Part shown: positions 1 through 64,000 of the stretch, piece by piece
Position numbering within the stretch: position 1 is the stretch's first letter
Layout: every line of letters starts with the position of its first letter
Assembly (NCBI RefSeq): GCF_964204865.1
Contig: NC_135261.1
Coordinates: 12,028,001-12,092,000 of the forward strand
Direction of reading: 5' to 3'
Source: Styela clava
Taxonomy: Eukaryota
DNA: 64,000 nt
Notes under the pieces: generated by a model
What the model was told of the DNA's origin: nothing
Database searches by the model: none
Seen by the model: the letters and a program-made list of their open reading frames with translations, nothing else
Made by a program: the position numbers and the translations under genes

Positions 1-746
1 ATTTTCCCATTTGCAATGGCTGATTACGTTACAGTCGTACTGGACCAGATTTTCAGAAAAAATTACTAGGCAAGTCAATAAACTCAAGGCGCAAAAAGTA
101 CCAACCGGGAAATATTAAATAATACAACGACATTGGTATGACCTTCAGAAGCGTTCGACTGAACTTAGAGTATGATTTATATATTCCTATATAAAAAAAA
201 ATACGTAACATTTTTTATTTCAATGTTATGAGATTTATTCATACCGCTAAATTTATTTTTAGGTAAGAAAAGTCACCATACACCGAAAAAAACTAAATAG
301 AAGGACGATATTAATTTTTTCATATCAGGTTTTCTAATGTGTTAATATAATGGGATCATAAAAATCGCAAAAATTCAATTTCTGAAATCCAGTGTGACAA
401 GTCACGCAGGTTTCGCATCGCTATCGTTTATTTTTGGAACCTGATTTTCTACATGCGTTTGAAACGAGAGAGAGCGGAAGCTGATAGTAAAAGGCGAACA
501 ACCGCGCATTTGTTATTATACTACACTTCACCTTTTACTATCAAAAGCATCTGTCTTCAGAAAGAAGGCGTATAAATCCAATATATTCTAGCCAATAATA
601 TATGTGTCGTTCACATATAAAGATCAACTTAAACACGTTGAGTTAGTAACACGAGGGCGTAGGGTTGGAGGTTGTTCTGAAAATTGATAATATTTTGAGT
701 ATATTGATTTATATTACAGATCAGAGTCTATATATTCAAAAATGTT

Positions 747-3700
747 ATGAAGAAAATTTGGAAAGACATCAAAATTTTGGATTCCAATCTTTTAAAGAGA
801 AAGTCTAGAGCAATGACTGGATCCACATCACAGAAGCAATACACAATGAAACCACAAGATACGGAGAAATATATATTTCGATTGATGAACCAGCAAAGAA
901 GAGAAAATGGCTCTGAAAACTGTGAAGTAATTCTGCTGACAAAGGGAATTAAGCATTTTGGTCACAAAACTGTCTTGAAATCATTTAGTGAGTTTTTCCG
1001 TCAATATTTTGAAGATGAGGCAAAAAACAAGCTCTTGTGTGGAAATGATACCAAATCAACGGACGAAAGTGATAAACTAATTAAATATGACCAACATAAA
1101 CCAAGTAAAGTAAAAGGACAAAACCATACTACAATACATTTGCCCGGTATCAACTCGGAAGAACTCAGTCCCATTCTGGAGTACATGTACGGCTCAAAAC
1201 TTTCATTGAAAGCCGAAAACGTAAACGAAATTTTGTTTGTTGGATGCCTGCTTCAGGTAAAATTCAATTAGTTATTTGATTAGATTACAAATATGTCACG
1301 ATAAAGTAAAAATCAGTCCATACGAATAAAAACGGCATAACTACAAATAAATTATAACCGTATTTGAAATTTAAGAAGCACATTATTTTGTTTTAGTCTA
1401 AAGCCGCATAAAGTCTAAGTTTGGGGTCGAAAAAAAATTAGGATATAAACTATTACACAATCTTTTTTTTCAGATACCAACTATTATTGAATTCTGCTCA
1501 GAAGTACTACTCGAGCAACCTGATTGGCGTTCGCCACTTGTATCTGAAAAAATTCACAATTTTGCCAAAACTAAAGATTTGAAAGAGGACAACTCAAAAC
1601 GGCATGGTGGCATACATGTTCAAAATGTACCACCCACATCAACAGATGTCACGTGGACTACTGAAGGAATAAGGACAACCACTTTGCAACCGTGAGTGTC
1701 TACTTCCGTGCTTTTGACTCATAATTACGTGTTTTTATCAATATTCAGATGGAGAACGTCGTAGCGTAATATGCTTTTTGGAACTAATGATATCAGATTA
1801 ATATATAAATTTCAGAGAACTATATACCTATTATACTTTACAGGCTTAAAATAAACACTAATACGAAAGAAGATTCGATCTGCCAAGAAACAGAGGAGAC
1901 CAGCAGACCAAGTGAGTCTGATGTATTCAGTTTCAAAAACTTACGTCAAATTTCAGTTTTTGTTGTAAAATGTATAAAAATACTTGAACTAGTTAATTAG
2001 AAGTTTTGGTAATTTCAAAACCCTTTTGACTAAGTATTGAGTATGTGCTTCGAAATTACGTTGAATCGCGCTTGACGTTATGTTGTGCATAAATTATGAA
2101 TAGGTACTTCCATTCCTAACGGTAATAAATCTTTCTGTCAAATGAAAAATTTTAAGAGGCAGTAACATTAATCTTCTTGCACGTTCTAACCAGTTAACTT
2201 ATACTCGACGATGCAAGTAAATATACTTTACGACATTGCTTGAGGTTTTTCCATTTTATGGCGAATAAAATTTAGTCACGAAAGTCATGACTTGCGGAAT
2301 AGTAGATTCCATTGCGGTTAAATTTCATGCCATATAATGACCTAGATTTTCTAAGTTCAAGCATCGCCAAAATTACCAAATAAATTGAAGCCATTATTTT
2401 CGAACTAATCTTCAAAGAAAGCGCAGATTGGTATAATAGACAATTTACTTATTGCGTTTCAAATTCAACGGCGTCATCGAGTTGGGTAAAAACTTGATCC
2501 ACTTGAAATCAATACGTTTCCGATTGTAAGTGTTGGAATAGAAAATTGTCTGTGAAAATCAAAGTGAATCCGACAATTTTAGAACAATCAAACATTAAAA
2601 TTATGACATTATATATCCTAACAGTGATAAATGCGTAAATCGAAGCGTCAATGAAATACGAACATACTAACCTATACGTTTCTGTCATATGATCTTATTG
2701 CGTAATTTTTAAGATAAGAGTATCTGAAGTAACCTTAGGAGCGAAAATTATTTCAATGTCAAGTTGTTCGGCGTGAAAATGATATTGGTGCAAACCAGAT
2801 TATTTTTCCTATTGAAATAATGGCGTGCAATAATATCGAATAATGAGACAATTTTCGATATCACAATGCTAAATTCGAACGACCTCAAAACCATTATTTT
2901 ATCGTGAACGTTCTATGAGACGTCAAGAATAGAAGTCTTTTTTTAAATAACACATAACAAGATCGCATGATAACACGTGGAATGGTGTCACAGAACTTCT
3001 TTTTCTTTTAAATTTCTCCAATTTATTCTTTAACGAGCCTTCAATATATGGAATTCCCGCCTCCACAACAACAGGTCTGAGTCACGGGCCATGATCATGA
3101 CGTAACCCAAAATGGACAATTCAAATTTTGCTTCTCTATAATCTTTACATTGTTCAAGATTTGTTTACGCATATCTGAAATATTTTTCTTCTAACGGAAA
3201 CCGCAAGTTCAACCTTCATTCTGTTTACGATTTTTGTAACTGACTTGGTGACTAATTCCAAGTTTAGTTTAGTTGAGGTTGCACACCCTCATCCGAATAG
3301 GAATCCAGTCAAGCAATGCGGTATATTTAACGACAAGGTAATAACTAAATTGTTATTACAATTATACATAAAAGTATAAAGAAACAAGCGTTTTATTCAA
3401 CGTAAATCAATATTTGCATTAAATTATAGACTCTGCTGATGGTAATTCAAACCCATAATTTTTGTTTCAGAGTGTAACAGTGCCACGTTACATGACGACT
3501 CTACAATCCAGCATAACGTCCGCAGATTGTTAGTTGCACAACATAAAAGAAAGCGACAATATCCTTGGACCAACACATCAAGCGGTGAATTACTTGAACA
3601 CAGAAACGTCATCCCAAATATTGTTGAAGAAACCTTCATCAATGAAAAACAAGTTACGATGGGTAGAACAGAGACTCTAAACGGCAACAAAAGAAGTTCT

Positions 3701-4933
3701 GGCAGCAATTTTTATTCACAAAAATATGCACGCCTGAATTCGGAAATGACTGGATGGATACCATCACCATTTATGCCATCTAACACTGCCGATACCATGT
3801 TTCTACCAAAACATGAATTTGACCCAACGAGAAATGTTGCAAATAGTTTCATTCCTGTTAGTACAAACTTTATGGAAACAACTTCTGTTGTTGGAAAGAA
3901 ACTATCACCAAAATTGAACTACTCTAATTCGGCAAAAATGTTTCAAAAGCCATTCCGAAGTTCGGATTACATCGAGGAACAATTACCCAAAAATAAGCAA
4001 GCAAACTGCCTGGGCGTCGAATCCGCAATGTCGTTTCCCCAAATCAATGGACTAAATCAGAATTTGACAACCGCGTATGCTCCCACGTTAGCTTTACCGA
4101 TTTTTCATCATGGATACTTTGGATATCCTATGATAGAATCAGTCGGTGCCTTGGGACACCTGAACAATTTGTCGGGTTTTTACAACAAGGTTATGCCATC
4201 GACTACTCAGTACGACTACGCGATACGTCAACTTCAGAGTCAAAAATACGATTCAAAGGCAGAGACCAATTTTATGGCTTGTTCAACTCAAAATTTGTGT
4301 CCTCCGCCGTTAATCGACAAGCGATATGCACAAACGCTATTTCAAAGAAATCCATCCACACTAAATTTCAGCAATTCCAAAGATTTATTGGGGGGAGTGA
4401 TTGATATAAGCAGCTACGGGCTGCATATGACGGGAGAAGATGACATTAATCAAGCATCCAAGCCTTTGAACCTCGTATGTAAACCAAATGATAAACTCCA
4501 GCAACACGGTTTAGATGTGGAAAATAAATTGCATTTCGACGTCCAATCTACGAAATTTTCTTCCATTCTAGTTCCAGAATCAGACACAATTTGTAAATCT
4601 GAAGCCCCGGGCGCACAACACGTATCATCAACGAACGAAACACCACTTAATACGCAGAAACACACCCTTATTAATGATACTTATGTGGATTACCACAAAC
4701 GAAAACGGAAGTATTTGCGTGCTGCGGGTATCGAAAGTTCGGGTTTTTCGAAAACCGACGCCCTAAAATCGCCTCATCATCAATACAACAAAGTGTTTGA
4801 AGATGAAGGAAAACCTCCTGCTGTTCAAAGGGGCCAATGCTCAAGTGAAGATAATATAATTACCCGCGAATGCCACCAAATGGATGTTAGCGATCCCGAA
4901 AGCGATGACTCAGGTCGTCCAAGCAGTGTTTGA
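747..4933 (+). CDS. BTB/POZ-domain protein, 4 exons (~752 aa from the first ATG; alternative start at 813), with a long low-complexity C-terminus
   Basis: Exons 747-1256, 1474-1691, 1844-1911 and 3471-4933 are all GT-AG and phase-compatible (0, 2, 1). BTB hallmarks: CEVILL..GHKTVL..FSEFF, ELSPILEYMYGSKLSL..ENVNEIL..GCLLQ|IPTIIEFC across the exon 1/2 junction. Exon 4 is the 3527-4933 ORF. Confidence 0.8.
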
Positions 4934-7900
4934 TGTCTCAAGGTGACGACTTCTTCGTAAGATGTATTTCAACAGGTGCAATTATTAAGCAATCATTATG
5001 TATTGAATCATGGTACTTTACGTTATTTTTTGTTTGGTAATGCGTTTAAAGATTTGTATATTTTTATATAAAAATACTGTCCAGAAGGTCTTCGAATTTC
5101 ATTCCTATACTTTAATTTTCGATATTCTTATTGCCATGTTTTATTTTAAATAAGGCATTGTTTGTTTCTTTTCTACAATTATTTATGTGATTTCTTTATT
5201 TTTAAAAAATGATTTGCTTGACAAAATAAAATATTGCATTTCATCTGTTCCTTACATTCTACACATTCCAATCTCCTATTTTCAACATTATCCACAGCTT
5301 GTTCCAACTAGTGCGATCATTGGTGCAAAAAAAATCAATCATATTTTTTCTTTTCCTGAATATTGTTTATTTTCTTATTTTTCTTTTTATCTCACTCTAA
5401 TGGTATTTTTTTTTAATTTTATTTCAGTGTTTATCGATGAAGTGTAGTAATAACCTTAATCGTGCAATGCACAGCATTTTGTAAAGTTAATAAATACTAA
5501 AATAAAAATGTATTTGTGAAGCTCTCGGTTCAAACGCGAACACCTGTAGTTAAAACAACAGATATCAATCTAACAATTTGAATAAAAATTATCAGTTAAT
5601 ATAGCTTGAAGAAAAATATAGTTTGTAAAATAATAACAACGTAGAACAATTGATATCACATAAAGACCATTTCTAAATAACCAGTTAAGCTGGTACGGCC
5701 CGGGTATCGATGGCAGAGATGAAAATATATAATTTATTTGACAATATTTATTGTTTGTCAACCATGGATTCGATATGAAATTACAATGACAATATTAGGC
5801 GTGATGTTTGTCATGACATGCAGATACGAGTTTTCTCAGGCACAGAAATTCAGGAACTACGAAACTAGATATTGTCACAACTTTCCAAAACAACAACATC
5901 ATGAAAAACAAGTATTTACAACGAAAAAGCTGAAAAGAAGTCATTGCGATAAAGAGTTCAACATTCCAAAAAGTTTGTTTCTCCTGCATTATTGTAATTA
6001 ATGAGGATATTAAAATCAAATCTACTCAGTCGTGCCTAAGGGACCATTAGTTACTAAGCTGTTTAGAAATATGGAGATAATGAGGTCATACTTGTGATCG
6101 GCATCAACACAATTTGGCACATTGGCATCTCAGCGAATAGTGTACAATAAAACTGCTCGTCATTAATCGTGACATATCAATAAGTAAAAATTTAATTATT
6201 CCACGACTTAAGGATTAATATAAGTAATAAGAGAGAGAAAATAAGTGTCAAGAATGTTTCGAAACTGTGGTTTTGTCCGAAACTATGAGTTTGCATATAC
6301 TAAAATTAACATAAGTTACCAATAGAAATGCTGAACGATCAGTGACGATTTGATATTTCTTCAACATAAATGAAAATTGTTTGTATGTTGATCTAATCTG
6401 TTCTCGTATGAAGGTGGTGGGGAATATCGGCGATGGTACCGTGTAACGGCGTGTGTTTTTTTTGTGTGCTGTTCGCGTTTCCATCCGGAAATTCTGGTTA
6501 TTTCTTTCCCAATAGATACTGGATAATCGTGTTATTTGTTTCAATCTTGATATTCTGTGTTTATTGTGAATATCAGCACGACGCGCGCGACGTCGTGGTA
6601 AGTTGTTATGATTGTGACGTAAAAATTCGACAACGACCCGTGGCCATCACACATCTCATGTTTATCTGATTGTGCTAAACTTGTAAACAGATACAGAATG
6701 TCCGCCATATTGATTGGGCCTATTTTGTCATTTGGCAGTTGCATTTTTGGTCAGTATTAACTTATAACAGGGTCGGACGAACTGCGACGCGCGAAGAATT
6801 TATAAGCGTCTCGCGAAAGCCTCTAACAAATAATAAAACAAATATAGAAATATAATTCGATAAGTATCGGATGCAATACTGTTAGATTCATACAGCTTTA
6901 CCACAGTGACTAACGGTAGTTTCCAATCAACCATAAGTGAAAAAGGTTTCTTATCTACAATCATTTGTAACACCTCTGACAATTTGGAGACGCAATAGAA
7001 TTCATTTTCTTTTGTCGTGCGGGATCTAGTTTTTCCGACTTCTCGATTATACTGTTTGGAGGTAGTTAAAACCCCGCACTGAAAAAATTCAGATATACTG
7101 TATTCAATTTCACTCTTTTGATATAACGTTTGTTCTGCTCCATAGTTTTATATTAGTTGATACGACATTCACGGTTCAATAGCTTTTAAAATTTTATATT
7201 ACGTTGCGTAACATTCAAAATAAAGAAAGGCACATGGAAGATATGCCATATTGACTTTAGTTGGAAAACCACAGATCAGGGGTTTGGAGATAGTTAGAAG
7301 AGGATTCACAAAATTTAAGAATAAGTAAACCCATGCACACATTTAAAATAAAACGCAAATGTGCTGATAAATGTCGCGTGGCCCGCAAGCCAACCAATGT
7401 GGCCCGCAAGTCAAATCAGCAGTCCATTTTTGACGTAGACAGATGCATTTATTCAACCCATAGTCCTACTTGAATAAGAACATATAAAAATACTGTTAAT
7501 GGCAAAACGGAAATATATCATCTCGATAAAAGCAATTTTTCTCAAATCCATAAATCAATATTTATTTTAAAGATTTTTTTAATTTGAAAATTACAATATA
7601 TTTCTAATTTAGATATAACAACTTTCATTAATCATAGCGCTAAAATCCTGAAAAATCACCTATGCGTGAGGACACTAACACCATTAGTATGGTGTATTAT
7701 ATTATATGCAATTACATATATATATTATCATTAGATCACTGTTTCCATGGAAAAAATAAAATAGCGTGTTCAGTATATATTCTGGAGTAAATTAGTCCCT
7801 CAGGAGTGAAAAAGAAGATAATATCATACCTCAAATCCTCGAAAATGTAATTATTGAATAAAAGTAATTGAAAGCTAATAGACACCATTCAGTTAATTTG

Positions 7901-8892
7901 TTTACAGCCTGCCTTAGAAAGTACACATACGAGCATTGATTATTCAATAACAACTTACTTTGATGACCTTGTGATTTGGTTTACCTCAAGGTTTATTTTC
8001 GAAAACAAAAGCGCATTGTCGTGAACCTTGCAACTCTTCTACTCAAGATATTATGCACTTCAAAATTATTTGCATTTATTTACTCCAGCTCGGCATCTCA
8101 TGGTTAGGAAACAAGTCGTGATTTCATAACTGTATGTATAGACGACTAAAGATACTGGTAGAGAACCATTTCTAGCAGGGTCAGTTCTTGCGTGACGCGT
8201 TATTCAGGACGTAAACGTTTTTACGTTGGTGTTTATTGTCCCTAAATCACAAATTTGTGCCACGATAACGATGATAATTACTTTATTTTTGTGATCCTAC
8301 AGAATTGTGATTCCATTGAGAGTTATTATACACACATCGGCGGCGAGATGCTAAAGATAAATAAAGATTGATTGAAATACGGCAATATGAAATACTAAAA
8401 ATAAAACTGTAAACAATATAAGTTTTGTTGTACGTAGCCTGCGACAGATTAAAAACGCTTCTCTTTGTACGCTTTTATTGTACCAAAATAAATTTCACTC
8501 CGTGAGATTTTATAACAGATATACGGATTTTCTAACGATTTTATCTTAAAAATAATGAGTGGCAGCATTGCGATTGAACGGAGTCAGTGTTGCAAGTACA
8601 GCTCAGTTTTGTCGAATTCGCAAAAGGGCAAAAATACGTGATTTTTATTTTGTCTGTGCAACTGCAGAAGAAATTGGATACAATTAAATTAATAAAGCAA
8701 GGCGATTCGAGGCGATGAATATGCATTTTTGGTAAACTTTATATGTAGTTTCATTGTACTTAATTAAATTGCACTCGATTTTAATTATATCTGATCTTGA
8801 GATTTTTATAACAGCGATAACGAGTTCGCAAGATCGCAAAAATACGTATCAAAACTAAATACAATTAGGCAGTTAATCTCATATTTTTACAC

Positions 8893-9192
8893 GCACCTCC
8901 GATTGATTACCTTGCGTATGTTAGCACGTTCAAATTCATTTAGGGTAAATTTTGTGCTAGAGGATTGCTGTAATCCTCGCTGCTATAGGGTGGTCACGTA
9001 ACTGCTGGTCGGTTACGGCTTCCTCTACCATCAAGTCCGTGCATCTGACATCAAATAACTGGCTAACTAATCCCATATACCCGACATGGACTGGTAACTG
9101 GACAAGAGGCCATGGTTCAGCATATGATTAAATCGTTTTATCGGATTTCCTCTCCCCGGGAATAAATATGTAAATCCTGTCCTCCTATCCTA
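8893..9192 (+). mobile_element. tRNA-derived SINE, diverged copy with eroded 5' end
   Basis: Aligns by eye to the 28915-29250 copy (gagaggattgctg, ggtcggttacggcttcctc, aatatgtaaatcct..atccta tail). Confidence 0.85.
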
Positions 9193-10663
9193 GTAAACCT
9201 AACCTGGGGTATTTTGTATGTTGAAGCACTATTCAGTTAAGTTAAAGGATTTGGCCCGAATTGTTACTCGTGGCTGTATCCTTATTACCATGCTCACGTT
9301 GTGCAAACTTTGCGTGATTATCAATACACACAATGAGTATCAATAGACGAAACTCCAAGCGATACGACCGATTGGTTGCCGTCTACGGAGAGCATGTTAA
9401 GTAGCCTATAGCTGAGCCCTAAAATTGAGATGTTTATATTTTTGGCGTTACAGTGGCACTGCGTTGCCATGGGTGACTTGAAAATCAAATACAAAGTAGT
9501 AAAACAAGAACCAATTTAAAAACAAGCACAATTTAAATGACTCCGATATTTGTTAAGGATATAAAAGTTACCATAATAAGCCGGTTACTTGGCTCGTATA
9601 CCACCAAAGGCAAAACACATGCCGGCAGTACAATTGCATGTTAAAATATTTTTTACGGATCCTGATGACATATCTGGAATCCAGCCCAATGGCTGATTTT
9701 TCAGTAATTCTGAGAAAAGTGGGTTTGTAATGCCTGTTTCATTATATTTCGTATGTAAGTACGCTGCAAGTAAGATGCCACGCGGATTGTCAAATAAGAA
9801 AGAATATTCATAGATAGGCTACCGTTTGACAAAACACCTTCACAGAACAAGAAAACCTAAAATAAACGGACTATACCGTGAAACGTCCACCTTCATATAA
9901 TATTCATCATGTCACATGCTGTCTCGTGAAACCTATTGGACTAAACGCGGTACAAAGTTCGATGTTCGCAAGCTATCATTAACCGCAAAAAAACTTTTCA
10001 AATATTTGTTTAAAGCTATCGCGTATCCATCTGTATTCATCATTTAAAGACGAAGTTCATTGGTTATTCGTTCATATTTGACGGAGTTTCATTGCGATTT
10101 CACTGATTTACCACTATATATTATTATATACCAATCGTGAATGTGTTTGCTGATGTGCAAGCTATCATGTTTAAATACGACATACGCTAAAGAAATAGGT
10201 AAATGAGATGGCTTCAGTCTGAAAGTCATTGTTTGTTTCAATACCTTTAGGGTAGGCCACACACAAGTATGCAATATTATAAGTTGTAGCCAAGGTGAAT
10301 TATATTCTAAATATTTTTGTCCGGTAAAGAAAGTTATATTTAGTTCACAATCACAACACCGATATTAATGAAACAATTCAATAGTGACCGAGACATTTAA
10401 AGATACGGTCACTGGCTGATAGGATTTTGAATCCAGATCTACAAGTTATTATACGAACTTTGAACTACTGCGTATAGTTTATAGCAGTATTCATTGCCTA
10501 TAAAACCACTTTAAAAAGTTACATGTTAGATACTTGGGTGAGAGTCAAAAACCTTTGATACGTTTATATATATATGTTTTTTTTCCGTAATTGATATTTC
10601 TTCGAATTTTTTATCAAGTTTACAGAGTTTGAGCATTGCTTGATAAGATTTGGTGTTTTTGCA

Positions 10664-13600
10664 ATGCCAGAAATACTCATAAAAGGTATTGACGTTGCTG
10701 AGGATGGCCTTAGTTTGACTATTCATTGGGGAAATGTACACAAACGAAGGTAAGTACAAAATAAATGTGATGTCACCTATGTTGAAATGATGAATATATA
10801 TATATGTTAGAGGCCAAATTTCGACAGATACCTACATTCACTCGTCACAAAATTGCACTAATTGGTTGTTCCAAGTATGGTGCACCACAGCAGCAAATCA
10901 TTAACTAAAATATTCAACTTACCAAGTATTACCCTATACCCTATATTGGGCTACAATATTTACTTATCGATCTTGATCGGTAAGTATGTTGATAAGTTTT
11001 TGTCTGCCTGTTAGACACTTTCGTATGTTACTCGATATATCACGAAAGCGAGGTTGAATCTTCTCCTAATAGCATGTACAATCATCATATCTCGGACCAG
11101 AAGCCTATTAATTTTGAATGAATGTGTCGCATAATAGCGAGTTATTAATTATTTGATTGATTAATATTTTTTTGCGGAAGATCGATGGGTCGGCGGTCTG
11201 CCATCGCTATCTAATTTACTGCTTTGCGGTTTTTCCATCCATGTAAACACCACCGCTATGCCATCTATATAAATTTATTCTTTCTGAAAATTTTCTTATT
11301 ATTGCTATTTTAAACTGGAGTTTATGGAACATGCATAGAGGAGATTTGTTCAAAAATATTTGTTTTAAAACATGGTTTTTATGACTTTGATGTAGGTGCT
11401 AACTTGGCGATAAAAGAACGCGGTGAGAGTGGAAATCGAGGCATAATTTTTTTTCATACCTATTTGAGATTATTCTTCCCACAGTGTGTGAAACTGTTAA
11501 GAAGTCAATTTGGCGCATAGTTTCACCGTAATAAAATGGGTTTTTCAATAAAAAAAATACAGAAGAAACAAAAAAATAATTTGAAAAGAAGCCCTCGTTT
11601 TAACAGGAGGCCTCTATTGCTTTAGAAAAATAAAAGAACCGTATATTCACAAAGTGATTCATAGCAACATAAAACGTAAAACACTATCTTAAAACATTTA
11701 GAAAACTGCATACTTATCAACGCTTTTTACTATCTATCCAGATGCAGCAGCAAATGGCTTCGATTCAATTGTATGTGTGACAAATGCAGACCGGAATTCT
11801 CAGGAATGTATCCGTTAGACAGGGCAGATTTTGAAGACAATATTATAATAGAAAGTGCAATAGTATCAGGTTAATATCATTTTTTAATTAAACCTACATT
11901 CTTCATTGTCGGACTGAATCATTCTACTAATTATTGGAGAATAATTAGGACCTCAATGATAGTGAAAATTACAGAACACTGAGACGAAGAAATTAATTGA
12001 TAAAGAAAGTATTTCACGGGATATTTCAGTCATATATCAGTATGAGTACTTCTCTATTGATCCACAGTTAAATCTATTATAAGTACATTAAACAATGTTC
12101 AACTTTCTTTCTGAATTCTTGTTCGAAAACATCTAGCTAGAACAGCATTGCATCAAAATAATATAGAGAGGTATCCATAATTCTGAAAAAAAGCATGGCA
12201 ACTTATTGCCTTGTAGGGCCACCTCGAGGCTATGCTGTTTTCGCATAAAAGCGTTTACTTGTGTTGTGGTAACTTTGATTCATAAATTTTATGTAATACA
12301 GCTATTGCAAGGTAGCCGCTCACAAATAGGCCGAATGGTCATTTTGCGGTTATACTGTCCATTCTGGGCAAAGGCATGAATATGTATATATTTTCAATTT
12401 TGCTTTCATTTTATTGTGCCCGTTGGCATGGGTGTTTAATAAAAACGATTTGATTGTTTGATTTGAAATAGCCATGGTGGGGAAAGCGCGTTTACAACAA
12501 ATCAAATTCCGATTCGGTAGCTCAATACCTGATAAACTTGATGAATATTGATTTCCGCTGTAAGATGGATCATAGTATTATTAAACCGAATCTGCGTACA
12601 AAACAATATATATATATCAGACACTGATAAATGTAAAATATTCTTGAATTTCATAACGCCAAATTTTTTTTCTCAAGTTCATCACTCAACTAAAATGTAG
12701 TCAAATAATCGTAACGTTGCATTGCATTTAATGATCGTTTGTGTCTTCGAGTAAACCAGTAACCACACATAAATTACTGAATAGAAAATTCCGTAAACCT
12801 ATTGATTAAGTAGAGTCAATAATGAGAAAAATGTAAAAACAAGATTTATACGAGGTCAGTAAATCACTTTCCCCAGGCCGAGATTTGTAAAATATTCAGT
12901 CTATATTTTATATCGCAGATGAAGAACTGCATTGCAAAATTACGAAGGATGTGTACCCCAATCACGTGACTAAAATATCTCTTGGATATTTATTATCGAA
13001 TTGCAATTGTGATGCTTGTATCAAAAATGATTTATCAAAACGTAGGGTCGTCATGCCTCACCCTTCTACAAGCTCAGTTCCATACGCTGACTATGATAGT
13101 ACGTTAACAGAAGAAGGATTATTCAGGTATATATACCAAATTCAACATTATCATGTCTGCTCCAAAAAACTTTTCTGTTGCTATAAAAAACAAGAGTTCA
13201 ATGGTACTATATATATATATATATATAAACACTAGCTAATATGACCACGGTAATATCGGCTAAACTATAGTAAAACTGTTGGAAGCCCGTGCTGGAGGCA
13301 TGCATATGAAGGCATGTCCATGAATTAGTCCTCACGATAATTTTTTTTACTATTATCATTAATCTGTAAAGGAGAAGGTTTCTCCAACGCTTCTAGAATA
13401 TGACACTAAATTCTCTGATTATTGCTCAGCTTTCTGGAAAAATTCATGAAGTATGGATATTGTGTAGTTCGAAATGTTCCAATAAGTAAAAAAAGGGTTT
13501 GGTGAGTTTTTCAAAACGATTGAATATTTTAAAGTAAGCATCTATATCTCGATATATCTTTGTGAAATTCTGAATATTTGCCACGTTTGCCCTTAGCATT

Positions 13601-16463
13601 ACCTTCCATTACAGGATTTACTACTAAAAATCACTTAGTATATATATATATATATTATTGTGCTTCACCTCGCAAAATTTATCATCTGAAATTACCTTTT
13701 CAGGAATTCGGCAAGACTTTTAGTCATATAAGGTCGACACCCTATGGGGAGGTATGATCATTTTTTTTTATATACATGCTCTACTTGAATTAGACTCACG
13801 TGATGGATTCCAATTAGATAACAAAACAGCGATCAATATAAATTGGCACAGCATTTTAGGAAATAACAATAACCTTTTTTACCATGAAAATTCAAATTTA
13901 AAAATCTAGTCACAAAAGTAGACTGGTCAACCCATTCATGTAGGAGAGAATTCAAATATTAGCCCGAAACATGGCGGTTGTGCTAAAAACCTGTTCAAAC
14001 GAGGTAAAATTCAAGTAATATATGGAGATAGAAAAAAAAATTGGGATTAGAAAACTTGAACGTACCGAATTTTGAGAGTCTTCTAGGGGGTTAAATATTA
14101 TTTGTACGATGAACCGAGTCTGTATGTTTGTGGAATTTATTATCGGTTTGAATTAGCATTTCGAGGCTCAATGTTACAATAAGAAATATTCTAATACCGT
14201 ATATATTTTTATATTTACATTAGACCTTTGACGTTCGTAGCGTGGTGAAGCCCTGTAATATAGCTTATACATCTGTTGCACTTCCCTGCCACCAAGATTT
14301 GATGTGGTATGAATCTGCTCCTGGCGTCCAAGTTCTTCATGCACTCAGGTAGGCTACATAGTACATACATCATTAACCACGTCGTCTTATTGTATACATG
14401 TTAAAAAATTAATGTAATTTTATAGATTTGACAAAGAAGTTATTGGAGGTGAAAGCAAAATAGTTGATTTATTCGGATGTGCCGAAATTCTTAGAAAAAC
14501 CGAGCCAGGAGCCATTTTGAAACCTTATGTCGAGTTCCAGGTGGAAATGACACAATCGATATGAATCGAAAAGTACCACTTTGGTTCAAGAATACAAAAA
14601 GACATATTGAACTAGATTACTTTGACGAGGTAACATTATGTACTCATTTTCCAAGGATACATCTGCCTCTGTGATGCTCATACACATAGTGGGGAATTAT
14701 TCCAACATTATTTGATAAGCACAGTAACGTAATATCTCTAATACACGACCACTGCACATTTATATACAACTAGCTTAGTATAATTGCTGATTTACAAAAT
14801 AGGCATATGCCTTCCTTTTATAAGAACTTGGCTTGATAGTTGTGTAAAATATATATCAAAAGACTATGATTTATCTCGCCCAACGTAAGATTTGATTGTG
14901 GCATCAGTAAGTGGCTGCTTCTGAGTGCTTCGTACCCTTTCGTACAAATTTAAGTTTTTATTCAGATAGTTGCTGTAAATTGGCATCCATCTTTTGAGAC
15001 AACTCTGCAAATAAAAGAATGTGATGTCGATGCCTATTATCGAGCACATAAAGCTTTTATGAAAATCGTTCACAATGCGGAGAATCAGGTAAAATACACA
15101 AATCTATGCGGGGGATACACCAAATATTTTTTCAAAATAGTTCAAGATTACTATCTAGCTAGGAGGTCTGAGGAGATTGAGACAATTTTAAAACGTCAAG
15201 GTCGAACGATAATAAGCAATTACAATACAAATAACATTAAGAACCTTAATGATTGACAATTTACATTGAAATCCCTTTTCTGAACATTCAAATCAAAATA
15301 TCAAGCTTCGTAGGGTTTTTAAAACTGAAGAAAGAAATTAAATAAGTAATCGTTTTTTCAGCACCTTCGGGTAATACAGAATTAACAAAAAAAATTAAAA
15401 ATTTTCACAAACATGAATTTAAAACCGATTTTTCATCTTGAAATTTCAAGCGCTGGGGAACTATATATTCATTTCAACTACAACAGACTTTTCTTGAACG
15501 CGAACGCGAAGTTGTGTGTGCATAAATTTTATAATTTTAAACTTTTTAAAAAAAAAATTCAATTATATATATATTCATGTTGGCTATACCTTATGCCACA
15601 TTATAAATATATATTATAGATGAATCGTTTTGATAAATTCTTCTTGTTGTTGTTAAGAAAAGAAAAAGTTGCTTTTTTTGTAGCTATTATCATAAAAACG
15701 ACCAAGATAAATGGAAAATTTTTATTTTCTAGTTTATCTTTCGAATGCAGAAAGGAGATATGCTGGTCATGAACAACCGTCGAATGGCGCACGCACGTGA
15801 GGCTTTCACCTCAGTAGAAGATGGAGACAGAAATCTTCATGTAAGTACGTCAACAGCAATAAAATAGTGGAATATCGTTACACGTAATACAACTTTTTCT
15901 GAACTTTTTTTTAAAAAAAATTAGCTTTGTTAGGTACATGGTTTGTAGAGGGTATCAAACAGCACCGTCGTCATTTTTGTCATTAGCTGATCAGTTTTTG
16001 TTAAATAATTTTTCATTAGTTTGATCGATGTGGAATACTCAATCGCCTACAACAAATGCACACTTTTTTTTATAAATATATGTAAACTTCTCAGGTATAA
16101 ACAGACATATACTTTCTTAAACATTGCAACAAGCATAAAAATTAATAACATCTCGGAAAATTTGGTTACCCAACATCGGTGGACTTTTTAAAACATTTTA
16201 GATTTAATCACTTTCAACCTTTGATGAAATCCAGTCTCAGACAAGCTAATAAATTAGGGTTGAACGTACAGTTATGCTTTTGAAATTGTGACGAAGATTC
16301 AAACCTAATGTTTGTTTTTTGAATGCCTTGTCTCAGTTTTATATTCTATTTTCAGGGATACTACCTTGACATGGATGATTTAAAAAGCAAATACATGGTG
16401 TTAGCAAGTAAACTTGGAAAAGTAGTAGAGTCACTTAAAATTGGAAATCGTAGCACTTTTTAG
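10664..16463 (+). CDS. Gamma-butyrobetaine dioxygenase-like (BBOX1/TMLHE family, TauD-type 2OG-Fe(II) dioxygenase), 10 exons, ~402 aa after frameshift correction
   Basis: Exons 10664-10749, 11742-11869, 12919-13126, 13430-13501 (or 13496), 13704-13751, 14224-14348, 14426-14629, 14966-15088, 15733-15840, 16356-16463. Motifs: WLRFNCMCDKC (N-terminal Zn site), NIAYTSVALPCHQDLMWYESAPGVQVLH (HxD), GGESKIVD, GDMLVMNNRRMAHAREAF (distal His and 2OG Arg region), RNLHGYYLDMD. Frameshift at ~14508-14513 as assembled. Confidence 0.88.
10958..11220. repeat. Possible Helentron/DINE-like non-autonomous element; related segments at ~35860-36180, ~46060-46190 and ~50340-50540
   Basis: Short inverted ATCGATCTT/AAGATCGAT near the ends, a tgtctgcctgt microsatellite remnant, and a 3' end gctatctaa(g)tttac shared with 50526-50539. 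The other segments share aattgc(t)ttgaaattttca-like cores. The classification is inference only. Confidence 0.35.
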
Positions 16464-16675
16464 ATGACGTTGATTCATACTTTCGACAATTATACTAGAA
16501 ATTACAATTAAATTTTAACGTATGTTAGCATTTTAATTCATTGCCATAGTATAAATTATTTAATCGTAGAAAAGTTGGCAGTAGTTTAAATTTGTGGAAT
16601 AAAAATTCAATTTCATGGGCACATACATGTTTATGCAATTCAAGAGTCCTGCTGCACACTAACTCAAATATATTT

Positions 16676-16717
16676 CTGTAACGTTTCGTCTGACCAAAAT
16701 CATACTTCCTCAGACAG
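16676..16717 (-). ncRNA. Minimal type I hammerhead ribozyme motif within a ~90-bp repeat (16634-16726)
   Basis: Minus strand reads CTGT-CTGAGGA-A-GTATGA-TTTTGG-TCAGAC-GAAAC-GTT-ACAG. Stem I is CUGU/ACAG, the CUGANGA and GAAA core boxes are present, stem II has one mismatch, and stem III is the palindromic AACGUU. Confidence 0.72.
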
Positions 16718-17416
16718 GCAGTTTATATTCTTTAAGCTGATATTCTTAAAAGTATATATTTATATGTGAAGAGCCTTGAAGAAATGATAAAAATTGCCCC
16801 AAGCACAATATAACCAAAATTGAATTTATTCACTTTGGAATCAATGCTACACCCATTTTCAATGTACTTTTTGGGAAAATATCAGTCCGAACAAACAGAT
16901 TTGATTACTTTTCTTGTGATACTTCTGATGCTCATTACAGCTGACAGAGATTTTACATCGGGTTGGCTCACAGATTTCATTACTAAAGTGTTCCATTACA
17001 TTTTATGGCTTTTCGTCGTATCGAAATATTGATCAACTCGCGTTGTCGTACATTCTTTCAGACCGTCCACATGTTCGGCTGTTTCAGTTCCACGTAGAAA
17101 GTAGAGGTATCCTCGCCTGCCCGTGTTCAAATTCAAGCCAACGCAAGCCAATAATTTTGCGAAAAGTAAGTGCCGTCTGACAAGAAACAACTTGTATCAT
17201 TGTTAGTTTTATAACATTGAGATAATGAATAATTGTATTGTACAATTAAATAATTGCTGAACGCCATTCGTATTGGGCCAGATCCGCTTCATAATGTGCC
17301 TTTCGAACAGGGATACACATTCTGTGGAACGCAGAAAATCATCCCGCAGCGTAGACGGAGTTATAGAGAGATGCAGTCAGGCAAAACCGCTAGAAAGAAG
17401 TCTGAAGAACTGAGGT

Positions 17417-17665
17417 GAACCACGGCCTCTCGCTCGGGTATCATTTCATGTCGGGTACGGGACTAGTTAGTTATTTGTTTTCGGGAGCATGGACTTGATG
17501 GTGGCTGGTCGGTTACGTGAACCACCCTACGTCGGCGAGAAGTCGAGCAATCCTCTCGCACATAACCATCCCTGCATGGGATTCGAATCTGCAAACCCAC
17601 GCAGACTAATCAGAGGTGCGATGGCGAGCGTATTCCTGACGAGTAGCACCATGAGCCGCCTTGCC
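17417..17665 (-). mobile_element. tRNA-derived SINE, 3'-truncated with an internal deletion
   Basis: The reverse complement matches the 28915 copy (ggaatacgctcgcca..ttcgaatcccatgcagggatggttatgtgcgagagg..gagaggccgtggttc). Confidence 0.88.
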
Positions 17666-17707
17666 GAAAGGAAAAAGTGAAACGATAAAAATGACTACAA
17701 AAGTACA

Positions 17708-17855
17708 AGGCCGCAGCCAAAAACAAGAGACAAACGAAAAAAAATAGGGTCGCAGCCAAAACAAGTGAGAGAGGAAGTCAAAAAAAAAATTTGAGCCAAA
17801 AACAAGGGAGAAAAAAAGAAAACAATAGGGTCGGAGCCGAAATAAGAGGGGGCGG
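17708..17855. repeat. Degenerate minisatellite, about 4 units of ~35-45 bp with core GGNCGCAGCCAAAAACAAG
   Basis: The units ggccgcagccaaaaacaag, ggtcgcagccaaaacaag, tgagccaaaaacaag and ggtcggagccgaaataag are separated by A-rich spacers. Confidence 0.6.
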
Positions 17856-18658
17856 AAGACTAAGTCAAAACAGAAATTGACGAGCATGGAGGGAAAATTG
17901 CACCAGCGAGCCAACGTTGATATTTTTTAGTTGGTCAACAGCGGGAAAAGTGCGGCCTCGTAGCACGAGAGAAAGATATTTCATTTTCACAACACAATGT
18001 TAAATAGAATGGAATAATGCTGATTTTTATAGTAATACAGTACATTGAACAACTTAAACATTTAATTGTGTAGGACTTTTGTGGGTCATAGAGGCTCTTG
18101 ACCATTTTGTTTACACTGTGATCATAGGGTAACTTTTTTTTATGTATCCTGGCAAATCCAGGTGTCGCATAAGGGGGTGACTGAAATATCTGGCTGATCT
18201 TTGATTCGTGGAAAACTATTCGAAAACGCGCAACTCTCAGTGTGTCTTCCAATGCCACAAATATCAATAATGTTGTACAAAATAATTTGATATATTGCAA
18301 TAAAATCTAGACAAACAGTTCGCGATATTTGGATGAGGTTTTCACAAGGTGTAGTGTGAAGTTAATGAAGTGTAGTATAGCGATGCGAAGATAGCGAAGC
18401 GATTTTCTGATTTTAAATAAAAATATTCGAATACAGATCATGTAAAACAATAATGTATTGGAGCTCTTGCAAGCTTAAATTGTTAATCAAAGTAATTATT
18501 ATTCAGACAATAATAATGTTGATCACAAATTAATATCGAACCAACACATCCAGACATCACTACTGAGGCAAATATCAACAGAACCAGTGATGTAGAATAC
18601 CAAATTACAATCTTACCAAAACGTTTTGTGCCAGGCAATAACAAATTAAACTTTAAAA

Positions 18659-20051
18659 CAGCGTTTCCCAACCTCTTTTTGGTCGCGGACTTATTCCTCA
18701 TTAGCGAAAACCTTTGCGGACTCAAGGTGCATTTCTTGCAACCGTACTCTGTGTGAAGAAGCAATAAAACCAAATACAACGGAATTTTAACGAATTTCAT
18801 AATCGGAAATTTGCCGCAATTGAGCGTTCGTTAAAATGGCCGAATTTTTTAAAGAAGTAATGCCTTAGCCATTAAAGAACACGTCGTCACCATTTTAGCC
18901 AATAAAAACACGTTTTGACGTTGTAGATGAGTTTAAGGTTGTGGACAGACACGGAGAGCAAACGATGAAGACAACATTAGAACATCGAGAGACGAGACGA
19001 CACTTATCAAGACGACTCCTAATACCAGACCTTTCAACACATTCCTTTCTTCAATACCTTACTCCCAAATATCCAATTGAAACCTTTCTATGAATTTTAA
19101 CTAAAATAACGAATTTATCCCTAAAATGCTTTCATCTTTTCGTAAGTGGACGCAACCGCGAGTTACCATGAACACGATTGAATTAAAATAGAAAGACATT
19201 TTAAATTCTCGTAGTTGTCATGGATTGGATATTGTGCGACAGAAAAGGCCATTATACATTAAAATTCCACGGCAATCTGCGAATATACTAATGTGAGAAT
19301 ATGTTACCCGATTATATTTAGTTTTGATACATAATTTTTGCGATCTTGTGAATTCGACAAATCTGAAACAAAACTTACGGCGCTCCAGTACTGTAGCCTA
19401 CATACCAATGTGGAGGCAGTAAAGCAAAGTATCCTAAGGGAAAATGCCCTTGTACGTATACTATGGTGGCACCGGAAATTTTGCGATTTGCAATGTAAAA
19501 AAGTGTTTTCAATCGGTTGCGGACTACCATAAAACAAAACTTATGGTGTTCTCCGTGTTATCTATAGTAGTTTGTATTGCCGCTTTTCAATTTAGAAAAT
19601 TTGGGTTGCCACCATTGACACCTACCAGAAAAAAAATTATTTCTGGTTGTTCGCACTCGCGAGAAACACTACTTACGTATCTATCGACGCGCGTGCCGAC
19701 TGGTGTTTTCGTAGAAAATTAGCAATTGTTTGGTTAGGCGACGCGCAGGTGACCTGTCACGCCACCTGTTGCCGAATTTTCGAATAGAAAATTGCTATTC
19801 TAATAGTTGAATATTCGAATATATATATGCCAAGCCCTACTCAGTAACCAGAAATTATTGACTGGATTAAGTGATATGAATAAACTTATTTTTTTATGTT
19901 TTATGTAAATTCTAACATAAATCATAACTTGGCTGATAGTTAGGTCTCGCAAAAACGTTTGCGGCCCGCAGTGAATTTCTGGCCCGTTGTGGACTCATTC
20001 AAACGCTCCGCGGACTCATTTGAGACCGCGGACTCGGGTTGGGAAACACTG
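18659..20051. mobile_element. Non-autonomous hAT (Charlie-like) DNA transposon, 1393 bp
   Basis: TIRs CAGCGTTTCCCAACC / GGTTGGGAAACACTG; perfect 8-bp TSD CTTTAAAA (18651-18658, 20052-20059); subterminal GCGGAC/GCGGCCCGC repeats; no transposase ORF. Confidence 0.9.
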
Positions 20052-20297
20052 CTTTAAAATATACAGAAACAACGTCAATTTCGGTTCAGGAATCAATCAG
20101 ATTATAGTCTATTTCTAGCTTACTTAAAATTCCACAATAAAAGTTACAGCAGTTATATGTACCAATAACATAAGCCTGTAGAACGGGCAATTAATTATCC
20201 CTACAACTGGACGTAAACCTAACTAATATAACACATAAAACTGCTAGACTTGCGAACAATAACCAACAACTACCGCCAAAACAGGGCAGTGAGACTA

Positions 20298-20470
20298 CAG
20301 CGTTGTCAGATCCCAGTGATCGGAAAAAGACAAATCAAGACGAAAAAAGCTAACAATTCTACTAAGTACAAAAGCCCTATGATTTGTCTGATTTGATGCC
20401 CTTAGCACAATAATGGGTTTGCAATAGGCTGACGTAGAGCCATCAGGTCATTTGGTGAGCCACATAAATG
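20298..20470 (+). repeat. Dispersed repeat beginning CAG(C/G)GTTG(T/C)CAGATCCC, paralogous to 30742-30922
   Basis: Shares caaatcaagac, aacaatt, aagtacaaaagccc.atgatt and gacgta.agccatca.gtcatt..gtgag with 30742-30922. Confidence 0.75.
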
Positions 20471-22327
20471 TCTTTTCCCATTGAAAGTTGTATTTTCGGT
20501 TGCTATCATGGCGATTTCCACTTCGGCGGGATGTGGGGTTTAAGAATAAAAAAGATTATTTAAATGGCAGCACCAGAATCTACATTCGACACAATACAAT
20601 TAAGCTGACATCTGTATGAAAATTGGATTGGATTGTGACAATATAAAATTGTAAAAAGCAAGAAATAGTGTCAGCGACGTCATACAAAAAGTCAATCTTT
20701 ACTTGAATTATGGGAATTTATTTATTACAGGTGTGATACGTGTGCAAATCGAGCAAGTGTCTTAGGTACCCGTAATGAATTTAATTTAAATGCAATTAAA
20801 GAGGCTCATGACTGTAGTAAATGTCATAGCAACTGAAAATGGGACGTCATATTACGCGTATCAAATTGCTAGCGCTATTTAAAACATGAAACATATTTTA
20901 CCTAAATCTTGGGCTTCGGGGGCGTCTTTATTCTAGCTTGACTGCAACTGTCTGATACCAGTAGTATATATTAATCTCCAACCTTCATTGTCACCAAGAA
21001 GGGCAATCAAATCCCGAGGCAAATGAAAATCAAACTCAGAACTCAAACCGTCTTATGCCACCTCGTGGTCTGAAAAGTCTGTGGGTCGTTTAGCATCGAC
21101 TGATTGAGCACTTACCTCAGTGTGTCGCTGGTTTGGTGAATACATCATTCCCGTGATATTTTTGTTTTTACAATCTTATGCAATATGCTGAGATGTAGAT
21201 TGCCTAAGTTAATACAGTGTGAGTGGGGAATAATATATAGAAAATCCATTCCCAGATAGTCTTATTGAAGTTTATTATTTTTGAATTTGCAATGTCAATC
21301 TGATTAATTCAAGCTACCGTATTTTCTGAAATTATAAAATGTTTATTGATGTACAAGGGAATTTGATTTCGACCCTAGATCTAAATTGCAGACTAGTTCA
21401 ACAACTAGGCTAAGTCTGTAAGCTGAGCTAGCCTTCTCAGACAGTCAGACCTTGTTATTTTCCAATGAACTGCCCACAGCTCTGGACAGGTTGACAGCAG
21501 TACTTCTGTACTTAGGATCATTATAAGATAATATTTACATATTCATTTCACTATATTTACGTCAATAAATTCATGCCAAATTTGGAATAAATTACAGTGA
21601 TATGATTGATTTCATGGCACATGCATATAATTTTTTCATCAATCGAATTATTTATCTGTTTTAATTGCATTAAATGCTGTGACCAATCACTATGCCACTA
21701 AGTACTGAAATATATAACTTCGAATGGTGATTATTTGTGTCACGCAACATAGATGGAAAAGTTTGTGCATGAAGATGAAAAAATTTCCAGATGTTCAAGC
21801 CACAGATCCATGTCGCAAGGATAATGATAACTAATTTACTAACTAACTATAATAATTACAATAGAGTATATAACTAACTAATTTATTAATTACAATAGAA
21901 TAAAGTATGAACGTGGTAAAGTGGAATAACGGCTGATATTTTCGTTTTACTTTTAACAGTTTATTGTACCGGACTCTTGATGTTAAATAACACGATAAAA
22001 CTCATAGTTGACATTATACTATTTTGTTTTTTTTTCTGGAAAAATCTCACAACGCGGGCCGCAAAAAATGCTTTGCGGGTCGCGTGTTGGAGACCCCTGC
22101 TCTAAAATCTGAAAATATCGATTCGACATCTTTCATTTAATAAATTGTTTTCCATAAATTCATTAAATGGAACTCACTTGCAATTGATTGTTTGCAGCAA
22201 TGCTGGTTATGTTATTTATATTTACCCAGTACAGCAGTATTATCTGAATAATGACCTTTGGATAATGACCATTGCTTTCATTTGCAGTATCATTTCAACT
22301 ACCGTAAGCAATAAAACTATAATAAAA

Positions 22328-23026
22328 ATGGCATCAGAAGATGAAGTTGTGATTGATCTCAGTAAAATGAGAATTCCTGAGTTAAAGAAGGAATTACAGT
22401 TGAGAGGGTTGAAGACTGGAGGCAATAAACACGACCTAATTGAACGACTTCAACAATACTTGGAGGAACATGAAGGTGCAGAGGTTGCGGATGATGAGAT
22501 ATTAAAAGAGGATGAAGAAGAATCATTAATAGATGATCAAAAACTAGAGGATTCTGTTTTATCAGCTCCTCTTGAACAAACTAAAGAAAAAGTGCCGAAT
22601 GACACTGAGAGCGTTGAAACTGAAAATGACAAAAAGATAGAGGAAGAAGAGGATTCATTAACTGAAAATATTAAAGACTTGCATTCTCCAACTGGCTTAT
22701 CTGATGCTGATAAACTGAAAATTCGTGCACAAAAATTTGGTGTCACCGTATCTGACATGAACGCTGACGCAAGAAAAGCTGCACGATCCGAAAGATTCGG
22801 AACAGGTAAAGGGATAGGTACTACACCTGGTGCGGACCCTGATAAACTCAAAAAACGGGCCGAAAGGTTTGGGGGTGCCGTCTCCAGTACCTTAAGTACT
22901 AATGAAGAAGATGAAAAACGGAGGAAACGACAAGCTAGGTTTGGTATTGAAACATCTGGTACAATAACAGGTGAAGATGTTGATAAAAAGAAAAAGAGGG
23001 CTGAAAGGTTCGGGCTGACTGTTTGA
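22328..23026 (+). CDS. SARNP: SAP domain-containing ribonucleoprotein (CIP29/Tho1 family), single coding exon, 232 aa
   Basis: N-terminal SAP domain (LSKMRIPELKKELQLRGLKTGGNKHDLIERLQQY), an acidic linker, and five R-x-x-(R/K)-F-G repeats (RAQKFG, RSERFG, RAERFG, RQARFG, RAERFG). ATG at 22328 in aaaATGG context. Confidence 0.93.
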   Translation: MASEDEVVIDLSKMRIPELKKELQLRGLKTGGNKHDLIERLQQYLEEHEGAEVADDEILKEDEEESLIDDQKLEDSVLSAPLEQTKEKVPNDTESVETENDKKIEEEEDSLTENIKDLHSPTGLSDADKLKIRAQKFGVTVSDMNADARKAARSERFGTGKGIGTTPGADPDKLKKRAERFGGAVSSTLSTNEEDEKRRKRQARFGIETSGTITGEDVDKKKKRAERFGLTV

Positions 23027-24442
23027 AGCAGAGTTACCTTATTACCTCATTCCATGCATGTGCATTGTTGATAGGCCCCTTTGATCGTATGTGTGATACA
23101 CACCTAGGTATCCTAATTTCATCTGCATACAAGTTCAAATTGGTTTAAGACAATCTGTGTTTTATTAATGTTGTATTGTTCTCACTAGTGAGAACCATAT
23201 TAGTTGAATTTAAATTGAATTTGAGTTCTCTGATGTCCACTACCGCTGCTTAGTCTACTCAATCATAGCAACTTTTGAACTGTTCTGTTGGGTGATGGTT
23301 TTTGTAACTTTGGCCTTGGCCTTGGAAAAAGTATTGGTATGCATCATGGTCCTCTGTTGCATTGTAGTTGTACAATTTACAATAGGCATATTTAATGGTA
23401 CCAATTTTACTGTTTTATTAAATGACACACAAACAGGGTGATTATACTAGTAGTCGCTAGCAGTTATTTTGACATTACAACCTCGATGTTACATTCTATA
23501 CTTAGTATTGAAAATTATATAACAGAATTCGATTTATAACATGGTATTGTTGCACTATATCACATTTCTTATATCTATAAATTCTTTAAATACTGATTAT
23601 GACTCGAGCATAATAAATTTGTATATGGTAAATGGAAAATGAAGCTATTTCCCTAACGTATCCAAAAACTGGTGTCCATTCTTGATCACCTACTTGGGGC
23701 ATCAAGATGACAATTCTCTAGATGGAAATATTCTGAAATAAAGAATACTTTGTTGTAAATTATAACTAATTTTACATCAGCTTGAATTTTCATTTTTCTT
23801 CAAACATATCTGCATTCAAATCTCGATCCGCATTTTTTCTGGGCGTTGTACAGTCCTATTCCTAAAATTTAGATTATTATACAGTTTATTATATCATTTG
23901 CAATCCATGGAAATAATTCTGTATACTTGGCTGCTTGATTGTTACGTCACTAGTCTTGAAAATATTGGTCAAATTATTTTGGAATTTCATTTTCAATCCA
24001 ATGTGTTTTTATCTTGATATATTGAATATCGCCACCGAACTTTACATCAAACTTTGAAATTCATGATTAATTTCTTTGTTGTTACCATTTTGTCTAGATT
24101 TAATAATAATATAGCGGCTACTCAATAATAACTATGATGGGAGAAATAAACTGAAAATTGGAGAACCTATATTATAGCGAGAGTGGTATCAAGTCACAGG
24201 AGATGACTAGACTAAATATGAGCACATTACTAAAAAATAAATGTGGTGTAGGGGCTGGGGCCATAAATGTGGTATTCTGAAATTCACTCAATGTTTTGCT
24301 TATGAGTAATTTATTCTGTCTGAATCTTTAACTTATTGAAAAAATTAGTTATCCAATAAGACTTAACACCAAATATTGTAATAAATTGTACTGGCAAAAC
24401 TGTACTAAACTAAATTAGTAAACTGATTGTATCAAATGAAGA

Positions 24443-27400
24443 ATGCTGATAAAGGCTGTAAATCGTCAGATACCTGGGTACACGAAAGGTGAGATTTTAC
24501 AATCATTTTTTTCAATAATATGTAAGCTATTTTAAGTGATTGAATATTGTTTTATTGCTATTTGACCATTGAAGCTTTTTTGGTATTCATACAAAACATT
24601 TAAGGTTTAAACTTTGCTAATCTATAGTATATTGGCAGTTTGCTATTGTTATGTGCAATTTTCCAGGTAGCGAAGATTCATGGTGTGGATCATATACGTT
24701 CATACATGGATCAGATCCACAGTTTGGATTTATAGATCTCATTAAAGGTGGAGGAGGTAATGTTTTCAATAATTCTTTTTTTTTTCTTAATTTTCTTTTT
24801 GGATAAGGTTGTATGGGTCAATACATTAGCTGATGTAATTTGCCAGTTGTTTTACTTTCCCGTCTCTATGCATATTCTAGAATATGAATTCTGACGTGAC
24901 CTCTTCAACGAATTTATTTGGGTATACAATGCTTTCTATGTCTCTTCTTTTGATAAATTAAAAATTAATCGATATAAGAAATAAAAGGCTTGCCTCTGCT
25001 AGTGTTGTTGTACCATAGAAGATAGAACCATATGCTTATTTCTGAATGTGCCATAGTATACAACTTACCGTAATTCATATTCTTCTTGGTATAATGCAGT
25101 GAATAATTCATTCAGTTAGGTTCTTTTAGTAAACAAAATCCACATGATCCTTGATTGCTCAAAAAATAGGTTTATTTTTTAGTTTGCCAGTGATCACCGC
25201 AATATGTTTTTATTCAGGCAAGAAATGGGATACAGAGATCAAGCTTCTCAAAGATGCAATATCAGCGATCAATAAAATGTCACCAAGACCTAAATTTTTC
25301 TTCATATGTGGTGATCTGATCGACGCATATCCGGGTATGCCGACAATCCCCAGCATTAAATAAATAACACTTTTAGTACTATGTGAAACATTTTATAATG
25401 GAAGTAACTCCATAAACCACTCTTACATGAGGATTCAACATAGATAGGAATTAAACGTCTATCTGAGATAATTAGTAATATGATAGATAGTACAGTTGGG
25501 CATGTTCTTAATCAGCTTCCAATAATTAAGCAGCGTACTCTCTCTGATATTTCGGTACTTCCATGGTGTGTGTACCAGGTTGGGGGAAAGACACAAATTA
25601 TTCTGATTTTCCTCATTTTAGTTCCATTTCAGGTACGGGGACTGTCTGTGTTAGCCAAGTGAATATACCCCCTGCCCATAGGATTCAGTCTCTTTACACA
25701 ACTTTATGTAAAGTAGGCGAACAAAATTAGTTACCTCCATATTTGGGTACACACGCTTCTGGAGCGCCGATATTTCTTTGTAGTAAAAAACTTTTGTCTT
25801 ATTTTTGTTATATTTTCAACCAGGTGTTGAACCGACTAACTCAGAACAGACTAAAGATATGATCAAAATTTTATCCGAGTGTGAAATTCCAATATTTGTG
25901 ATAAGTGGAAATCATGACATCGGAAACAAACCTACAACTTCTTCAATTGAACAGTACACAGAGCAATATGGCGATGATTTTTATAGTTTCTATGCAGGAG
26001 GTGTATTTTATATTGCATTAAACAGTCAATATTTTTATGAACCTGACGAATTACCACAACTTGCTAACGAACAAATGATATGGTTGGATGAGCAATTGCA
26101 AGAGTAAGTGAAGTTTGGTTTGTGTTACGTGTATACGTTGGAATCTTTATACTAATATGTAAGATTTTATTATGAAGTGGTCTAGTGCAGTGGTAAGCAA
26201 CCGTTTTAAGTGACGAACTGGTACATCCTGATCAAAACTTTGGCGGACCACCTTTATACAAATGGACTAAGCTTATGTAATATAGTACACGCGTGTGAAA
26301 ATTTACGTTGACAATATATTCAAAAAAGGTGATGCTGTGTCAGATCTCAATTTGTTTAGTGGTCATTAACAGTTTCCAATTCGGAGATATAGTTGACAGT
26401 GATACACGTAACGCGTTTCTTACCACCAGCCTGTAACAATGCCTGTATCGATATCTGGGTATTGCGTGATGTTCGTTTAGCAATAACTAATGTGTTGTGT
26501 TTGTCTGGTTTGCTGTTGGGTGATGTTTTTTTAGTCGTAGGGTTAGTGGTTAGATTGTAGAGGTGTTATTAAGCCCTAGACCGTTTTGTGTCACCTCACT
26601 GCGGACCGGCAATGGGCCGCGGCCCAGTGGTTGACGACCACTGGTCTAGTGGTTGGGAAACTTGTATAGACCTGACCTATGGACAATGTTGATGTAGCAG
26701 GTCGAATATGTATGATTCAAATCCCATACCCACTACACTACCTCTTGTGGGGTGTAATAAATTGGGTAGGCAGTGTTGAACTAGAAAAATTATTTATTTC
26801 TTCACATCTGATTGTAAACCATTTAATATAAAAACGTCACATATAATAACTGATTGAAACATGTTAAAAGCAAAACAGTATTTTGAGGGGGCCGAGAAGT
26901 GACGAGAGTCTTTAAAAGGGCACCACGGATCATGGGACCACAAGAACCACTGTTTTATACTCTATTAACAATTATTTTGTTTCCAGAGCGAAATCTAACC
27001 AAGATATAACTCACACTGTCGTCTTCATGCACATTCCACTATTTATCTCTGATCCTGATGAGAAGAATCAATACTTCAGCATACCACAACCATTAAGATC
27101 AACTTTATTAGAGAAATTTGCTGATGCAGGTGTAAGCATTGTATTCTCTGGCCACTATCACAGAAACGCAGGAGGATTTTGGAAAAAAGAGATTGATGGA
27201 AAAATGAAACAGGTAGATAAATTGGAATGGAGCCTCATAGTTTTCTTTGTATTATTGGATTCATTCAGAAAAATTTTTCATGAACGTCTCTTCTATCTAA
27301 ACATGAGGTAAAATCTGTATTGTATGGCTGTCCAAAAACAGTTTTTCAACATTACTGGCAGAAAATAAATTTTGCTTCATTACCTAATATAATGGCTATT

Positions 27401-27795
27401 GAGGTTAAATTAATATATAGAAGAGAATCTACACTAATTTTCTGGCCATCCTTAGTGAGTACTTTTGTGTAGTAAATGTTTTGGCACCATATTTTGCTCT
27501 GCCGACAATTGTCATAAGACACTGGCTAGGGTCAAATCAAATAGTCTTGTGAGATGCATTCCTGATCCATTTTTTTAGGGCATAAGACTAGTTGTTAACT
27601 GAATATGTTAGAAAGTTCATACTTTTCAATAATACCTAACTGCTATCACCGTGTCTGCAGATTGAGTGTGTTGTTACTTCGGCAATCGGAGCACAACTTG
27701 GAAAAGACAAATCAGGATTAAGTGTTGTCAAAGTATCACAACAATCAATTCAACAGAAATATTATGCCATTGAAGATATTCCTCTAACAAACTGA
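24443..27795 (+). CDS. CPPED1: Calcineurin-like metallophosphoesterase CPPED1, 6 exons, 297 aa
   Basis: Exons 24443-24488, 24667-24756, 25218-25334, 25824-26103, 26987-27212 and 27661-27795 are phase-consistent. Motifs: GSDPQFG, PRPKFFFICGDLIDA, SGNHDIGNKPT, YGDDFYSF, MHIPLF, FSGHYHRNAGG, VVTSAIGAQLG. Confidence 0.93.
26188..26643. mobile_element. Non-autonomous hAT MITE in CPPED1 intron 4
   Basis: Imperfect TIRs CAGTGGTAAGCAACC / GGTTGACGACCACTG; perfect 8-bp TSD GTCTAGTG (26180-26187, 26644-26651). Confidence 0.88.
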
Positions 27796-28914
27796 TTTTT
27801 GTATTATAAACTGTTACTCTTGTGTTTAATGACTTCAATGTCACGACAAGAAATTATGGATTTTGAGTGTTTGTATTACTGAAAATTTATATGGATTATG
27901 AATTTTAGATGTACCGGTATATAATATTTTCTGGTGTTAGATGTTGAATAAGCTTTTACTTTTTAGCATTGTCAGCATACAAATGTCATGCACTAAAGGC
28001 CACAAAATAACTTGGCTATTTGAAAAAGCATATTTTATCAGAAATTTTTTCAATCTATTCTTATTTTATAAATGTTTTCTTCACTCCATAACCTGTGGTA
28101 CTGAATGTACTATTTTGTCGGTTGTCAACATTTTATTTTTTGACTTACAATCATTAGCAGTTTATTGCTACTTAATTTGTGTGACCTGAATTAATTGTTC
28201 CTTATATTGATATTTGAAAGTAAAATGTGTATTGCATATGCATATACCTGTTTTCATTTATACCTTCTTCATCAATACCATTTTTATCAAAACAAATCTC
28301 ATTTGCTGCAATATTTATAGTTTTATCAAATAACTATCTCATACATTGGTTTCTATTAAAAAAACGTTTTCTCCCCAGGTGATTGTTTGTTGCTCCACCC
28401 GCCTTCTGACCAATGAAATTTCAACCTATTTCATGGTATTTTGCTCACATCAAAAGAGCTTAGATTAATTATCTTTAATTTGCTTTTCTGTACCCTCTTT
28501 GAATTTGAATTCATGTAAAATCAGGTTTTCTGTATTATCTCTCAGTGCAATTCAGTCTCATTTATTGAATGCTTTCCATTGCATTGTTTTTGTCATTTTT
28601 TTCGATTTACAAACTAACTGTTGAATGTCTTTCCATATCCTAATTTGTTCATGATGTATGACTGGATCGAAATTATATTTGTAGTGTTTGGCCTCCCAGT
28701 TACTTGATCTATTCTGTATGTACTACAGTACTTTATTTTCATTTTCAAATCTGTATATAAAGGAAAATACTGAAGAATAGTATTCAATTGTGTGTTACTC
28801 AATTGGTTGTTTCACATGATACTATCCTTATACAATTTTATTTCGATCTTTCGTCTACAACACAAGTAAAAAAACACACAAAGGCAACTGAAAGATCAAA
28901 GAAAGAAACTGAAA

Positions 28915-29250
28915 GGCGCGGCGGTGTGGCTCAACGGGCTAAGCGTTAGGAATACGCTCGCCACCGCACCTCTAATTACTCTGCGTGGGTTCGCAGGTTC
29001 GAATCCCATGCAGGGATGGTTATGTGCGAGAGGATTGCTGGACTCCTCGCCGTCGTTGGGTGGTTCACGTAACCGCTGGTCGGTTACGGCTTCCTCCACC
29101 ACCAAGTCCATGCTTCCGAAAACAAACAATATAACTAATCCCATACCCGACTTGGAATGGTAACCGGACGAGAGGCCGTGGTTCGCCATATGAATAAGCC
29201 GTCTTATCGGCTTTCCTCTCCCCCGGGATAAATATGTAAATCCTATCCTA
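28915..29250 (+). mobile_element. Full-length tRNA-derived SINE (best-preserved copy)
   Basis: Pol III A box TGGCTCAACGGG and B box GGTTCGAATCC, internal hairpin CGTAACCG/CGGTTACG, and a 3' (ATCCT)n tail. Four other copies occur in the window. Confidence 0.9.
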
Positions 29251-30426
29251 AGATCGGGAAAATGGGCAAAACCTATATAAAGGTTTATAACGAACGCTGT
29301 AACCAGCGCCTGTGCCCATTCACCCACACAAGTGAAAACACGACAATCACACCAGACTAAATTAATGAACAGAGTACATGATCACGAGAAAATAAATTTC
29401 ACGGGCGAAGCCTACTTGTAATGTAAATAATTTTGATGAGTGAAAGTCGTGAACAATACAAAAACATTTAGAAGTTACGTGACGGTGCCTGTGCCGGAAT
29501 GCGAATACCAATAATATCAATTAATTGATTAGCTGCTGTTTTTTTGTAAACAAATTAAGCTAAAAAGTAAACAACAAACATAAATACACGAAAACTAGTT
29601 TCGGGCGTTGCTTCTAATGTTACAAAAATGGTTCGAATTCGTAGAAATTGGAGTAAATGATTTTAGTCTTTGCAACGTCCAACATTGCGGTGCTTCCATC
29701 CTGCTGTCTTGAGCATCGATTGTTCCTATGAATTATTTCTCTCGCATGAATTTACCGACCATTTCAGTGCCGACAGCTAAGTCGATTATTTCTGTTTCCT
29801 CGAAGTCCCTCAGATTCAATCACTTGATACAAATGATCAACGCAAATCTTTTCAAAGAAGCTCCAATGTATAAAAGATATACACAAGCTAGCTTGTCTGT
29901 ATGTCTTTATTCAATCCTGTGTGTCCGGTTTTCCAAGTTACTGGTATAAGTTACATTCAAAATATTCAATCCATGGTCGATGCGAGCATTTAAAATTAAA
30001 ATGTCTTGTCATAATGTAAGTCGAGATTATAATTCCGATTACTAAAATTAGGGTTACCATATTTTTGTGACCTCAAAGTGGGACGCCTCCAAAGACCAAA
30101 GCTGTGATTTTTTTTCAACTCTAAATTTCACCGATTTTAGATTAGGGGCCAACATTTAAAACCATCCCAGATGGCTTCGTTGATCATATTGTCGAGAGTT
30201 CATGCGCTGTATGTCTAATTATCTGTTCCAGTTCAAAAAATAGAAAAGAATTTACGTTAGCGTTAAGCACCATTTTGGCGTACAGGGCTTACGCGTAACA
30301 AACTGTAGCAATTAACCGCTAACAATGTAACGAGGCAAACAAAACCACGCATTCAAATTCAGTAAGTAGACTACCGGTACGCCATACACGGCATACAGCA
30401 ACAACAGTATCGAGAACATGCTATTT

Positions 30427-32128
30427 CAGGGTGGTCAAACTGCGGTCCACGGGCCAGCGGCGGTCCGCAATACAATTTTAGCGTACACTACTAAACCATC
30501 GGTAGATATTTGTATTTATTTGCAGAACAATTTTGATTTTCAAACTATTCCGACTGGGAATAGTCCTTTTCCTAATCCTGATGTCGAGATTGAGGTTTGT
30601 TAAAATCACATCATTTTAATAGTTGTATCCATGAACGTCAAGATGATGCCTATATGGGAATGACGGCCTATGAACGGTAAATAGAGGAGGAATTGTCTTG
30701 TGCGGACAGGACCAAGCCGATGAGCTCAAGTGACTCCTCATCAGGGTTGCCAGATCCCTGATCGATCAAAAAAAGCCAAATCAAGACACAAAAAAAGCCA
30801 ACAATTTTACCAAGTACAAAAGCCCCATGATTAGTCAGATTTTAAGCCCTTGGCAACGTACTGATGATGATGATGATGATGAAGACGTAAAGCCATCATG
30901 TCATTCAGTGAGGCACACAAATAGAAAGTAAAGTTCCTATAGAACTGTAGAAGGTGAAATAAATATCAAGTGGACAGAATTATTTTACCATTCAATATAT
31001 AAGACAGGGTGCCGCTTAAGCATGTAATATACCTACATGTTTCTACTTAAACTTGCAATATACCTTAAAAAATTCTCTCTATATTGTATCTTACTATAGA
31101 AAAAATTTAACTTTTCAAATTTATAAACCATCAATTTTATTAAAAAATTATCTAACGCCGTGCCGCTAACAGGTGGACCACTGATATCTAATTCAGTAAT
31201 TTTAGCGTAGTTAATCACATCGTTCGCGAGACTAAATTTTGATTACTGCAATTGCAGAATTAAACTAGAGCTCACATAAACTATATCAGGCATAATGAAA
31301 ATTGAGTTATACAATTACTTTTTGGAAAAAAACTGACAAATAACACGCAAAACTATAAAAACCAGGCAATGTTTACAACCCCGCTTGAACATCTGTCTGA
31401 GCAGCTGCAGAAACTGCAATTATTTCTTATTGGGTAGGGTTAAGAGTTACTGTAACAAACAAGGGAATCGATGCTCCAGGAAAGCCTGATGTTAAGTAGC
31501 TAAGTACAGGTAATAGACTATTGTTCAGTTGTTGAACACTAAATATTGTATTTCATATGATTTTAATAATAGACACTAGAATAGACTTGAAAAAAAGCCA
31601 AACGGAAATTCTGACTCCAAACGCGTTTGAAAAAAGCGGGAGCTGACTTTGCGCCGCGCTATCCATTTTTTTTTTATCTGTGTATGAGGTCCCAAACTCC
31701 CAACTCATACGGACTTTGTTGTTTTTCGACGGTAACACTAAACCTGCTCACGCTACAAGAAATAAATATTTTTAAATATAACAATTTGTCATACAATGAA
31801 TGCAGTAAAAAGGTGACCGAAACTAAACTGAGAGCAAATGTCTTTTCTTACCCACAGTGTCTGGTGTGTTATAATTTAAGCGACATTACAAAACCAAACA
31901 CGAGAAAAGATACCGAAAATACCATGATATTTCTCGGGAAGCAATTTTGAAATAAGTAAGTGTTTTATATAGTTTCCTATAAAAACTGATTAGAACGGTA
32001 AACTCTCATTCTTAAATATATTTAAAGTGAGTAAACCCGTGATTTTTTTGATCATTTTTGGGTTTTCTCCTACTGCGACCAGCGAGACCTCAAAAGTTTT
32101 TGCGGCCCTGCAACCTTGGACCACCCTG
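30427..32128. mobile_element. Non-autonomous hAT (Charlie-like) element nested in the 30049-32272 element
   Basis: TIRs CAGGGTGGTC / GACCACCCTG; TSD TGCTATTT vs TGCTAATT (7/8 match); subterminal GCGGTCC/GCGGCCC. Confidence 0.82.
30742..30922 (+). repeat. Dispersed repeat (CAGGGTTGCCA...TGGCAACGTACTG) with a (GAT)n tract, innermost of the nest
   Basis: Paralogous to 20298-20470; imperfect inverted ends at 30742 and 30863. Confidence 0.65.
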
Positions 32129-32738
32129 TGCTAATTGGTAATGTTCTTGCAATACGCTTACTGGCTGGACGCCAAAGCGATAGGCTACTTTTGGCTTTTT
32201 TTGTTGGGACGCCGGGACAAGATGTTGAAAAGTGTGACTGTTCCGCCTAAAACGGTACGTATGGTAAGCCTAACTAAAATGAAAGATTGCTATTCTAAAA
32301 TAACATGATATACGTGTTAAACTGCCAACTTAATTATACAGTACAGCGAATAATGGTTAATAAGGTGTCGAGTTGCCACATTCAATATCTGAATATGCTT
32401 GTCACGAAGTCTGTCGGGAAACTTGGGACTTTCTGTTGTAACCCCAAAATTCCTCTTGTAGTTAACGGTCAACAAATAGTACATTTTGGGAATGTGAAAA
32501 ACAAATGTGTGCTCATCCCAAATTTTGTTAAAGTTGGGGATATTCACATACCGATTCGTGTTTTCAGCTTGTCAGAACTGCGACAGTATGATGCTGGCAA
32601 CATGCGAGCAGGGCCAGCTAAATAAAACCATTTTTTTGCTGAGAGAAACATTCACATCATAAACATGCATTGTTATGCAGTCTCTGTTCACTTCACATCA
32701 AACTTGCTGAAAAAATGATGATAAGTTAATGTCACAAC

Positions 32739-33151
32739 TAGGGCTGGGCATTCCGAATCGAATATTCGAATCGAATCGAATATGAAATTATTCGAATCGG
32801 TTCAGAGCAAAATTTCGAATCGCCGCCATCTTGATTTTTTCCTTTCGCCAATGGTCGAGATAAATTTCTCAATTTTTTCTATTGAAGCCATATTTTTTCA
32901 ACGATATTCTGACATATGACTCTTTTCTGTAGTGAGTTATTGATGAAAACGTGTTTTTTATTGTGTGTGAACGCACAGCAATCTGCCTGAGCGATGTATT
33001 CTATGTTTTTAGTAATTTATGTGTCTGGGGAACCTAATACAATAAGAAGGTTACATACAATTTTATATCTCCCAAGTATTCGAAATTCGATTCGAAAAAA
33101 TTATTCGATTCGATTCTGAAATCATCAGGTATTCGAAAATACCCAGCCCTA
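32739..33151. mobile_element. hAT MITE immediately upstream of CERT1
   Basis: TIRs TAGGGCTGGGCATT / AATACCCAGCCCTA; perfect 8-bp TSD GTCACAAC (32731-32738, 33152-33159); many subterminal TTCGAA/CGAAT motifs. Confidence 0.92.
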
Positions 33152-33428
33152 GTCACAACTCACAAAATAGCGCTAGAGTGCAAGTTACTATGAACTGACT
33201 TCGAGCTTTGAGTATGAATCTATGATGCCGACAGTCAGCGGACTCGCCCAAGCGGGTGTTTGTCGCTCTCTCGCTTTTGTTTATATCTGTGGTTAATCTA
33301 GTTATTATGTTCTTAGTGATGTAGCGCTGCTTTAAAGTTTATAAATAATGCTAGAGGATGATTCCCGATGATGTTATTTTCTATATTTTACTTGAATATG
33401 TAACTACTTTTGTTCTAGTTGAATAATA

Positions 33429-36400
33429 ATGTCGGATAGCCACCCTAGTTTAAACGCGTCAGAAGAGGAGGATGAGTTTGTTTCTCATTCAACGGATTTA
33501 CCGTCTTTCAAAGGAATTTTATCTAAATGGACAAATTACATACATGGATGGCAAGACAGGTAAAAATATTTCAGAATTCGGGGTGTCATAGCCAGTTTGC
33601 CATCACTTTCAGACTTCTGGACTTTGGGTTTATTACAGTTTTTATTAAGTCCGTTAATTGAAAAAATAAAATAGGTGTCGTGATCATTCAATTGATCATT
33701 CAATTCAACACTCTTTAGTCGGCTATGGGATAAAACAGTACTGCAGTATGAGGTTTAGTGAAGTATACGCACAGCTCTGTAACTGCTTAAGGATGTGATG
33801 TGAAATTCAAACGTAAAGAGATCGAACTCACACCCATATTGTTTTGAAACGTTGTCTTACAATCATAGAAAAGGTGGACGACTCACCTGTCCTCTTGTGA
33901 GTCGAGTTGTCCGAGTCCTCTATGTCCTATGCGTTTAGCCTATTTTGTTCATGCAAGACGGACTAGAAAAAATGTTAGAAAAAAATGAAAATTTGTTTTG
34001 TATTTCCAGACCATTTTTGTTTGGTGTTATTTAAGCACTTGCAGTATTCTTTTCACACCACAATTGTGTTTAGAGGTATTTAAGCAGTTAACGCCATTTG
34101 CTTCACGAGACCCAGGATAAGTTAGCCTGTTATATAATTCAGATGCATCGACTTGCTGGCTTGATGGTGGAGGAATCAGTTTTAGCAGTTGTTCATTAAT
34201 CAAATATTTTTGTTTATTCTTTTTCAATATAATTTTTGTTCCAGATATGTAACATGTGGAGATGGAACTTTGAGTTATTACAGATCAGCGAATGAAACAG
34301 AATATGGATGTAGAGGATCTATGAGTTTAGCCAAAGCAGCCGTTTCGGTAACATATTCTTAGATTTTTTTTTATGTCAATAACAATTATTATAAATAAAA
34401 TGATATGACTGATAGTGCATTGTTCATTTTTGGGTCGATATAATTATGGTTTGAAGGCAGTGCAATGATTTCCACTTCAGTATAGAATGTTTATTCTATA
34501 TGATTGAATATCTACCCTGACCTTTGGGAGAAATGTGTTTGAACAAAAGTTCATGACAATAGATAATTGATATGGTCAGCTAACATAAAGCATTACTGCT
34601 GTACAACAACACTATATGTTTAAATATTGGTAAATGTTCGTCATGTTTATGTTACCTTATCACTTTTCTTGACACAACCCTTTATATCAGTGTTCTTGGA
34701 CACAATCAAATAGGCACAATCAAATGTTTTCGCCCACTCAGAAAATAAAATTAAAATAAAGTATAATTTAATGATGCAGAAAATATTGAAAAATGATTAA
34801 AATTGACAATACTTTTAATAAGACAGATGTGCTTGCACTTTTTCACACAAAACATTGAATAATAGCTCAATTTCACCGATAGGTTGTTTTAGTTCTAGTT
34901 CCAAATCTTCAAATTTGATCGATATTTTCTGTCTCAACTGGGGGGGTCTGTCTCAACATAAGTTGGTGTCAAAAAAGATTTTACCGCCTACTCTATTGAG
35001 CCCTATAGCAACTCACCGAGAGGTCTAGACTTGCAGTTTGAAAAAGCCCTGCTCTAGGTCATAATAGCTATATAATTCACAAATCAAAATTTTGCAATCC
35101 ACCAATTTAGCTTGTCAAACATACTCATTCAAAATGTATAAACAGTTGGCACAGAATGATGCAATGCATGTCACATACAAGTTTCACAGACGTTTAAATT
35201 ATTCAACATTTTCCTAATTACTTATTCTGTGCTGTGATTTTAATAACAGGATGTGATTTTGTGTATTGCAATGTTAGTGCCAGACATCTGGGTGTTAGAG
35301 AGTCTTGTATCAATGTAACTAGCAGATGTTATTACTTTTACTGCTTCTCTACCCTACCATTTCAGACTTTGAAGTTTTCTCATTATGTTTACTTTTTAAT
35401 GGCATGATATTCATGGCGAAATATATATATTCGCCAGATCGCAAGCCACTCGACGAGCATCCAACATTTATTTCCTATTTCTTTAGGGGGCTGGGCCAGT
35501 TAGATAAGCCGCATTATTTACTTTATATTGGCATGCGTTACTTTTATGATATGTTCAATTCTTTTCCTATTTAGGTTAAATATCATTTGTATTTATTTTT
35601 TAAATACTGTTTTAGCCCTCCTGCGTTGGGGAGGCCAGGGTTACTGGCGATGTACCGAAAATAAAAGTACTTTAAGCCTGGTTAAGATTCCATTAATAGA
35701 TTCCATCTTCTGATATTTGTTATATTCGAGATGAAAATCTTCTATTCTCTGTTTGACATTCTGTATTGTTCTTTATTGGACACATAGTGGACATAACGAT
35801 CGTTACAATATTATGTTGTTTTTATTGTTCTTGTTGTTTGACACAGTATAACACACCTAGTGGAAATATTAAAAAAACGCTTTTCTCTTAGAATACTGGA
35901 CCAATTGCTTGAAATTTTCAGGGGTTGAAGATAAAATTTTTCCCCAGAAGGCTATTACTCTTATTCATTTTAAATATTTCTGTTAGCTCTGTGAGATTTG
36001 TTTTTGTTTGCTATGACGTCATTAAACGTTCTGCGGACATCGGACGACATTTTGTGTCCTACTGTACTGCTTCGATTGGTGTGAATATATTTGTAGACTG
36101 TGATCTGACCCTGACGGTACGGTAAACCGTACTGTACTGCGAACAGACGTGTCCATATATTTGGGCGTAGCTCTCTTGTTTTGTTGTGTACTTGCATTCA
36201 ATTTTAAAATTATTTCAATGCTTTAACATTCCGTAAATGTATTCAACAAAATGAATTTTTTTAAAAATATTCTTCACCTTTATTTGATACACTCAGTATT
36301 ATTCTGCCCTACACAGTATATTTTTAATTGATCCTTTATATTTTGAATGGAATTGTTTGTCGGACATATTCAGTATTCTATTGGTAAATAATTCCTAGTC

Positions 36401-39400
36401 TACTATGAACCCTAGGTAGACTGTGCCGAATTTGATGTCATATGTATTTGTGATATTATAATGATCCATAATACCTTTCTGAATATTTAATTATGGGCTG
36501 AACTGTGTGTTATTAATGTTCATATCTAAATTTGTGTCCTTAATTCTTTCACAGTGTCATGAATTTGATAAATGCCGGTTCGATGTTGCAATAAACGACA
36601 GTGTTTGGTATATGAGAGCACCTGATGAAACAACAAGACAACAATGGATTGAAACCATTGAAGCAAATAAGGTATTTGATTATCTGAATAAGTTCATATT
36701 TTATAATCTGATGTTGTTTATTTATTTTTTTAAAAAAAAATAATTAAAATTCTGACATTATATGCAAATTTAGTGCGACTCAATTTTGTATCTATTAACA
36801 CTTTGTTTATCCGTAATTCTTGTTCAATCATGTAATAAATGAATAAGCATAGATCACACGTATTAGAAAATATGATATTGCTGTGTATATATGTTAAAAT
36901 AAAATGCAGTGCAGTACTGAATAATGAATGAACCAAAATTGCATGAAATTGAAATTAGAGGAAGCAGTGATTTAAATAAAATTTTTCACTATAACAAACT
37001 ATTATGGCTTCGAATTTGGTATGATTGTGGGATGTACTGCCAGTTAATTCGGTATAGTACTGTATTAGTTTCATCAAAGAAATAGCATTTTCAGTACACA
37101 AGATCAATTTTCACTCTTTGTCCTTAGCTTTACCCATTTCCTGTCTTTATTCAGGAAAGGAAAGCTCAATGTCAGTAGACTAACAATAGTTGTACTTGTA
37201 ACCTTATTTTTGTCTTCAATTTTTTCATTCTGCAATTTTCCAAATACAAAAAATGTTATCTTTGAAGGGACTTTGATAGTCTTTTAACAAACGTCTTGCA
37301 AAATAATTTTTTGGCTTGGCAGTGTGGCACACCATGCTAAGCTTTAAAAAATATGCTTCCCACCGCACATATGATTACACTTAGTGGGTTTGCATTTTCG
37401 AATTCTGTCGGGATAATTATGTGCGAGAGGATTGCAGGACTCCTTGCTGTCGTAGGGTGGTTCACTTAACTGCTGGTCGGTTACGGCTTCCTCCACCATC
37501 CAGTCGATGCATCTGAAAACAAATGACAAACTAATTCCATACTTGACATAGACTGTTAATCGGATTAGAGGCTGTGGTTATGCTTAGCATATGATTGAGC
37601 TGTCCTATCGGCTTTTCTCTCTCACAGGTTGAATATGTAAATCCAATTACTAATTCTGCGTTTCTCATTCAACCTGGTAATAGTTTGAGAGCTCCTCTTC
37701 AATTACCATTAGTTTATACAAGTCTGTGCGCTTTTGTTTGACTTATTGAAATATATTTGAAAAGGAATGAGATGAAAGTATGCTAAGTCAATATATAATC
37801 TTAAGAAATGAAATTTATTTATTGGCTTTTTTTATTTCTCAATACCATCAACTGCCAATGAACGAATTCAAAATTGAATGAAGTTTTCTTACCAATCACC
37901 ATAACAATTGAAAATTGATTTTCAGTTTGAACTCCTTTGTATTCCCTTGCAATAAAATATTATAATCTTTCATCGATCAGTAGGCCTATGAAATTTACTT
38001 GATATTTTCATCAATATCTAATCTGTGAAATTTTCTTCAGGACAATGGTTATCTTATGTGGAGAGTAAGTTATGTCATGCTCTTTATTTGTTTTAAATAA
38101 CAGCAAGTTTTCATTTTTTTTATCTACTTATTTTTTTATTTTACTTCATAACATTGAACCATTATTATTCTGCTTGTTTAACTTTATGTTCATAAGGTGA
38201 CATTATTCAAAGTAAATCTAATTTATAATTTCCTTTTCTCCTAAGATAGACTGTAGATGTCTATCTATTCTTTAGCTAATAAAGACGAGCATGCCTGAGG
38301 GGGTGGTTTTCTAATAACTGACCTGGATTTGTACAAAAAGCTTCTATTGTAATCTTTAGTTTGACTTTTGGACTATGTTGACATTCTAAAAACGAAGACC
38401 AAATTAATTATCTTGTTTTGTTTATAGGATTTTGCGGAAAGGTTTATCACAAATCTATTATCAAATTGTTTCAGTATCATAAAATTGAAGACCCATGTTT
38501 GGAGTATTTTTGTGAAATTACAATAGAAACTGTGAAACTTATATAGGAAGGAGCAAATGACATCTAGTGTAGCGATAATGTTTCGTTATTTACCATAAAT
38601 CATGCCAGAATCTATGGATCTACTAATTGGTTTCTTGATATTTATTATCTAATGTCATGTTCTATCAGATAAAATATTTCTGCAAAAAATATAATACAAA
38701 CATCAAATTTTTATCGATAAATCCAATATAAAAAATTATTGTTTTTCAACGGAAATTCCTAAACTTTAGAGGTCATTTTAAAATATTGTATACGTAATGT
38801 AAAACATTCTTATGTTTGGCCTGAATTCAGGCCCCCAGGTGTTTATATTTTGACAATAAAAACTTTGATAAGGACAGGATGCATTCTTGTGCAAAAATTT
38901 GCAGCATTTCTGCAAAACTTAGAATTATCTTATCTTATAATTACTTCCATATAGGATTGGTGACGTTCAAATGTCATTAGCTGTTATTGCATTGGTTATA
39001 TTCAAGTAGGGCTGATATCTTGAGTCTCAAATCCTTGGTGAAATCACAATACCATATCAATGATCACAATCACGGTACATAATCTTTTGAGTGTTGTTCA
39101 TGATATAACAAAAACTGACACCCTATGAATATGTTATGTAGAATGAGGTAATGCATCACTGTGTGTTTAATTGATATGTTGAATTATATTATATTTAACT
39201 TTATTATATTTTCAAACTTTTTTTTAATTAGAAGATTCAAGAAAAGATTGCAAGTTTAAGAAATTTTCTTTCTATTCTAAACTAGGGATTTTCAAAGAAT
39301 TTGGTTAATATTTATAATTCGAATATTTTAATAATAAGTTACCAACTTTTTTTCATAATTTGGGATTTATGATTTGCACTGATATCATTTATTTCATTGC

Positions 39401-42400
39401 CTAACCACGAAATAAGTATTATCGTAATGCCTGTTTCTTTTTCGAATGTACATTGAAATATACAGTTAGCCTAAACCTTTAATAAATCTATTCAAATTAG
39501 CGTTTTAATCACCGACTACATACAAATATTATTTGTTTTATCTGCATTGTAATGGACCTGGTTCTAGTTATATCTATGACCTTATATAGCCTATGCTATG
39601 CATATTATATTCATTAAATTGATTTTAATGACCGGGAGCCTATGATATACATTAGTTGCACTGTTCTGAATCATGTGACATGAGTCACTGTTGCCGACAA
39701 GGAGTCACGTGCATATGTTCAAGGATGTAATGGCTAAACTTATTTGGTCCATATTATCGTAATCACACAAAGTGACCTTTGTTATTATTTGAATCTAAAA
39801 TTCGTTTCTCACTAAATAAAATTGATTCAAAATTTATTGACAAGAAAAATAGAATAATATAATTTATTTTAATGAGTGGAGAACGTTGACTGCTTGTCAG
39901 ATGTGATGATTTTAGTGGTTGATTTTCTTCCATAAGGTTTGAGTTATATTCATTTATCTGACCTATGTGGTAATATAAGAGTGTTCACTCATTTTGAATG
40001 TCTTAAAGAAACCTTATATACTATTATGAAACAGTGTTCCGGGCAGCCATGAACATTATATTCTTGTATTCTCTAAACCTATTTACCATCTCTGATTCTT
40101 GACTGTGTCAGATAATCAATAAATACAATTATTTATGACAACACCCTTGTATGTTTCACCACGAATAGCACGGGAGACATATGTTATACTTCAAAAATGA
40201 TATGCAATAAACGTTTCACTCTTAATTAGGTCTTGTTATACAACTCAGATTGAGATTTCTGTAATTCCATTTCGTTGTTATAGGTTATTACAGAACTGAT
40301 AGGTTACTGGTTATGTCATGGGTTGATTTATTTCAAATTTTGTATACCATATGACAATACCATGATACCATATTTTCAAAATTAATAGTACTTTAAACAG
40401 GTACTAGTACTATTAACCAAGTCTAAATTACTTATCAAATTACTGAAATCATTTGAATGTTTGATGGGAGTCATTCATTGACCTCTGTAACTTAACTCTG
40501 TAGCTTATGAATCATATTTCAATATTTATCATTTGTAAGATCACAGCCTTATCAGACAGTGATGATAATTTTATTTGCTAACTGCACATATATGCATAAA
40601 TGACCCATGGTTTTTCTATGTTAATAACATTCTAGAATAGGTGGATTTTTACCAATAGTCCAAAGTGCAAGTTTTATATATATCCTATTTTCGCTGAATA
40701 CCACATACCCGTCCGCGTAGGCATGCAACTTTATCAATCAGTTTACTCAGGAAGTTATGTTTAATGATGTCATTAAAATTAACAGATACCGACTTTTCAT
40801 AGGTCACTAGGCATATAAATTGACATCCTAATGAATTTATTAGGCTATTTGCGTTTAGTGAGTTAATAACATATAATTACTTGTTCCGGGTGAAAAAATG
40901 AGAATTATACAAATTTTCTGTTCTGCCCTGTTATTAATTTTCAATCTTGTATTCTTTGATACTCTGTAACCTGAGTTATGATAAGTTAGAAGTTGTTGCT
41001 ATTACTTAACATATCCGTAGCCTGCCCTAAAATAAGCAAACTAAAACAAAATGGAAATTGGTGAGTGAGCAATAAGAGGATAATATTTATTTTTTTCATT
41101 CAAAACTATTTAAATCGATTATTTTTGATACCAAATTCTCAAATTTTATTTGTGAGACTTCATTATAAAACTCTATCTACCATGGAAACTAAAAATTTAT
41201 TCAATATGATGATTATTTCTCTTTTATAAAAGTTTTAGCAATTTTTTTCACAACATTTTCAACTTTCAAGCTGTGGTCATAATCCTTCAAATCAGTACGA
41301 TAATAAATTCACATTTCTTGTCCATCTCCGAATCTGTCATGAGATTATATAAAATAGCTAGCTAGCTAATACATTCTCAACTTGAGGTTTATTATCAAAA
41401 TCATGTATCATCATACGCTATTGATTTTATTGAAAATATTTTGATTGGCAAGGACACACTTCCTCTATATCTGGTCCATTCATTTCCTCATGTTATATAA
41501 TACTCATATTTACCTTTATTTATAGGTTGTATGTGTTATATATTTGGGGATAGAAATAGTTATTCATACAGTTATAACGCGATTGTGTTATTGAATAATG
41601 GGCGCTTCAGAAGTGTGTGTACCAACAACTAATTTTGTTCGCCTCCTTTACATCAAGTTGTGTAAAGGGACGGAAGCCTGTGGGCAGGGAGTACAAACAG
41701 TCTCCGAACCCGTAATCAGAACCAAATAATGGCTTAAGCCTAACCTGGTACACATACTACGGGAGTACCGAATATTGTTATAATAACTTGCATATTTATT
41801 GCATACTGTCTTGATTTTAAAATTTATTATGGTGGAATCATTCAGCATGTGGGTGTGAAGTAACAGGTACCAAGTTATGACTCATACACGATATAATGAA
41901 ATACTTATCATGTTTAGTAATATCTGTTTATTATTGAATCTGTTTCTATGTAGGGAGCTGTGTTCAATCAAAAATGTCAAAAACGAAACAGTTATATTTT
42001 GAAATTTTTTTGTCTTCCATATATCGAACTTCTGGAAATATGAGCCATCAGAATTCTAGAATACCGGCTTGTTGAATTGAACATACCTCCATTTGTGGCC
42101 TACAATTTCATGATGATTTCATTGCTTTCTTTTTTTATCGTACACGAGTTTCACTGGGCTTTATAAGTAAATAGTTGCAGTATACTGAAGAAATTGTTTT
42201 GATAAAATTTGGTGCTACATAACAAAATAATGTTGCAATTTATTTTGCATTAAGCATGACTTTTTTGTTTATATAAATTTTTTATTTTATGATTTTCACA
42301 AATGCATTTTGCTTCTTTCAACCAGGTTAAAAGTTTTAGACATCTAGGATTAGGCATAACAATTTTTGTTATAGAGATTTCCATATCTGAAAAATCCAGT

Positions 42401-45400
42401 GTTTATTGTGAATATTTTAAATTGAAGCAGCAAAATTACATTGCATGTCATAAGCATGTATACATAAAATTCATAAATATATGATTTTCTTTACTCAAGT
42501 TCAAAGAATTCTTCATGAGATAAACAGAATTATGTAATTTGAAAATTATTGGACACGGTACTGTAATGGATTTAATACTACTTTGTTTTGGTCTTTGTGT
42601 CCATATATTTGAGCATTGCTATCTTGTCACTTTTATTAAGGTTTCTACCCTTATTGAACAATTATTATTTTTTGTTTTTGAACATTTCCTAAGTATTTTT
42701 TTGTTTTTAGTCTGAATCAGGATATGGATCGGATGGAAGTAGTCTACGTCGCCATGGCTCCATGATGTCACTTGGCAGTGGATTGTCAATCACCTCGAGT
42801 TCATCATTCAGAAAAGGTTGATTAAATTTTCCAATTTTTTTGTAGTATGTTGTGAATTAATGTGTTTTAAAATATAGCATAATATGGCATCTTACAAATT
42901 TACAAGGAGAATTAATGAAGTAAAATAGTTTGGTACTCCAGACTGCAATTTGGAGTTCTGTTCAAATGAAAAATAGTCCCGATTTTGATATTCACTTTTC
43001 ATTCTTCAATTTTGAAATTATATCTGACATTTGAATGGGAAATGTACCCATATCATCAAGGTTATGATTTCCTATCAGCTTTTTTTCAAGTGTAAAGAGG
43101 TACGAATAAAGATAACTAAAAAGTTTCGTTCAACTGTTCTGAAAAAACTAATATTCATGAAATCCCAATTTGCCTTCTCAGTGACTTTTCAACTTTTATT
43201 ATGAGGCTGTTGGTTCAGATGTATCTTATCATATACTAAATTAGTATGTTTAAATTATTTTGAGAATGTCCATAGCAGGCCATGTCGCACTTACTCAAAA
43301 GTAAAGAATCTCTCTGAGAAATGTTACGAAAGACCACTCAAATACCAAGTAGCCTGCTATATTATAGATATATGGCGATGCATTATGCGCCAGCAAATTC
43401 TGATTGACAAATTCAAGTCAATAATACAATTATACACCGAAGAATATTGAAGTAAAAACATTGTAACGGGATCTCTGAGCGACTAAATTGAGTATAACAG
43501 TTCTCTTCACTAAATAATTTGTTTGTTATCCATGTTATATAGAGAATTTTGCAATCATGTTTAGAGAACAACTCTTCATACAAATAATTTGTGTATTGTT
43601 ACCACCGGATTTGTGTTTTACCGTATATTAATACATACTATGCTCCATTCTTTTGTCAACGTGATCTGAATTCATGACGTTCCGAACAAATTTAGGCAAG
43701 ACAAAATTTCTATTACTATATTTGTTATCAGAAAATCAATTTATTCTGAGAATTATTGATTTCCAAAGTCCAATTCATGTCTCAATGAATGTCTGCCATC
43801 AGGTCATGTCATGTATGGTCGGCCCTTTAGTTCTATCCATTCAAAAAATCCCCTTTTATTTTACATCGTCTAATTTAAACGTGGTGAACTAAATGTCAGT
43901 GAATAGCTAAGTGGCTACTATATATGGAAGTGGGAAATATTTCAAACTATGAAAATTTCATTTCGTCTAAATCTCATGTTTTTACCTAATTATCATTGTT
44001 ATTAAATCGAATTATTACCTGTCATAGTGGTTCATAAAACAAAACATTCTAGTGTTCAGAACTCTATGCTTACCCTTCCATACAGGAAGGAAATAGGTTT
44101 GGTAGGCGATGTTGAATAGAAATCTCTGTGATCTGGTGGTCAGACTATCGTTACTGTAAAAGATTTGAAACTCGTTTTGGCCTTGATATGCATATATATT
44201 TGAGCATCGCTTTTTTGTTTTTATTTATAGCACAATAATTTATCAACATTATTTTCAGGTCGTGGTTTATTCGAAAAATTGGCTGAATTAGAAACATTCA
44301 GAGATATTTTGTGCAGACAAGTCGACACATTACAGAAACATTTTGATGCTTGTGCTAATTCTGAAGAACAAAGTGACATCAGAGATAACTTCGGCAGTAA
44401 GTTATGTTATGTTTTCCATGGTTCATGTATAGGATTCAGAATTTTTGTTTTTTGTTGAATTCTTTTACTGCCATGCATGGACCATCATACTTGAACTGCT
44501 CCTAGCCAACTAACTCAAAAGTTTTTAAAAGAAAGTAATAACACCTTATTGAATTACTAGGAAATTACAGTGATTTTGTAGAATTCAGTGCGATTTCAGC
44601 CCGTTCTAATCAGCTCCCAGCACCCAAGTTATGAACAATGATGTATTCTGTTAGTTTATGCATTGGAACAGTGGTTTCCCAGACTTTCATGATTGATTTC
44701 AAGACACTCTCCTTCCAAAGACTCTTAACAATTGTGGCCCCCATCCTGTTCCTTGAAAATAACCAGTATTGCATTCATCGTGTTCCCATCAGTTAATTCA
44801 TGCACCACTTTCAATAATAAAAAGCTAACAAACAAAAGCATAATAATCAATGCATTATAGTCAAAGAATTGAACGACTTTTAGTCGCTTTACTTTTTCGT
44901 TAATTAATGTAGTTATGGTGAATAGAAGTTGAGATATATAACACAGTCAGTACCTTGTATGAAGTCGTAGTATTAAATATATATCTAAAAAATTTTTTTT
45001 CAAAATGTAATTTCTAATTTTTGTTCAATTCAGTGGACGCAGATGCTGATGATGAAATAGATCACGAGGATGATATAACGTTAACCAGTACTGACCCTGA
45101 TTCATTGCATAGAACTAGCAATGTAAGTATGACATCAGTAATAAAAAAATAAGGTTTTATCAACACATATGATAAGCTGGAGATTATCATTAAACTTTCA
45201 CTTCAAACAGGCCTCTGTACAATCAGCTACTGATATACCAGCAGATGTATTATTGAGAAGACCAGTTCTGTAGCCAATTCTCCTTTTTCATTCCTGATTT
45301 AACAAATTATCTCACCGAAACAAAAGAATTTGAAATTGTGACCTCATAATTAAAATATAAGCAAACCAGATTTTGTTATATTATTTATCACATTATTGAT

Positions 45401-48400
45401 ACTTTATTATTAATAAAAAATTTTTGAAGCGGTACATTGTGGAGAAGTAAATTTTACATTTAAAGATGAAAATGTGGCTTATTCTATTCAATATTTGAAT
45501 GCAATATTCTGATAAAATGTAGCTAGCAGTTAGGATTATGCAAGACTATCCTATCCCTCATTTTTGACTTTTTACTGGTGGATCCATATGTGTGTAATGC
45601 AAGGATGCTGTAGCGAGAACAAAATTTGATGTAAAATGTATATAATTAAATAATGTGATGAGTTTCGATTTGCACAAACTTTTCGGTTTAAATTAAGGCG
45701 CAAATTACGGTACATTTTACACTTTTTTGTTCTAAGAATTATTCACACCAACAAAATATCAATTCAATCGTGCAGGTGACTTATAGACCAGAAGGAATTG
45801 ATTTTAAAGGAGAAGCAATAACATTCAAAGCAACAACAGCAGGAATTATTGCAACTTTATCTCATTGTATCGATTTAATGTCGAGTAGAGAAGAAACGTG
45901 GCAGAGGAGATTGGAGAAGGTGTGTGAGGAGATTTGAAGAATTTTTTTTATTACTTTTTTTTACTTGAGAAGAAGAATACTAACGTCTAACAACAACATA
46001 ATAACTAAATCATCCATAGATCAACTTCATGAGTAAGGCGTGAGCATCAAAAGGATGCTCTTATTGTTGCTCCACTCCACTCTTGTTGTTGTTTTTCTCC
46101 ATAGCTAATGCACCAATCAATTTCAAATTTTCGATGAAAATGGAAGAAGTTGGCTAGAAGTCTAGTACTTTTATTTTTTTTTCTATGAGACCTGATATTT
46201 TACTTGAAATTTTGTATTTTCTTTTTGTTTATGGGAGCACTTTCTATAGCAAATTGGGAACACTCAGGGATATCCAAAACCGAATATTTTACTATTCCGA
46301 ATACATTCGTAAAAATAAAAAATTTGAATATGAAATATCGAATACATTCTAAATTGAGGACAATTTCATGTGTGAAATTACATAAGTCACTACATCTTCA
46401 TGTTCATTATGTCTGAAATGATATAAATTTAAAGGTCATTGTTTTCTCTATGTTGCTTGTTATCAGTTGAGATATCGTACGTTTTGTTATCTGCTTGTTT
46501 GGCAGCCCAAAAACTTTTTTAAATTATTCCTATATTTGAATATTTTTTTATGCTATATATACTATTTTTATATTATCATGCTTTACTGACAAATTTTACA
46601 GGATTGCAAAAAAATTTACAAAAAAACTATATTTTGATTACCGGTATCTGAATTTAGGGTTGGATATTACCGTAATTCAAATTTTTCCTAAATTCAATGT
46701 TTATTTTGACTTGTCTCACAGGAGCACGAGAAAAGAAGACGTTTAGAGGAACAACTTCGGCATGCCGTAGAGTCTGCAAAACAGAAAATTACTTTTGCTG
46801 GAAGCCCTGATTTTGAAGAAGGACCACAAAGTACGATTACGGAAGAAGAATTTTTTGATGCAGTGGAGGCGGAGCTGGATAAACAAGATAAAATAGTAGA
46901 AGATGTGAGTTGCATAGCAAGGCCCATAATCATGAAATATAGAAATCATAGTCTTAGGACAGTATTAAGAGAAATTGTCATAAACCAGTGGGGTATCACC
47001 ATGAAACCATGGAATGGTAGGAAACAATGAAATATTGTTAAATCACAGCTTGTTTTAATGTGATACATTGTTTTATTGCAACGTGATACTAAATTTTCTT
47101 GATTAATGTGATTCGCAAACCCTTCTCCATTTAATTTTTAGATCATCTATATTTCTCTGATTTTAAATAAGTTTCAATCCTTTTCGTAAAAGGCCATGCT
47201 TAACTATTTTTCGTGTAGAAGCTCCAGTGACCAAGTTAGATACTCGGAGGATCAAATGAATTTAATTTATACGGTTCCATTACATTTGAACCCACGTGCA
47301 TTTGAACCCATGACAATTGCACCTGTATGCTATTGCACCTATGGAATTTTTTTTGTTTCACGGATAGTTAAACCCATACTAACCCTAACCCATGGGTTTT
47401 AGCACCCGCATATAGATTGAACCCGTGGTTATACGCATGGGTTCAAATGTACATGGGTTCAAATGTACGGTCACCAATTTATACAAGTGTATCCACAAAA
47501 TTATTAATTTACTGTGTTAATTTTACTTCTTGAGTGAAATTATTATTCATGTCAAATATTACAGTGAACACAGCCCGTCGACAACCGATAATTTCTGATT
47601 TAGATAAAGTGGGATATACTAATAACATTTAACTTGGTTTTATTAATTATGTTTAAATATACTTTAGAGGGAACATTCGAAGAAGTTACAAAAAGCTGCA
47701 ATCGAAAAAGAAAAAACAGTGCACCCTTTCAGTAGAGAATTAGAACGAAGAATACATGAACATTTAATCGATTCGGTGAAAGATCCAAGTAAAGATGAAC
47801 ATACCGACTGGGAATTGTTTGCTGAAGAAGGAGAAATGAAAGTATATAGGTGGGTTTTGAATACATGAATATGAGGAAAATATAAATCTGATTTATAAAT
47901 GAAATTGGTAATGTCTGACATCTTTGACAATTGATATGCAATTTTATTGTGTGTGTAGTCACTACGCCGCAGTAAAACCGAAGTGTCACATTTTTCAGAA
48001 ATAAATTTTTTGATATTACCGGTATGTCATTATGAACCAAGGGCAATTTTTGGTCTAGGTTTCAAAGCTGTAGCTGTTTTAGTTTTGATTTGTCTGTTTT
48101 GAATTGGCTGTAAAATGTGATTTTCTCAAAACGTGACATAAGCGAATTTGGTTCTTTTGTAGCGATTAGGGCGAATTGGCCTGTTTTTACCAAATTAACT
48201 ATCTGACAAATAAGTTTTTCATTCTTGTCAATATGGTCCAATTCTTCAAAATATCTGTCAGTATCTCTTAATTGGCATATATTGTTATTTTTTTACGCGA
48301 TTTCGCTCAAAGGCCGCACTCATCCGCTCAGAAGTAATGGAAACTCATCTCTGGGCAAAGTTACGGCAGATACATAAATTCTAAAAGCTACTGAAAGTCT

Positions 48401-51102
48401 GAAACTATTCATTTATGAATGATTGACATGAAACTCCGAAAAATACCTTGCTAAAACATAAAAAAATTCATCGCCCTGAGGTTACACAGACAGTAAACAT
48501 ATGAAAGCTTGTGACCAACTGATAACGATAGCTGAAAATTTAAATTTTTTGGTATTCACTCATAGCTTTGAAGACACTTATTTAGGCCAACTGATTCACT
48601 TGACTTGATACTTGATACATTTTTTGCATTAAACATTTATTTTAATGAATTTTAATGATTTTCATTATTTTTCTTTAGACGTGAACTCGAGGAAGATGGA
48701 TTGATATGTGATCCATTGAAAGCCATGCATGCAATAGAAGGTGTTACTGCTCACGAAATGTGTCATTATTTCTGGGATACTGACGTTAGAATGGAATGGG
48801 AAGGTACATTCTTTTTTCATTAAAAATTAATTATAATACCAAATTCGACAATTTGGCCTTCTGGGTCAGTACCTAACTAGTTGTTAATCCAAGCCCATCC
48901 CATCTGATAAATTAATTTGTGAAGCGATGATAAAAAATGTTTGTTTTTTGTTACCATAGCAACAATTGAAAGTTTCCGTGTATTGGATGCTCCTGATGAT
49001 CACACATCTATCATTTATCAAACACATAAAAGAGTTTGGCCTGCGTCACAACGAGATTGTCTTTATTTATCATCGTTAAAGAAGGTTGGTATTAATTATG
49101 GATGGTTGGTATACACTGGGCTTGGATACTGTTTGTATAAAGGCTTTGATTGCTTGATATTGATAATGTTCTAAATTTTATTATTAGAACTACCTCCTAA
49201 TTTCAAATTTTTGATGTAGAATTGAAATTGAATTAGAAGTAGAGATGTTGTGAGACCCTAGGGACCATTTGAATTATTGGGCTTCCATCTAGACAGCGGT
49301 TTTGATTACATCTGTATATACTGAATAAAATGTTTGGAATTTTTACTTACACTCACAAAATTCTTTGTTTGGTGATCAATTTCTTCTCCATGCCGAGTCT
49401 TTTATAATCATAAGTCATGGTAACTTGATGCATAGTAATACTCTATACTCTACATAATATTATTCTTGGATATGAAACAAGCTTAACTTTATTTAAAAAA
49501 GGAATCTAATCAAATAATTAATTTTTTATTTTGAATCAGGTCGACGATATGATTCCGGAAGGTATGGTACAAAATCCAAAACCACACGATACGTACATTG
49601 TTTGTAATTTCTCTGTTGATCACCCTGATAACAATGTAAGTAGTTTTAGATTTATTTACCTGCAAATTAAAACTATCTTTTTATTACTATCAGTAGAGGT
49701 TGCGCGAGACTAACTCACAATCCTTTCTCAATGCCTTCGCGCTAGTGGATTCATACGCGTATAATGCAAGGATGCTGATTTGTAAACTGCTTGTCTGAAG
49801 AAGTCTGATTTTGGTCAGACGAAACGTTACAGAAATACATTTGTGTTAGCAGGACTCTTGTATTGCAAAGTATCCCAATATTATTGTACTGTTGAACTAT
49901 TTTCAGTGGCTCAAAATGCTTTTTCTACTATTTTTCAACATTGTTAAACTTTTCTTATTTTGATATTGTCAATTAATAATCAATGTTATCATATTAATTG
50001 TAGCCTGTCGCGGGATGTTTACGAGCAATCATCAGTATAGCATTAATATGTGAAACCTATGTTACACCGCCACCTAATGGAGGACCAATTGATAGAAACT
50101 GCCTCAAATGCAAAATTGTTTATGTCGCTAACAGTAAGTTATTTTCAAGTATTGTGCTTTGCTTCAGAATTAGCTTGTCCATCAGTCTCCAGTATTGCTT
50201 CTAACAACCACAGGCTAAAACAGACCCTTTGTAGCTATATATTGTTATTGGACATGGAGTGGATCTATAGATCGTTTTGGCATTATGTTGTTGTTGATTT
50301 TGTTAAAATTATTTTTCTTGTTCTTATTGTTATGAAATGTTGTTATTCGCTCATCTCTTTAATTGCTTTGAAATTTTCAGTAGCTATAGATTGTTTTTTG
50401 ATGCTAGAAGATCATTAGATTTATTTTTTTTCAAGATTTCTGTGGGTTCTATGGGATTTTTTTTTGTGTCCGAGGACGTCATCAAAAATATAAATTGTGC
50501 ACCTTGTGGCGGTTGGCGTACGCTGCTATCTAAGTTTACTATTTTAACAGTAAATTCATGACTTTACTCTGTTAAATTCATCACTATATCACGAATTAGA
50601 TACAAAATATACCAACATGAAATTTAGAAATTGAGGAGTGGTTGTCGACCAGAAAATTTTTAGATCAAAATTGAGATCTATATTCAAAGTTGTAGTTGGA
50701 AAAATTTTTGACTCCATATACAAGTCAGACTTTGTACTGGCGGAACGATATAGAATCAAATTAGTGGGAGAATGATATAAAAATATCTCAACCACTAAAT
50801 TATTGTTGCAGTCAGTGCATACTGGCTGCAAGAAAAGAGCAGTAATCAACCTAATATGCTAAAAAAATTTTGATACGTCTTGTTCTCTTTTTGATACAAT
50901 GTCCGTATTTGATTGAATATAATACAGATTTGTCTTAGATCGTACCTTACAAAGTCATATTTTTTTTATTTCAGTTAATCCCGGAGGTTGGGCACCAGCT
51001 GCAGTTTTGAGAGCTGTATATAAACGTGAATATCCCAAGTTTTTGAGGAGGTTTACCGCTTATGTCAAGGACAAAACAAAGAACAGAGAGATCTTGTTTT
51101 AA
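33429..51102 (+). CDS. CERT1: Ceramide transfer protein (COL4A3BP): PH, serine-rich motif, FFAT and START domains; 14 exons, 598 aa (+8 with the microexon)
   Basis: Exons 33429-33559, 34245-34347, 36555-36671, 42711-42816, 44259-44396, 45034-45122, 45776-45919, 46722-46904, 47668-47849, 48679-48803, 48960-49084, 49540-49635, 50004-50133 and 50975-51102 are all in phase. Motifs: [62 protein letters not shown] (FFAT), [18 protein letters not shown]. Confidence 0.96.
37314..37645 (+). mobile_element. tRNA-derived SINE, old CpG-decayed full-length copy in a CERT1 intron
   Basis: Colinear with the 28915 copy from the head (gtgtggc..gctaagc) to the tail (aatatgtaaatcc). Confidence 0.85.
38041..38064 (+). 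other. CERT1: Candidate 24-nt in-frame microexon of CERT1 (DNGYLMWR)
   Basis: CTAAT branch-like motif, acceptor ttttcttcag, 24 nt with no stop, then a consensus donor gtaagt. Phase 0/0 matches flanking exons 3 and 4. Confidence 0.6.
47273..47475. mobile_element. Mutator-like (MULE) MITE in CERT1 intron 8
   Basis: Inverted ends GGTTCCATTACATTTGAACCCA / TGGGTTCAAATGTACGGTCACC with a repeated ATTTGAACCCA motif; perfect 9-bp TSD AATTTATAC (47264-47272, 47476-47484). Confidence 0.85.
49791..49832 (+). ncRNA. Minimal type I hammerhead ribozyme motif, sense strand of CERT1 intron 12, within a ~90-bp repeat (49783-49867)
   Basis: TTGT-CTGAAGA-A-GTCTGA-TTTTGG-TCAGAC-GAAAC-GTT-ACAG. Both core boxes are intact, stem II is a perfect 6 bp, stem I is UUGU/ACAG, and stem III is the palindromic AACGUU. 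Confidence 0.75.
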
Positions 51103-51819
51103 TTTTACTTTAAACAACGTCAATAACAGTATTTAAAAACTAAAAATAATGTATTGGTCACAGAAACACCATCAAGTTGCATCAAGAGCCAGAAATTTTA
51201 GAATTCATATACTTTAATAGAAAACGATCAAACGTGTATGTGATATTCCATATGATATTGAAAAAAACAATGTTGTACAAACTTATTTCCATTTTTCTCT
51301 ACGTGAATTAAATTGTATATGATATGCAACATTGCACCCATTGATGATGTATAATACTGGATAATTTTTTATTTGAACATTCTGGAAAAGTACTTGAATA
51401 TGGAATATATTTTAAATGCAATTCGACCTTCGATAATGAACGCTCCAAAATTTTTGTATTTTATTACCAGAATTGTTTTTAATTTCAAGAAGTAAGCTTC
51501 TTTTTCAAACATGAAGATAATATAAATAATATAAAAAATGATCTCAAAACATGTATACAATATCCAAATGTTAAATCCTAAATGTTGCGTTGTATTTTGT
51601 CATTCTAACATGCATATCTTAATTCAATTTAATCAACTCTCAATAATTTACTAGCGTAGCAATTAAGTTGAAACATTTAATATAACATGGGACCTTTGAA
51701 AGCAACCGAAATTTGGCACTCGCTTATAAATTACTGTAATATTTGCATTTTTTTAATTGTAAACATACAATTGGCAATTGCAGTGTACATACACATGGCT
51801 TTAGTTGAAAAATATGTAT

Positions 51820-51872
51820 GTCAGAGTAGACACGTTACAGAAATATATTTGTGTTAGTGTGCAGCAAGACTA
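51820..51872 (+). repeat. Decayed copy of the hammerhead-bearing repeat (core lost) downstream of CERT1
   Basis: acgttacagaaatatatttgtgttagtgtgcagcaagact matches the 3' half of the 16.7 kb and 49.8 kb copies. Confidence 0.75.
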
Positions 51873-54800
51873 CCTATCGAATTATACAATTTCTTGTCGT
51901 AATTTTTTACTTGCTAAAATTTCCTTTATGTTTGTTTTGTCCAAAATCCATAGATGCTCGGATTCATAATTGCTGTTTTTTCTTAGCCCCAAGTTTCTTT
52001 TTTCATTGTAACTAACCATTTTCATCCGTAAAATACTGACATTAAAATCTGAACAAACATGGGGTGAAGTGCGAAACAACTACTGACCATGTGCATAATC
52101 CTTTGCTTAACAATACACATTTAGATGAATTTTCATTGCTAATCTTTCATTTTTGTATGTAAGAATTTATTTCTATGTCATTATCAGTTGCTGAATGATT
52201 AAAAACAGTTTTAAACTTTTTTTTTCTTGTTTTCAGTATGTTCGCAAATTTTTTTTTTGCAGTGTATTTTGTATCTCTGAATCAATGCAAAAGATTTCTA
52301 GTTTCTTTTTTTACCTATAAGGGTTCTAAATATTGCTTTGTTCCGTAATATCCTTTGTTATCTCAACTCACTTAAAAGATAAATATTTCAGATTGAAGAC
52401 CTTATGCAACCCCTTTTTGAACACAAAGATGGTTCTGAATCTCGATTATGTGATGTCTGGGATATAATCAACACATAATGGCTAGGTTTGCGTCATCACT
52501 TATTTTACGGCTAGACAAAGATTGTATTAGGGTCCTCACTCTTTCAGGTGCGTGGCCAAGTTGTTAACACGTTAGATGTCCGCCATCCCAGGATGTAATG
52601 AATTGGTAGGTCGAACTGAGATATTCTCGGCCTTTCAGACTAAGTAGCTCCATACATAGAAAAATAAGCATATATATGTTGTATAAAAAAAGTAAATCTA
52701 TGACCTATAGGAGAAATACCCTTTCACATAATTTTGTACATTTTTATCTGTAATGTTTTGTCAAAAATTCAAAAACGTGTGCCTATCTCGGGCTAATTTT
52801 CGCTTCCCTCTGAATTCTCACCAACTTTTTATCTCTTTATTGATTTGTATTATTTGAATATGATGGCCAAAGCTGGCTGGATGAATATTTAATGTTTTGC
52901 CTCTTGCTATATTTTGCAAATAGAATATTTTTTTTCATGCACACATTAACGTTATACAAAGGGTGGTACTGTAACTATTACTTACTGATAATTGTTTGTT
53001 ACGCATGAATAAATTTTATATATGCATCTTTTCTTATCACTTTGAGTTTTAAAATAATGCAAAAGCTGAACTACTTAGAAAATTAATATCTCTTTGCTGC
53101 CAAGGACCCATACATGTACCTATATCATTCTAAATCTGGGCTGGTAGTGGGTACCATTACGCCATATTATTGGCTCACCTCAGTGTTCCTCTTGGTACGG
53201 CCAACTTTTCTCATGACCCTCCCAAATAAAACCTTTCATGAGATCAATGTGCTTGCATATTTTCACACAAAAGAATCTTGGTTATATTGTGATGATTGTG
53301 GGTTCTGTACTGGTTCCAAATCTTTCATATTTGATCGATATTTTGTTTTAACATAAATGAACACAGAATAAGATTTTACCCCATTGAGCCGTTTATCCTA
53401 ACCAAGCAGTAAACTATTGATATAGGAGTGGGATAGGGTCAGCTGATGTGATAGGCAGAGTTTCTTATGAGCTTGATAAATATGGATAGAGAATTGATTT
53501 TATCTCTGCAATAGTACAAAAGGATTGCAATATGCAGTAAAGAAAGGTTGTCAAAACTTCAAAGGAGGCTTGATGCATGAGACAAGCGTACTGCACTGGT
53601 AATCTCCCCTCAATATACGTCAAAAAAGAGGATAAGATACTCTCTAATTTGGGGGTGTCATACGTCAGCTTTTTTCCCGACATGTCCGGAATTTCAGTGA
53701 CCAAATCTCCACCAGGATAAAATGTGCTTAAATGTCCGGGATTTTTTAATAATTCGTTTTATTTGGTTAGTTAGTCATCCAATCCCTTGTTTTTGATTTT
53801 TTGGGAATCTAATGAACCAACAGAATTTTTGATTTGCTAACCAGGAACATTTTCTCCGTTCCATACAAACACAAAGCTGTCGCTGTTTCAAATGGCATCT
53901 CAGTTAAACATTACAATGCAGTAAGAGGAATTTCCTCAACTAAAGGAAAAAATTATTGTGTACCGTTGAAATTATTTTGTACCGTTGAGACCATGAAAAA
54001 AATTGTAAAGCTTAAGTACAACTTGATTTGTCTTGTGGAGAATACTTTGTGATTTTTGAAGTCCAATGAGAGTTTGTTGAAGAACATTGAAACTTCGGGA
54101 AAATATACGCAGTCAGAGAAAGTAGGTATTGTTTGTAAAAAGAGACTCCACTTTTGACCTGAACTGGCATTGAAATCAGTGCCTCAAAAAATGTCGTGTC
54201 CCGCGCTTTTTATACCACTGTTGGGATTCAGTCAATGTTCAGGGTTAGGATAGATAGAGTATTTGAGTTAAAGTCCTCTTTCACTACTAACATATGGTTC
54301 ATACAATTGGTACACAATATTTCTGAGGCAACATGGTAATTCAGGATTTCGTATATAGTCTGCTTACGGTTTCAATGTATGAAATGTGGTGGACACTCCC
54401 TGGACATGGTGAATATATATTTCCTTCAAGTGAGGTAGGTATAGAATATGGTTATCTTAAATACAGTCCACCAGTAAATGTCAGGTAATTTCAAATTAGC
54501 ATGTCCAGAGGTTCTCAAACTTTAGATGTTATGGAATTAAAATTACTTTATTTAATGACGAGATGTATTTACTGCTTTGTATTTAAAAAATATTAGACAT
54601 TTCTTAATAAAAGCAGGAAATGAATCTAAATTTCATAGATAAATTATATTAACTCACTTACATTTGACAAGCATATAGTGTTGAAATAGGGTAACAAGGC
54701 GATAATTAAAATATGGTATTATCTATTCTGTCCATTGGATCTTATAGATAATGTCATATGCGAATAACCACCCTGTTGGCCACTACTGTTGTCAAATTTT

Positions 54801-55169
54801 ATTAATGCTGTTATTGCTTCTTTGGACAGTTGCAAAATTATCCAAGTCAGTACGAACAGCTCGCCGAGCCCTGGGGCTCCATTTGGAGCAATTTGAGATT
54901 CTAACATAGCGGAAAATTCTCCTTTCACCAGTAAAATAATTTCAAACTAATGATTCACCTAAATTTTTCTTTATTCAAAGTAACAGAAAATAATTTCACA
55001 ACAATCATGACTTTATTTGCAAAGACAAACCAAATAAATAGTCACATAAAGACCCCACAATTTGTTGTCGAAAATTTTTCTGCATTGATAACATCCACAA
55101 CAGAACTAGTACAATTGCATGCAATATTTATATAAAATTTAGCTTCAACACAAAAAATAATAACAATCA

Positions 55170-57010
55170 TCATCTGTCTCTCTCTTCTTTAATCTTCTGT
55201 TCTTCTAAACTTGTTACAATATTATTAACTTGTACAAAATATTCAGATAATTGGCGAGTCTGTAATGTAAAAATTCCCATGAAAAATGGTTATATATATA
55301 TTACAGAGGTCAAAAATAGCATTTTTAATATTTTGCCTAATTTAAAAAACTCACCAAATCATTATAACGATTTAGAAGTCCAGCGATGTCACTGCCCAAA
55401 TTTTCAGTTTCCTCCTGCAAGATAATTATTTTAAAATATTTTGCTTGCAAAATCCATTCAGTTGCGAAAGCTATAATCGATGTTCGTGGGATGCTACATG
55501 GCTATTGATTATTCCCTCACTACTATTATTATGAGGAAATGGCTACTGCTTTTTAAACTCTCATTTTTGTATACATTATGTACAAAACATAATATCAAAC
55601 AGTGGTATTTGATAAGGCTCTCACCAATTTCTTAACACAAGCACTAACACCTTTATAGTCCTATATTGTAACATCAGCTTGATTGCATTGTGAAAACTTG
55701 CGAAACAAGATCAATGAAAATGAAAGGTTTTCGTTATACAAATTTCAAGTCAAGTTGCAACAAGCTAAAAAATTATCAAAATTTACCATTTGTTCTATCT
55801 GTTTCAGCTGAAGTTGGTTTGCTTTCGGTAAATGCTTTCTATAATCACAGATGTGTTCACTATTCAATACTGCAGATAATTGTTTGACTTGTTGTAACTG
55901 TTCTGTAATATTTTTAATCTCATCTTCAATGAGAATAATATAATCACGTTGAGCTGATACATCAAGCTCTTCACTCTCGACAAATCCAGGTTCCAAGTAC
56001 TCCTGAATCTCTGGAACTGAGAAATTTCGAAAATGAGTTGTAATACTATTAAAATATTCATTTACTTATTTTTATAAGATGCTTATTCGCGCCTTTTGCA
56101 ACAAAAATTTCCCTATACATGATATGTGTGGAACCATATTTTCTGAAATACCCAAAATCTTCCTAGCTCTGCATTACCTACCAAATTTTTTTGCTCTCTG
56201 GATGAGGCAAACAAATTCGCATGAAAATCTGCACTGTTGCCCCCCTTGGGAAGGGTCATTGGTGGGGAAACAGTGCGCTAGGCCATATGAAAACATAAAT
56301 CAACAATTGTATTTTGTATGAATAATATGGAATATTAGTTGTGCAGAGCATAAGCAAGTTGGAATTGCAACAAACTGTTTAAAAACCAGCGTGCTGCAAA
56401 AAAGCAATGCATCCAGATACCACTTCATAGACGTTTAACTTTTATGTTTATGTGAGATCAATGGGTAATAACGGTTACTTATATATGATGAAAAGCTTGC
56501 TTGAAAAAAATTAGTATACCTCTTTTGAAAACCAAGTTAACTCTCTCTCTTTTACTTGCCAAGTTGTTTAATGCTTCATTCAAGGATGATAGAGAATCAA
56601 TCAACTGAAAAAAAGTTAAAACAATTAGGAGGAAGTTATTATAACTCGTTGAAAAGAATATTTGACTGCTTGTTGATAATCATTGAATGTATTATTGCCC
56701 AGTACAGAAATGATCCAACAGATCAAAATAAATGCTTAAGTAGAGCTTGTTTTGTCCTTGTCCAGAGAAAATATATTGGAATTACTTTTTGTCTCTTTGA
56801 AAGTAAATTTAAGTCCGATTTTACGTAAGGATACTATTTCATATACTGCGAAAAGTACCTTAATCACATTGAGGCAGTGTAATTCATCTCTATTTATATA
56901 TATGGCATTGAAATTATATCTTAGCTTACAATTTTATTATCATCTGGACATATTGATTCTTCCAAGGCCACCAATCTTTCTTCAAGTTTTTCCAACGTCA
57001 AAGTAGCCAT
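55170..57010 (-). CDS. DCTN3: Dynactin subunit 3 (p22/p24), 5 exons, 181 aa
   Basis: Exons 57010-56930, 56604-56520, 56016-55787, 55414-55355 and 55259-55170 are in phase. The spliced protein MATLTLEKLEERLVALEE..ALNNLASKRERVNLVFKR..EYLEPGF..VLNSEHI..LLNRYN..LSEYFVQ matches the DCTN3 pattern as I recall it (SKRERV, YLDP, LDSAHI, LLEEYN, LSKQFVQ). Confidence 0.88.
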
Positions 57011-58020
57011 TTGTTATATGAAATTTGTTGTAATATATAATAATCTAAATATTATGTACAAAATTGAAGAAAACAATAAAAAGTGTGGGCCAACATTTTC
57101 ATCACACATATAGTTAAAGAAAAGTAGTGTAAAAAATCCCAAAACACAAAAAAAGAAAACAATGCTCCCTTTTTAAAGTCATGTTTCTATCATTACAGAT
57201 AGACATTAAGCAAAATATTACTCTGCGTAGGTATAAAAACGCAAGTTTTACATTTTACAAGAATGATACAATATCAAATATATTTGAACAATATTATATT
57301 CCCATCATACCTCAAAACTTCTTATAGCATAAAGCAAATTTATAAATGATGATTAATGAATAATTATTTAACCTTGTCAGACCAAAAGATGGACTTGCTA
57401 TGCAAACAGTAAATCAGCTAGGATTGTTTAGGATATAACAGTAGGACAAATAGCAGAAAACCGTCTTGCAAAATGTTTAGCACCCAATGTAAAATTAAAT
57501 TGACAAAAAGTGATCACCCAATCTTCACCATTTCGCAAAGTGAATCTGAAACATTGAAACTAACAAAAAAATTGTTGCAAAAAAAGATTTATAATCTAGT
57601 GATTTTTACTGTGAAAATACAGAAGCATGCATTTGGCAATATAAATACCATTAAACTAAAAACTATCAATGTGAAAGTTTTGAAAATCAATGAGTTTAGT
57701 GATGCAACCGACTGTCCTTGTATCAAAAATTTTAAATAAACATTTTTAAATAAACAACTCAACCACTTACAGTTTGTCAAAATCAACACAAGCTAAATTA
57801 AATGGAAGATAAAAACGACCCACAAATTGATTGATACCTTGTACGGTCCATCAAGGCATTTCACCTTCAAAATTAGCTATAAGTCTTAATTTGCAACTTT
57901 TAAATTTCACTAATAGCTTTTTTTGATTGTTAAAATCTTTACAAACAAGTTTTTATAAACAATTGAAAGTTCGGAAAAATGATTGTTCAAAATTTACATT
58001 GTTATATCTTTCATATAAAC

Positions 58021-59544
58021 TTATTTGTTGTGCCTTTTTTCATGTTCTTTCAAGTTCTGTCTAAGTACGAAGGCTTTTCCACAGAAAGAGCATTGAAACG
58101 GTCGTTTTCCTTCGTGAAATTTCATATGTCGAGTAAATGACTGCCGATAAGTGAAACTCTTCCCACATGTTGTACAAAGGAATGGTTTTTCTCCACGATG
58201 TCGTCGTTCATGATCTTTCCAAGTTTTTTGATCAGCAAAAGAATTGCCACAGAATGTGCACATGTAAGGTTTTTCTCCAGTGTGAACACGATTGTGGGCT
58301 TTCAGACTTGATTTTTCTTTAAATTCCCTCCCACATATGGAGCAAAGATGCAATGGCTTGACAATGCCATGAAGTTTGGCCTGATGTTGACTCAATTCTT
58401 TTTTCTTCATGAATGAGGTAGCACACAAGTTGCAGTTATAAACTTTCTTTCCCTTATATTTTTTCCCATTGTTTTTCTTCGGAGGTGTAGTTTCTGAAGC
58501 TTCTGGATGTGTTAAAATATGAGTGCGTAATTGTTCAGCGGTCTCAAATTGTTCAGCACAATATTTACAGAAAAGGGTTTCAGGATGACGACTGTTATAG
58601 TGCCTGACAAGATGCCCTTTTGAATTGTACATAATTCCGCAAACAGCACAGACAAATGTTCGCTTTTGTTTTCCTCGTTTGCCTCTCTGTGGAACTGGAG
58701 ATATACTCACATATTGCGAGTCATCAACGTAATCATCAATATCTTCTTCATCATCATCATTTGCTACATCAGCTAACAATGAAGCTACTGCTCCAGCCCT
58801 CGCTGCAGCTGCCCGCTCTGGACGTCGTCGAGTTTTGTTATCTTTGTGCTCTGACATATGTGTAATCAGATCGGCTTCTGTATCGCATATTTCACTGCAA
58901 ATTACACAGTATAAAATACCATGTGTTTTTGCATAATCCACTGTTTGTGTAACATGTTCTTTTACTGTCTCAACTGGTAATTTTTCAATATTAGCATCAA
59001 CATCTTCAGATGGTTCATCAATTTGCTCAGACATGATTTGATCAGCATTTTGTTCTTCAGATTCTGAGGTGGTAATTGGATCCCCAATTTTTTCTTGATT
59101 ATTTGTAAAAGTTTCCAACAAACTGTCATTTAAATTACTGGATTCCAGCATTTCCAAATTTGACATAGGCGGCCTATTGGAAGTTTGTGCTGGTTGAAAC
59201 TCCGTGGGAATGTCCTCCATTTTGTACAATTTTGCCGCATGCAAAACTTGGCTGCGTTTTTCTTCATCATTGTAGACTTCGTCAGGAAATTTATCAGTAT
59301 AAATGAAGCACAACAAGGACGATAAGGCATACGCAGTCACACCATGCAATTGAATCGAAAGCTTTGATAAATTTGGGTCTTCTGCTGCTGATGATTGTAG
59401 AATCGCCTCCAAAACCCAAGAAGCTGCCGCAACAACGCAGCTGTGTGCCTTGAAGTAGGAACTCTCTACCTGAATGTGCAAATCGCAGTACTTGCCACTG
59501 AGAAACTGTTTATACAGCTTGCTACGAATGTTCAACTTGTCCAT
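58021..59544 (-). CDS. ZBTB-type transcription factor: BTB domain plus 8 C2H2 zinc fingers, single coding exon, 507 aa
   Basis: BTB motifs YCDLHIQVESSYFKAHSCVVAAAS and LLCFIYTD; eight CxxC-x12-HxxxH/HxxxxH fingers with TGEKPY, RGEKPF and EGKRPF linkers. First true ATG at 59544. Confidence 0.93.
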   Translation of the reverse strand: MDKLNIRSKLYKQFLSGKYCDLHIQVESSYFKAHSCVVAAASWVLEAILQSSAAEDPNLSKLSIQLHGVTAYALSSLLCFIYTDKFPDEVYNDEEKRSQVLHAAKLYKMEDIPTEFQPAQTSNRPPMSNLEMLESSNLNDSLLETFTNNQEKIGDPITTSESEEQNADQIMSEQIDEPSEDVDANIEKLPVETVKEHVTQTVDYAKTHGILYCVICSEICDTEADLITHMSEHKDNKTRRRPERAAAARAGAVASLLADVANDDDEEDIDDYVDDSQYVSISPVPQRGKRGKQKRTFVCAVCGIMYNSKGHLVRHYNSRHPETLFCKYCAEQFETAEQLRTHILTHPEASETTPPKKNNGKKYKGKKVYNCNLCATSFMKKKELSQHQAKLHGIVKPLHLCSICGREFKEKSSLKAHNRVHTGEKPYMCTFCGNSFADQKTWKDHERRHRGEKPFLCTTCGKSFTYRQSFTRHMKFHEGKRPFQCSFCGKAFVLRQNLKEHEKRHNK

Positions 59545-60232
59545 TTTATACAAAGTTGTAGGGGAAACCCGATAACAACGCAGAGTTCCCTTCAAAAGAT
59601 CAAGAATGCGAACAACGGCCGCGTTTCACATACAATGGGTGGTCCCAGAATGCAATGGCCAATCTGCTTTGAGCATCGGGCACATGTTTATCTATGACAT
59701 GCGGAAAAAGTGTTTCAAATTTTTCGATATTTTTTTTACGTTTAGTGAGCATATTTTAAAATGTGTAGCAACTAGCAACCATTCTCAAAAAATCTCGGAT
59801 TAAGTTTTCGAAGTATATATAAAGTTGTGAAAGTAAGATTTCTGCATTTTTTAAATTAGCAGTAGAATTAAAAAGAGAGATATTCTGGGATTGGTCTACA
59901 AAAGTAGAGTTTAGGATGCATTCTTCAAATCTTCAGAGTGCCGTCGTAAGGTAACGAAGCATTGACAAGGCAGAGCCATAATGGCTCTGGACAAGGTATG
60001 GGAAAATAGAATTTGAATAATATGGTATACTTTCGTATCGTTTTACTTTTGGTAACCTTTTTTTAGTTTCAATTGAAATATTGATTAAATTTATGTTACA
60101 ATTGTTTTTTGAAAACCGAAAACAGGTAGCCTAAAGCCAAAAATTATACTCAACGCCAGTTGTTAGCGTGTTTTAATGACTATATGGAAATTAAACTGCA
60201 CCATGCACATTCTGCTGTTAAAGTAAGATAGA

Positions 60233-60346
60233 ATTTTCATATTTATCCTGGGGGGAGGGGAGAGCCGATAAGCCGGCTTAGTAATATGGCGACCCACGGC
60301 CTCTTTTCCTGTTACCAGTCCATGTCGGTTATGGCATTAGTTAGCC
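60233..60346 (-). mobile_element. 3' fragment of the tRNA-derived SINE
   Basis: The reverse complement matches ctaactaat..accgacatggactggtaac..gaggccgtgg.tcgccatat..ttatcggct..ggataaatatg. Confidence 0.8.
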
Positions 60347-60600
60347 AAGCTCCAATAATTATCCTATGAACCAATTATTATCCTAGATAGTCGGTTAAAT
60401 CGTATTTAGCGACATATTATCACGTACGAGCACAAGCAGACGTCGTTGGTGTTTGGTCGCGCGCACTCCCTCAGGAATATGGGAGATTGTACTTTGAGTG
60501 AAGTTATATGTGATTAATAAAGTGCCGAAACTACGGAGACTATAAATTAATGTAGGTACGTATGGAACGTTTTGTGTTAATGTTGTTGATCTTTCTATGG

Positions 60601-61388
60601 CAGCGTTTCCCAAACTGTGTTCCGCGGAACACTAGTGTTCCGCGATCGTCTTCCGAGTCTTCCGTGGAAAAGAAATCAATTACGTCTAAATTGGTCGCCA
60701 CGGCGATTTAGTGATCGTGAAATTGTCACCCATCTGACCGTTCGACATCGCTTTAACGTCGGCCTAAAGCGGACTATCTTGGGCAGGGTAGTGGCAATTT
60801 CGTTAACCATCGGCCTTGCTTTTTTACTGTTACGTTCATTATCAAGTTTACAGCAATCCTTTTAGCTATAGGCAAACAAGTTGGTATATCTAAATAATAA
60901 TAATAGTCTACTTTTCTTCCTCCATCTCTGCCTAGTTTTACTTTAACGTTATTGAAAAAAATACTCATGTTCGATGAACATGGTTCAGCAGATAAATACA
61001 CTGCATGTCTGCAGTTCGCGAAATTTCGGCAAGTACTTCTATCTCCATTAGACGTGAAATTAGAGGCAATAAACACTGCGGAATGGAAAGTAAATGACAT
61101 AGAAAGATAAAATGAATTTATGATTCACATACAAAGCATTTAAATTAGGCAGCGGTAAAACATTTATAATTATTGCAACATGTAATATATTCAATTCTAT
61201 TTTAGGTAACACAATTCTGTTAGTTTTCGCGGCGCATTTGGCAACTCGCAGCGGCAAACCCATGGGGAACCCCCACATTATACACAGTTTTTCTTCAACA
61301 ATTTTACCCTTTCCTTATTTGGTGTTCCGCGAGGCGAGATAAAAAAGTGCAAGTGTTCCGTGACAAAAAAAAAATTTGGGAAACGCTG
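60601..61388. mobile_element. Non-autonomous hAT (Charlie-like) element, 788 bp
   Basis: Perfect 14-bp TIR CAGCGTTTCCCAAA / TTTGGGAAACGCTG; TSD TTCTATGG vs TTCTATAG (7/8 match); subterminal GTGTTCCG repeats. Confidence 0.9.
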
Positions 61389-63353
61389 TTCTATAGTAAT
61401 ATTAAAGCTTTAGTCCGTCAAGTTCACTGTCATTAAACAGGTGCAAACTTACGGTTAACCGGGAGTACTAGTCGCAATATGATAGCAATGCGCCATGTAT
61501 GTAGGCTATGTATAAGAAATATGCTCTCTCGGGACAAATATCGGCAAACACGATCATTGGAAATATGACAATTAGAGAGAAGGATTGGGAAACGGAAAAG
61601 TCATGTTTTTATACCAGCTAGGTCTGTTGTATTTGAATATAGTCAATAGGAATAAAATATCCCAATATTACAAATTGGACAGGCAGAAACAAAAAGAAGA
61701 TCTTATCCATCTGGTCGGAAATTCAGTTGATAGTTGAATAGGGACGATGGCGGTCTGTGAACAAAAACATATTTGATGTAGAACAGTGTAACATCACATG
61801 AAGGATCATAAGCATATGTACAAGCTGCTGGAAGTACACGGAGTACTTGGACGGAGTACTTGGAGCCTACGTGGACGCCGCGAATATGGTTATGGAAGAG
61901 TCCTTTCGAATTATTAGTAAATGAAAAAAAAAATGTCGGGCTGTTCCTCAATCAAAAATAACCGCACGAAATGCGACTTTCGAGAAAGCTGTTTCGATTT
62001 GAAGATAAATAATTATATATATATATATATAAATGTGCAGTACGAAAACAGGAAACCGCCGTAATCTAGTATTTGACCGATATATATATATAAGTACAGT
62101 TGACTTTGAGTTAAGAAAGTACAGTTGAACTAATTTTGCTTCAGTGGACGTCGAAGCGGCATGATTTCTTCAACGCATGACGCTATCGTCGATTCGTGGT
62201 GATACTTCACATAGCCGTAAAAGATTATTATTCATGTGTATCTTGAACCGAATTTACTGTAGAACACAATGGCGAACGAATAATTTCAAGGTTACATCTG
62301 CAGATTTTGTAATACAAGCTAATGTGAATGAAATTTAGGAACCATGTTTATTCGTTTTACGACAGTTTGTGATCACTAGTTTCAGCAAAGCATAACTTGC
62401 TTTTGTTTTCATTCCGTAAAGTAATATTTATATTAAGGTGATAATTCTTTTTTCACTAAACATCAATATATACTGATATTTTGGTTTGAAGTTTTTCTTT
62501 TCAACCCTACCGAGATATTGTTGCTACAGTGGTGTTGTAAATACTTTATATGGTAACAAAGAGGACCAAATCTATTTACTTTGAATACATTTTTCAAATG
62601 TAGGAAAAATGTATAAAATCAAACAAAAACGACTACAGTTGATATAATATAGTTGTAACATCACATATATGAAAATCGCTTGAATTGTTCCAATTCAAAG
62701 AGTACTTTCCATATAGGCACTGTGAATAAAATGAAGAAATGTACAATAAAACATCGGCTTCCTATTTGTTTATTTGGGCCGAGGGATTCGGTCAGTATTT
62801 TGTGGCCTAAGACAGTCGTCTCAATGAAACATTTTTACATGTTTTTCACTTTATCGTCAATATATGTCGCTAAAAATAAAGCCCTGAGTCTACATCACAA
62901 TTCATATATACATAACTCATATTGGATGAAATAACAAATACATTATCAATCTCTATGTTGTATACTTGGTTGAGGATCAATATTGGGTTTTAGAAATAAA
63001 TGATTATTTAAAAACGGGTGCCGCTGCACGATAACAATATTAGTTTTCCGCGTCTCCCTTCACCCTCTAATTCAAATTTCTTCCTATATAACTTAATGTA
63101 GCCTACTTTGTATGTTGTGAGTTCTTTTTCAGCATGGTAAAAAAATGAATTACTGATTACTAAAAACAACTTCGGAAAACCTTCAGGATGATTTGCAAGG
63201 TTTCATACTTTAAAAACAGAGGAAATCACTTTGCTAAATCGTTTTGTTATTCTATACATTTTTCGAAATTCATTAGTATATATATATCTATTTTCGGATA
63301 TTTAAAAATAGCTTTTTAAGTAACTCTTACAGAGTTATATTAACGACAACGAA

Positions 63354-63539
63354 ATGCAAATTCAAAATTTCTTTGAATATGTTGGATCAACCGGATATTA
63401 TCATAAACAATTATATGTGTTGGTCGGCCTAAGTTCGATACCAAACTTACTTATTGCCGTACATTTCGTTTTCACGTTCTACGAGCCAGATTTTCACTGC
63501 ATACCAACAATGGGTTGGAATTTTACACTTTCAGAAAAC
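63354..63539 (+). CDS. SLC22-family organic cation/anion transporter, first coding exon (gene continues past the window)
   Basis: MQIQNFFEYVGSTGYYHKQLY + TM1 + FTFYEPDFHC fits the SLC22 N-terminus (F..VG.FG.YQ...TM1...P.H.C), followed by an N-glycosylation sequon NFT and the donor gtgagt at 63540. Confidence 0.8.
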
Positions 63540-64000
63540 GTGAGTAATTAGGATAATGGAATATGTTTATCAATGTTTCGCTGAATTAGAACAAAAACAA
63601 TCCATGTCCAATAAATTTGTCTAAGTTACTGGGCACGATGGACTGGTGGTTAAAACGTTCGATTACGAACTTTAATGGGTCATTACTTAGAAGTGGTCTT
63701 GTTCGGAGTCAAAGTCGTATTTATATATCGCATAAGCAAATTGTTTGTAAATATTGTGTTATTAAAAGCAATGGTTACTTTGTAATATGCGATGTAATGA
63801 ATATGTACCGCTGATTATGATAATGTAGAAGGGAGTGATAAAATTACATTACAAATTGCAATATTACGTTTTAATTAATATATATCTATTTCAAATTTTT
63901 GTTCGCACGCTCAGTACGCGATGAATTAAATTCATATGAAACAATTTCCAGGAAAGGATGTAATAATACTTTTTTAATTTTTAAGATTTCTGAGGAATCT

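What the first reader, a model, noticed from the sequence alone, without database searches (positions are those of the whole stretch)
49783..49867. Dispersed ~90-bp repeat carrying a minimal hammerhead ribozyme, with a core-intact copy on the sense strand of CERT1 intron 12
Seen: CTGAAGA-A-[GTCTGA-TTTTGG-TCAGAC]-GAAAC-GTT flanked by TTGT/ACAG. This gives both conserved hammerhead core boxes, a perfect stem II, a short stem I and a self-complementary AACGTT in place of stem III. The same unit recurs at 16634-16726 (-) and in decayed form at 51820-51872. Established: such minimal type I hammerheads are typical of Penelope-like retroelement termini and retrozyme-like repeats, and are thought to cleave as dimers through the palindromic stem III. 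Inference: this is a small, abundant ribozyme-bearing mobile family (3 or more copies in 64 kb) with no adjacent RT ORF. This copy is transcribed within CERT1 pre-mRNA, where cleavage after GUU (49828) could affect splicing or transcript level.
Basis: partly seen in the sequence, partly recalled or inferred. Interest (0 to 1): 0.85.

Follow-up and report, generated by a model that had tools for sequence, protein, structure and literature searches.

The report
Penelope retroelement fragment with minimal hammerhead
The motif is real: it is the usual minimal hammerhead ribozyme in the tail end of a Penelope-like retrotransposon, here an old, truncated, non-coding fragment inside a CERT1-like intron, so it is an ordinary example of a known kind of element.

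Summary
Window 49795-49830 (+) holds CUGAAGA, an unpaired A, a 7-bp helix II, GAAA and the palindrome ACGU, with the cleavage site at 49828|49829. A second core-intact copy lies at 16678-16713 (-).

It is not a free-standing 90-bp repeat. It is the 102-bp 3' end ("A") of a Penelope-like element (PLE) family. The window insertion (about 49686-49875) has two head-to-head truncated arms: an inverted fragment of the 113-bp optional tail ("B") and A.

The same genome holds:
- a 587-bp non-coding deletion derivative (A-B-X) in tandem arrays;
- autonomous 3.7-kb PLEs with 938-973-aa ORFs (reverse transcriptase plus C-terminal GIY-YIG endonuclease, CX2-5CxxC linker) carrying the same hammerhead;
- about 958 core-intact motifs, against 1 for the reversed-pattern control.

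Young insertions have 8-13-bp target-site duplications. Propagating lineages keep the core and helices through wobble or compensatory changes; dead copies decay evenly.

The copy is on the sense strand of a 368-bp intron of a CERT1-like gene.

The scan had already noted this family elsewhere in this genome. It is a new member of a known kind, of low interest.

The parts
49686..49777 (-). Left arm of the insertion: an inverted fragment of the family's optional 113-bp tail (B, positions about 114 to 22), 5'-truncated inside the tail
   Evidence: blastn of B (L005:1599-1712) against the window gives 49685-49777, minus strand, 89% identity. The left edge was read.
49780..49875 (+). Right arm: the hammerhead-bearing 3' end of the element (A, from position 5). 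It has a 5-nt deletion relative to the family and an uncertain right edge (49872-49883).
   Evidence: blastn of A gives 49780-49849 at 97% identity; alignments; sequence.
49791..49794 (+). Helix I, 5' strand (UUGU)
   Evidence: Pairs with 49829-49832 (ACAG): A-U, C-G, A-U, G.U (pair counts).
49795..49802 (+). Core box CUGAAGA (C3-A9, N7 = A) plus the unpaired A between positions 9 and 10.1
   Evidence: The unpaired nucleotide is a hallmark of PLE minimal hammerheads (PMC4209133).
49803..49820 (+). Helix II hairpin: GUCUGAU / loop UUUG / GUCAGAC, with a G10.1-C11.1 closing pair
   Evidence: formed in the minimum-free-energy fold; covariation.
49821..49828 (+). Core GAAA, the palindromic A15.1-C15.2-G16.2-U16.1, and U17; predicted scissile bond 49828|49829
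   Evidence: There is no hairpin helix III; the ACGU palindrome would pair between two molecules.
49829..49832 (+). Helix I, 3' strand (ACAG)
49540..49635 (+). Upstream host exon (START-domain part of the CERT1-like gene). The GT donor is at 49636, 50 nt before the insertion.
   Evidence: Reading frame; splice site. The resemblance to CERT is from my own knowledge of the protein.
50004..50133 (+). Downstream host exon, with the AG acceptor at 50002-50003. The intron (49636-50003) is 368 bp, about half of it the insertion.
16632..16725 (-). Second copy of A (positions 8-101). The core is intact and helix II has one C>A mismatch. It lies outside the CERT1-like gene.
51796..51871 (+). Third copy: the 3' end of the autonomous 'family 2' PLE type, with the hammerhead destroyed by an internal deletion. 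It lies about 0.7 kb downstream of the CERT1-like stop codon.
   Evidence: Alignment A2.
45575..45624 (-). Fragment of the tail B (positions 8-57, 86% identity) in an upstream intron of the same gene

Best explanation
Window 49686-49875 is an old, non-coding, doubly 5'-truncated insertion of a Penelope-like retroelement (PLE) family.

The family's RNA ends in a 102-nt segment (A) that holds a minimal type-I hammerhead, followed by an optional 113-nt tail (B). Insertion by the element's reverse transcriptase/GIY-YIG endonuclease typically leaves two head-to-head arms, each ending in A, with the tail on one side only, flanked by a target-site duplication (TSD). Here the left arm is cut down to 93 nt of inverted tail, and the right arm is A alone.

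The copy derives from an older subfamily of a 587-bp deletion derivative (A-B-X). That derivative is mobilised in trans by autonomous 3.7-kb PLEs of the Neptune/Nematis type present in the same genome.

Shown: the sequence motif, the family anatomy, the TSDs, the autonomous partners, and the lineage-level conservation of the ribozyme.

Inferred:
- In the element's life cycle the hammerhead acts in multimeric or tandem transcripts, where two motifs pair through the ACGU palindrome to form helix III.
- In the CERT1-like pre-mRNA the single sense copy is essentially inert, because it has no partner in cis and is removed with the intron.
For: Motif and chance: (2 matches against 0 in shuffles).

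Genome abundance:
- 2074 first-look BLAST candidates.
- 352 flank-anchored matches against 0 for the control.
- 958 core-intact motifs against 1 for the control.

Anatomy: A, B and X pieces and the 587-bp tandem period in L021-L023. Every composite insertion examined has two inverted arms ending in A, with B at one end only.

TSDs of 8-13 bp flank the whole composite in 10 young insertions.

Autonomous partners:
- L061 ORF 6483-9296 (938 aa) matches RVT_1 (E = 1.4e-9) and GIY-YIG (E = 4e-5).
- The L062 ORF (973 aa) matches GIY-YIG.
- CNRKACTTC and CGRQSCSTC linker motifs lie upstream of GIY-YIG.
- Protein-atlas neighbours are animal RT/GIY-YIG/HTH_animal clusters, score 0.99.
- A (91-94% identity), B (86-90%) and the start of X flank these ORFs as pseudo-LTRs, with a 3694-bp period.

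Ribozyme constraint between lineages: 96.5% of cells paired against 25-43% for slid controls; 4 pairs with changes on both sides; a hypervariable loop II; an invariant core.

Literature:
- Every structural hallmark matches the PLE minimal hammerhead description (PMC4209133).
- The insertion architecture matches the PLE description (PMC8557442).
- Two RT start sites explain the tail (PMC11167929).
Against:
- No cleavage assay was possible, and the dimer fold cannot be evaluated with nested-structure software.
- The window copy has no clear TSD, and its right edge is uncertain by about 10 nt.
- The tail is 113 bp, against the 30-40 bp reported for other PLEs.
- Most compensatory changes come from one distinct PLE family (L117), aligned through equal motif length rather than sequence homology.
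- The middle of X (about positions 112-305) has no detectable counterpart in the autonomous elements.
- Clade placement rests on a motif, not a tree.
Confidence: 0.88

Rival explanations
1. The sense-strand hammerhead is active within the CERT1-like pre-mRNA, for example by pairing in trans with abundant family transcripts. It would cut the intron 193 nt downstream of the 5' splice site and lower or modulate CERT1 expression.
For: The core, helix II and cleavage triplet are intact. The copy is on the sense strand of a short 368-bp intron. About 958 intact motifs in the genome could supply trans partners if they are transcribed.
Against: - There is only one sense motif in the transcription unit. 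The 16.7-kb copy is antisense and outside the gene, and the 51.8-kb copy lacks the ribozyme.
- Published single PLE minimal hammerheads show no detectable self-cleavage, and dimers cleave poorly (PMC4209133, PMC6765202).
- In a green anole PLE no RNA-seq reads began or ended at the hammerhead site (PMC11167929).
- Dead copies genome-wide decay evenly, so nothing suggests host-level selection.
- The gene's splice sites and frames around the insertion are intact.
Confidence: 0.04
2. The short elements are retrozymes in the strict sense. They would propagate through self-cleaved, ligated circular RNAs and be only loosely related to PLEs, rather than being simple internal-deletion derivatives copied by the PLE machinery from linear or multimeric RNA.
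For: Head-to-tail arrays with a 587-bp period, each unit holding a hammerhead. A 360-bp array of a related derivative lies at C3:14331845-14332628. Animal non-LTR retrozymes are tandem hammerhead repeats thought to be mobilised by PLEs (PMC7229834; preprint 10.64898/2026.07.22.740005).
Against: - The hammerhead is the minimal PLE type, not the canonical loop-loop type of retrozymes.
- The unit is longer than the 150-450 bp reported.
- A, B and both ends of X are directly homologous to the autonomous PLE.
- Copies contain both sides of the cleavage site and show PLE-type 5' truncation, inverted arms, a one-sided tail and TSDs. None of these needs a circular template.
- Circular RNA could not be tested.
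Confidence: 0.07
3. A chance occurrence of hammerhead-like boxes in AT-rich intronic DNA.
For: Rfam's hammerhead models give no hit even at E <= 10.
Against: 0 matches in 100 shuffles against 2 observed in the window. Genome-wide, 958 matches against 1 for the reversed pattern. The motif sits in a defined repeat family linked to RT/GIY-YIG ORFs. The Rfam models require a hairpin helix III, which this class lacks by design.
Confidence: 0.01

Closest known systems
Minimal type-I hammerheads (min-HHR) of metazoan Penelope-like elements (Cervera & de la Pena 2014, PMC4209133; Lunse, Weinberg & Breaker 2016, cited in PMC6765202)
   Same: [quoted passage not shown] Located in the pseudo-LTRs of RT/GIY-YIG elements. 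Mostly found as single dispersed motifs from truncated copies, or as opposite-strand pairs 100-700 bp apart. Hundreds to thousands per genome.
   Different: Nothing essential. This is a specific family in an unnamed invertebrate-type genome. Young copies are nearly identical, indicating a recent burst, whereas most published genomes show high heterogeneity (Drosophila virilis is the published exception).
EN+ Penelope-like elements of the Neptune/Nematis type (Arkhipova 2006; Craig et al. 2021, PMC8557442)
   Same: [quoted passage not shown]
   Different: The tail is about 113 bp, against the 30-40 bp usually reported. Clade assignment here rests on the linker motif only, with no phylogeny.
Animal non-LTR retrozymes (Cervera & de la Pena 2020, PMC7229834; Li, Clavereau & Pollet 2026 preprint, 10.64898/2026.07.22.740005)
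   Same: Non-coding tandem units, each with a type-I hammerhead, co-resident with PLEs and proposed (for vertebrates, argued) to be non-autonomous PLE derivatives.
   Different: Retrozymes carry canonical hammerheads with loop-loop contacts, have units of 150-450 bp, and are known as abundant circular RNAs. Here the motif is the minimal PLE type, the unit is 587 bp, and no RNA data exist. The homology to the autonomous PLE is direct at both ends.
Poseidon PLE of the green anole (PAc): two internal RT start sites (Frangieh et al. 2024, PMC11167929)
   Same: Genomic copies end at either of two positions. The stretch between them is the optional tail. The hammerhead lies in the pseudo-LTR close to the ORF start.
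   Different: The PAc tail is about 30-40 nt, and its ORF begins inside the hammerhead. Here the ATG lies about 150 nt downstream of A, beyond B.
Conserved intronic hammerheads of amniotes (mentioned in PMC7229834 as having a role in mRNA biogenesis)
   Same: A hammerhead on the sense strand of an intron of a protein-coding gene.
   Different: Those are canonical, monomer-active motifs conserved at orthologous positions. This one is a transposon-derived minimal motif with no sign of host-level conservation.

Membership tests
PLE minimal type-I hammerhead (min-HHR) | Conserved catalytic boxes CUGANGA ... GAAA, with a U16.1-H17 cleavage site | tested here: met
   49795-49801 CUGAAGA; 49821-49824 GAAA; G-U-U at 49826-49828.
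PLE minimal type-I hammerhead (min-HHR) | [quoted passage not shown] | tested here: met
   A at 49802. GUCUGAU/GUCAGAC gives 7 pairs including one U.G, closed by G-C. The pairs are kept across lineages.
PLE minimal type-I hammerhead (min-HHR) | A short, open helix I (type-I topology, 4-5 bp) | tested here: met
   UUGU with ACAG, 4 pairs. One compensatory G-C to A-U change in a distinct PLE family.
PLE minimal type-I hammerhead (min-HHR) | No hairpin helix III; palindromic 15.1-16.1 / 15.2-16.2 allowing a dimer | tested here: met
   ACGU at 49824-49827. It is AGCU in the distinct family L117, so the palindrome is kept through a double change.
PLE minimal type-I hammerhead (min-HHR) | Resides in the pseudo-LTR of elements encoding RT plus GIY-YIG | tested here: met
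   Met for the family: A-B flank the 938- and 973-aa RT/GIY-YIG ORFs in L061 and L062 and in many other loci. This copy itself is a truncated fragment without an ORF.
PLE minimal type-I hammerhead (min-HHR) | Self-cleavage, as a dimer | not testable with these tools
   Needs in vitro transcription. Cofolding software cannot represent the intermolecular helix III inside helix I.
Rfam hammerhead families (Hammerhead_1, _3, _II, HH9, HH10) | A score at or above the gathering threshold of a curated covariance model | tested here: not met
   No hammerhead hit at gathering thresholds on the whole window, nor at E <= 10 on 49600-50000 or on the young copy L005:1470-1620. This is expected, because these models include a hairpin helix III.
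EN+ Penelope-like element (Neptune/Nematis type): the family's autonomous members | A single ORF with RT followed by a C-terminal GIY-YIG endonuclease | tested here: met
   L061:6483-9296 has RVT_1 at residues 420-595 and GIY-YIG at 843-927. L062:2559-5477 has GIY-YIG at 879-960. The two ORFs are 61% identical.
EN+ Penelope-like element (Neptune/Nematis type): the family's autonomous members | [quoted passage not shown] | tested here: met
   CNRKACTTC at residue 805 and CGRQSCSTC at residue 840. The criterion is from PMC8557442.
EN+ Penelope-like element (Neptune/Nematis type): the family's autonomous members | Insertion signature: 5' truncation, partial tandems (pseudo-LTRs), an adjacent inverted 5'-truncated copy, a tail at one end, and a TSD | tested here: met
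   architecture; TSDs of 8-13 bp.
EN+ Penelope-like element (Neptune/Nematis type): the family's autonomous members | Phylogenetic placement of the RT within a named PLE clade | not tested
   No reference PLE RT set was available as tool-derived sequence. Only feature-based neighbours were found.
Animal non-LTR retrozyme | Tandem units of 150-450 bp carrying canonical type-I hammerheads with loop 1 - loop 2 contacts | tested here: not met
   The unit is 587 bp. The motif is the minimal type, with an open, 4-bp helix I and no loop 1.
Animal non-LTR retrozyme | [quoted passage not shown] | not testable with these tools

The most novel reading that the evidence does not exclude
The single sense-strand minimal hammerhead, 193 nt into a 368-nt CERT1-like intron, is cut in vivo by pairing in trans with transcripts from the roughly 1000 intact family copies. 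Transposon activity would then tune the output of a ceramide-transfer gene, and of other host genes with sense intronic copies.
Probability: 0.03. Interest if true: 0.55.

Novelty: new member of a known kind. Interest (0 to 1): 0.15.

Why it matters
The finding adds a well-resolved example of a known phenomenon and opens no new question. Within one genome it shows three things side by side: autonomous Neptune/Nematis-type PLEs, a young 587-bp deletion derivative, and thousands of truncated ends, all sharing one minimal hammerhead.

Two points may interest specialists in mobile elements. First, the optional tail is unusually long (about 113 bp), which implies RT start sites about 110 nt apart. 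Second, the direct homology between tandem non-coding units and an autonomous PLE in an invertebrate supports the view that retrozyme-like arrays are PLE derivatives.

For the host gene, the likeliest consequence is none.

Tried and rejected
1. Rfam scans gave no hammerhead hit. I rejected this as evidence against the motif, because the models need a hairpin helix III.

   - The later genome pattern search used a degenerate family motif, not window letters.

3. Monomer and dimer folding:
   - The 96-nt fold is no more stable than shuffles (z = -0.9).
   - The cofold minimum-free-energy structure is a trivial extended helix II duplex.
   - The true dimer is pseudoknot-like and cannot be scored, so the result is uninformative.

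4. Preferential conservation of the core among 49 diverged genomic copies was not seen. Substitutions per site per copy were 0.057 for the core, 0.048 for helix II, 0.051 for loop II and 0.051 for the flank; only 16 of 49 copies keep both boxes. I read this as neutral decay after insertion, not as evidence against the ribozyme, because the constraint shows up between propagating lineages. The sample was chosen for having at least one interior change, so only comparisons within the interior are fair.

5. An apparent subfamily with a dead core (CAGAAGA, 6 copies) looked like evidence that the ribozyme is dispensable. These copies sit inside a larger repeat of at least 2 kb with 97-98% identity, so they were duplicated passively.

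6. A Pfam START search of the genome did not pick up the window's short exons. A linker-region exon gave no PDB hit. Gene identity rests on the PH-exon hit and on my reading of the frames.

7. No clear TSD was found for the window copy.
Full report
**Observation.** On the + strand, 49791-49832 reads UUGU, CUGAAGA, an unpaired A, GUCUGAU-UUUG-GUCAGAC, GAAA, C-G, U-U, then ACAG. Both hammerhead core boxes are intact. Helix II has seven pairs, closed by G10.1-C11.1. Helix I has four pairs. ACGU is palindromic where helix III would be. The scissile bond would be 49828|49829. A pattern joining the core to the downstream flank occurs twice in the window (49795-49830 +, 16678-16713 -) and never in 100 dinucleotide-preserving shuffles. 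Rfam finds no hammerhead at gathering thresholds, nor at E <= 10 on this copy or on a young family copy. This is expected, since those models require a hairpin helix III.

**What the repeat is.** A BLAST of the unit against the window's own genome (377 Mb, 380 contigs) gave 2074 first-look candidates. Most of the 47 scored matches were identical to each other. Comparing 30 loci resolved three pieces:
- A, 102 bp, which holds the hammerhead;
- B, 113 bp, which follows A in only some copies;
- X, 372 bp, which is non-coding.

A-B-X repeats head to tail with a 587-bp period on C8 and C1. Dispersed copies start at variable points (5' truncation) and end either at the end of A or at the end of B. 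Most young insertions consist of two head-to-head arms, each ending outward in A, with B at one end only. Ten of them are flanked as a whole by 8-13-bp target-site duplications in AT-rich DNA. This matches the published insertion signature of Penelope-like elements: 5' truncation, partial tandems, an adjacent inverted truncated copy, and a 'tail' at one end (PMC8557442). The tail is explained by two internal reverse-transcription start sites (PMC11167929).

The window insertion fits the same scheme in miniature. 49686-49777 is an inverted tail fragment (B positions about 114 to 22, 89% identity). 49780-49875 is A from position 5 (97% over the first 70 nt, with a 5-nt deletion). It shares N7 = A and other diagnostic bases with older copies such as L002 and L014. 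No TSD is recognisable any longer.

**Autonomous partners.** A genome search with the GIY-YIG profile gave 88 matches, several in open frames of 940-977 aa. In 21 of the 30 fetched GIY-YIG loci, blastn found segments similar to A (89-96% identity), B (81-90%) or the ends of X; where the endonuclease and A could be placed together (L060, L061), A lies about 0.65-0.9 kb downstream of the endonuclease. In L061 the layout is A, B, the 5' part of X (which contains the ATG), a 938-aa ORF, a 3' UTR, the 3' part of X, then A again, with a 3694-bp period and an inverted truncated copy upstream. The ORF matches RVT_1 and GIY-YIG. It carries a CX2-5CxxC motif in the RT-EN linker, the mark of the Neptune and Nematis clades (PMC8557442). 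Its feature-based neighbours are animal RT/GIY-YIG clusters. A second lineage (L062, 973 aa) is 61% identical. The 587-bp element is therefore an internal-deletion, non-autonomous derivative of these PLEs. The middle of X has no detectable counterpart in them.

**Is the ribozyme under constraint?** A flank-anchored pattern that does not specify the ribozyme found 352 copies, against 0 for the reversed control. A pattern for an intact core, the G10.1/C11.1 pair and the ACGU palindrome found 958, against 1. Among 49 diverged copies, private substitutions are spread evenly: core 0.057, helix II 0.048, loop II 0.051 and flank 0.051 per site per copy. Only 16 keep both boxes. Inserted copies therefore decay neutrally, as dead transposon ends should.

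Between lineages that have propagated, the picture differs. The core is invariant and loop II is hypervariable. Helix II changes are wobble-compatible or compensatory. A distinct PLE family (L117, with 227-bp direct repeats around degenerate ORF pieces) keeps helices I and II and the palindrome through changes on both sides. Overall, 96.5% of cells are paired, against 25-43% when partners are slid, and four pairs have double changes. One caveat applies: most double changes come from that single family.

An apparent dead-core subfamily (CAGAAGA) proved to be copies carried inside a larger repeat of at least 2 kb, so it says nothing about whether the ribozyme is required.

**Host context and likely function.** The + strand between 33.4 and 51.1 kb carries exon-like frames of a CERT1-like gene. 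The PH-domain exon matches PDB chains of collagen type IV alpha-3-binding protein (CERT) at E = 2e-15. The insertion lies in the 368-bp intron between exons 49540-49635 and 50004-50133, starting 50 nt after the donor site, with A in the sense orientation. The intron number was not verified.

The transcription unit contains no second sense hammerhead. The 16.7-kb copy is antisense and outside the gene. The 51.8-kb copy belongs to the L062-type autonomous lineage and has lost helix II through a deletion. The 45.6-kb fragment is tail only.

Published single PLE minimal hammerheads show no detectable self-cleavage, and dimers cleave weakly (PMC4209133, PMC6765202). In the green anole PLE, no RNA-seq reads began or ended at the site (PMC11167929). 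I therefore infer that this copy is spliced out with the intron and has no effect on CERT1.

**Comparison and verdict.** Every defining sequence feature of the metazoan PLE minimal hammerhead is met, and the family's autonomous members meet the PLE criteria that could be tested. The element resembles animal non-LTR retrozymes in forming non-coding tandem arrays. It differs from them in carrying the minimal rather than the canonical hammerhead and in having a longer unit. A 2026 preprint argues that vertebrate retrozymes are PLE derivatives (10.64898/2026.07.22.740005), and this genome shows the same relation directly.

Earlier notes of this scan had already flagged the same family on other pieces of this genome. 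One follow-up there reached the same conclusion, and I reached mine independently before reading it.

Noticed in passing
L005:1599-1712 (B), and every composite insertion in L006-L030: The optional one-sided 'tail' of this PLE family is about 113 bp, three times the 30-40 bp reported for other PLEs. This implies two reverse-transcription start sites about 110 nt apart.
   Followed up: partly
G000:C1:1618645-1618680, 3927775-3927810, 4466078-4466113, 5096781-5097273 and others: A second, unrelated-looking minimal hammerhead family: CUGAUGA-A-GUUUUUC...GAAAUUC-GAAAC-GUC. Its helix II has two U.U mismatches and it has a GUC site. It recurs many times, sometimes as opposite-strand pairs a few hundred bp apart.
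   Followed up: no
L117:1562-1788 and 5710-5936 (G000:C9:22064500-22070500): A distinct, degenerate PLE with 227-bp direct repeats. Its hammerhead has a GUUAGA/UCUAAC helix II, an AGCU palindrome and a GCUC|A site. It supplies the compensatory changes used.
   Followed up: partly
L105-L109 (G000:C4:2.41-2.99 Mb) and L104 (C3:1.94 Mb): A repeat of at least 2 kb (97-98% identity, five copies within 600 kb of C4) that carries a PLE A-B fragment with a dead hammerhead core (CAGAAGA). The nature of the larger repeat is unknown.
   Followed up: partly
G000:C14:12466738 / 12487809 / 12508850, with GIY-YIG matches at 12473966 / 12495024 / 12516060 / 12557746: A tandem segmental duplication with a period of about 21 kb. 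Each unit holds the same composite PLE insertion and a GIY-YIG fragment.
   Followed up: no
G000:C3:14331845-14332628: Three hammerheads of the autonomous 'family 1' type spaced exactly 360 bp apart: a second, shorter deletion derivative in tandem.
   Followed up: no
window 45575-51871: Three PLE fragments from different subfamilies lie within 6.3 kb of the 3' half of the CERT1-like gene. The genome average is roughly one per 180 kb. This may reflect the reported tendency of PLEs to insert near earlier copies.
   Followed up: no
window 58024-59625 (-): An uninterrupted 534-aa open frame on the minus strand downstream of the CERT1-like gene. It was not examined.
   Followed up: no
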